From Defluviitaleaceae bacterium (GTDB lineage Bacteria > Bacillota > Clostridia > Lachnospirales > WRAX01): a DNA stretch of 34,541 nt. Both the position numbers and the translations under genes were made by a program. Below are positions 1 to 34,541 of the stretch, in pieces. The stretch is from contig WQSI01000003.1 in the NCBI GenBank assembly GCA_009787945.1, positions 1-34,541 of the forward strand, given 5' to 3'. Below the pieces are notes generated by a model. The model did no database searches and had not been told where the DNA came from. It was given only the letters and a program-made list of their open reading frames with translations. Numbering within the stretch: the first letter of the stretch is position 1; the number at the start of each line of letters is the position of its first letter.

Positions 1-647
1 TCCATAACCATTACAGGGAAAGCATCAACAGACACACATTCAAAATCACCATTTTTGATGATTAGAGCGTTTAACTGCCCTTCTTTCTTAACCCCTGCTC
101 CTCCGTCAATATCAATGATACGCATACAGTCATTAAAAAGGATGTTGTAGCACGGGAAGATATTACGATAATTGACAGTGGGCCAATGCCCAACGATTAC
201 CCATTTTTCAAAAGGCTCACCATCGTAAGACCCCATAAAATTAGGGGTTGTTAGGCATTTTATTACGTCCTGTTGGTCTAGAGGTTTGTTTTCTAGCCCT
301 GCATGAACAAAAATGAAGTCATCACTTTCGATAATGATTGGTAGACCGCAAACCCAATCCCACATCTCGTCAGTGTAAAAATCTGCCCTTCCCCAGTCGC
401 AGTTACCGCGCAAAACATGGACATTTGGGCGTTTTGCCAGCTCCATCACATAATGGAAGCAGGGTTCGGGCTGACTGCCTTTCAAGTAGAAGTCGCCTAA
501 AATCACCAGAATATCATCATCACAAAAGCTGACTTTCTCAAGCAGGCTTTTGAACAAATCAAGCTCCCCATGAATGTCAGAAATAGCAATCAGCCGCCTA
601 TCCTGCGGTATGTCCAACTTTTGGATTATCAATTTTGGTGCATCCAT
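1..647 (-). CDS. Calcineurin-like metallophosphoesterase (3' end runs off the window)
   Basis: Not in the ORF track. Manual translation from ATG at 647 (RBS AAGGGAG) gives MDAPKLIIQKLDIPQDRRLIAISDIHG...ILGDFYLKG...LRGNCD...FVHAG...VGHWP...IDIDGG, the metallophosphoesterase motifs. Frame is open to the window edge. Confidence 0.85.
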   Translation of the reverse strand, partial: MDAPKLIIQKLDIPQDRRLIAISDIHGELDLFKSLLEKVSFCDDDILVILGDFYLKGSQPEPCFHYVMELAKRPNVHVLRGNCDWGRADFYTDEMWDWVCGLPIIIESDDFIFVHAGLENKPLDQQDVIKCLTTPNFMGSYDGEPFEKWVIVGHWPTVNYRNIFPCYNILFNDCMRIIDIDGGAGVKKEGQLNALIIKNGDFECVSVDAFPVMVM

Positions 648-704
648 CAACTTCACTCCCTTTTGCAAGACCAATTCCAGCCATCACCTGATTAACATGG
701 TAAT

Positions 705-1430
705 TTATGACATTCCGCCATCAATGGCAACAACCTGCCCCGTCATATAAGCGCAATTCGCAATAAAGTAAACCAAGTCTGCAACCTCTTCGGGTTTGCC
801 ATAGCGGCGCAGGCTCACGCTGTCTAAAATAGACTTTTTAACGGCTTCTGGCAGGGTGTCTGTCATGTCGGTTTCGATAAACCCAGGGGCAACGCAGTTT
901 GCGGTGATGCCGCGGCTGCCAAGCTCTTTAGCAACAGACTTGGTAAGCCCTACAAGCCCCGCCTTGGAAGCAGAATAGTTGGCTTGCCCAGCATTGCCTG
1001 TAAGCCCTACAACACTAGCAATATTCACAATTGCGCCGCTTTTTTGCTTTAGCATGATGCCAGAAGCGTGGCGGATGGTGTTGAAAGCACCTTTCAAATT
1101 GGTGTTTACCACCGCATCAAAATCATCTTCTTTCATCTTTAAAATCAGCCCATCACGGGTAATTCCCGCGTTATTAACAAGATAGTCAACAGAGCCGAAT
1201 TTTTCTTTAGCTTGGTTTATAAGCTCCTCTGCCTGGGCAAAATCGCTAACATCAGCCTTTACGGCTAACGCGCCTACGCCAAGCCCCTCAATTTCCGCCA
1301 CAAGCTCCTTGGGGTCTGTGGACAAATAGTTTACCACCACATTAACCCCATTTTTGGCAAATTTTAGGGCAATGGCGCGCCCAATCCCTTTAGCTCCGCC
1401 AGTTACAACAGCAGTTTTCACGTGGAACAT
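705..1430 (-). CDS. fabG: 3-oxoacyl-ACP reductase
   Basis: TGGAKGIG, NNAGITRD and YSASK SDR motifs; fab operon context. Confidence 0.95.
   Translation of the reverse strand: MFHVKTAVVTGGAKGIGRAIALKFAKNGVNVVVNYLSTDPKELVAEIEGLGVGALAVKADVSDFAQAEELINQAKEKFGSVDYLVNNAGITRDGLILKMKEDDFDAVVNTNLKGAFNTIRHASGIMLKQKSGAIVNIASVVGLTGNAGQANYSASKAGLVGLTKSVAKELGSRGITANCVAPGFIETDMTDTLPEAVKKSILDSVSLRRYGKPEEVADLVYFIANCAYMTGQVVAIDGGMS
1414..1429. other. parS-like site
   Basis: Minus strand reads TGTTCCACGTGAAAAC, a 14/16 match to the parS consensus TGTTNCACGTGAAACA. It overlaps the first fabG codons (MFHVK). Confidence 0.4.
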
Positions 1431-1436
1431 TCCTCC

Positions 1437-2330
1437 CTATTTCAAACTTTCAACTGTAAGCGCGAAAGTTTCCACGCTGTCATCAATTTTCTTAACAAAA
1501 TTTACCAAAGTTTCACCAACGCCCATTTCAATGAAGCGTTTGCCCTTCATGTCAATGGCTTTCATAACAGAAGTGTCCCAACAAACAGGGCTAATCATAT
1601 GTTTCGACATATGTTCTGCCAAGTCCTCATAAGTCAGCACGTCAGCAGTGACATTAGAAATTATTGGCAAATTGGCAGAGCTTATAGCAATCCCAGCGGC
1701 TTCATCTTTCAATTTTGCCGCTGCAACGTCCATTAGCGGGGTATGGAATGGTCCAGCAACTTTCAACGGCAAAGCCTTGCCTTTGTAGACATTTTTAACC
1801 TTATCCACGCAGAAATCCAAAGCGGCTTTTTCACCAGAAATCACCACTTGTTCGGGGGTGTTAAAATTAGCCGCCGCTACAAAACCCACATCTTTAGCTG
1901 ACTTGCATAGTTCCTCAATACTTTCATCGCAAAGGTTCATAACAGCAACCATTCCACCAGGTTTAGCAAATTCAGCCATTAGCAAACCCCGTTTATGCAC
2001 CAATTTCACAGTATCAGCAAAACTGAGAACATCAGCAGCGGCAAGTGCTGTATATTCCCCGAGGGATAAGCCCATTAAAAGCCCTGGACGACCCCCTTCC
2101 TGCTCATAAGCGCGGTACATAGCAATTCCCGCAGTTACAAGGGCAGGCTGTGCAAATTGGGTCAAAGCCAGTTGTTTGTCAGCATCCTCAAAGCAGAGCT
2201 TGGCAACATCCATGCCCAAGGCGTCGCTTGCCTCCTCAAAAGTCTGGCGAGCCACGGCAAATTCATCATAAAAAGCCTTACCCATCCCTGCCTTTTGCGC
2301 CCCTTGACCACTAAACATAATTACATCCAT
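1437..2330 (-). CDS. fabD: Malonyl-CoA:ACP transacylase
   Basis: FSGQGAQ, GLSLGEY catalytic Ser, AQPAL, GPFHT. Confidence 0.95.
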   Translation of the reverse strand: MDVIMFSGQGAQKAGMGKAFYDEFAVARQTFEEASDALGMDVAKLCFEDADKQLALTQFAQPALVTAGIAMYRAYEQEGGRPGLLMGLSLGEYTALAAADVLSFADTVKLVHKRGLLMAEFAKPGGMVAVMNLCDESIEELCKSAKDVGFVAAANFNTPEQVVISGEKAALDFCVDKVKNVYKGKALPLKVAGPFHTPLMDVAAAKLKDEAAGIAISSANLPIISNVTADVLTYEDLAEHMSKHMISPVCWDTSVMKAIDMKGKRFIEMGVGETLVNFVKKIDDSVETFALTVESLK

Positions 2331-3272
2331 CTAAGCACCCCCAACCAATGCAGTATATTCGCTCCAAATCTCTTGAATAATCTCATCAGCAGTTTGCTCT
2401 TTTGTTACCATAGCCGCAACCTGCCCCGCCATCAAAGACCCTCCCTGCACATCACCGTCAACAACTGCTTTGCGCAACGCACCTGCCGCAAAGGCTTCTA
2501 ACGCTGCAATGTCGGGTTTTTCCTTCATGGCTTCTTCTTTTTCTAAGGCGATGTATTGGGTGGTTAACTTGTTACGCAGGGAGCGGACAGGATGACCAGA
2601 AATTGTTCCCGTCACCACGCTGTCAATGTCCTTAGACTTGATGACGGCGTTTTTATAGTTTTGGTGCGCCCAACATTCTTTGGCCACTAGAAAGCGCGTG
2701 CCAATTTGCACCCCTTCTGCCCCAAGCATAAAGGATGCGGCAACACCACGCCCGTCAGCTATACCCCCTGCCGCAAGAACAGGGATGGACACAGCGTCAA
2801 CAATTTGCGGCACAAGTGCCATGGTGGTTAACTTGCCAATGTGCCCGCCAGCTTCCATGCCCTCTGCCACAACTGCCGCCGCCCCGATTTTCTCCATCTT
2901 TTTCGCAATGGCAACAGAGGGTACAACAGGGATAACCTTCACCCCTGCCGCGTTAAAGGCTTCCATATATTTGGTTGGCGACCCTGCTCCAGTGGTAACA
3001 ATTTTCACACCTTCATCACAGCACAACTGGGCAATTTCGTCTGCGAAAGGCGACATTAGCATCACATTAACCCCAAAAGGTTTGTCTGTTAGGGATTTAG
3101 CCTTTTGAATTTGCTCCCGCACATAATCCGCAGGGGCAGCCCCAGCCGCAATAATCCCAAGGCCGCCTGCATTGGAAACTGCCGCCGCAAGCCCAGCTTC
3201 AGACACCCACGCCATGCCTCCTTGAAAAACGGGATATTTAATCCCTAATAACTCACAAATCCTGTTATTCAT
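2331..3272 (-). CDS. fabK: Enoyl-ACP reductase II
   Basis: PVFQGGMAWVS, EGMEAGGHIG, AAGGIADGRG, GSLMAGQ. Confidence 0.95.
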   Translation of the reverse strand: MNNRICELLGIKYPVFQGGMAWVSEAGLAAAVSNAGGLGIIAAGAAPADYVREQIQKAKSLTDKPFGVNVMLMSPFADEIAQLCCDEGVKIVTTGAGSPTKYMEAFNAAGVKVIPVVPSVAIAKKMEKIGAAAVVAEGMEAGGHIGKLTTMALVPQIVDAVSIPVLAAGGIADGRGVAASFMLGAEGVQIGTRFLVAKECWAHQNYKNAVIKSKDIDSVVTGTISGHPVRSLRNKLTTQYIALEKEEAMKEKPDIAALEAFAAGALRKAVVDGDVQGGSLMAGQVAAMVTKEQTADEIIQEIWSEYTALVGGA

Positions 3273-3324
3273 TAAAACACCCCTTTATAATTTTCCATAA
3301 TAAGCCATTTAACGGAAACACGCT

Positions 3325-4293
3325 CTAAATAGACAAAAGAACACTGCCCCAAGTCAAACCTCCGCCAAAGCCCACCAAAATTACCTTTTTGCCAGAGCCT
3401 TGCTTTAGCTTACCTTCTTTGAACATCTCGCTCAAAGCAATAGGTATGCTTGCGGCAGATGTGTTGCCGTACCTTTGTATGTTCACATAAAACTTTTCTA
3501 AACTTGTCTTTAGCTTCTTGGCAATCCCTTCAATAATGCGGCTGTTAGCCTGATGAGGAACGATAAAGTCAATATCATCAATTGTCATGCCTGTCTGCTC
3601 TAAAATTTCGCTGATATTTGCACTGGCTTCTTTTACAGCAAAATTGAAAACCTCTTGCCCGTCCAGCTTTAGGAAGTCATACTCCCCCCGCTCTCGCTGG
3701 CTAAATGGGTTCACAACTTCTGCAAAACCGCCATTTATCACCCTGTCACCACGGGAGCGCAACCGCTCGGCAAAAAAGCCCTCCTCGTCGGCAGACAACA
3801 AAACGCCCCCTGCCCCATCCCCGAAAAGAATGGAAGAGCCGCGGTCGCTCCAATCCGTCACCTTACTTAACACATCTGCACCGATGACCAAAACATTTTT
3901 GTATTGCTTAGTAAGCAAAAACTTTTGAGCGACGCTAACCCCGTAAACAAAGCCGCTGCAAGCCGCCGAAAGGTCGAAAGCAAAGGCATTTGTTGCCCCA
4001 ATTTCCGCCTGAACAAGGCAAGCAACCGAAGGGGTTCCATAGTCTGGCGTGAAGGTTGCCACAAGCACCATGTCAATATCCTCTGGAGCTGTGCCGCTTG
4101 CTTCTAAAATTTGTTTCGCCACTTGGATACACAAATCAGACGTATTCTCACCTTCCGAAATACGCCTTTCACTCACTCCCGTCCGCTTGACAATCCATTC
4201 GTCCGTCGTGTCCACCCATGTGCTGATTTTGTGATTATCAAGCACAGCGGAGGGCACGTAATGGGCGCAAGCCCTAATTTTTACACCTGTCAT
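3325..4293 (-). CDS. fabH: Beta-ketoacyl-ACP synthase III
   Basis: AACSGF (Cys), PHQAN (His), GNTSAASIP (Asn), GFGGGLTWG. Confidence 0.95.
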   Translation of the reverse strand: MTGVKIRACAHYVPSAVLDNHKISTWVDTTDEWIVKRTGVSERRISEGENTSDLCIQVAKQILEASGTAPEDIDMVLVATFTPDYGTPSVACLVQAEIGATNAFAFDLSAACSGFVYGVSVAQKFLLTKQYKNVLVIGADVLSKVTDWSDRGSSILFGDGAGGVLLSADEEGFFAERLRSRGDRVINGGFAEVVNPFSQRERGEYDFLKLDGQEVFNFAVKEASANISEILEQTGMTIDDIDFIVPHQANSRIIEGIAKKLKTSLEKFYVNIQRYGNTSAASIPIALSEMFKEGKLKQGSGKKVILVGFGGGLTWGSVLLSI

Positions 4294-4346
4294 AATAAAG
4301 CCCTCCTGACACTATTCAATTATGCACTTTCACATCGTACTTTCAC

Positions 4347-4376
4347 ATTATAATCCAAACAAGCCCTGCTTGTCAA
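4347..4376 (-). promoter_or_regulatory. Sigma-A promoter of the fab operon
   Basis: TTGACA-18 bp-TATAAT on the minus strand upstream of fabH. Confidence 0.7.
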
Positions 4377-4399
4377 GAATTAAATATCGCTAAATTGCG

Positions 4400-5026
4400 T
4401 CAAGACGAAATAGCTTCTGCAATTTTGCCTTGAACATCCAAAAACAAACGAACAAGAGCAGGGTCGAAGTGGACACCGCCATCATTTTTTATTATCTCTA
4501 CGGCTTTCGCATGGGAAAAGGCATCTTTATACGGGCGTTTGGTAACAAGAGCGTCATATACATCCGCAATAGCAATAACCCGCCCCAAAAGCGGGATTTC
4601 CCTGCCCTTCAAGCCTTTGTGATACCCGCCGCCATCCCAACGCTCGTGATGGCTTTCCGCAATAACCTTAGCATACTGCAAAAGCTTGCTATCTGGCACT
4701 TTCAAAAGCATTTCTCCCACAATTTTGCCCCCAAGGGCAGTATGATTCTTAACCAATTCAAACTCCACATCAGTCAACGACCCAGACTTTAGCAAAATAC
4801 TATCACGAATGGCTATCTTGCCAACATCATGCAGCTGAGAAGCGTCAGCCGCAATGTCAATATCAATCTCCGACATCTCTTCAGCATAAAAACCACTTGC
4901 CTCCAAAGCCTCCAACAAAATCCGCACAAAAAGACGCACGCGCCCCACATGACCGTCCGCCGCCGTCCCCCTATGCTCAATAACTTCCGCCATCATCTCA
5001 ATTAAAGCTTTCTCCAATCCACTCAC
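4400..5026 (-). CDS. Stand-alone HD-GYP family phosphodiesterase
   Basis: LHDVGK, HHERWDGGGY, IADVYDAL, RPYK, HFDP. Start moved to GTG at 5026 behind RBS GGGGGTGA, because the ORF-track start lies inside the promoter. Confidence 0.85.
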   Translation of the reverse strand: MSGLEKALIEMMAEVIEHRGTAADGHVGRVRLFVRILLEALEASGFYAEEMSEIDIDIAADASQLHDVGKIAIRDSILLKSGSLTDVEFELVKNHTALGGKIVGEMLLKVPDSKLLQYAKVIAESHHERWDGGGYHKGLKGREIPLLGRVIAIADVYDALVTKRPYKDAFSHAKAVEIIKNDGGVHFDPALVRLFLDVQGKIAEAISS

Positions 5027-5046
5027 GGGTTCACCCCCACAAATAA

Positions 5047-5094
5047 CATTATACCACAAAAACAAACAATTTCAAGTGGCAAAAACCCCAAACA
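5047..5094. repeat. 48-bp exact direct repeat, copy 1 (contains a minus-strand sigma-A promoter)
   Basis: CATTATACCACAAAAACAAACAATTTCAAGTGGCAAAAACCCCAAACA is identical to 6671-6718. Minus strand reads TTGAAA-16 bp-TATAAT with an extended TG. Confidence 0.95.
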
Positions 5095-5098
5095 TCAT

Positions 5099-5221
5099 TA
5101 TAAAGAAGAAAGAGCCGTGGAAGTTGCAAACTTCATCGCCAGAAGCAACGCCACAGTGCAAGAAACCGCAAGACAGTTTGGTATTTCCAAATCAACTGTT
5201 CATGTGGTTACAACAAAATAG
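5099..5221 (+). pseudogene. spoIIID: spoIIID 5' fragment lacking promoter, RBS and start
   Basis: 5104-5203 matches 6803-6902 at 91/100 nt by manual count. Translates YKEERAVEVANFIARSNATVQETARQFGISKSTVHVVTTK*. Confidence 0.9.
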
Positions 5222-5249
5222 ATGTGTTAATTTGGGTAATAAAATAACG

Positions 5250-5299
5250 CAAAAACAGCGAGAGCATTGGGGTTCAGACCAACATTCTCGCTGTTTTTG
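5250..5299. terminator. Long hairpin, probable terminator of the 5332-6669 gene
   Basis: 14-bp stem CAAAAACAGCGAGA / TCTCGCTGTTTTTG plus an inner TTGG/CCAA stem. Confidence 0.65.
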
Positions 5300-5331
5300 T
5301 GCAGTTAGTTACGACCGAATAACAATATACC

Positions 5332-6669
5332 TCATAATGAATATTTGCGAGTAAGTAAATTCGGGACTTCTTGCCTTTGCGCTAAGTCGCCTCTCTCCTT
5401 AATCACTTTTTCATAGGCATTTTCGTCATTGCCGTTTTGTATAAGTATAGAAGTGTAACTTTGTAATTCCCTAATTTTTTCATTCTTCCTTATCTCTTCA
5501 ATTGCATCTTTGCTCATATAAGCTCTATCAGAATACCTAAAAATTAAAAAGCAGATGGCAGACAATTTATTTTCGAGGTCAAGAGATGTAAACTGTTTCT
5601 TGAAATTATCGTACCTCTTCGCTCTCGCCTCCTCCTCCATGATAATCATAACAATACTATGTGTCTTATACGGGAAAACGCACAGATGTATTTCTGATTT
5701 ATCGTCATCTGTATCCTTGGGGTAATATATTACATTTCCTTCGAAATCGCAATCAACCACAATAGAGCTTTGAAAGGCGAATGGCACTATGTAATCTAAT
5801 TTTTCAAAGAAGAAACAACCATATTTCTTCTCTTTATCATCATTTATTGAGCCTTTGAGGGCGTGATACCTACTTGTATATTTGTGCAAGTCATGAGTTT
5901 CCTGTTGGATTTGCAATTTAAACATACACCGAACACCAGACAGATGTAAAAGCCTTGCTTCTGCCTCTTCAATATTAGGCGAGGTTTCATTACATATACT
6001 ATTATATATGTTGTTTCCCTCAGTTATAATAATATCTAACCCCGACCTATATAGAGCGAGAGTCCCTTCTAATTGGGAGATTCTCTGTAACAAATTTTTG
6101 CCCACAATTTCGAGCATCATTTTGTGCGTCAAGTCATTTATACAGTTAAGTGGAAGGTTTTCATAATCTAAACGTATAGCTTCACATTCATTGCATAGTA
6201 TCTCAAAAGTACCAGCTTCTTTTTTTATGCCATGCTCGCTTTTGTGAATACTATATCCATATGACAAGCTCGCAAAAGTCATTACGCGACCATCTCCGCA
6301 TTTAGATTTGATGTTTTTTAGTACAGATCTAGGTATAGAGTGAGAATTTGCTGGGCGTTTAATTATTTCTTTTTCACAACATATGCAATTTTCTCTATCG
6401 TTGTATTTTTTAGAGCCTTCCCACATTTCATTAAAAAACCTCTTAGTCGTGTCAATCTTTTCTTTGTCGTTTTCATCAATGAAAAAAAGTGTTGATATAT
6501 CCGAAATCAAAATAGTGCACCTCCAGATCCTTGTAGTATTCATTATCATATACGCCAAAAAATATATTTTGCCTACTCTTATTTCGTTCAGCGAAATTTG
6601 CTTAACACCCTTATTAAAATCACTCTCCAGCAACTCTCCCTCCCCATAAATCTCAAACCACCTCTCCAT
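5332..6669 (-). CDS. AT-rich hypothetical protein with a putative Zn/HNH-like motif
   Basis: 445-aa ORF with CICC...NSHSIPRSVL...AGTFEILCNEC. Visibly more AT-rich than its neighbours. The real start may be TTG at 6633 (RBS GGAGGGAG). Confidence 0.7.
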   Translation of the reverse strand: MERWFEIYGEGELLESDFNKGVKQISLNEIRVGKIYFLAYMIMNTTRIWRCTILISDISTLFFIDENDKEKIDTTKRFFNEMWEGSKKYNDRENCICCEKEIIKRPANSHSIPRSVLKNIKSKCGDGRVMTFASLSYGYSIHKSEHGIKKEAGTFEILCNECEAIRLDYENLPLNCINDLTHKMMLEIVGKNLLQRISQLEGTLALYRSGLDIIITEGNNIYNSICNETSPNIEEAEARLLHLSGVRCMFKLQIQQETHDLHKYTSRYHALKGSINDDKEKKYGCFFFEKLDYIVPFAFQSSIVVDCDFEGNVIYYPKDTDDDKSEIHLCVFPYKTHSIVMIIMEEEARAKRYDNFKKQFTSLDLENKLSAICFLIFRYSDRAYMSKDAIEEIRKNEKIRELQSYTSILIQNGNDENAYEKVIKERGDLAQRQEVPNLLTRKYSL

Positions 6670-6670
6670 T

Positions 6671-6718
6671 CATTATACCACAAAAACAAACAATTTCAAG
6701 TGGCAAAAACCCCAAACA
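6671..6718. repeat. 48-bp exact direct repeat, copy 2
   Basis: Identical to 5047-5094. Confidence 0.95.
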
Positions 6719-6727
6719 CCACAAAAA

Positions 6728-6756
6728 TCATATCCATACCCAAACCGACATATATT
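6728..6756 (+). promoter_or_regulatory. Sigma-E-type promoter of spoIIID
   Basis: TCATAT...CATATATT resembles the sigma-E consensus; spoIIID is a known sigma-E target. Confidence 0.7.
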
Positions 6757-6788
6757 GTGAAGAGCGAAAATTTAAGGGGGCAATCTTC

Positions 6789-7064
6789 GTGAAGGCCTAT
6801 ATAGAAGAAAGAGCCGTAGAAGTTGCAAACTTCATCGTCGGAAGCAACGCCACAGTGCGGGAAACCGCAAGGCAGTTTGGCATTTCAAAGTCAACTGTTC
6901 ATAAAGACGTTACAGAAAGACTACTGAGAATCAACCCTAAATTGGCTAACCAGGCTAAAAAAGTTTTAGAGGTTAACAAAAGTGAGCGGCATATTAGGGG
7001 CGGCATGGCGACTAAGGAAAAGTACATGGCAGCTTCTGGTAGAGGGCCTGGCAGAATACATTAA
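6789..7064 (+). CDS. spoIIID: Sporulation transcription regulator SpoIIID
   Basis: MKAYIEERAVEVANFI...ATVRETARQFGISKSTVHKDVTERL...NKSERHIRGGMATKEKY; RBS AAGGGGG. Confidence 0.97.
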   Translation: MKAYIEERAVEVANFIVGSNATVRETARQFGISKSTVHKDVTERLLRINPKLANQAKKVLEVNKSERHIRGGMATKEKYMAASGRGPGRIH

Positions 7065-7067
7065 GAA

Positions 7068-7104
7068 CAAATGGTGGTTGCCCTGTTGGGGTGCCGCCAT
7101 TTTT
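7068..7104 (+). terminator. Intrinsic terminator
   Basis: AAATGGTGG...CCGCCATTTTT hairpin directly after the spoIIID stop. Confidence 0.65.
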
Positions 7105-7134
7105 AAATTTAGAGGGCTAATGTTAATAAAGTGC

Positions 7135-7163
7135 TGGACTTTATTTAGATGCTGTGGTATAAT
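7135..7163 (+). promoter_or_regulatory. Sigma-A promoter
   Basis: TGGACT-17 bp-TATAAT with extended TG. Confidence 0.6.
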
Positions 7164-7194
7164 TCAGGCAATTAAAAGTGCAGGAGGACACAAA

Positions 7195-7755
7195 ATGAAT
7201 GAGGTATTGAAAGCTATCGAAACCCGTTTTTCAAACCGAGGTTTTAAAGGGGATAAAATTGATGAGGACAAGATGAAAGCAATTGCGAAGGCGGCTTTGC
7301 ACGCGCCCTCTGCCATTAACCGACAGCCTTGGAGGTTGATTGTTATAAATGACAAGGATATTGTTTCAAAGCTTGATGATTCTGCGTTGGTTCACATTAA
7401 ATCCTTGAAAGACCAGAGCTTTTACAACCGTATCATGGAAAGGGGAGGTAAGGTTTTTTATGATGCCCCAGCCCTATATTTGATACTAAAGGAGAAGGGC
7501 TGGAGATGGTCGGAAATGGATGCAGGGATAATGACCCAAAATATAACCCTTGCCGCTCACTCTCTTGGGCTGGATTCTGTTATTGTTGCCACGGCAGACT
7601 TTGCCTTTCAAGGGGAAGATTCGGAGGAGATAAAGAAGCTCATAAAATGGTCAGAGCCTGAGAAATGGGAGTTTGCCATGGGCGTTCTGGTTGGAGAAGG
7701 AACGAATAAGAAAGACCCACATGAAATTGACTGGGAAAAAGTGGTATTTGTTTAA
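7195..7755 (+). CDS. Nitroreductase family protein
   Basis: AIETRFSNRGF, APSAINRQPW, DAGIMTQNITLAAHSLGLDS; ATG at 7195 with RBS AGGAGG. Confidence 0.9.
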   Translation: MNEVLKAIETRFSNRGFKGDKIDEDKMKAIAKAALHAPSAINRQPWRLIVINDKDIVSKLDDSALVHIKSLKDQSFYNRIMERGGKVFYDAPALYLILKEKGWRWSEMDAGIMTQNITLAAHSLGLDSVIVATADFAFQGEDSEEIKKLIKWSEPEKWEFAMGVLVGEGTNKKDPHEIDWEKVVFV

Positions 7756-7761
7756 CGTGAA

Positions 7762-7786
7762 AGGGGCGACCAATGGTCGCCCCTAC
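7762..7786 (-). repeat. GTAG-type REP-like palindrome between convergent genes (probable terminator)
   Basis: GTAGGGGCGACCATTGGTCGCCCCT on the minus strand; 11-bp perfect arms. Confidence 0.65.
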
Positions 7787-7795
7787 CATTTTTTA

Positions 7796-9082
7796 TTAAA
7801 CCGCCGTTTCTTCGGGCAAAAACAGCTCTTCATCTGTAAGCATTGCCGTTGTGCCAAATTTCTCATCGGTTTCGATAAGTTTGCCTGCTTTGGCAACATA
7901 TTCATCCACCATTTCTGTGATGACCAAAGCATCCTTGCCAGGGCTTGATTTCATAGATGTCAAAACATCCCAAATTTGCGCGCTTCTGGTGTCCAGGCGT
8001 TTAAGGCTACTCTCAATCAACGCCTTTTCTTTGGTTAAGTCGCTGTGGAAGGTTAGCTTGTCATCAATGTTGAGGGTTGAGGCAAATTTCTCGATGCTAC
8101 TGTAATTCCTGTCCATGCCTTTGTCTTTAAGGAAAAAGTCAATTGCCCCTTCTGTTTGTGACATAATGTCCCGCAGGCTGTCCAGCCTTTTTGTCAAGAA
8201 TTTGTAATTGTTATAGTCCTCCAAATTGTTTTCTAACATTTGGGAATTGCGCACCTTATACTTGCGGTATTTGTAATTCAAGTAGTTAGTGAAATGGGCA
8301 TAGTTAGCAATCTTTTTGTTAAGCAAGGTGATTGCCCTGCTTTGTTTTTTAGCGTTCATCCGCAGTTCATACCGTAATTTTTGCCGCAGGCTGTATAAAA
8401 GCCCTGCGATAACAATAATGAAAACAAGCATCCCCGCCAAAATCAAAATTGTGTTGATTTGATGGACTGCATATAAAAACACAAGAACAAGGCAAGCCGC
8501 CGCAAAAAACAGCACTGTTGCAATGGCGAGTTTGTATAAAAAATCCCCTGCGTTGGTTAGGCGTTCTCTGGCATGTTCAAGCACCATTTTTTCGCCTTCC
8601 AGATAGCCAATGTCCTTTTTAAACATCCGCTGCCGTTCCTCAGCAAACTTAATTTCTGGCACAGAATTTTGGGCATCCTCCTGCAATTTGCCTAAATCGC
8701 TTAAACCTGCGTCAAAATCTGTCACCTGGTATTTTAGGGCGTTGGACTCTCGCGACATATTCATGTATCTATCCAGCAAATCCTTTAAATCCTCAACATC
8801 TTCTTTTGACAGCCTGCCATAGGCGGCAACGCCCTCCATTCGCTCTTCCACATCCCTAAGGCGGTTGATAAGGACAATGCGGTCAGACACAATGTTCAAC
8901 GCCTCATCACACAACATAGCGGCATTTACAATGTTTTCCCGCCTGCCCTCTTGCTCCACAAATTTTGAGAAACTGCTGGGCTTTTCGTCACCACTTTCCC
9001 TTCGCTTCACTGGATACAATTTGTTAATAAAGTCTAAAAAGCGATTAAACACGCCAACTTTCTGCTTTTTCTCCCTAAACAT
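7796..9082 (-). CDS. Hypothetical membrane protein (two central TM helices, coiled-coil flanks)
   Basis: 428-aa ORF with two hydrophobic stretches near the middle; start overlaps the dcd end. Confidence 0.75.
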   Translation of the reverse strand: MFREKKQKVGVFNRFLDFINKLYPVKRRESGDEKPSSFSKFVEQEGRRENIVNAAMLCDEALNIVSDRIVLINRLRDVEERMEGVAAYGRLSKEDVEDLKDLLDRYMNMSRESNALKYQVTDFDAGLSDLGKLQEDAQNSVPEIKFAEERQRMFKKDIGYLEGEKMVLEHARERLTNAGDFLYKLAIATVLFFAAACLVLVFLYAVHQINTILILAGMLVFIIVIAGLLYSLRQKLRYELRMNAKKQSRAITLLNKKIANYAHFTNYLNYKYRKYKVRNSQMLENNLEDYNNYKFLTKRLDSLRDIMSQTEGAIDFFLKDKGMDRNYSSIEKFASTLNIDDKLTFHSDLTKEKALIESSLKRLDTRSAQIWDVLTSMKSSPGKDALVITEMVDEYVAKAGKLIETDEKFGTTAMLTDEELFLPEETAV

Positions 9083-9611
9083 ATTTCACATCCTTATAAA
9101 TTTGGCTGGCTTGAACGCCGCTGTTTTTTTGATATTTGCCCTTATATGGTTCGTAATTACCTTCAATTTTATGATAATAAATCTGGCAAATCCGCTCTTT
9201 CGGGTAAATCTTAACGGGGTGAAGGGTGTGGATTTCTAATGTCCAATATCCTGAAAAGCCCACATCTCCAAAGCCTGCCGTCACATGGATGGACACTCCT
9301 AAACGCCCGATAGAGCTTCGCCCTTCAAGCATTGGCACATAGCCGTGGGTTTCGGTATATTCCAAGGTGCTGCCCAGATAAAGCTGCCCGGGTTGTAAAA
9401 CAAACCCATCTTCTGGGATGATAATTTCCTTTGTGGGGGTTTGGGTGTGCATGTCCAAAAACTCCCCCTCCTTTAGGTCATAAACCTGCAAAATGTTGTT
9501 AAGGCGCAAGTCGTAACTATTAGGACCAACCCGCTCGCCATCAAATGGCGTTATAATAATCTCCTTGCCCATTTCAGCAAGCCTTTTAATTTCTAAACCA
9601 GATAAAATCAT
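9075..9611 (-). CDS. dcd: dCTP deaminase
   Basis: MILSG, PNSYDLRL, EGRSSIGRLG, TAGFGDVGFSGYWTLEI, RICQI, YKGKYQ. Confidence 0.92.
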   Translation of the reverse strand: MILSGLEIKRLAEMGKEIIITPFDGERVGPNSYDLRLNNILQVYDLKEGEFLDMHTQTPTKEIIIPEDGFVLQPGQLYLGSTLEYTETHGYVPMLEGRSSIGRLGVSIHVTAGFGDVGFSGYWTLEIHTLHPVKIYPKERICQIYYHKIEGNYEPYKGKYQKNSGVQASQIYKDVKYV

Positions 9612-9963
9612 GGCGTTCCCCCTAAATTATATTTATCTTTGCCCCAAAGTTCGGGGTTGTTGGTGATGGTTATTAACATATGAACATGGTTCGGCATGAC
9701 AATATAGCAATCCAAATCCACATGGTTGTGTATTTTTGGGATGTTTTTGATGGCTTCATCAACAATTTACCATGTGGTGATAGGTACATACGGTGGCGGC
9801 TAATACCCGCCCCTACGCGGGATGGTGGGTTTTCTTCATGTTCGTTTACGATTTCCCCAAAAATATGGGCTTTGCCCTTTGTACAAATGGTGACAAAATA
9901 ACAACCTGCCTGACCATAATCATAATGCTTTAACCTAATGCCCTTCCGCCTTAACTTGCTCAT
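9608..9963 (-). pseudogene. REP-associated tyrosine transposase (RAYT, IS200-like), frameshifted and internally deleted
   Basis: RKGIRLKHYDY...YFVTICT N-terminus. After a frameshift near 9766 it continues IVDEAIKNIPKIH...YIVMPNHVHMLI (HUH motif), then jumps to ITNNPELWGKD; the catalytic Tyr region is missing. Confidence 0.85.
9793..9816 (-). repeat. GTAG-type REP-like element inside the RAYT remnant
   Basis: GTAGGGGCGGGTATTAGCCGCCAC. Confidence 0.6.
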
Positions 9964-12900
9964 TTTGCCTTATGGGCTGTGATTATGGTGTGGCTACCTG
10001 CGTTTATGGTTATAACACAACCATCACCTGTAACATACCAATTCTTACCTTTCTTTTCAATGTTGGTCGCTGTAGCAATTTGCTCTCTACACCATTGTAC
10101 CACATCCACCCCACCCAAGTCTAGGTTTTTTCGCACCCGTTCTGAGCCAAGTTCTGTTGTTTGAAGTTTATCCAGGGGGATTTCGGGCTTTTGCGGCTCA
10201 TGCACAGGGGCTTCCCCTAAAATTCTACCAAGATATTTCCCTGTATATGAAATTTCTGTTGCCGCTACCTGCTCTGGCGTGCCTTGGGCGATGACCATAC
10301 CGCCGCCGCCGCCGCCTTCAGGCCCCATGTCAATAATATGGTCAGCGGTTTTGATAACGTCCAAATTATGCTCAATAACTATAACAGAGTTGCCCCCTTC
10401 AGCAAGCTGCTGTAAAATGTCCACAAGCTTATGAACATCCGCCATGTGCAGCCCTGTTGTTGGCTCGTCCAGCACATAAATCGTCCGCCCTGTTGACCTT
10501 TTGCTAAGCTCCGTAGCAAGCTTAACCCGCTGGGCTTCCCCTCCAGATAATGTTGTAGAGGACTGCCCAAGCTTCACATAACCCAGCCCAACATCCATAA
10601 GAGTCTGGACTTTATCCCGCAACCGCGGCAAATTTTCAAAAAAACTGTGGGCTTGCTCCACTGTCATATCAAGAACATCAGCGATTGTTGCCCCCTTATA
10701 TTTCACCTCTAAAGTTTCGCGGTTGTATCTCTTGCCGTGGCAAACCTCGCAAGGTACAAAAATATCAGGCAAAAAGTGCATTTCGATTTTGATGATGCCA
10801 TCTCCCGAACAGGCTTCGCAACGGCCGCCCTTCACATTAAACGAGAAACGCCCTTTTTGGTAGCCCCGCACCTTAGCCTCTGGCACATTGGCGAAAATAT
10901 CCCGCACAAGGTCGAAAAGCCCTGTGTATGTGGCTGGGTTTGAGCGAGGTGTGCGCCCAATGGGGCTTTGGTCTATGTTGATAATTTTGTCAAGATGCTC
11001 CTGCCCTGTTAAATCTTCATGTTTGCCTGGTTTGCCCTTGGCACGGTTTAAATCCCGCGCAAGCCGCTTGTAAAGCACTTGATTAATCAAAGAGCTTTTG
11101 CCAGAGCCGCTAACCCCAGTAATTGCAACAAAGAGCCCCAAGGGAATGTCCACATCAATATTCTTCAAATTGTTTTCTTGCGCCCCAATAATGCGTAGTT
11201 GCTTTTCGGTGACTTGTCTGCGCTCCTTAGGCACTTCAATTGCCATGCGCCCGCTCATATAAGCCCCTGTCACGCTGTTTTCATCATTTAATATGCCGTC
11301 AATGGTGCCAGAATAGACCACCTCACCGCCATGGCAGCCAGCCCCTGGCCCAATGTCCACAATATGGTCAGCTTCCCGCATGGTGTCCTCGTCATGTTCC
11401 ACCACAATCAGGGTGTTGCCTAGGTCGCGAAGGTGCTTTAAGGTCTTTAGCAGCTTGTCATTATCCCGCTGGTGAAGCCCGATAGAAGGCTCGTCCAAAA
11501 TATAAACAACACCAACAAGCCCAGAACCAATCTGGGTAGCAAGACGAATCCGCTGGGCCTCCCCTCCAGACAGGGTTGCCGCCGCCCGCGCCAAAGTAAG
11601 ATAGTCCAGCCCTACATCCACCAAAAAGCCTGCCCGCGCCTTAATCTCCTTTAGGATAAGCTCGGCAATCTGCGCTTGTTGGGGGGTCAAGGTCAGCTCG
11701 CGGAAAAACTGGGTCAGCTCCCCAACGGGCATGGTGGTAATGTCGGTAATGTTTACCCCGCCAACTGTCACTGCCAAAATCTCCTCCCGCAGACGTTTCC
11801 CGTGACAGGCAGGACATTCGATATTAGTGATAAACGCCTCATATGACTGCCTTGCGTAGTCGCTTGTGGTTTCCTTATACCGCCGCGCTAGATTATTAAC
11901 CAGCCCTTCCCACTGATGCATAAAAATCCGCGGGTTGCCCCTTGTGTCTGTATATTCAATGGGAAAAGCCTCATCCCCGCCATATAAAATAATCCTGCGG
12001 GTTTCAATAGGTATTTTTTTAAAAGGCACAAGCAGGCTGAAGTTGTAATGCTTAGCAAGATGAAGGATGAAATTCCCTCCCCAAGTGCCTGCATTCCCCG
12101 CTTGGTTGTACCCTGGGGCAACGATAGCCCCCGCCTGTATGGAAATATCAGGGTTTGGCACGATAAGCTCGGGGTCAAATTCCATTTTAAAACCAAGACC
12201 TGCACACTCTCCACAAGCCCCTTGAGGATTGTTAAAAGAGAACATTCGCGGCTCGATACTAGCAAGGGAAATGCCATGGTCAGGGCAGGCGAAGTTTTGA
12301 GAGAAACTCAAATCCTTCTCACCTCCCACATCCACCAGCAAAAGACCGTCAGTCAAAGCCATCACAGTTTCAACAGACTGGGACAGACGGGCTTCAATGC
12401 CCTTCTTCACCACAATGCGGTCAACCACAACCTCGATATTATGCCGCTTGTTTTTCTCAAGCTTTATAGGCTCGTCAAGCTCCATCACAGTGCCATTAAC
12501 GCGCACGCGGGCATAACCCTCCCGCTTTGCATCCTCAAGCACCTTCTGATGCTCCCCCTTGCGGTCACGTACCACAGGGGCAAGAAGCTGTATTCTCGAC
12601 CCTTCCTCAAGCTCCAATATCTTATCCACAATTTGGTCAACGGTCTGCCGCACAATCTCCTTACCGCATTTTGGGCAATGTGGCACACCCACCCGAGCAT
12701 AAAGCAAGCGCAGATAATCATAAATCTCCGTCACCGTTCCCACTGTGGAGCGAGGGTTCTGGTTCGTGCTTTTCTGGTCAATAGAAATGGCAGGTGACAG
12801 TCCCTCAATACTGTCCACATCAGGCTTTTCCATCTGCCCCAAAAACTGGCGGGCATAGCTGGACAAGCTCTCCATATACCGCCGCTGCCCCTCTGCATAC

Positions 12901-13040
12901 AGGGTTTCAAAAGCCAAACTGCTCTTCCCCGACCCCGAAACCCCCGTAAACACCACCATAGCATCCCGCGGTATCTCCAAGTCAATATTCTTTAAGTTGT
13001 TTTCCCTCGCACCCTTAATTATAATCTTGTTTTTTGACAT
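9960..13040 (-). CDS. uvrA: Excinuclease ABC subunit A with a C-terminal DUF3781-like extension
   Basis: Two [10 protein letters not shown] Walker A motifs, LSGGEAQR, Zn fingers. About 85 extra residues follow the usual SYTGKYL end. Confidence 0.97.
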
Positions 13041-13057
13041 TTTGCCCTCACTTTATC

Positions 13058-13648
13058 TCATCTTTTCCAGACTATGTGTCCATTAACTCCCAATCTTTCG
13101 TATTCTTTCAGTACATTTTCAGCTAAAACCATCACGTCGTTGTCACCGAAATTTTTACCGTATTCGTAAAGCCTAATAAACATCTTTTTGCCTGTTTCGG
13201 TCTGACCTAAATTTTTCTTCCTAAAATTATGAGTGCTGCATAAAACCTGCCCATTCTCAATAACGGCTTTGCCGCCCTTGTCTTTTGGTTTTATGTGGTC
13301 GATGTGCAGTTCCTCGCCATCTTCCCTACCTTTGCCACAGATAACACACTTATAACCATCGCGCTTTAAAATATACTGTTTCTGTTTTGTGGTAAAATCC
13401 TCCAAATCCGTTCTGGTTGTTGCAAGTTCTGGGTCATAACGATACACGCCTTTTGCAACTTTAATCAAAAATCCCTCTTGATGCAACTTTCTAATCCCTC
13501 TGTCAGGGTCACGAAAAACTGTACCAACTCTAGCTTGCCATTGTGAAGTCAACCAGTCCACCGCTTCCGCATGAGGTATGTCGCGATTGGGATTTTGCAT
13601 GTAAAATTCTCTTATTAAGCCAGACTGAGTAATTTTAGTTGTTTCCAC
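13058..13648 (-). CDS. HNH endonuclease, probable type II restriction enzyme
   Basis: RDGYKCVICG...LHIDHIKPKDKGG...NGQVLCSTHN; overlaps the 3' end of the methyltransferase. Confidence 0.85.
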   Translation of the reverse strand: METTKITQSGLIREFYMQNPNRDIPHAEAVDWLTSQWQARVGTVFRDPDRGIRKLHQEGFLIKVAKGVYRYDPELATTRTDLEDFTTKQKQYILKRDGYKCVICGKGREDGEELHIDHIKPKDKGGKAVIENGQVLCSTHNFRKKNLGQTETGKKMFIRLYEYGKNFGDNDVMVLAENVLKEYERLGVNGHIVWKR

Positions 13649-14595
13649 GCTAAATCCCCCTCATCAAAATCTCTGGAATTATTTTTTCCGCCCGTAACCA
13701 AAAACTCTTTTAATTGACAAGCTATATCAGCGATTACAGGAACGGCCACACTGTTACCCATTTGCCTATACATTTGCGTCCGCGAAACCGGGATTATAAA
13801 AGACTGGGGAAAGCCCATTATTGCCTTGCATTCCCCCTCTGTCAACAATCGTATTTTATCTCCATCTTTAACAAATGTGCCTGTTAGCCTTTGTATTTTA
13901 TGGTAAGTTGAAACTAATGTTTTAACGGGGGTATCAGTGGTTTCATCCACAATCTCTGGTCTGCCGTCGTCTTTCTTAAAAAGATATTTATTAACAATAT
14001 GCTCTGACATATCGTATCCCTGTGCGTTTTTCTCGATATGCCTTCCAATGCTTTGTTGCACTGGCTTAGGCTTTATATAGTCAAATGCTTTGCCGTATTT
14101 TTTATACACGCCAACAAAATACACACGTTTTCTGTTTTGGGGAACGCCATAATCAACAGCATTTAAATCAAGGGTTGTGGTATAATACCCAATATTACCC
14201 AATTCCTCCAAAATTGATTCAAAAACCCTTCCGCCCTCAATGGTACGTATGCCCGGCACATTCTCCAAAAGAAATGCATTGGGTTTCTTCCCTTCCAATA
14301 TGCGCAAAATCTCAAAAAACAAGTTGCCTTGGGTTTCATGCCCAAAACCCTGCCTTTTACCAATTGTACTAAAAGGCTGACAAGGAAAGCCCCCTGCCAA
14401 AATATGGTGGTCTGGTATGTCCCCGGCAGAAATTTGAGTTATATCCCCATGAGGAATTTCTCCAAAGTTCGCTTGATAGGTCTGTGCCGCAAACCTATCC
14501 CACTCCGACGAAAAAACACATTCCATACCGCTTTGCTCAAAGCCAAGGCGTATGCCGCCAATGCCCGCAAAAAGGTCTATGAATTTTAAGGTCAT
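13615..14595 (-). CDS. DNA (cytosine-5)-methyltransferase
   Basis: DLFAGIGG, GFPCQPFS, ENV, PQNRKRVY, QMGNSV. Confidence 0.95.
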   Translation of the reverse strand: MTLKFIDLFAGIGGIRLGFEQSGMECVFSSEWDRFAAQTYQANFGEIPHGDITQISAGDIPDHHILAGGFPCQPFSTIGKRQGFGHETQGNLFFEILRILEGKKPNAFLLENVPGIRTIEGGRVFESILEELGNIGYYTTTLDLNAVDYGVPQNRKRVYFVGVYKKYGKAFDYIKPKPVQQSIGRHIEKNAQGYDMSEHIVNKYLFKKDDGRPEIVDETTDTPVKTLVSTYHKIQRLTGTFVKDGDKIRLLTEGECKAIMGFPQSFIIPVSRTQMYRQMGNSVAVPVIADIACQLKEFLVTGGKNNSRDFDEGDLAWKQLKLLSLA

Positions 14596-14605
14596 GGCGT
14601 GCCTC

Positions 14606-15583
14606 CTAATACTTTACAGTTTTAGCTAAGTATGTTGCAATTTGTGCTCCACTTTTAACTTCTCTAAAACCACTTTCAATACATTCAAAATAAAGCCTAT
14701 ACCTTCCCTCATATGCCAATAAATTTTCTGTAGGAATCGCACCTGGCTCTACTTCAAAAAAGTAAAGACATCTGGCTTTTTCGTTGCTTAACATTAAATA
14801 AAATCCATCTGTAGTTACACGTTCGAAAAGAATATCAACAGAATATTTACCATGTTGCAATTTATTAGAAAAAGATGTTTCTTTTGGCACTTGCAAACCC
14901 TTAGTATGAGCAATTGAAAAAGCTTCGCTTTTCGATAAACGTTTATGAGTTCTTTGTAGGGTTAATTTAGGTGTGGTCACTTGCATCTTGGCTTCTTGGT
15001 GTAAAATTTGCAAGGCTTGGCTTATTTCTTTTGGAGTAAATCTATCAGCAAAATATTTCCTAAGAAGGTTGTTGACCAATTCTGGCGTGTTTTCTTGCCT
15101 GATAGCTTCCACATTTTTCGCAAAATTCGTCTTACTTTCAACCCATTCCTTAATTTCTACAACTTTAAAATCTTGTTTGCTAAAAAACGACACAAAATCT
15201 TCACCGTCATCACTGGGCTTCGTAAAAGATATTTCTAAATCATTATCAGCATGGTAGATATAAATTTTATCACCAATCAAAATTCCAGTTTCTATTCCTA
15301 AAAGCTTCATGTAACCAAACAGTTGTTGTTTATCTTTTTCTGTAGCTGTTTCTCTGTGGCGTTTAACTTCTACAATAAAATTATTGCCAACAAGCATGTC
15401 AATTCTAACATTTGTGTGCCCTATCGGGACGTTGTGCTGTCTTTTAATTTCTCCCATTAAAATGCTGTATCCGAAAAGCTCTGCAAAAATCTTTTCCCAG
15501 GTGGTTTCTATGGCGTTTTCTTGGGCATCAAGGTTTTCTTTGTATTTGTTTACGATTATTTCCCATTTATCAGCAGTTGTCAT
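14606..15583 (-). CDS. PD-(D/E)xK nuclease, HsdR-N-like domain protein
   Basis: RIDML...IVEVKR...QQLFGYM...GILIG pattern; AT-rich; no helicase domain. Confidence 0.65.
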   Translation of the reverse strand: MTTADKWEIIVNKYKENLDAQENAIETTWEKIFAELFGYSILMGEIKRQHNVPIGHTNVRIDMLVGNNFIVEVKRHRETATEKDKQQLFGYMKLLGIETGILIGDKIYIYHADNDLEISFTKPSDDGEDFVSFFSKQDFKVVEIKEWVESKTNFAKNVEAIRQENTPELVNNLLRKYFADRFTPKEISQALQILHQEAKMQVTTPKLTLQRTHKRLSKSEAFSIAHTKGLQVPKETSFSNKLQHGKYSVDILFERVTTDGFYLMLSNEKARCLYFFEVEPGAIPTENLLAYEGRYRLYFECIESGFREVKSGAQIATYLAKTVKY

Positions 15584-15592
15584 GTTCTCCCC

Positions 15593-17575
15593 CTAAAGCA
15601 ACTTTTTAACTTTGAAGATTTTATCCCGCAATTGAGCTGCCCGCTCGAAATGTAAGTCCATTGCTGCTTGCTTCATGTCCTTTTCTAGGGCTTTGATGTG
15701 GACAATAAGCTCTTCGCGGTTCATGGATTCTGGGTCTTTGGCTAGTTTGCCGCCTTTTTTGGGCTTGTCGTCCACTGTGGTGGTGGCTTGGATGATGTCG
15801 TGGACTTTTTTGACGATGGTTTGGGGGGTTATGCCGTGTTTTTCGTTGTAATCTAGCTGGATGGCGCGGCGGCGCATGGTTTCTGAAATGGCATATTCCA
15901 TGGAGCGGGTGACGCGGTCAGCATACATTATAACGCGGCCGTGGGAATTTCGCGCCGCGCGGCCAATGGTCTGCACCAAGGGAGTTTCGGAGCGGAGAAA
16001 GCCCTCTTTATCTGCGTCTAAAATCGCAACCAGGGCAACTTCGGGAATGTCAAGCCCTTCCCGCAGCAGATTAATGCCTATTAGCACATCAAAAACATCC
16101 ATGCGCAAATCACGGATAATTTCAAGGCGTTCTAGGGTCTTAATGTCTGAATGAAGGTAGCGCACAGCAATGCCGCTGTTTCGCAAATATTCCGTTAAAT
16201 CTTCTGCCATGCGCTTTGTTAGGGTGGTTACAAGGGTTTTAAAGCCTGCGTCTTTGGTTTTGCGGATTTCGGTTATCAAGTCATCAATTTGCCCGTTAAT
16301 GGGGCGAACGGAAATTTCAGGGTCAACAAGCCCTGTTGGGCGGATTATTTGCTCTGCCAGAAGTTGGCTATTGTCACGCTCATAGGCGGCAGGGGTGGCA
16401 GACACAAAAAGGGCGCGCTGCATTTTCTTTTCAAATTCTTCAAAACGCAGGGGGCGGTTGTCCAAAGCAGAAGGCAGGCGGAAGCCGTAATTTACCAGGG
16501 TTTCTTTGCGGGCGCGGTCGCCGTTGTACATGCCGCGGAACTGGGGCAGGGTCACATGGCTTTCATCTACAATCACCAAAAAATCCTCTGGGAAGTAGTC
16601 CAAGAGAGTGTGGGGCGTATCCCCAGCCTTGCCCCCAGCCAAATGGCGGCTGTAATTTTCAATACCGTTGCAAAAGCCCATTTCTTGCATCATTTCAATG
16701 TCGTATCTAGTGCGCTGGGCGATTCTCTGGGCTTCAATCAGCTTATCTTCTTGTTTTAATTGGGTTATTTGCAGGGCTAATTCTTCTTCGATGTCACCAA
16801 TTGCCCGCTCTAAATTTTCCTTGGTGGTGACATAGTGAGAGCCAGGGAAAATAGAAATATGGGTGCGCACTCCAAGGGCTTCACCAGTAAATGCATCAAT
16901 TTCTGATATTTTTTCAATTTCATCCCCAAAAAACTCCACACGGTAGGCGATGCTGTCGTTTGTGGTGGGGAAAATCTCCACCACATCCCCCCGCACCCTA
17001 AATGTACCCCGCTGAAAATTTAGGTCGTTTCGGTTGTATTGGATGTCAACAAGCTTGCGCAAAACCTCATCCCTATCCCTTATCATGCCAGGGCGCAGGG
17101 AAACCACCAAATTTTTATAATCCACAGGGCTGCCAAGCCCGTAAATGCAGGAAACAGAGGCAATAATTACAACATCTTTGCGCTCTGCAATTGCCGCCGT
17201 GGCAGAGTGGCGGAGCTTGTCAATCTCGTCATTTATGGCACTGTCTTTTTCGATATAAGTGTCGCTGGAAGGCACATAAGCCTCTGGCTGGTAATAATCA
17301 TAATAACTTACAAAATATTCCACAGCGTTATTCGGGAAAAACTCTTTAAATTCGTTATAAAGCTGGGCGGCAAGGGTTTTGTTGTGCGCCATAACAATAG
17401 TGGGCATTTGCAGACGCTGGATAATATTCGCCATGGTAAAGGTTTTGCCGCTGCCCGTTACCCCGAGAAGAGTGCCGAAGCGGTCGCCTTTCTCGAAGGC
17501 ATTTACCAGGGTATCAATAGCCTGTGGCTGGTCCCCTGTCGGCTGAAAGTTGGACACAATTTCAAATTTTTCCAC
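15593..17575 (-). CDS. uvrB: Excinuclease ABC subunit B
   Basis: [38 protein letters not shown]-terminal FERAAQLRD. Confidence 0.98.
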
Positions 17576-17756
17576 GAAAACACCGCCTTAAAATGTAGTA
17601 TCCTTAATTGTACCACAAAATGCCAAAGTCCACAAGCCCTAGGCAAGAATTTTTGGGGGCATTATGTAGCTTTTTAATTTTTTGTAATTTTAGAGCAGAC
17701 TTTATTATAAAGCGCACGTATATATTAAAAACACAACTACATAGGAGGAAAAGAAG

Positions 17757-18557
17757 ATGGATTTTAAAGATTTACGGGATGCACCAAACAGCAACGGCGC
17801 GCCGCCAGAAGTGATACCAGCTCCGACAATTCGTAGGAGGGTTTCCCCTGCGGTTATCGCCTTGTCTGCCCTGTCGGGGGTGTTGTTAATTGCTTTGACC
17901 GCTGTTACCACATTTTTAATCGTCACAAACCGCCAATTGGAACCGCAACCACAAATTACTGCCGTTGCAACTGTGCCAGTCCACAACAACGAGCCTTTTG
18001 ATTCTAGCTGGGTGGAGGATATGGTTGAAGCTGCCATTTCTCAAGCTGCTGTGTCCCAAACGGATTTAGGGTGGATAGGAGATTTGGTTAGCTCCGCTTT
18101 AGGCTCTGCCACGGCATGGGCTGATTGGGGCGAAGCTCAAGGAGATTTTTGGAGCAATTGGGCAGATAATTGGGAAAATAGTCGAAATGGTGGCTTTACT
18201 GGTAACTTCGGAAATTTTAATACTGCTTCCTGGGCGCATGACACTGTTGTTATTGACCTTGCTGATAGTAACGTGGAGTTTTTCCCAAACCACGATGCAA
18301 CCGATGTTAATTTGCGGTTTTTCAGCTACCCTCGAGGTAACTTTTTCGTGGAAACAGATGATTCGTTGCGCATTACCCAAGTAACGGGCAATCGTTTGGT
18401 TGGCGGTGATGAAGCCCCAACTTTGCGGGTATATTTGCCCCATTTCTGGAACTTTGACCATATATCCGTCAATACCCTCGGGGAAATACACATCGACGAC
18501 GCATTGACATTTGCTCTCCAAGGGGATAGACCGAAAATTTTACGTCCTTTGAATTAG
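17757..18557 (+). CDS. Single-TM membrane-anchored hypothetical protein
   Basis: RBS AGGAGG; hydrophobic segment at about aa 28-55; Trp-rich middle; beta-rich C-terminus. Confidence 0.7.
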   Translation: MDFKDLRDAPNSNGAPPEVIPAPTIRRRVSPAVIALSALSGVLLIALTAVTTFLIVTNRQLEPQPQITAVATVPVHNNEPFDSSWVEDMVEAAISQAAVSQTDLGWIGDLVSSALGSATAWADWGEAQGDFWSNWADNWENSRNGGFTGNFGNFNTASWAHDTVVIDLADSNVEFFPNHDATDVNLRFFSYPRGNFFVETDDSLRITQVTGNRLVGGDEAPTLRVYLPHFWNFDHISVNTLGEIHIDDALTFALQGDRPKILRPLN

Positions 18558-18559
18558 TA

Positions 18560-18588
18560 TTGAATTATTTTTTGAGCTGTGTTATAAT
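18560..18588 (+). promoter_or_regulatory. Sigma-A promoter of dnaX
   Basis: TTGAAT-17 bp-TATAAT with extended TG. Confidence 0.75.
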
Positions 18589-18650
18589 TGAAAAAGACCG
18601 CCCTTGTGCCTGTCACGAGGGCTATTTGTTTATACAAGGGGGCAATTCTC

Positions 18651-20309
18651 ATTTACACAGCATTATACAGAAAACTGCGCCCTACCACTTTTGGGGCTGT
18701 GGTGGGACAACAACATATTGTAAAAACTTTAACAAACCAGATAATTAATGGGCGGATTAGCCACGCCTATCTTTTTTGCGGCGTGCGGGGAACAGGCAAA
18801 ACCAGCTGCGCCAAAATTTTTGCCCGAGCCGTAAATTGCATAAACCCCCAGAATGGTGAGGCTTGCGGGGCTTGCCCTTCTTGTGTGGAAATTGCCCGTG
18901 GCGCAAGCCTTGATGTTGTGGAGATTGACGCGGCAAGCAACAATGGGGTGGACAATATCCGTGATTTGCGGGAGGAGGTGCGCTATCCTCCCAGCGGCAA
19001 ATACAAGGTGTATATAATTGACGAGGTTCACATGTTGTCAACAGGGGCTTTCAACGCCTTGTTAAAAACTTTGGAAGAGCCGCCGCCCCATGTTATTTTT
19101 ATTTTAGCAACCACCGACCCCCAAAAAATCCCTGCCACAATACACAGCCGTTTGATGCGGTTTGACTTTCACCGTATTAGTCAAGCTGATATGGGTGCGG
19201 CATTGGCGGGCTACACGGCAGAGGAAGGAATAAGAATTTCTCCTGATGCCTTGGACTATGTTGTTCAAATATCTGATGGCGGTATGCGTGACGCTCTAAG
19301 TCTGTTGGACAGATTGGCAGGTTTATACTACGACCAAGAAATAACCTTTGCAGGCGCGCTGGAAGTAACAGGCAGCATGAGCCAAGATGTTTTTATTGAT
19401 TTGTTTAATGCCTTAATAAACAGCGACCCATCAGCATCCCTAGCCATAATTGAGGACATATCCGCAAAAGGTCGGGATTTTGCCCAATTTGCCGAAGAAT
19501 TTCTTGGGCACCTGCGCAATATGATGATAAACGCAGTATCTGAGGGCAAAAACGACCATTTGCCGCATTTTGTTCCCATGATAACCCATTTTGCCAAAAC
19601 AATCCGAAATATAAAGCAAGCGGGGTCAAATGCCCGCCTTACCCTTGAAGTTGCCTGTATAGAATACCAACTGGCAACCTCCGAGCCTTCGTCGGGGGCA
19701 GTCATTACCCGCCCAAGCTCGCCTAAGCCCATTGCCCAAACGCCTACCCCCCAACCAAAACCTGAACCACCAAAACCAACCCCGCCCCCCGCGGCAGATG
19801 ACATGCCCCCTTGGGATGACATACCATGGCAGGACGATATAATGCCCCATGACCCACCACAAAAGCCCACACCGCCCGAAATAATCCCCCCTCCTGCCGA
19901 CCCGCCGCCCCAGCCCCAAACCCATACAACACCAACAACCACTGACCGCCCGCCCCACATACAAAACGCAATAAACAATTGGACGGTTTTCGCAGGGGAG
20001 CTAAAGCCCCCAACCCTTGCCGCCTACGCAAAAAAAGCCCAAGCAGGCTGGCTTGATGACGGCAATTTTTACCTAATTTTCAGCGAAACAGACGCAATCG
20101 CTAAAAACTCCTTGTCCTCCCGTGTAGGTGACTTGGCAGATAGGCTGTCAAAAGCCTTTGGCAACGCCTTCCAAATCATTTTAATTAGCAAAGCAGACTT
20201 CGACAAGCAAAAAGAAGCCAAATTCGGCAAACCCGAAGCCGACCCCCAGTGGGAGGCAGATTTGGCAGAGCTTAAATCCCTAATAAATTTTGATATTAGG
20301 GTAGTATAA
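18651..20309 (+). CDS. dnaX: DNA polymerase III subunit gamma/tau (start uncertain, probably ATT at 18651)
   Basis: YTALYRKLRP, GVRGTGKTS, EIDAASNNGVD, IIDEVHMLS, LLKTLEEPP; Pro-rich linker. Confidence 0.93.
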   Translation: MYTALYRKLRPTTFGAVVGQQHIVKTLTNQIINGRISHAYLFCGVRGTGKTSCAKIFARAVNCINPQNGEACGACPSCVEIARGASLDVVEIDAASNNGVDNIRDLREEVRYPPSGKYKVYIIDEVHMLSTGAFNALLKTLEEPPPHVIFILATTDPQKIPATIHSRLMRFDFHRISQADMGAALAGYTAEEGIRISPDALDYVVQISDGGMRDALSLLDRLAGLYYDQEITFAGALEVTGSMSQDVFIDLFNALINSDPSASLAIIEDISAKGRDFAQFAEEFLGHLRNMMINAVSEGKNDHLPHFVPMITHFAKTIRNIKQAGSNARLTLEVACIEYQLATSEPSSGAVITRPSSPKPIAQTPTPQPKPEPPKPTPPPAADDMPPWDDIPWQDDIMPHDPPQKPTPPEIIPPPADPPPQPQTHTTPTTTDRPPHIQNAINNWTVFAGELKPPTLAAYAKKAQAGWLDDGNFYLIFSETDAIAKNSLSSRVGDLADRLSKAFGNAFQIILISKADFDKQKEAKFGKPEADPQWEADLAELKSLINFDIRVV

Positions 20310-20310
20310 A

Positions 20311-21507
20311 TCAAGGCCAATGGGTCACTTGCAAAGTCAAGTGACCTTCTTGTTTGTTTACAAAAAAGTCGCCGTTTAGGCGGTTAAGAACTTGGGCGAT
20401 GGGGAGCATTTGTCCTTCAAAAGGCACATAGAAACTTCCCTCGCGGGAAATGGCGTGGTTTGGGTGATGCAGGGTGATATTGCCGCGGCGGGGATGGGGT
20501 GCTGTGGGCATTTGGCTGATAAAGCGCGGGTTTGCGGCGGCTTCCCTGTATGCATCCCGCAGGATAGGGCTTGTGTTAAGGCTGTAAATATGCCCCGACT
20601 CCCCGCGGTCGCTGTAATTTCGGTATATTATGGCGCGTATGCGGTGGTGGCGTTCTAATAAATCATAAATCTGGGTTAATTTGTCTGATGCTTGGGCAGG
20701 AAAATGGCTGTTACTTTCTGGGGAATGGTGGCTGATGGCGGTAGACAGCATAAGGGGGGCTGCACGGTGGAACATTCCATAAAATATGCCTAAAGTTTCG
20801 CTAAAATCTCCAAAAGTTCCGTCGGTGGCAACGTGATTATATGCAGTTAGCTTAATCCAATCTAAAAAGCCCTCTCCTGGGTAGAAATGCTTGGCGTGGG
20901 CTAGGTTGTGGGTATCAATTCCCCAAACTAGAGCAACATTGGGGGCTTGTTGCTCAAAAATACCTCTGGCGTGGCGAAAAAAATTCACATGTTCCAAGGG
21001 CAGAAAACCGTGACCTGTGCGGATTGGGTAAAGCTCTACAAAAGTTGGCACATTAAACATCCCTGCATATCGGGCAAAGGTTTCCAGGGCTTCAAAGTCA
21101 AACATTTCCGCGTCTTGTGGAGGATGCAGGGTGATTAGGGGGGTGCTGTGGTTTGCGATATTATCTAGCACCCAACGAAGTGGGAAGGGTTCCCCAAGGC
21201 GCATGGTGTGGGCAAAAATTCCGTGTTCCACCTGCATATAATCTTGAAAACTTCTAATATCTCCGCCAGAAACGGCATCACGGGCAATATACGCCCCTAA
21301 AAGCACCCCTTCTGCCCTTTCAAACCGCCCAAAGGGCTGGTTTAGCATTTCAATTATAAAATCCAAATAAACAACCTCGCCCTCACCAGGGGGAAGGGGT
21401 TCGTATTCGGTCATAGCGAACACTGGGGCATATTCTTCGGTAACGCTAGGTTCGCCGCCACATGCCGCAAGCAAAAACAAGATAAATCCTAAAATTAAAA
21501 AGCGCAT
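20311..21507 (-). CDS. Lipoprotein with a degenerate glycoside-hydrolase (GH26-like) barrel
   Basis: Lipobox LAAC after ATG at 21507 (RBS GAGGTGAGG); APNVALVW and FYPGEGFLDWI recall GH26. Confidence 0.65.
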   Translation of the reverse strand: MRFLILGFILFLLAACGGEPSVTEEYAPVFAMTEYEPLPPGEGEVVYLDFIIEMLNQPFGRFERAEGVLLGAYIARDAVSGGDIRSFQDYMQVEHGIFAHTMRLGEPFPLRWVLDNIANHSTPLITLHPPQDAEMFDFEALETFARYAGMFNVPTFVELYPIRTGHGFLPLEHVNFFRHARGIFEQQAPNVALVWGIDTHNLAHAKHFYPGEGFLDWIKLTAYNHVATDGTFGDFSETLGIFYGMFHRAAPLMLSTAISHHSPESNSHFPAQASDKLTQIYDLLERHHRIRAIIYRNYSDRGESGHIYSLNTSPILRDAYREAAANPRFISQMPTAPHPRRGNITLHHPNHAISREGSFYVPFEGQMLPIAQVLNRLNGDFFVNKQEGHLTLQVTHWP

Positions 21508-21579
21508 AAACCTCACCTCTAAAACATTATCTCCTTTTTTTGCCAGTGTATACCATTTCACACTATATAAAATTTACAG

Positions 21580-21608
21580 TTGAAATTTGTCTTTAAATGA
21601 TGTATAAT
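21580..21608 (+). promoter_or_regulatory. Sigma-A promoter
   Basis: TTGAAA-17 bp-TATAAT. Confidence 0.7.
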
Positions 21609-21639
21609 GGTAATATCATTTAAAGAAGGATGGGATTGA

Positions 21640-24345
21640 GTGAAAAACTTTTACACAGGTTTAAAGTTAAGAACCAAGATTTTGTTTGGTTTTGGTGTGG
21701 TTTCGGTAATTATGCTTTTTATGATTGGCTTCGCAATTATCGGTTTACAAGGGATTATAAACTCCCACGAAAACCTTGCTGAAGGTCACTTTTTACGGCG
21801 GGATACGAGGTTTGACTACCGCCATGCTTTTGAGGCAATGCAGCGTCACACCTATGCAATGATAACATACGCAGGCATTGGTGAGCAGCAAAACATCACA
21901 ATTTCCTACGGAAACGCAAGGCAGGCTCTGCAAGATGCGCTGGATTCCCTGGCGGCTTATAATGACCTTGTGTATAGGGATGACGACATACCCCAACATG
22001 AAAAAGAGTTGCGTTGGAGAACTTCCAGTCAGGTGGCTGACATTTTGTGGGTCTATTATGAAAATATTATTTATATTGTTTATCAGCGTGCATTGGTCGG
22101 CGATATGGTCGGCGGTGTACAGGCAATAAGAGATGGCGGAGTAATTTCAGACGACCTTCACGGGGTTAATGAAACTTTAAACGGCATCTCTGATGTTTGG
22201 ATTACAGGAATTGAGGACAGAAACGAGAATAATCAACAGGCAACCTATGTTGGTATTGTGATTGCCCTTGTGCTTATTATTGTCGCAACCACGGTAATTA
22301 CAATGGTTACGACGGGGGCTATTAGCAAGCCTGTCCGCAGGCTCTCCCAATATGCCATGTTTCTTTCCCAGGGCGATATTAACAAAATCACCATCAGTCC
22401 AACAAGTCGCAGGGACGAAATTTCGGTTCTTTTTAATAACTTTTCTGCCACGGTGGACACTCTTAAATCCCTTACAAACGACCTTAACAGCCTTTCTCAC
22501 GAATTTACGGTAATTGGCGATATAGATTTTAGAATCGACGCAAACAAATACCAAAATTCTTTCAAGGATTTGATGGTGGGTGTCAATGGCATCGTGGATG
22601 CCCAGTCTAGGGAAACTTTGGAGGTTATTAACACTCTAAACAGCATAGCAAGCGGTAATTTTGACGTTGACGTTAAAGATTTGCCTGGCAAAAAAGCGAT
22701 TTTGCCAAAATCCCTGAGAGCCATTTTATCCGCCTTGGAAGATTTTTACAACGAAATGTCTGAGCTTGCTGAAAACGCTAGAGAAGGCAAGCTGAACAAA
22801 AGGGTTAACGAATCAAAATTTGAAGGCAATTGGGAGGACTTGGCAAAAAGCCTGAACAAGCTTTTGGTTGCTGTTGCCGAGCCTTTTGAAGAAATTACTG
22901 ATGTGATGCATTCTTTGCAAGAAGGTGACTTTAGACAAAGGGTGGAAACCCAGTACAAAGGCGTGTTTAAAGACATGGCAGACACCTTAAACGCCACATT
23001 AGAGCAAACTTCTGCCTATATTGATGAGTTGGACAATATTTTGGCAGAAATGTCAAGGGGTAATTTACAAGGGAAAATTGAGCGGGAATATGTTGGCTCT
23101 TTTGACCTTATCAAGCGCTCTATAAACTCTATTTTGGCGCGCCTAAACACAACAATGGACGATATTGGTGCGGTTGCTGTTGGTGTTTCAAGCGGTGCTA
23201 CGCAGCTTTCTGTGGCGGCATCTTCTTTATCCATTGGTGTTGACAAACAGGTGGTGTCTATGGCAGAGCTTTCTGAAGGAATTGAAGGGATTGACACCCA
23301 GTCTAAAGAAAATGCCGAAAACGCCCAGAAGGCAGCAAATTGGGCTGAAATCTCCAAAAAGGACGCAGAGGCGGGCAACCAAGAAATGCATCAACTTTTG
23401 GAAGCCATGGCAAGCATTGCAGATTTTATTGACAAAATAAGCAACATCAACAAAACAATTGATGATATTGCCTTCCAAACCAACCTCCTTGCTCTTAACG
23501 CCAGCGTTGAAGCGGCAAGGGCTGGAGAACACGGCAAGGGCTTCGCCGTGGTGGCAGACGAGGTGCGCACCCTTGCCAACAGAAGCGGAGAAGCAGCAAG
23601 GGAAGCAGAAGAGCTGATGCAAGCAACCATTGACAGCATTGGACAAGGGCGCAAAAAAGCAAACGACACAGCAGAAAGCCTTGACAAAATAGTAAGCAAT
23701 GTGGTTGATGTGTTTGGGGTTGTGGGCAACATTTATGAGGCATCCTTGCGCCAAACCGAAGCCATCAGCCAAATAAATAATGGGCTTGGAAGGATAAACT
23801 CTGTAATTCAAAACGAAATGGCAGCAAGTAAGGACACTGCAAATTCTGCCGAAGAGCTAGACGACCAAGTAAACATCTTAAAGGAAAAGCTCGGCTTTTT
23901 CCAAACCCGCCTTGCTATGCCAAAGTTGTCTGATGTGTTGAACCAATCCGCATCAGAATCGCCGCGGATAAAAGGCTTTGAAGGCGTTGCCCATTCTTTG
24001 AAAGCATACAAAGCAGGGGAAATTATTGTGCATGAAGGCGAAAAGGACAGCAGAAGCATGTACTTCATAACCAGCGGCGTTGTAAATGTATGCAAGTTTT
24101 ATGGTAAACCCAATGAAGTCGAGCTTGCTAAGCTAAAGGAGGGGGATTTGTTCGGTGAAATGTCCCTATTCCTTAACGAGCCAAGAACGGCTACCGTGGT
24201 TGCCCTTGGCGATGTTTCCGTCATAGAAGTCAGCGAAAGCGACATGAACGAATTTATGGACAAAAAGCCCGAAATTGCCCTTAATGTTATCCAAACATTG
24301 TGCGTAAGATTAAGAAATACAATGAGTGTGCTTGAGAATTACTAA
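21640..24345 (+). CDS. Methyl-accepting chemotaxis protein (poly-HAMP) with a C-terminal cNMP-binding domain
   Basis: Two TM helices, repeated HAMP-like units, IAFQTNLLALNASVEAARAGEHGKGFAVVADEVRTLA, then GEIIVHEGE...GDLFGEMSLFLNEPRTATVVA. Confidence 0.92.
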   Translation: MKNFYTGLKLRTKILFGFGVVSVIMLFMIGFAIIGLQGIINSHENLAEGHFLRRDTRFDYRHAFEAMQRHTYAMITYAGIGEQQNITISYGNARQALQDALDSLAAYNDLVYRDDDIPQHEKELRWRTSSQVADILWVYYENIIYIVYQRALVGDMVGGVQAIRDGGVISDDLHGVNETLNGISDVWITGIEDRNENNQQATYVGIVIALVLIIVATTVITMVTTGAISKPVRRLSQYAMFLSQGDINKITISPTSRRDEISVLFNNFSATVDTLKSLTNDLNSLSHEFTVIGDIDFRIDANKYQNSFKDLMVGVNGIVDAQSRETLEVINTLNSIASGNFDVDVKDLPGKKAILPKSLRAILSALEDFYNEMSELAENAREGKLNKRVNESKFEGNWEDLAKSLNKLLVAVAEPFEEITDVMHSLQEGDFRQRVETQYKGVFKDMADTLNATLEQTSAYIDELDNILAEMSRGNLQGKIEREYVGSFDLIKRSINSILARLNTTMDDIGAVAVGVSSGATQLSVAASSLSIGVDKQVVSMAELSEGIEGIDTQSKENAENAQKAANWAEISKKDAEAGNQEMHQLLEAMASIADFIDKISNINKTIDDIAFQTNLLALNASVEAARAGEHGKGFAVVADEVRTLANRSGEAAREAEELMQATIDSIGQGRKKANDTAESLDKIVSNVVDVFGVVGNIYEASLRQTEAISQINNGLGRINSVIQNEMAASKDTANSAEELDDQVNILKEKLGFFQTRLAMPKLSDVLNQSASESPRIKGFEGVAHSLKAYKAGEIIVHEGEKDSRSMYFITSGVVNVCKFYGKPNEVELAKLKEGDLFGEMSLFLNEPRTATVVALGDVSVIEVSESDMNEFMDKKPEIALNVIQTLCVRLRNTMSVLENY

Positions 24346-24346
24346 A

Positions 24347-24389
24347 CAAAAAACCGAACCCACTTATTCACAGGGGGTTCGGTTTTTTG
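24347..24389. terminator. Bidirectional intrinsic terminator
   Basis: 15-bp stem CAAAAAACCGAACCC / GGGTTCGGTTTTTTG between convergent genes. Confidence 0.85.
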
Positions 24390-24398
24390 GTATTCTGC

Positions 24399-25046
24399 TT
24401 AATCGTTGTTGGACAACCTAATCAAGTCGCCCAGAGTGAGGGTTAATTGATTGTTGTGGTCTAAACTTACCAATGTTTCGTCGCCCATTAATTCACCTGC
24501 TTCAAAGGCACTTATAAGCCCATCTTCTTGAGCCGATAAACTCATCAAAGCAGGCGTTATAAGATACGCGCTTTGTGAGGGGTTGGAAAGTTGCATTGGG
24601 TAAGCTTTGCCATTACTATTGTCGTGCAGGAAAAGCACAATTTCTTCACCGACAGGCAGAGGGTTCGTTGGCGTTATCATTTCCATAACACCTTCAATCT
24701 TGCCTCCCATCCTCCAAACTTCTCTAGCTTCTCCTGCCGTCATATTGCCCCGAAACACTTCCATAACTTGAAATCTGTAGATGGTAAACACGGCATATCT
24801 TTCCAGATATGGGTCATCCAGAAATTCTCCAGCATAAATATCAACCATTTCACTTCTTTCGTCTAAAATCTGAACACGGGCAACATGGGGCGCAAATGTA
24901 AAAATTTGCCCAATTTCAGAGAAGCTCATATAGTCAAAAGATGCGTATGACCTTTCCGTCACCACATCTGACGCATATCCGCCACATCCAGCAAAAACCA
25001 CAAGAGAGCAAAGGGTCAGTATTGTCAGTATAACAATCTTTTTCAT
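24399..25046 (-). CDS. Hypothetical lipoprotein
   Basis: MKKIVILTILTLCSLVVFAGC lipobox; RBS AAGGAGG. Confidence 0.8.
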   Translation of the reverse strand: MKKIVILTILTLCSLVVFAGCGGYASDVVTERSYASFDYMSFSEIGQIFTFAPHVARVQILDERSEMVDIYAGEFLDDPYLERYAVFTIYRFQVMEVFRGNMTAGEAREVWRMGGKIEGVMEMITPTNPLPVGEEIVLFLHDNSNGKAYPMQLSNPSQSAYLITPALMSLSAQEDGLISAFEAGELMGDETLVSLDHNNQLTLTLGDLIRLSNND

Positions 25047-25090
25047 GTGAACATCCTCCTTTTTAACTTGGACAAACGCAACCAAAATAC

Positions 25091-25133
25091 AACAAAAACC
25101 GAGTTTCCAAAGGCGGTTGCTCGGTTTTTTGTT
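25091..25133 (-). terminator. Intrinsic terminator after the MATE gene
   Basis: AAAAACCGAG / CTCGGTTTTT stem. Confidence 0.7.
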
Positions 25134-25139
25134 TGGGTG

Positions 25140-26510
25140 TTATGCGGTTACTTCCTCGATAATTTCATCCTCTTTCGGCAGTTTTTTCATGTTAATGAAA
25201 TGCCAAACCAGAAGCCAAACGCTGCGCACCGTCATGGCGATGGCAATTGCCACCCACACGCCGTCGATGCCGAGGGCTGTTGCGGCAAGGGCAAAGACCA
25301 GAAGCACGCGGATAATGTTGCTGGAAACACTTGCGATTGTGGGCTTCATGGTTAGGCCGCGTCCGCGGAAGCTGCCTGCTGCAACGCCTTCCATGCAAAA
25401 TAGGATTTGCGCTGGGGCAAGTATGCGCAGGTAATTGGCGGCAATGCGTATGCTTTCGTCGTTGTTAAGGAACAAGGACACGAAGGCTTCCGCGCCGAAA
25501 AACAGCACCCCTGCGATGAAAATGCCGTAAATGCCCATAAAAATGTAGGCAACCCGCACAGTGCGCCGCACCCGACCCCACTTTTTCGCGCCATAGTTTT
25601 GACCGATAAAGGCGGTGATGGCAGACGCAAAGCCGCCGCCTATCATAAAGGACAGGCTTTCCACCCTCATGCCAACCTGGTGACCTGGCACGGCATAATC
25701 CCCAAAACTGACGATTACAAAAGTCATTAGCATAAAGGAGAAGTTAAACAGCAGGTTTTCCAGGGCAACAGGTGCGCCCCAACGGGATATTTGGCTCATT
25801 TTGCCTCTTATAATGCGTCCTAGTGGTTTAAAGCCTTCAAAAGGTTTGTCTTTGTATTTCGTCATTGCCCACAGTTTTGCGGACATGTTGAATACGTTGG
25901 AAACTATAAGGCTTACAGCTGCACCAACCATGCCCATGTCTAGCACGAAAATAAACACAGGGGCAAGACCTATGTTAAGGGCAAGGGCGGCAGAATTAAT
26001 GATAAATGGCACACGGGTGTTTCCGAAGCCGCTAAAAATTCCTGTTATTACAAAATGCCCGAAGGTGAAAGGTATAGCAATTGCGGCAACACTTAGGAAG
26101 TGGGCGGCCCGCTCTGCCACATATGGGTTTTCGATGTTTAAAAGCCCTAGCAAAGGGTGGCGCAGGGTTATTAAAAGTATAGAGAAAAACGCACCTGACA
26201 CAAGTGCCAGCATAAAGCCATTTTGTGCAAATGCTTTAGCGGCATCCTTGTCACCCTTGCCCATGTTTTGGCTAACGCCAATTTCCGCTCCTATGCGGCA
26301 TAGCATGATGAGGGAAAAGGATAGCCATACAAATTGGTTGGCAAGCCCAGCCGCCGCCAGATACTCCTCACCCAGGCGGGATAACCAAAACATATTGGTC
26401 ATGTCATAAGCGGACTGGAATAAGCTGGTTGCCATAATGGGCAGGCTTAATTTTAAAAGCTTTTTAAATATCGGTCCTCTAGTTAAATCATATTTGGTTG
26501 TTTTGCTCAA
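25140..26510 (-). CDS. MATE family efflux transporter
   Basis: DLTRGPIFKKLLKLSLPI, FIGQNYGAKK, about 12 TM segments. Confidence 0.93.
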   Translation of the reverse strand: MSKTTKYDLTRGPIFKKLLKLSLPIMATSLFQSAYDMTNMFWLSRLGEEYLAAAGLANQFVWLSFSLIMLCRIGAEIGVSQNMGKGDKDAAKAFAQNGFMLALVSGAFFSILLITLRHPLLGLLNIENPYVAERAAHFLSVAAIAIPFTFGHFVITGIFSGFGNTRVPFIINSAALALNIGLAPVFIFVLDMGMVGAAVSLIVSNVFNMSAKLWAMTKYKDKPFEGFKPLGRIIRGKMSQISRWGAPVALENLLFNFSFMLMTFVIVSFGDYAVPGHQVGMRVESLSFMIGGGFASAITAFIGQNYGAKKWGRVRRTVRVAYIFMGIYGIFIAGVLFFGAEAFVSLFLNNDESIRIAANYLRILAPAQILFCMEGVAAGSFRGRGLTMKPTIASVSSNIIRVLLVFALAATALGIDGVWVAIAIAMTVRSVWLLVWHFINMKKLPKEDEIIEEVTA

Positions 26511-26577
26511 AATAAAAATCCCCTTTCGTTGATAGTTTCATTCTATCACATGTGGGGATTTATGTCAAGGGCGTTCG

Positions 26578-27072
26578 CTATACCCCGAATTTGACTATCT
26601 TATTTTGTTTTTTGGTTTCTGGAACATCAATGACCCGCTGATTTGCAGAGCCGCAGAACCGCAGGCTAATATCCCGCTGTTCGTGATGATATTTCCCGTC
26701 TATGAGGATGTGGCAAAGGTCTAGCAGTGCCAATTTGTCGGGGTCGCTTTCTGCCATTAACTCTTCATAGGTGTAACCTGTGTAGCAAACCACATCAAGC
26801 CCTAAATCTCGGGCGGCGCGAGCCACCTCGACAAGCTCGGCAGACTGCAAAAAGGGTTCACCCCCAGAAAGGGTTATGCCTTTTTTGGTTTTGGCTTCTT
26901 TGCGCAACATTCGGATGATTTCTTTAGTTGTAAATTCTTTACCCCCATCTATAGGCCAGCTTTCGGGGTTGTGGCAGCCTTTGCAACCATGGGGGCAGCC
27001 CTGGGTGAAAATTACAAAACGAAGCCCAGGGCCGTCCACGGTGCTTTCGGGGGAAATTCCCGATAAACGCAT
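26578..27072 (-). CDS. nrdG: Anaerobic ribonucleotide reductase activase
   Basis: DGPGLRFVIFTQGCPHGCKGCHNP, LSGGEP, GSANQR. Confidence 0.95.
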   Translation of the reverse strand: MRLSGISPESTVDGPGLRFVIFTQGCPHGCKGCHNPESWPIDGGKEFTTKEIIRMLRKEAKTKKGITLSGGEPFLQSAELVEVARAARDLGLDVVCYTGYTYEELMAESDPDKLALLDLCHILIDGKYHHEQRDISLRFCGSANQRVIDVPETKKQNKIVKFGV

Positions 27073-27097
27073 TTTTATTTCCCCCTTTCAATGGAAA

Positions 27098-29221
27098 TTA
27101 ATTAAATTTCTGGTGAATTTGGCGGTTTTGCACTTCCGCAAGCTTGGTGTCGTTAAACCTGTCTAATGTGGATAGATAGCCCGTGATTCTGCGGACACGG
27201 CTGATGTTTGTGCCGCGGCATTTCGGGCATATGTTGCTGTCGATAACGCCGTTTAGACCGCAGTCTACGCAAATATCCACAGGGAAATTGACACTGGCAT
27301 AACCCATGTCTGCATCCGCCATGGCGCGGATGAGGGTTTCAAAGGCTTCCAGATTGCCTTCTGGGGCAGAAGGAAGCTCTACATAAGAAATATGACCAGC
27401 ATTGCAATATTTATGGTAAGGGCCTTCCAAAGCGATTTTGTCCAGGGCATTAATGTGGTATTCCACAGGCACATGATGGGAATTTGTGTACCATTCTTTG
27501 TCAGTAACCCCAGGTATTACGCCGAAAAGCTCTGTGTCAATTTTGGTGAATTTGCCGCTTAGCTGTTCTGCAGGGGTGGCAAGAAGGGTGAAGTTTAGCC
27601 CATGTTTTTGGGTGGCTTCGTCACAACGGCGGCGCATGTGGGACACAATGGAAATGCCCAAAGCCTGAGCCTCCGAACTTTCACCATGATGCTTTCCAGT
27701 AAGAGCCACCAAACACTCTGCAAGCCCAATAAACCCAATGCTAAGGGTACCATGCTTAATCGCTTGCTCTACAGGGTCGTTTGGCCCTAGGTTTTCGCTG
27801 TCCATATACAGCTTTTGCCCCATCAAGAAAGGGAAATCCCTCACGCGAAGCTTTTTCTGCACATTGTAGCGGGCAAGCAACTGTTGCACACAAAACTCAA
27901 GTATATCATCTAAAGACTTCCAAAAAGTGGATAAATCTTTTTCCGCTTTTATGCCTAGGCGCGGCAAGTTGAGGGTTGTAAAAGACAGATTGCCGCGGGA
28001 ATCGGTTTTCGCCTCGCCATTGCAATTTGCAATTACGCGGGTGCGGCAACCCATATATCCCACTTCTTCTTCCGCAAACGGCTTGTTAAAGCTAGAATCT
28101 TGGAAGGAAAAGCTGGGGAATAGCCGCTTACAAGCCACTTTCATAGAAAGCTGGAAAAGGTCGTAGTTGGGGTCGCCAGGCTCAAAGCTGACATCCTCTT
28201 TAATTTTAAAACAGACATTGGGGAAAATCGGCGTTTCGCCTTTGCCCAAGCCTTTTTCATAAGCAAGAAGGAAACATTCTGTCACCATGCGCCCTTCTGG
28301 CGTTGTGTCTGTGCCGAAGTTTATGCTGGAAAACGGCACTTGCGCTCCTGCGCGGCTGTGCATGGTGTTAAGGTTGTAAATGAAGCCTTCCATTGCCTGA
28401 TATGTTTCCTCATAGGTGCGCCTGTTGATAAGCCCTTTTAATTTTTCTTCATCAATTGGCAAGCCTAGCTCTTCCAAATTTTGGCGGATTATCCTGTCTT
28501 GACGCTCCCGCTCCAAACGTACATAAGGCGCCATATCCCTGTCAAAATACCCGAAAGACTGCCCCCCATGCATGTCATTTTGGTTAGACTGTAAAATGAT
28601 AGCTGCCAAAGCCCCAGCGGTTTTAATGCTTTTTGGCGGACGAATGTAACCATGCCCATTGTTAAAGCCCTCGCTTAAAAGCCTTGTTAGCGGGATTTGC
28701 AAGCATGTCATGGTTTTTGAATACCAAGACAGGTCATGTATGTAAATATCGCCTTCCAGGTGAGCTTCTGCTTCTGCTTCCGTCAACATGCGTTTTAAAT
28801 AGTAATTTTTGGAAGCAATTTCAGAAATTTGCAAAACCTTAGCCGAAGGGGAATTGCCCACATTGGCGTTTTCGCGGTTGTTTTCCTTTAGGATTGTGCA
28901 AACCGCCTCCATTAGCTCGCTGCGCGCCTCCCTAAGCCTGGAGCGGTCATCCCTGTACAAAATATAAGACTTTGCAACTTTAGCATGACCGTTTTCAATC
29001 AGCACCGCCTCCACAATGTCTTGAACATCTTCCACAGTCACCTTCTCATCTTCGCCAGGAAATTCTTGTTTAATTTTTTTGATGACTGATAGTGTCAACT
29101 CCATAGCCAGTTGGCGGTCAGGCTCCCCCGTTGCCTTCAAGCATTTGAAAATAGCATCAGTAATTTTGCTTTCATGGAAATCTTGGGTTCTTCCATCTCT
29201 TTTATAAATTTTTGTTAGCAT
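27098..29221 (-). CDS. nrdD: Anaerobic ribonucleoside-triphosphate reductase
   Basis: ATP-cone (KRDG...VEDVQDIVE), IYIHDL, YMGCRT, C-terminal CxxC pairs and RRITGYL glycyl-radical motif; ATG at 29221 with RBS AAGGAG. Confidence 0.96.
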   Translation of the reverse strand: MLTKIYKRDGRTQDFHESKITDAIFKCLKATGEPDRQLAMELTLSVIKKIKQEFPGEDEKVTVEDVQDIVEAVLIENGHAKVAKSYILYRDDRSRLREARSELMEAVCTILKENNRENANVGNSPSAKVLQISEIASKNYYLKRMLTEAEAEAHLEGDIYIHDLSWYSKTMTCLQIPLTRLLSEGFNNGHGYIRPPKSIKTAGALAAIILQSNQNDMHGGQSFGYFDRDMAPYVRLERERQDRIIRQNLEELGLPIDEEKLKGLINRRTYEETYQAMEGFIYNLNTMHSRAGAQVPFSSINFGTDTTPEGRMVTECFLLAYEKGLGKGETPIFPNVCFKIKEDVSFEPGDPNYDLFQLSMKVACKRLFPSFSFQDSSFNKPFAEEEVGYMGCRTRVIANCNGEAKTDSRGNLSFTTLNLPRLGIKAEKDLSTFWKSLDDILEFCVQQLLARYNVQKKLRVRDFPFLMGQKLYMDSENLGPNDPVEQAIKHGTLSIGFIGLAECLVALTGKHHGESSEAQALGISIVSHMRRRCDEATQKHGLNFTLLATPAEQLSGKFTKIDTELFGVIPGVTDKEWYTNSHHVPVEYHINALDKIALEGPYHKYCNAGHISYVELPSAPEGNLEAFETLIRAMADADMGYASVNFPVDICVDCGLNGVIDSNICPKCRGTNISRVRRITGYLSTLDRFNDTKLAEVQNRQIHQKFN

Positions 29222-29428
29222 TTTAAAAACTCCTTTACGCTTGTACGTTATACTAAGATTAAACCATAAATCACCTCCTGTCAAGCCCAAATATTTATGA
29301 ATTTTGCGTTTTATGTTTTCTGATAACGGCTATTTTACTTGATTTTACGGCAATTTCCAAGTTAGCCAGTCGGTTTTATCGGGTCAAAACTTTTTTTATA
29401 TAATTTTTCCTAAAGCCCCTTTCAATTT

Positions 29429-29461
29429 TTGACATTTTTTACCAGTTATTTCGTGTATAAT
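29429..29461 (+). promoter_or_regulatory. Spo0A-dependent-type sigma-A promoter of spoIIE
   Basis: TTGACA-21 bp-TATAAT. The -35 overlaps TTTGACA (TGTCAAA on the minus strand, 0A-box-like), matching the long-spacer architecture known for B. subtilis spoIIE. Confidence 0.7.
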
Positions 29462-29480
29462 ATCTACCATTAAGTCATAG

Positions 29481-31841
29481 GTGATGGTGATTAGGATGCA
29501 AACAACCCAAACAAAAGAAACAGGAATAAAATTTAATATTACGCGGCGGCATTTGGTGGAATTTGCCCTGCTGGCAGGGTCATTCTTCGCCGCGCGGGCT
29601 GTGGTTTTCGGGGTGGCAAGCCCCTTCGCTCTTGTGTACATAGCAACATTTTTGTTTAACGGAAAAAAGTTTTACGCGGCGGCGTTCTTGTCGGCTCTAG
29701 GTTTATTTACCAACTTTTCAACACAGTATTCTATGCAGTATTTACTGGCAGTTGTGCTGATGTGCGTTGCAAATTTGCTGATGAGCCTGCGCCCAAAAAC
29801 AGGGCAGGACTGGGCAGCGTTAACCCAAGGCTTAACAGCATCAATATCCCTTGCAATTTCAGGGTTTGTGCTGATTATACTTCGTGGTTTCGACCTTTAC
29901 CAAATTGCCGTCACAATTTTAGAGGGAGGGTTGGTTTTCGCCATGGCAATTGTAGCGTCCAAAGCCATGACCGCCATAGCCCCTGGTTATCGGCGGCGGG
30001 GCGCGCTAACCAATGAGGAGCTAATGTCTGCGCTGTTCCTTGCCGCAATTGTTGTTGTGGGCATGGCAGACATTCATTTGTGGCTTGTTTCCCTGCGCCA
30101 TGTTGCCGCCTTTTTAATCATATTGTTGGCAAGTATCAGCGGCGGGGCTATGGTTGGGGCTGTCAGCGGTATGCTATTGGGTTTTTTGCTTAATATTACA
30201 GGGTTTGAGTACATATTTTTCGCGGTGTTATTAGGAGTTTCGGGCTTGGCAGGGGGGCTGGCAAAAAATCACGGAAAAATCCCTATTCTGATTGCTTTTA
30301 CAGCAGCTTTAACCCTTGCCGCCCTTTACTTTGACTTAACGCTGTTTTCGTGGCAATCGCTGGCATCACTGACCGTTGCCGTTGCAGTGTTCTTGGCTCT
30401 GCCAAAAAGATTTTCAACAAATATCAGCGTTAATGCGGGTTCTGCCAATCTGCCCCAAACTGAGTATTTAGAGCGTGTGCGGGAGCAGGTGTTGGGGCGT
30501 GTTTACAATATCGCTGGGGGCTACGGGAAATTAGCGAAAATTTTTGAAAACCGTGTGGAAGCAAAAGGGGTTCAGGTTAGCACGGTGGACAAGCTTGTAA
30601 AATCTGCCCAAGAGGCTGTTTGCCTAGGTTGCAGCCGTCTGGATTTTTGCTGGAAGGACAGACATGGACAGTCCTGGGCGTTTATGGACGAAATCGTCCT
30701 CAAGGCGCAAAAGCGCGGCAAATTGCACATGGAGGATGCTCCTAAGGAGTTTTATAACCAATGCACCAACGCCCCTGACTATATGGCTCATCTTGGCTCT
30801 GCATTAGAAAAAGATATTTTGTCACAGGAGTGGCAACAAAAGGTCGTGGAAGCAAAGTCAACAATTTACCATCAATTTTCAGGTTTGTCTGCGGTTATGT
30901 ATGAGTTTGCTGTAGAATTATCGACAATCCTTAACTTTCAAAAAGATTTGGAAGATAGGATTTTACAAGAATTTGCAAAAGAAAAAGTGGAGGTGGAAAA
31001 TTTGATAGTTATTGAAAACACATTGGGCAAGTACGAAATTAGCCTAACCCACAAAGGTCGGCGGGGCGAGCCGAAATTTGCAGGGCGCATTGGTGAGATA
31101 ATTTCACAAATTTGCGGCAGGCAAATGGAGCTTGTGGAAGAAAAGTATGCAGGGCGGGTGGTGCATCTGGACTTTCTTGAAAGGGAGAAGTTTTATATTA
31201 ACAGCGGCATCGCCAAAACCAACAAGGGCGGGCTTGCCCAATCTGGTGACAGCTTTTCCCTTGTGCAACTGCGGGATGGCAGGCTTATTGCCGCTTTATC
31301 CGACGGCATGGGCAGCGGAGAAAGGGCAAAAGAAGGCAGCGAAGCGGCAATTGAGCTTTTGGAAGAGCTAATGGAAAAAGGCTTTAAAAAGGACATTGCA
31401 ATAAAACTTATAAACTCTGCCCTTTTGCTAAAATCCAGTGACGAGTTTTTCTCAACCCTGGACATTTGTGTGGTTGACCTTAACACAGGGCTTTCAGAGT
31501 TTATGAAGATTGGCGCGTCTGCCAGTTACCTGCTTAGGGATGGCAAGGTGGAAGCAATTGGCTCTTGGACTTTGCCCGTGGGCATATTGGAAAGTGTTGA
31601 AATTGACACCTGTGAGCGTTATATAGCCCATGGGGACATTATTGTGATGATGACAGACGGGGTTGCCGATTCTGTTAAAAATGGCGAGGATGCCTGGTTA
31701 CGCCGTATTTTGGAAAATTTGCCCACCAAAAACCCTCAGGACGTTGCTGACCACATTTTGGAAGAAGCCCGCCGAAATTACCGTCATCAAATTAAGGATG
31801 ACATGACAGTCCTAGCTTTGAGAATACTTAACCGTAATTAG
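29481..31841 (+). CDS. spoIIE: Stage II sporulation protein E (PP2C phosphatase)
   Basis: About 10 N-terminal TM segments, CxxC...CW central region, SGDS, LSDGMGSG, TLD, MMTDGV, DDMTVL. Start could be 29481-29496. Confidence 0.93.
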   Translation: MMVIRMQTTQTKETGIKFNITRRHLVEFALLAGSFFAARAVVFGVASPFALVYIATFLFNGKKFYAAAFLSALGLFTNFSTQYSMQYLLAVVLMCVANLLMSLRPKTGQDWAALTQGLTASISLAISGFVLIILRGFDLYQIAVTILEGGLVFAMAIVASKAMTAIAPGYRRRGALTNEELMSALFLAAIVVVGMADIHLWLVSLRHVAAFLIILLASISGGAMVGAVSGMLLGFLLNITGFEYIFFAVLLGVSGLAGGLAKNHGKIPILIAFTAALTLAALYFDLTLFSWQSLASLTVAVAVFLALPKRFSTNISVNAGSANLPQTEYLERVREQVLGRVYNIAGGYGKLAKIFENRVEAKGVQVSTVDKLVKSAQEAVCLGCSRLDFCWKDRHGQSWAFMDEIVLKAQKRGKLHMEDAPKEFYNQCTNAPDYMAHLGSALEKDILSQEWQQKVVEAKSTIYHQFSGLSAVMYEFAVELSTILNFQKDLEDRILQEFAKEKVEVENLIVIENTLGKYEISLTHKGRRGEPKFAGRIGEIISQICGRQMELVEEKYAGRVVHLDFLEREKFYINSGIAKTNKGGLAQSGDSFSLVQLRDGRLIAALSDGMGSGERAKEGSEAAIELLEELMEKGFKKDIAIKLINSALLLKSSDEFFSTLDICVVDLNTGLSEFMKIGASASYLLRDGKVEAIGSWTLPVGILESVEIDTCERYIAHGDIIVMMTDGVADSVKNGEDAWLRRILENLPTKNPQDVADHILEEARRNYRHQIKDDMTVLALRILNRN

Positions 31842-31842
31842 G

Positions 31843-31871
31843 ACATATCCTCCAAAGTGAGGACATATACT
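31843..31871 (+). promoter_or_regulatory. Sigma-E-type promoter
   Basis: ACATAT...CATATACT with the same 20-nt CATA-to-CATA spacing as the spoIIID promoter. Confidence 0.55.
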
Positions 31872-31907
31872 TTTTCAACAAAGCTTGGATTTTTTGAAGG
31901 AGTTGCC

Positions 31908-32594
31908 ATGTCTGAACTTATACAAGTAATACTTATAAATCTAATTGTATCACTGGACAACATCGGTGTTATAGCCCTTGCCAGCCGCCATTTAGACCCA
32001 AAAAAAGCCAACACCGCCCGCTTGCTGGGGGTTTGGCTTTCCCTTGGTCTAAAACTGATATTTATTTTGCTTATCGGGCATTTGTTTACCATCACATGGC
32101 TGCACATCCGCCTAATTGGCGGGGCTATGCTGATTTATGTTATAATTGGTATGTTCCGCAGTGGCGACGACACCCCCAAGAAAACCCAGAAAAGCGGCGG
32201 CTTTTGGAAGGCCATGCTAATCATCATCGCCGCTGACATTTCCATGTCTTTGGACAATGTAATCGCCGTTTTGTCCATTGTGGCAGACGATGCAGGCAAC
32301 GTGTCCATGCAAGGGATGACCATGGCGTTTTTGGGGCTAATAATCTCCGTTCCTGTTCTGCTAATCGGTTCGGAAGCCATTATAAAGCTGATAAACCGCT
32401 ATAAAGCCCTTTTCGCAATTGCAACAGGCTACCTGGGTTACATTGCAGCCAACATGATTTTTGAGGACCACTTGCTTGAAAGCTTCTTCAACTTCTTGCA
32501 ATTCCCCTTCGCGCCCCAATTATCCATGATACTTGGCTTAGCAGTCGCGGTTGCTTGTTGGCTAACCTACAAAAACAAGCCCGTTGCCCACTAA
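31908..32594 (+). CDS. TerC/YjbE family membrane protein
   Basis: NLIVSLDNIGVIALA and ADISMSLDNVIAV; ATG at 31908 with RBS AAGGAG. Confidence 0.88.
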   Translation: MSELIQVILINLIVSLDNIGVIALASRHLDPKKANTARLLGVWLSLGLKLIFILLIGHLFTITWLHIRLIGGAMLIYVIIGMFRSGDDTPKKTQKSGGFWKAMLIIIAADISMSLDNVIAVLSIVADDAGNVSMQGMTMAFLGLIISVPVLLIGSEAIIKLINRYKALFAIATGYLGYIAANMIFEDHLLESFFNFLQFPFAPQLSMILGLAVAVACWLTYKNKPVAH

Positions 32595-33084
32595 GACACA
32601 TATTTGCGCATGTTTTTCAAGGCGTTCTTCTCAAGGCGGCTTACCTGGGCTTGGCTTATGCCTATCTCATCAGCCACCTCCATTTGGGTCTTGCCCTCAA
32701 AAAAGCGCAGGCTGATAATGTGGCGTTCCCGCTCCCCAAGGCGTTTCATGGCTTCGGACAGGGAGATGTTTTCTAACCACATTGCGTCTGTGTCTTTTTC
32801 GTCTTTCAGCTGGTCCATTACAAAGAGGGCATCTGCCCCGTCGTTGTAAACAGGCTCGAAAAGGGAAACAGGCTCTTGTATGGCATCAAGGGCAAAAACC
32901 ACGTCTTGACGCTCAAGCCCAAGTTCTGCGGCAATTTCTTCCACTGTTGGCTCTTTGCTGTTTAGGTTTATCAGGCGTTCCTTGGCTTGCAGGGCTTTGT
33001 AGGCAATGTCCCGCAGGCTTCGGCTCACTCTTATAGAGTTGTTGTCGCGCAAATACCGCCTAATTTCACCTATTATCATTGGAA
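32591..33084 (-). CDS. sigG: 3' half of RNA polymerase sporulation sigma factor G (regions 2.4-4), split gene
   Basis: PMIIGEIRRYLRDNNSIRVSRSLRDIAYKALQ...FALDAIQEPVSLFEPVYNDG...GKTQMEVADEIGISQAQVSRLEK is diagnostic of SigG rather than SigF. The N-terminal ~95 aa are absent and there is no RBS before the in-frame ATG at 33094. Confidence 0.93.
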
Positions 33085-33104
33085 TGAATGTCATTATGAG
33101 AAAT
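33063..33104. other. Putative serine-recombinase hybrid attachment site
   Basis: Imperfect inverted repeat (13 of 20 pairs by manual count) centred on TT (minus strand, 33084-33083), exactly where SigG similarity begins. Confidence 0.7.
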
Positions 33105-33108
33105 ATAA

Positions 33109-34488
33109 CTACACATCGAATTTATAAAACACCTCAATTTCGTCATCGGTAATCACAATTCTTTCAACACAGGAGCGGATTATGTTTTTTTGCTCTTGTT
33201 TTGTCATGTATTCCCAAGTTTCTTCAAGGGTTTCCAAGGTTTTTTTGACACTTTCAATTTTCCCTGCAATAACATTGCGCTCTTGCTCTGTGGTTATTTG
33301 GGTTTGGATTTTTGCCAGTTGCTTTTGATGCTCTTTTATAGTGTCCAGCAGTATTTCGTTGCCATTGTCAGCGTAAACATTGTAAAGCCGCTTGATTTTT
33401 TTTGCAACATCCTCATATCTGCCCCGCAAAACCTCCAGGACAGATTGGGCAGTTGCCCGAATGTCATCAACCTTTTTTTGTTTTAAAGAAAAGGAAAATA
33501 AATCCCCAATGACGATGCTTTCAACATCCCTCGCCCATTGCATCTTATTATTACAGTCTGTGTCTTTCATCAAGTGAGCCTTGCTTTTATCCCTAGAATA
33601 GCAAAGGATTTTGCAGTCGTGTTTGCCCCATTTTTGATAGCGCATTTTTGCCCCGCATTTGCCGCAGACCATCAGCCCCGTAAACAAATAACCCCCAGAG
33701 CTAACACGGCTGATTGAACGCTCTGCCATATAATCCATAGCCTTATTATAAATTTCCAAACTTACTATTGGTTCATGCTTCCCTAAAAATTCCTCATCAT
33801 TATAAATTATGTAGCCTGCGTTAGACTTGCGCTCCAAAATTTGAATGGCAAGCTTTTCATATTTCAAGCCCAATATTTGGGCGATTTTGCTGGTGGAATA
33901 GCCCTCTAAATACAAATCATAAATTTTGCGGACGGTTTCCGCATCTTTGTTCGGCACAAGAATCCCCTGCTCTTTGTCGTAGTCATAGCCGAAAGGTATG
34001 CGCCCGCCTCCCATCCAAAACCCCGCCTTTACCCGCTCTCTCATGCCCATTCTTGTCCGTTCACGGATGTTTTCCCGCTCAAGCTGGGCAAAGGCAGACA
34101 AGATGCCCAGCATCAAGCGCCCTAAAGGGGTTGATGTGTCCATGCTTTCCTGTGTGGAAATAAAATCAACCCCGTGGGGATTGAAAACATCTTCAATCAA
34201 ATACAGAGTGTCTTTTTGGCTGCGGGAAAGCCTGTCAAGTTTATAAACCAACACGGTGTTGATAGCTTTATTTTTCACATCAGAAATCAGCCGCTGAAGC
34301 TCAGGCCTTTCCATATTGCTGCCTGTGTACCCGCCGTCAATATAAAAGTCAAAATTTTTAATGCCCTTGGAAGCGCAATGACCTGCCAGCATCTCTTTTT
34401 GGGCATCAATAGAATAACCCTCTTCCCGCTGGGCATCTGTGGAAACCCTAATATAAATCCCTGCTTTGCCATGCACCACAGACCTCAC
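33109..34488 (-). CDS. Large serine recombinase (SpoIVCA-like)
   Basis: YIRVST catalytic Ser, VYKLDRLSRS, FAQLERE, PFGY recombinase domain, HEPIV, CGKCG Zn ribbon, coiled coil. The real start may be GTG at 34479 or 34476. Confidence 0.95.
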   Translation of the reverse strand: MRSVVHGKAGIYIRVSTDAQREEGYSIDAQKEMLAGHCASKGIKNFDFYIDGGYTGSNMERPELQRLISDVKNKAINTVLVYKLDRLSRSQKDTLYLIEDVFNPHGVDFISTQESMDTSTPLGRLMLGILSAFAQLERENIRERTRMGMRERVKAGFWMGGGRIPFGYDYDKEQGILVPNKDAETVRKIYDLYLEGYSTSKIAQILGLKYEKLAIQILERKSNAGYIIYNDEEFLGKHEPIVSLEIYNKAMDYMAERSISRVSSGGYLFTGLMVCGKCGAKMRYQKWGKHDCKILCYSRDKSKAHLMKDTDCNNKMQWARDVESIVIGDLFSFSLKQKKVDDIRATAQSVLEVLRGRYEDVAKKIKRLYNVYADNGNEILLDTIKEHQKQLAKIQTQITTEQERNVIAGKIESVKKTLETLEETWEYMTKQEQKNIIRSCVERIVITDDEIEVFYKFDV

Positions 34489-34541
34489 CTCTGTTCTGAC
34501 AGCCTTTGGTTTACAGCTCTAATAACCTCCGAAACCACGCC
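34485..34541 (-). CDS. Possible C-terminal end of an element gene upstream of the recombinase
   Basis: Open frame GVVSEVIRAVNQRLSEQR* whose TGA overlaps the recombinase RBS/start. Confidence 0.35.
   Translation of the reverse strand, partial: GVVSEVIRAVNQRLSEQR

What the first reader, a model, noticed from the sequence alone, without database searches (positions are those of the whole stretch)
32591..34541. Forespore sigma factor gene sigG split by a serine-recombinase element (skin-like)
Seen: an intact, stop-free 3' half of sigG starts abruptly inside the conserved FSTYAV-PM motif (here reading MTFI-PM). It has no RBS and lies 25 bp downstream of an intact large serine recombinase. Established: the classic developmentally excised elements (skin in sigK, SP-beta in spsM, elements in spoVFB and gerE) interrupt mother-cell genes, so the spore genome keeps the element. 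SigG acts in the forespore. Inference: if this is the only sigG, excision must happen in the germ-line compartment. The element would then have to re-integrate, persist as a circle, or otherwise be reversible to be inherited. That would be a DNA-rearrangement switch controlling late forespore development. I do not recall such a case being described but cannot search the literature.
Basis: partly seen in the sequence, partly recalled or inferred. Interest (0 to 1): 0.93.

Follow-up and report, generated by a model that had tools for sequence, protein, structure and literature searches.

The report
Forespore sigma gene split by recombinase element
The gene for the spore-side sigma factor SigG is cut in two by an 8.4-kb element carrying a DNA-cutting recombinase, and the same recombinase family sits beside SigG halves in many gut Clostridia and large phages, which is odd because the developing spore is the cell line that must keep the element.

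Summary
Confirmed. Window 32591-33082(-) is the 3' part of sigG (SigG profile 92-254). It lies 26 nt after an intact large serine recombinase (33109-34488). The 5' part (profile 2-97) lies on contig C40, whose start overlaps the window's end by exactly 78 bp. The halves are therefore direct and about 8.44 kb apart. Joined by coordinates at the CC of the Pro codon in FSTYAV-P-M, they give one open frame, 253 of 266 residues identical to a sister species' intact SigG. No other sigG is in the assembly (78% complete). SpoIIE, SigE, SigF, SpoIVA, Gpr and SASPs are intact.

This is not a one-off. In 32 of 48 loci with a recombinase at least 50% identical, a sigG half flanks it at the same codon. One is a cultured Lachnospiraceae isolate with a roughly 170-kb prophage between the halves. 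Unintegrated attP forms occur in phage contigs. A 43-aa ORF coupled to the recombinase is predicted to bind it, making it a candidate directionality factor.

Excision timing, compartment and re-entry are not shown; only contigs could be laid, and none showed this genome's rejoined form. Eight literature searches found no split sigG.

The parts
32591..33082 (-). 3' part of sigG, from the Pro codon of FSTYAV-P-M to the stop (163 codons; sigma regions 2.4 to 4)
   Evidence: NCBIfam SigG models match over positions 92-254 and 95-257. It is 95.7% identical over 164 aa to the intact SigG of sister genome G001. Against G002's split copy, pN is 0.054 and pS 0.666.
33081..33082 (-). Inferred crossover dinucleotide CC (GG on the + strand), at the centre of attR
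   Evidence: It is the centre of symmetry of the natural attP sites seen in L067, L122 and L123. It is shared by attB, attL and attR in all loci aligned. The crossover position itself is an inference.
33083..33108 (-). P arm of attR, the element-side half-site between the recombinase stop and the core
   Evidence: It aligns with the arm next to the recombinase in 10 other 3'-half loci. It mirrors the P' arms of the attL sites.
33109..34488 (-). Large serine recombinase, 459 aa, intact
   Evidence: Pfam Resolvase 4e-41, Recombinase 1.5e-07, Zn_ribbon_recom 2.7e-08. The closest solved N-domain is the TP901-1 integrase, 3e-40. Orthologues are 84% to 50% identical in 48 loci.
34488..34541 (-). Last 18 codons of a 43-aa ORF (p43). 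It continues on contig C40 (positions 25-153), and its stop overlaps the recombinase GTG start.
   Evidence: Translation; 78-bp contig overlap. Homologues lie upstream of the recombinase in the 24 other loci aligned. No Pfam family matched. Predicted to bind the recombinase.
31857..32594 (+). Flanking host gene, a convergent membrane protein (TerC-like by eye). Its stop codon overlaps the sigG stop.
   Evidence: Its orthologues in G001 and G002 lie in other contexts, and their homology ends at the stop.
29481..31841 (+). spoIIE, intact (context: a sporulation-competent genome)
   Evidence: TIGR02865 at 516.2 bits, above the cut-off of 490.8.

Best explanation
The window's end holds the right end of an element of about 8.44 kb. 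It is phage-derived but no longer a phage, and it sits inside sigG at the Pro codon of FSTYAV-P-M. On the sigG strand the order is: sigG 5' half (contig C40), P' arm, a DUF3899 membrane gene, a five-gene opp-like transporter operon, the 43-aa ORF p43, the large serine recombinase, the P arm, and the sigG 3' half (window). While the element is integrated, no SigG can be made. The recombinase, helped by p43 acting as a directionality factor, recombines attL with attR at the central CC. This removes the element as a circle and rebuilds an intact sigG behind its own sigma-F-type promoter. SigG is needed only in the developing spore. My preferred reading is therefore that excision is tied to sporulation and happens in the cell line that becomes the spore, and that the circle is re-integrated by the recombinase alone after germination. 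Shown here: the split, the in-frame join, the conserved att architecture, natural attP and integrated forms in the family, and conservation of both halves. Inferred: that this copy still excises, when and where it does so, the role of p43, and how the element returns to the germ line.
For: (1) The 5' and 3' halves match SigG profile positions 2-97 and 92-254. Contig C3's end overlaps C40's start by exactly 78 bp. An 8554-nt contig from a separate assembly of run X1 covers window 33637-34541 and runs about 7.6 kb further. (2) The coordinate-only join is 792 nt with one terminal stop, and 253 of 266 residues match G001's intact SigG. (3) This genome's P' arm scores 16 of 24 against the consensus of 24 other attL arms, whose own scores range from 10 to 22. 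A score that high occurred as the best of 96 positions in 0.5% of 3000 random 120-nt pieces of the genome. (4) Natural attP sites with inverted arms matching at 16 to 21 of 21 positions lie just after the recombinase in L067, L122, L123, L125, L139 and L141. One phage group shows the same P arm followed either by P' (L125) or by the sigG 3' half (L133, L134). (5) In the family's 20 genomes, the recombinase (E<=1e-80) is present in 5. Four of those have a split sigG. Twelve of the 15 genomes without the recombinase have an intact sigG. (6) 32 of 48 loci with a recombinase at least 50% identical carry a sigG half broken at the same codon. (7) The 3' halves run to a normal stop in 10 of 11 loci. 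For window versus G002, dN/dS is about 0.03, while the two recombinases differ at 72 of 129 four-fold sites, a similarly deep divergence. (8) SpoIIE, SigE and SigF exceed their curated cut-offs. SpoIVA, Gpr and SASPs are intact. (9) The sigG promoter region (GTATA, 14 nt, GGAAAAAATA) is conserved between the split genomes G000 and G002 and the intact G001. (10) For p43 with the recombinase, ipSAE is 0.67 and the best of 3 controls is 0.00. That mark was reached by 58 of 80 solved complexes and 2 of 110 mismatched pairs, counts that hold only roughly because my own alignments were used. The runs agree in at least 66% of contacts, and the partner's pLDDT is at least 71. The contacts are residues 317-336, 417-440 and 449-458 of the recombinase, which flank its coiled coil.
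Against: Nothing shows that this copy excises. No sigma-F, -G, -E or -K-like motif was found within 400 nt upstream of the recombinase in this genome; an opp terminator-like hairpin lies just before p43. Among the 10 loci with the recombinase next to the 3' half, recombinase and sigG-half identities do not correlate (rho 0.07; 758 of 2000 permutations as high). Elements therefore move between hosts, and some insertions may be too young for decay to show. One 3' half (L048) has an aberrant C-end. In G003, rated 100% complete, no 5' half was found. The assembly is 78% complete, so a second sigG cannot be excluded. Excision in the spore line would strip the element from the germ line. No mechanism of return is shown, and the element carries an opp operon that would leave with it. 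p43's stop overlaps the recombinase start, so the two may always be made together, which sits badly with a recombinase-only re-integration step. The interface prediction is a model's confidence, not a measurement.
Confidence: 0.55

Rival explanations
1. Sporulation-blocking lysogeny or phase variation. The element family simply uses sigG as an attachment site. Carriers cannot complete sporulation. Excision is stochastic or stress-induced as for any prophage, and only cured cells, which have lost the element, make spores. No developmental programme and no re-integration are involved. The mini-elements are stranded remnants that survive in vegetatively transmitted gut lineages.
For: The family includes full prophages and free phage genomes: a roughly 170-kb prophage in G041, and attP forms inside 65-190-kb viral contigs. 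There is no recombinase-host co-divergence among the 10 loci with the recombinase next to the 3' half. No sporulation-type promoter lies near p43 and the recombinase in this genome. The source habitat is a termite gut, where symbionts can pass between hosts without spores (recalled). A 2026 review lists phage sigma factors that lower spore yield (passage read).
Against: Mini-elements of 2.55 kb (G002) and 8.44 kb (this genome) carry no phage genes, yet keep an intact recombinase, p43 and both att arms. Both sigG halves and other sporulation genes remain intact, although the recombinases have diverged as deeply as sigG itself. A sigma-F-like motif (G-N-ATA, 15 nt, GGGAATACT) precedes the small ORF and recombinase in 11 of 11 loci of the mouse Lachnospiraceae clade, although these loci are close kin.
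Confidence: 0.27
2. Dead gene. sigG was inactivated for good, the recombination system no longer works here, and the organism no longer sporulates. The halves only look intact because too little time has passed.
For: The excised form was not seen. The left end abuts host-like DNA, so the element has been rearranged. The habitat may relax selection for spores (recalled).
Against: For window versus G002, dN/dS is about 0.03 with synonymous sites near saturation. The P' arm still fits the family consensus at 16 of 24. The recombinase and p43 are intact. SpoIIE, SigE, SigF, SpoIVA, Gpr and SASPs are intact.
Confidence: 0.1
3. Assembly or binning artefact. The two halves come from different organisms, or from a chimeric contig, and the real genome has an intact sigG.
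For: The assembly is a fragmented metagenome bin: 174 contigs, N50 13 kb. The contig breaks right at the recombinase start.
Against: There is an exact 78-bp overlap between C3 and C40, and no other contig end overlaps either. Separate contigs of run X1 (10154 nt and 8554 nt, 0 differences) and of a second sample, X2 (623 nt across attR, 0 differences), carry the integrated form. G002 has both halves 2,553 bp apart on one 154.8-kb contig.
Confidence: 0.02
4. Split sigma factor. The two halves are translated separately and assemble into a working SigG without any DNA rearrangement.
For: Both halves are open, and the 3' half begins with an ATG.
Against: The break lies inside the conserved FSTYAVPMIIGEIRRY block of the sigma-2 domain, not in a linker (domain assignment recalled). 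No ribosome-binding site precedes the ATG (by eye). That ATG is part of the att arm, which is conserved for recombination. In G011 the 3' frame starts directly at M-P-M.
Confidence: 0.02

Closest known systems
skin element in sigK (Bacillus subtilis, Clostridioides difficile)
   Same: A sporulation sigma-factor gene is split in its coding region. [quoted passage not shown] Precise excision rebuilds the gene. Elements vary in size and share little beyond the recombinase (Galperin preprint, passages read; Serrano 2016, passages read).
   Different: The target there is the mother-cell sigma factor, so excision happens in a terminal cell and the spore keeps the element. Here the target is sigG, listed as 'forespore only' (table read). 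This recombinase's best NCBIfam hits are CcrB over its N-domain and XisF, all below their cut-offs. No comparison with SpoIVCA itself was made.
SPbeta prophage in spsM, with SprA and SprB
   Same: A very large temperate phage uses a large serine recombinase to sit inside a sporulation gene, and a small directionality factor controls excision (passages read). The roughly 170-kb prophage in G041 has a similar look, with nucleotide-metabolism and replication genes and long tail genes, judged by eye.
   Different: SPbeta's excision during sporulation is confined to the mother cell. The attachment site and target differ. Homology of the phages themselves was not tested.
gin element in gerE of Bacillus cereus ATCC 10987
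   Same: A non-phage intervening element whose recombinase (GirC) and small factor (GirX) suffice for gene reconstitution (abstract and passages read). This is the closest analogue for the phage-gene-free 2.55-kb and 8.44-kb elements.
   Different: gin is 28.6 kb, carries three recombinases, and sits in a mother-cell gene.
Reversible active lysogeny (comK prophage of Listeria; SpyCIM1 between mutS and mutL of Streptococcus pyogenes)
   Same: An element interrupts a gene in a non-terminal cell, leaves without killing the host, and returns (passages read). This is the behaviour a germ-line sigG element would need.
   Different: Those are not part of a developmental programme, and I recall their recombinases being of other types. 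Return of the sigG element is not shown.
fdxN element and XisF in Anabaena heterocysts
   Same: Developmental excision by a large serine recombinase. XisF is a full-length NCBIfam hit: 123 bits over residues 12-447.
   Different: The score is far below the 375-bit cut-off. That system works in a terminal cell type in a different phylum.

Membership tests
Sporulation-gene intervening elements (skin / SPbeta / vfbin / gin class) | Interrupts the coding sequence of a sporulation gene, leaving two otherwise intact fragments | tested here: met
   The halves match SigG profile positions 2-97 and 92-254, and neither contains a stop.
Sporulation-gene intervening elements (skin / SPbeta / vfbin / gin class) | Encodes a large serine recombinase, usually at an edge of the element | tested here: met
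   The Resolvase, Recombinase and Zn_ribbon_recom domains are present. The gene ends 26 nt from the core.
Sporulation-gene intervening elements (skin / SPbeta / vfbin / gin class) | attL and attR share a short core, and removal at the core restores one in-frame gene | tested here: met
   The shared core is CC-N-ATGA. The coordinate-only join is 792 nt with one stop, and 253 of 266 residues match an intact orthologue.
Sporulation-gene intervening elements (skin / SPbeta / vfbin / gin class) | A small recombination directionality factor encoded in the element | tested here: inconclusive
   A conserved 43-63-aa ORF lies upstream of the recombinase in the 25 loci aligned. The predicted interface scores ipSAE 0.67 against a best control of 0.00. 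No activity was tested.
Sporulation-gene intervening elements (skin / SPbeta / vfbin / gin class) | Excision observed during sporulation | not testable with these tools
   Only contigs of two metagenome runs could be laid, and both show the integrated form.
Sporulation-gene intervening elements (skin / SPbeta / vfbin / gin class) | The target gene is expressed in the terminal mother cell, so the spore genome keeps the element | tested here: not met
   The target is sigG by NCBIfam. sigG is described as forespore-only (table read; passage).
Large serine recombinases | N-terminal resolvase catalytic domain with the conserved Ser/Arg block, followed by the recombinase domain and the zinc ribbon with a coiled coil | tested here: met
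   Pfam hits. Y12, R14, V15, S16 and T17 are invariant in 32 aligned sequences. The N-domain matches the TP901-1 integrase at 3e-40. The coiled coil itself was not modelled separately.
SigG (NCBIfam TIGR02850 / NF006071) | Full-length match above the curated cut-off | tested here: inconclusive
   Each half alone falls below the cut-off: 157 and 290 bits for TIGR02850 (cut-off 457); 165 and 291.5 bits for NF006071 (cut-off 372). The joined protein was compared only with G001's intact SigG, giving 253 of 266 identical. It was not scanned against the models.
Reversible active lysogeny | The element excises without killing the cell and later re-integrates at the same site | not testable with these tools
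   No time series or raw reads were available.

The most novel reading that the evidence does not exclude
A programmed DNA rearrangement in the bacterial germ line. The element is cut out of sigG in the developing spore, under sigma-F control in at least the Lachnospiraceae clade, and this switches on late forespore gene expression. It rides in the dormant spore as a non-replicating circle. At germination the recombinase alone puts it back into sigG. On this reading it is a reversible developmental DNA switch, domesticated from large sigG-targeting temperate phages.
Probability: 0.25. Interest if true: 0.95.

Novelty: new variant of a known kind. Interest (0 to 1): 0.8.

Why it matters
Every described sporulation-gene intervening element that I could find in print sits in a mother-cell gene. 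The accepted reasoning is that excision in a cell that dies leaves the spore's copy untouched (passages read). A conserved, widespread family of elements and large phages that targets sigG breaks that rule. One possibility is that the forespore rearranges its own heritable genome and restores it afterwards. The other is that these phages and their remnants act as on/off switches for sporulation in gut Clostridia, which would bear on how gut bacteria transmit and persist. A cultured carrier, the isolate behind L068, makes the question directly testable. The recombinase, p43 and the roughly 21-bp att arms also make up a compact recombination unit with a defined natural target.

Tried and rejected
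Reads. The look-up of sequencing runs found two termite-gut metagenome runs, X1 (possibly the source) and X2. Read laying could use only their contigs. It returned no joints and no rejoined sigG of this genome. The loose end at window 33079 (2 records) reads as an intact sigG of another organism: it differs from this genome's 5' half, and 14 of the 20 records laid for X1 were only 90-95% alike. It is therefore no evidence of excision here. Contigs cannot show rare forms, so this result says nothing either way.

A decayed P' arm in sister genome G001 downstream of its intact sigG. I suspected one by eye. The best 24-mer scored 13 of 24, and 29% of random 120-nt pieces scored as high. Dropped.

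Co-divergence of element and host. It is not supported for the 10 loci with the recombinase next to the 3' half (rho 0.07). It is supported for the 24 loci with 5' halves (rho 0.78; 0 of 2000 permutations as high), but that result is driven by one clade of close kin.

Sporulation-type promoters upstream of the recombinase. Strict patterns for sigma F, G, E, K and A were run over 45 loci. Only the sigma-F pattern exceeded shuffles (4 observed, 0.125 expected), and all four hits fall in one clade. This genome had none.

Synteny with other genera. No homologue of the membrane gene, oppA or the upstream ORFs appeared within about 1.5 kb of sigG in 20 loci. The ancestral layout therefore could not be fixed.

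Loci without a sigG half. Of the 16 recombinase loci with no sigG half, I examined 14 (L047 and L083 were left out). L067 holds an intact attP. In 12 of the other 13, no att-like arm follows the recombinase, or the contig ends too soon (L065, a short contig, had no ORF to judge). Their targets remain unknown.

Abe et al. 2013 (Mol Microbiol), cited for in-silico lists of intervening elements, is not held. Suzuki 2019 says 'almost all' intervening elements are in mother-cell genes, so an exception may be in print where I could not look. Supplementary tables of the papers read were not opened.
Full report
**What the window is.** The window is the whole of contig C3 of a metagenome-assembled genome, G000. 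The assembly has 174 contigs, 1.78 Mb, N50 13 kb and 45% G+C, and is rated 78% complete with 0.4% contamination. The runs that hold this DNA are termite-gut metagenomes.

**Checking the observation.** ORF 32591-33094(-) begins MTFIPMIIGEIRRY. It matches the two NCBIfam SigG models only over their 3' two-thirds (positions 92-254 and 95-257, about 290 bits). SigF comes second at 192 bits. Fourteen nucleotides upstream of its ATG ends a 459-aa ORF (33109-34488) with the three Pfam domains of a large serine recombinase. Its N-domain is closest to the TP901-1 integrase among solved structures. The description is accurate.

**The other half.**
- A whole-genome search with the SigG model found the missing part on contig C40, at 7045-7332(-), profile positions 2-97.
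- Its ORF reads ...GVKFSTYAVPM and then runs 18 foreign codons to a stop. NCBIfam ranks SigG first for it.
- The last 78 bases of C3 are identical to the first 78 of C40, and no other contig end overlaps either. The two contigs are therefore neighbours.
- The halves lie on the same strand, about 8.44 kb apart.
- A separate assembly of run X1 has an 8554-nt contig that covers window 33637-34541 without a difference and continues about 7.6 kb beyond. That is long enough to reach the 5' half.
- Joining the halves by coordinates at the CC of the Pro codon gives 792 nt with a single terminal stop. Of 266 residues, 253 match the intact SigG of sister genome G001.

**No spare copy, and a sporulation-competent background.** The other sigma-like hits in G000 are SigF on C60 (325.5 bits, cut-off 321.45), SigE on C31 (371.5, cut-off 339), a FliA/WhiG type on C29, and a hit on C111 with a longer open frame (412 aa) that I took for the primary sigma factor without scanning it against the family models. 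SpoIIE in the window passes its cut-off. SpoIVA, Gpr and three SASP genes are intact. The assembly is incomplete, so a second sigG cannot be ruled out. However, G002 (94% complete) and five further carrier genomes, including an isolate, also have only the halves.

**Anatomy of the sites.** All junctions share CC-N-ATGA.
- On the element side, the arm next to the recombinase (P) and the arm after the 5' half (P') are inverted copies of each other, about 21 bp long.
- In natural unintegrated sites the two arms face each other across a four-base spacer with CC (or GG) at its centre. Examples are L067 (16 of 21 arm positions paired), L122 (21 of 21), L123 (17 of 21), and L125, L139 and L141 (16 or 17 of 21). 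For L121, L128 and L129 the scan found no convincing site.
- This genome's P' arm matches the consensus of 24 other arms at 16 of 24 positions, which is within their range of 10-22. A score that high was the best of 96 positions in only 0.5% of random 120-nt pieces of the genome.
- I infer that the central CC is the crossover dinucleotide, as is usual for this enzyme class (recalled).

**How widespread it is.**
- Within the family (20 genomes), recombinase orthologues occur in G000, G002, G003, G011 and G018. The first four have a split sigG. G018 (68% complete) shows no sigG part.
- Twelve of the 15 genomes without the recombinase have an intact sigG, and three show none.
- A scan of one genome per species returned 63 loci, of which 48 have a recombinase at least 50% identical. 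In 32 of those 48, a sigG half lies in the locus, broken at the same codon. Four of these loci look like the same stretches as G002, G003, G011 and G018 (equal contig lengths; sequences not compared) and are probably not extra cases.
- Hosts are labelled Oscillospiraceae, Lachnospiraceae, Monoglobaceae, Defluviitaleaceae and others, from termite, mouse, ruminant and other guts (record titles).
- Two layouts occur. In one the recombinase reads into the 3' half, as here. In the other it lies next to the 5' half on the opposite strand. The two layouts are intermixed in the recombinase tree.

**Origin in phages.** Element sizes are 2,553 bp in G002, about 8.44 kb here, about 9 kb in L075, 14.7 kb in L040, and about 169.6 kb in G041, a cultured Lachnospiraceae isolate by its record title.
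- The G041 interval holds 74 ORFs of 200 aa or more, of which only five have a counterpart in G000 (the recombinase itself and, by eye, nucleotide-metabolism and replication enzymes). By eye it includes polymerase, helicase, ribonucleotide reductase, terminase-like and very long tail-like genes.
- In IMG/VR, 80 of 423 relatives were kept. Four of them carry a sigG half at a contig edge. Nineteen have a p185-like gene directly after the recombinase, that is, across attP. Most of these lie deep inside contigs of 40-192 kb.
- One group shows the same P arm followed by P' in L125 and by the sigG 3' half in L133 and L134. Both states of the reaction therefore exist in nature.

**Accessory genes.**
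- A 43-aa ORF, p43, ends in the window (34488-34541), and its stop overlaps the recombinase start.
- Homologues of 42-63 aa lie upstream of the recombinase in the 24 other loci aligned. Mean column identity is 27%, and no Pfam family matches.
- A structure model places p43 against recombinase residues 317-336, 417-440 and 449-458, which flank the coiled coil. The score is ipSAE 0.67, with a best control of 0.00 from 3 controls. That mark was reached by 58 of 80 solved complexes and 2 of 110 mismatched pairs, counts that hold only roughly with my own alignments. The runs agree in at least 66% of contacts, and the partner's pLDDT is at least 71.
- I recall directionality factors of other large serine integrases binding in that region, so p43 is a candidate. 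Nothing more has been shown.
- A second conserved gene (185-203 aa, with a weak HNH_repeat hit below Pfam's cut-off) sits across attP from the recombinase in G002, L040, G041, G044 and L067. It is absent from G000.

**Selection.**
- Ten of the 11 3' halves run to a normal stop. L048 has an aberrant end.
- Between the window and G002, both split, pN is 0.054 and pS 0.666 (dN/dS about 0.03). Their recombinases differ at 72 of 129 four-fold sites.
- That fits long residence with both halves under constraint. It does not prove it, because recombinase and host-gene identities are uncorrelated among the 10 loci of this layout.

**Promoters.**
- The region upstream of sigG (GTATA, 14 nt, GGAAAAAATA) is conserved in G000, G001 and G002. 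It resembles the sigma-F-type sigG promoter tabulated for Epulopiscium (table read).
- In 11 of 11 loci of the mouse Lachnospiraceae clade, a G-N-ATA, 15 nt, GGGAATACT motif precedes the small ORF. These loci are close kin, so this counts as one observation.
- In eight termite-clade loci, a sigma-A-like TTGAAA / TATAAT pair lies between the small ORF and the recombinase (by eye).
- Nothing comparable was found in this genome.

**Literature.** Eight full-text searches found no report of an interrupted sigG. The passages read state that intervening elements sit in mother-cell genes and explain why. One paper says 'almost all', and its source paper is not held.

**Reading.** Most likely this is an excisable sigG-intervening element of phage descent. 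I put 0.55 on excision tied to sporulation that restores sigG in the spore line, and 0.27 on phage-style insertion that blocks sporulation until the element is lost. The remainder covers a dead gene, an artefact, or a split protein.

**Unexplained.** The element's cargo, the DUF3899 gene plus the opp operon, is the same DNA that lies just downstream of the intact sigG in G001 (79.7% identity over 6.7 kb). In this genome the sigG stop overlaps the stop of a convergent gene that sits elsewhere in G001 and G002. A short G+C-rich palindromic repeat lies downstream of both genes in G001, and it gives 24 hits on 14 contigs of G000. Repeat-mediated rearrangement may therefore have reshaped the locus, but I could not reconstruct the steps.

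Noticed in passing
G002:C6:21962-23197 and 40375-40629 (L117); G003:C54:3372-4595 and 11455-11736 (L116): spoIVA is also split in two relatives, by about 17 kb and about 7 kb. Each insert carries a different large serine recombinase-like ORF (683 aa and 527 aa). Only the G002 ORF hit this window's recombinase (27% identity over 206 aa); the G003 ORF was recognised by its N-terminal motif, by eye. In G002 the recombinase frame runs on into the spoIVA 3' part, and the insert holds what look like type I restriction-modification genes (by eye). G000's own spoIVA is intact.
   Followed up: partly
G000:C40:336-7016 compared with G001:C11:9-6684 (L032): The element's cargo (DUF3899 membrane gene plus a five-gene opp-like operon) is orthologous, at 79.7% nt identity, to the DNA immediately downstream of the intact sigG in the sister species. 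That species has no recombinase. How host flank came to lie inside the element is unexplained.
   Followed up: partly
window 32591-32594: The stop codons of the sigG 3' half and of the convergent membrane-protein gene overlap, with no spacer or terminator. In G001 and G002 that gene lies elsewhere, and its homology ends at the stop. The spot looks like a rearrangement breakpoint.
   Followed up: partly
L032:6684-6869 (G001), L035:920-942, and 14 contigs of G000: A G+C-rich palindromic repeat of about 25-35 bp lies downstream of sigG and downstream of the TerC-like gene in G001. It gives 24 hits on 14 contigs of G000. It is REP-like and may mediate rearrangements.
   Followed up: partly
L067:1300-1440: A 2.8-kb contig binned with a 'Tenericutes' genome holds the recombinase, an intact attP and the p203 gene. 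This is an unintegrated copy of a Lachnospiraceae-clade element, so the contig is probably mis-binned.
   Followed up: partly
L039, L040, L042-L046, L049 (200 nt upstream of the recombinase): Between the small ORF and the recombinase lies a sigma-A-like TTGAAA, 17 nt, TATAAT promoter. Just before it, at the end of the small ORF, lies a motif that resembles the outer part of the att P arm. It may be an autoregulatory binding site. Judged by eye only.
   Followed up: no
L033:12442-16245 (G003): The element next to G003's sigG 3' half carries a 1267-aa ORF rich in YD/RHS-type repeats, followed by a second partial copy (by eye). The contig ends there, and no 5' half of sigG was found in that genome.
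   Followed up: no
recombinase tree: Loci with the recombinase beside the 3' half and loci with it beside the 5' half on the other strand are interleaved among close relatives. Because the two att arms are inverted copies of each other, flipping the element's interior would convert one layout into the other. Not tested.
   Followed up: no
window 34464-34541 = G000:C40:1-78: The assembler broke the contig at a 78-bp stretch around the recombinase start. That points to a branch in the assembly graph, perhaps a related element or strain in the same sample.
   Followed up: no

Follow-up and report, generated by a model that had tools for sequence, protein, structure and literature searches.

We consider it highly probable (about 85%) that positions 33061–33108 of the window, the 34,541-nt stretch of a Defluviitaleaceae contig analysed here, are the attR site of an element of ~8.4 kb that interrupts sigG, that strand exchange occurs at the CC at 33081–33082, and that a 43-aa protein encoded next to the recombinase is the candidate directionality factor. 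The product of sigG is the late forespore sigma factor. An earlier note, made from the letters of the window, had already recognised a serine-integrase attachment site at this place, and the 2-bp core, the attP dyad and the adjoining recombinase gene described below bear this out. It had also derived the left arm from the element, which agrees with our finding that this arm begins directly 3' of the recombinase stop codon. The crossover itself, placed by that note at a TT, has to be moved by two bases. The features of the window are compiled in Table 1.

Table 1. Features of the attR region and the neighbouring part of the element in the window.
Feature	Position	Strand	Basis
3' part of sigG, starting with CC of the Pro codon, including PMIIGEIRRYLRDN and ending with the stop codon at 32591	32591–33082	-	NCBIfam SigG models and reading frame
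B' arm of attR (host half-site), inner ATGA, GAAA at positions 14–17 from the crossover (33064–33067)	33061–33080	-	Half-site consensus of 14 genomes and register analysis
42-nt dyad centred on TT	33063–33104	-	Letter match, pairing count and offset scan in 14 genomes
Probable crossover dinucleotide CC, at the start of the Pro codon	33081–33082	-	Sharing in 14/14 pairs and centre of attP symmetry
P arm of attR (element half-site), inner ATTCAT, complement of GAAA at positions 18–21 from the crossover (33100–33103)	33083–33108	-	Consensus and register analysis; arm conserved in related junctions
Large serine recombinase gene, 459 aa including the GTG start	33109–34488	-	Pfam domains
43-aa ORF, last 18 codons and stop (remainder at C40:79-153); candidate recombination directionality factor	34485–34541	-	Conservation and complex model

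The 3' part of sigG scores 290.4 bits against NF006071 (model positions 95–257) and 289.1 bits against TIGR02850 (model positions 92–254), compared with 190.8 bits for SigF, and the right arm of the site is sigG coding sequence, as the earlier note had it. A whole-genome search placed the 5' part on the minus strand of another contig of the same genome (G000:C40), where it covers TIGR02850 positions 2–97 and again has SigG as its best model with 163.2 bits; on NF006071 the two halves give 163.2 + 290.4 bits, the cut-off being 372. A separate SigF-like gene is found on contig C60. The 5' half translates as ...STYAVPM before running on into NIPIRKK. At the nucleotide level the junction in the window reads ...CAT TCA TTC CAA TGA TAA... 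and the one on C40 reads TAC GCA GTC CCG ATG AAT ATA CCC..., so that near the join the attL and attR sites of this genome agree only at T, CC, ATGA and ATA, and the TT is not among the shared positions. The insertion lies within the sigG coding frame and in-frame rejoining is possible, since a join at CC yields YAVPMIIGEI; the prediction that excision would give back YAVPM is thereby upheld, the same residues being present in the intact sigG genes of the GTDB family. In these intact genes (n = 12) the sequence FSTYAVPMIIGE(I/V) is encoded at the site GTN CC NATGAT, the empty site; of the 16 genomes of the family in which sigG was matched, 4 carry the split at this position. Approximately 60–105 nt upstream of the sigG start at position 7344 of C40 (locus L080) there is a GTATA followed, after 14 nt, by GGAAAAAATA, which by consensus has the look of a promoter of the sigma-F type, the type that sigG would be expected to have.

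The window and C40 share 78 nt without a mismatch and in the same strand, at the end of the former (34464–34541) and the start of the latter, and this match is unique among the contigs. Joined through this overlap, the element comprises C3:33083-34541 (C3 being the contig of the window) plus C40:79-7057, a total of 8,438 nt. A Logan contig of sequencing run X1 extends 7,649 nt past the end of the window, a length that fits continuation into C40; the join is based on the 78-nt assembly overlap and the length of the X1 contig. Read in the sense of sigG, the element has a DUF3899 gene, which runs on the opposite strand, then a gene for a solute-binding protein (SBP_bac_5), two permease genes and two ATPase genes, which together make up a five-gene oligopeptide-type ABC transporter operon, then the 43-aa ORF and finally the recombinase gene. 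No phage genes were seen in the ~8.4 kb. The whole element of locus L009, from a split congener, measures only ~2.5 kb. At the end of that element far from the recombinase lies a gene of ~185 aa (L009:2880-3434) with homologues in L072, L075, L081, L082, L084 and L087; it is kept in seven loci and is absent from the element of the window, where the transporter operon is present instead. Pfam searches with orf185 of L009 and with orf88 returned sub-threshold matches only, that of orf185 being to HNH_repeat. On the flank downstream of the 3' part of sigG, the window contains spoIIE (786 aa, 29481–31841, plus strand), a gene for a 245-aa membrane protein (31857–32594, plus strand) and an anaerobic ribonucleotide-reductase-like gene (27098–29290, minus strand), all three names coming from reading of the translations. 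When synteny downstream of sigG was compared with L009, the TerC-like gene and spoIIE had no match within L009.

In order to locate the crossover we compared the two junctions across genomes. A scan of genome contigs for the recombinase gave 63 loci, and the second junction, sought in 15 further genomes, was found in 12 of them (the misses being G006, G007 and G012), so that 14 attL/attR pairs were available: those of this genome, of L009 and of the 12 further genomes. All 14 pairs, which come from related genomes and are not independent trials, have the CC of the Pro codon in attL as well as in attR; no other dinucleotide is common to every pair, the next best reaching 12 of 14, and in several genomes the two junctions differ in the bases to either side of CC. 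The dyad scan was run with 22-nt arms, scores being means over the 14 genomes, on attL, attR, attB and an attP rebuilt as P arm + CC + P' arm. In the rebuilt attP 15.9 of 22 positions pair when the dyad is centred at CC, compared with 3.6–7.6 at the other 20 offsets, and this symmetry is independent of the assumed crossover because the rebuilt attP would change by one base only. The attB maximum is also at CC but is weak, with a mean of 7.8/22 (8/22 in this genome). A natural, unintegrated attP is present at L038:1336-1420, where 16 of 26 arm positions pair around a central GG, that is, CC on the other strand; it directly follows a related recombinase gene and precedes a gene resembling orf185. 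The contig is 2.8 kb long and was binned as 'Tenericutes', and a circularity test of it found no terminal overlap. Taken together, the sharing of CC, the symmetry of the rebuilt attP and the L038 site describe short dyad attachment sites around a 2-bp core, and from these sequence comparisons we infer that cutting occurs at CC.

The dyad reported by the earlier note is a real feature of the window. The minus-strand letters it quoted for this segment are exact, and the pairing of 13 of the 20 arm positions around the TT at 33083–33084 was reproduced. Counting dyads that have a 2-nt spacer and score at least 13/20 gives 12 for the 34,499 positions of the window and 708 for the 1,773,205 of the genome, ~4e-4 per position; the dyad is therefore uncommon and moderately unusual, not unique. 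When attR is considered by itself the best dyad is indeed centred on this TT (13/20, and 13/22 with the longer arms), which is what speaks for strand exchange at TT with a 5' half of sigG ending in GTT. The far junction was accordingly predicted to read TAY GCN GTT followed by element DNA, and a 5' half lacking the shared TT was named as the outcome that would overturn the proposal. What C40 carries on its minus strand is TAC GCA GTC CCG ATG AAT ATA: the Val codon is GTC, the 5' half continues as CCG ATG, there is no TT at the aligned position, and CC is the dinucleotide common to both junctions. Serine integrases require the same 2-bp core in both partner sites (PMC3783163), and because TT is absent from the far junction it cannot be the crossover. 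Across the genomes the dinucleotide at the TT offset is common to attL and attR in just 8 of 14 pairs, and the offset itself is accounted for by a 4-bp difference in register between the arms, as set out below; we see practically no chance that exchange takes place at TT.

A crossover within the shared ATGA, at TG or GA, 3–6 bases downstream of CC and with the Pro codon contributed by the 5' half, deserves more attention. In this genome attL and attR have no exact match longer than ATGA, and sequence identity within this one genome would permit exchange there; TG and GA are non-palindromic as well, and the restored protein would be identical. Compared across the pairs, however, TG is common to attL and attR in 10 of 14 and GA in 11 of 14, short of the complete sharing of CC, since G001, G002, G003 and G009 carry AGG, ATA or ACA in the 5' junction opposite the ATG of the 3' junction. 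ATGA also lies off the attP axis, with dyad scores of 5.2–6.8 at offsets +3 to +5 compared with the value of 15.9/22 at CC. We therefore regard exchange within ATGA as improbable and retain CC as the core.

The half-sites show why the symmetry of attR by itself points to the wrong dinucleotide. In the 14-genome consensus an inner, ATGA-type module is found in P, P' and B' at positions 2–5, counted from CC, and an outer GnnGAAA motif occupies positions 11–17 in B and B' and positions 15–21 in P and P'. When the outer parts of P-type and B-type arms are aligned with each other, all four pairings are best at a shift of +4 (0.57 identity, compared with 0.16–0.38 at other shifts). For the inner parts, P and P' align with B' without displacement, at shift 0 (0.59–0.65). 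The outer, zinc-ribbon motif is thus displaced between attP-type and attB-type half-sites while the inner module is fixed. In attR the ATTTC/GAAAT pairing of the dyad is this outer motif, 18–22 nt from CC on the element side and 14–18 nt from it on the sigG side. The apparent centre of a hybrid site is displaced by half of the 4-bp shift, and therefore attR looks symmetric about TT, 2 bp element-ward of the core. The same displacement recurs in the 14 genomes with both junctions, the mean attR score peaking 2 nt to the element side of CC, at offset -2 (10.0/22, compared with 3.1–8.6 at the other 19 offsets, among them CC with 8.3), and the attL score peaking at +2 (9.8/22). The 42-nt dyad is real but is the pseudo-centre of a hybrid P/B' site and does not mark the crossover; more generally, the crossover of a hybrid site, attL or attR, should not be placed by its centre of symmetry. 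The arrangement closely resembles that of the Listeria phage A118 (LI) integrase sites, which likewise have two-module half-sites with a fixed inner module, an outer motif nearer the centre in attB and a non-palindromic 2-bp dinucleotide as core. For the latter, Rutherford et al. 2013 place the motif of the zinc-ribbon domain 5 bp nearer the centre in attB (PMC3783163), whereas the displacement is 4 bp here and the motif is GnnGAAA.

The recombinase gene ends at the element edge, its stop codon (33109–33111) abutting the P arm, and its GTG start overlaps the TGA of the upstream 43-aa ORF. The product has the three Pfam domains of a large serine recombinase: Resolvase (PF00239, E = 4e-41) at residues 11–156, Recombinase (PF07508, E = 1.5e-7) at residues 181–257 and Zn_ribbon_recom (PF13408, E = 2.7e-8) at residues 268–330. 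Arg 14 and Ser 16, within the motif YIRVSTDAQ, are invariant in 32 recombinase sequences, and the four cysteines of the zinc ribbon, Cys 275, Cys 278, Cys 296 and Cys 312, are likewise invariant in 32 relatives. Ser 16 is presumably the nucleophile, going by its position. Resemblance to solved integrases is limited to the catalytic domain, the nearest being that of TP901-1 (E = 3e-40), and NCBIfam contains no named equivalog, the best matches, CcrB and XisF, falling far below their cut-offs. Within the gene, contig depth in run X1 rises ~3-fold over the 43 nt from 33624 to 33666 and two long Logan contigs break there, which suggests a short repeat or a strain branch.

Directly upstream of the recombinase gene, 28 loci including this one have an ORF of 43–60 aa with an N-terminal (R/K)Y(V/I)NG motif. 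Co-folding of recombinase residues 160–459 with the 43-aa protein in ESMFold2 scored 0.69 (median of three runs), the best of 3 controls scoring 0.02; the mark used for complex models is reached by 58 of 80 solved complexes and by 2 of 110 mismatched pairs, a calibration that holds only roughly here, our own unpaired alignments having been used. At least 82% of the contacts are common to the runs, with a partner pLDDT of at least 73. Contacts are modelled at recombinase residues 317–336, 417–440 and 449–458, the first ten residues of the small protein lying along 449–458; residues 337–416 are probably a coiled coil, since the modelled contacts flank them. The models support binding of the 43-aa protein to the recombinase, and on their strength, together with the conserved position of the gene, we infer that this protein may act as the directionality factor. 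Known directionality factors bind at the junction of the second DNA-binding domain and the coiled coil, often adding a strand (PMC12286644). In the skin element the factor gene skr overlaps the 5' end of spoIVCA (PMC6957869).

A sporulation-type promoter was sought upstream of the small ORF in the 28 loci using full consensus patterns, which gave no sigma-F-like, 1 sigma-G-like, 2 sigma-E-like and no sigma-K-like match, and thus no consistent sporulation-type promoter among these loci. The GGNNANANTR box alone occurs in 10 of 28, the shuffled sequences having a mean of 2.9 and a maximum of 8. In L030, L033-L037, L040, L042-L044, L051 and L055, which form a mouse-gut Lachnospiraceae clade, a promoter-like stretch with a perfect TATAAT is conserved ~20–60 nt upstream of the small ORF; overlapping it is a possible operator, the inverted repeat GGGAATACTT ... 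AAGTATTAT.

A sigG half lies beside the recombinase gene in 32 of the 63 loci, and all 32 are among the 48 loci whose recombinases reach 50% identity or more. The gene adjoins the 3' half on the same strand in 10 of them, as in the window, and in the remaining 22 it adjoins the 5' half in convergent orientation. In a quick tree of the 48 recombinases, made without L029 and L054, which are partial, and without the distant L057-L069 and L071, the two orientation classes are interleaved, with at least 5 changes for each class. Repeated flips of this kind would fit a near-palindromic attP, the polarity being set by the non-palindromic core. MT839977.1 (L108, 5.9 kb, annotated as 'Bacteriophage sp.', 47.8% identity) was considered as a free form of the element and set aside, as it is a chromosomal fragment in which the recombinase gene abuts a 3' half of sigG.

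From these features the following course of excision can be proposed. Cleavage of both strands by the recombinase would take place at CC, within the Pro codon of sigG; recombination of attL with attR would need the recombinase and a directionality factor, the presumably co-transcribed 43-aa protein being the candidate. The reaction would join the GTC-CC of C40 to the A-ATG-ATA... of the window, restoring an uninterrupted sigG, and the released circle would carry an attP nearly palindromic about CC. In the contigs of two termite-gut runs, X1 and X2, only the integrated form is present, and neither attB nor attP-circle joints of this organism were found in them; because contigs drop rare variants, these data are uninformative on excision. 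A loose end at 33079 that was considered as an excised product belongs to the intact sigG of other organisms, which encodes GVQFSTYAVP with different codons.

The state of the two halves bears on whether excision still takes place. Both sigG halves are open in all 14 split genomes. Between this genome and the split congener G028 (L009), which has the element in the same orientation, pS is 0.73 and 0.65 and pN is 0.024 and 0.061 for the two halves, so synonymous sites between the two split congeners are saturated; a third congener, G029, has an intact sigG. The recombinases of this genome and of G028 are sisters with 100% support, and with pS of 0.67 and pN of 0.09 they are as diverged at synonymous sites as the halves. 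Long residence in the split state, under selection, fits the saturated divergence with intact halves and the equally diverged sister recombinases, and the wide distribution in Clostridia (32 loci) would fit long residence as well; independent insertions from a co-diverging pool may be an alternative. The element might also be a fossil that no longer excises, leaving sigG permanently broken and sporulation not completed. This would agree with the integrated form being the only one in the X1 and X2 contigs, with the failure to recognise a sporulation-type promoter upstream of the recombinase operon and with the nature of the genome, an incomplete metagenome bin (78% complete), but it sits poorly with open halves that still score as SigG, with the contrast of pS and pN between the split congeners, with the divergence of the sister recombinases, with the retention of the invariant recombinase residues and with the presence in the genome of spo0A (326 bits), spoIVA (743 bits) and spoIIE. 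We judge a fossil to be unlikely, without dismissing it, and favour an element that is still able to leave sigG.

The same genome contains a sigK-type 5' fragment (G000:C91:5959-6243) that matches TIGR02846 positions 24–116 with 121.7 bits and reads ...ATYASRCIEN before it departs from the family; a matching 3' part was not found in this 78%-complete genome. The fragment may be a second split sporulation sigma gene.

Several known systems can be compared with the sigG element. Like skin in sigK of Bacillus subtilis (SpoIVCA, Skr), it splits a sporulation sigma-factor gene, it is associated with a large serine recombinase whose gene lies at the element edge beside a gene half, in-frame rejoining is expected, and the gene of the factor, here a candidate, is directly upstream of the recombinase gene and overlaps it (for skin, see PMC6957869). 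Skin, on the other hand, is a 48-kb defective prophage in a mother-cell gene, whereas the element described here is 8.4 kb long, carries a transporter operon and no phage genes and is inserted in sigG, a gene of the late forespore. It shares with gin in gerE of Bacillus cereus ATCC 10987 a non-prophage character, a serine recombinase and a small sporulation regulator gene as target, gin being larger (28.6 kb), with three recombinases and 9 nt shared with its target (PMC5595907). Set against skin, SPbeta, vfbin, vrin, gin and yin as a group, it has in common the in-frame insertion into a sporulation gene and the serine recombinase at the edge, but not the mother-cell target. Reversible active lysogeny, as in the Listeria comK prophage and Streptococcus SpyCIM1, offers a conceptual model in which an element leaves a gene to switch it on and later re-enters it (reviewed in PMC13492144); those elements are phages or phage remnants of non-sporulating hosts. 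On the sequence evidence we expect the element to work like the skin, skinCd and gin class, and its sites to behave like A118-type serine-integrase sites.

Almost all known intervening elements sit in mother-cell genes, as stated in PMC6957869, and a mother-cell target has been put forward as the reason that such elements persist (PMC4191935). A literature search, supplementary tables not covered, found no published element in sigG. Excision in the mother cell costs an element nothing, but the forespore chromosome is inherited, and the sigG family therefore raises the question of how an element persists through sporulation and whether DNA excision can gate gene expression in the forespore. One tentative answer, which we hold to be possible and rather doubtful, is a reversible developmental switch in which the element leaves the germline chromosome to allow sigma-G to be made and then has a single way to survive, which is to wait in the spore as a non-replicating circle and to return into sigG through CC after the 43-aa factor has disappeared. 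If true, this would be a developmental DNA switch in the germline, unlike the disposable mother-cell rearrangement of the textbook cases. The CC core, the two-module half-sites with their 4-bp shift, the natural attP, the empty attB and the candidate factor together provide a testable anatomy of a new serine-integrase system, and with cultured hosts among the related loci, such as the isolate behind L039, the question can be put to the test.
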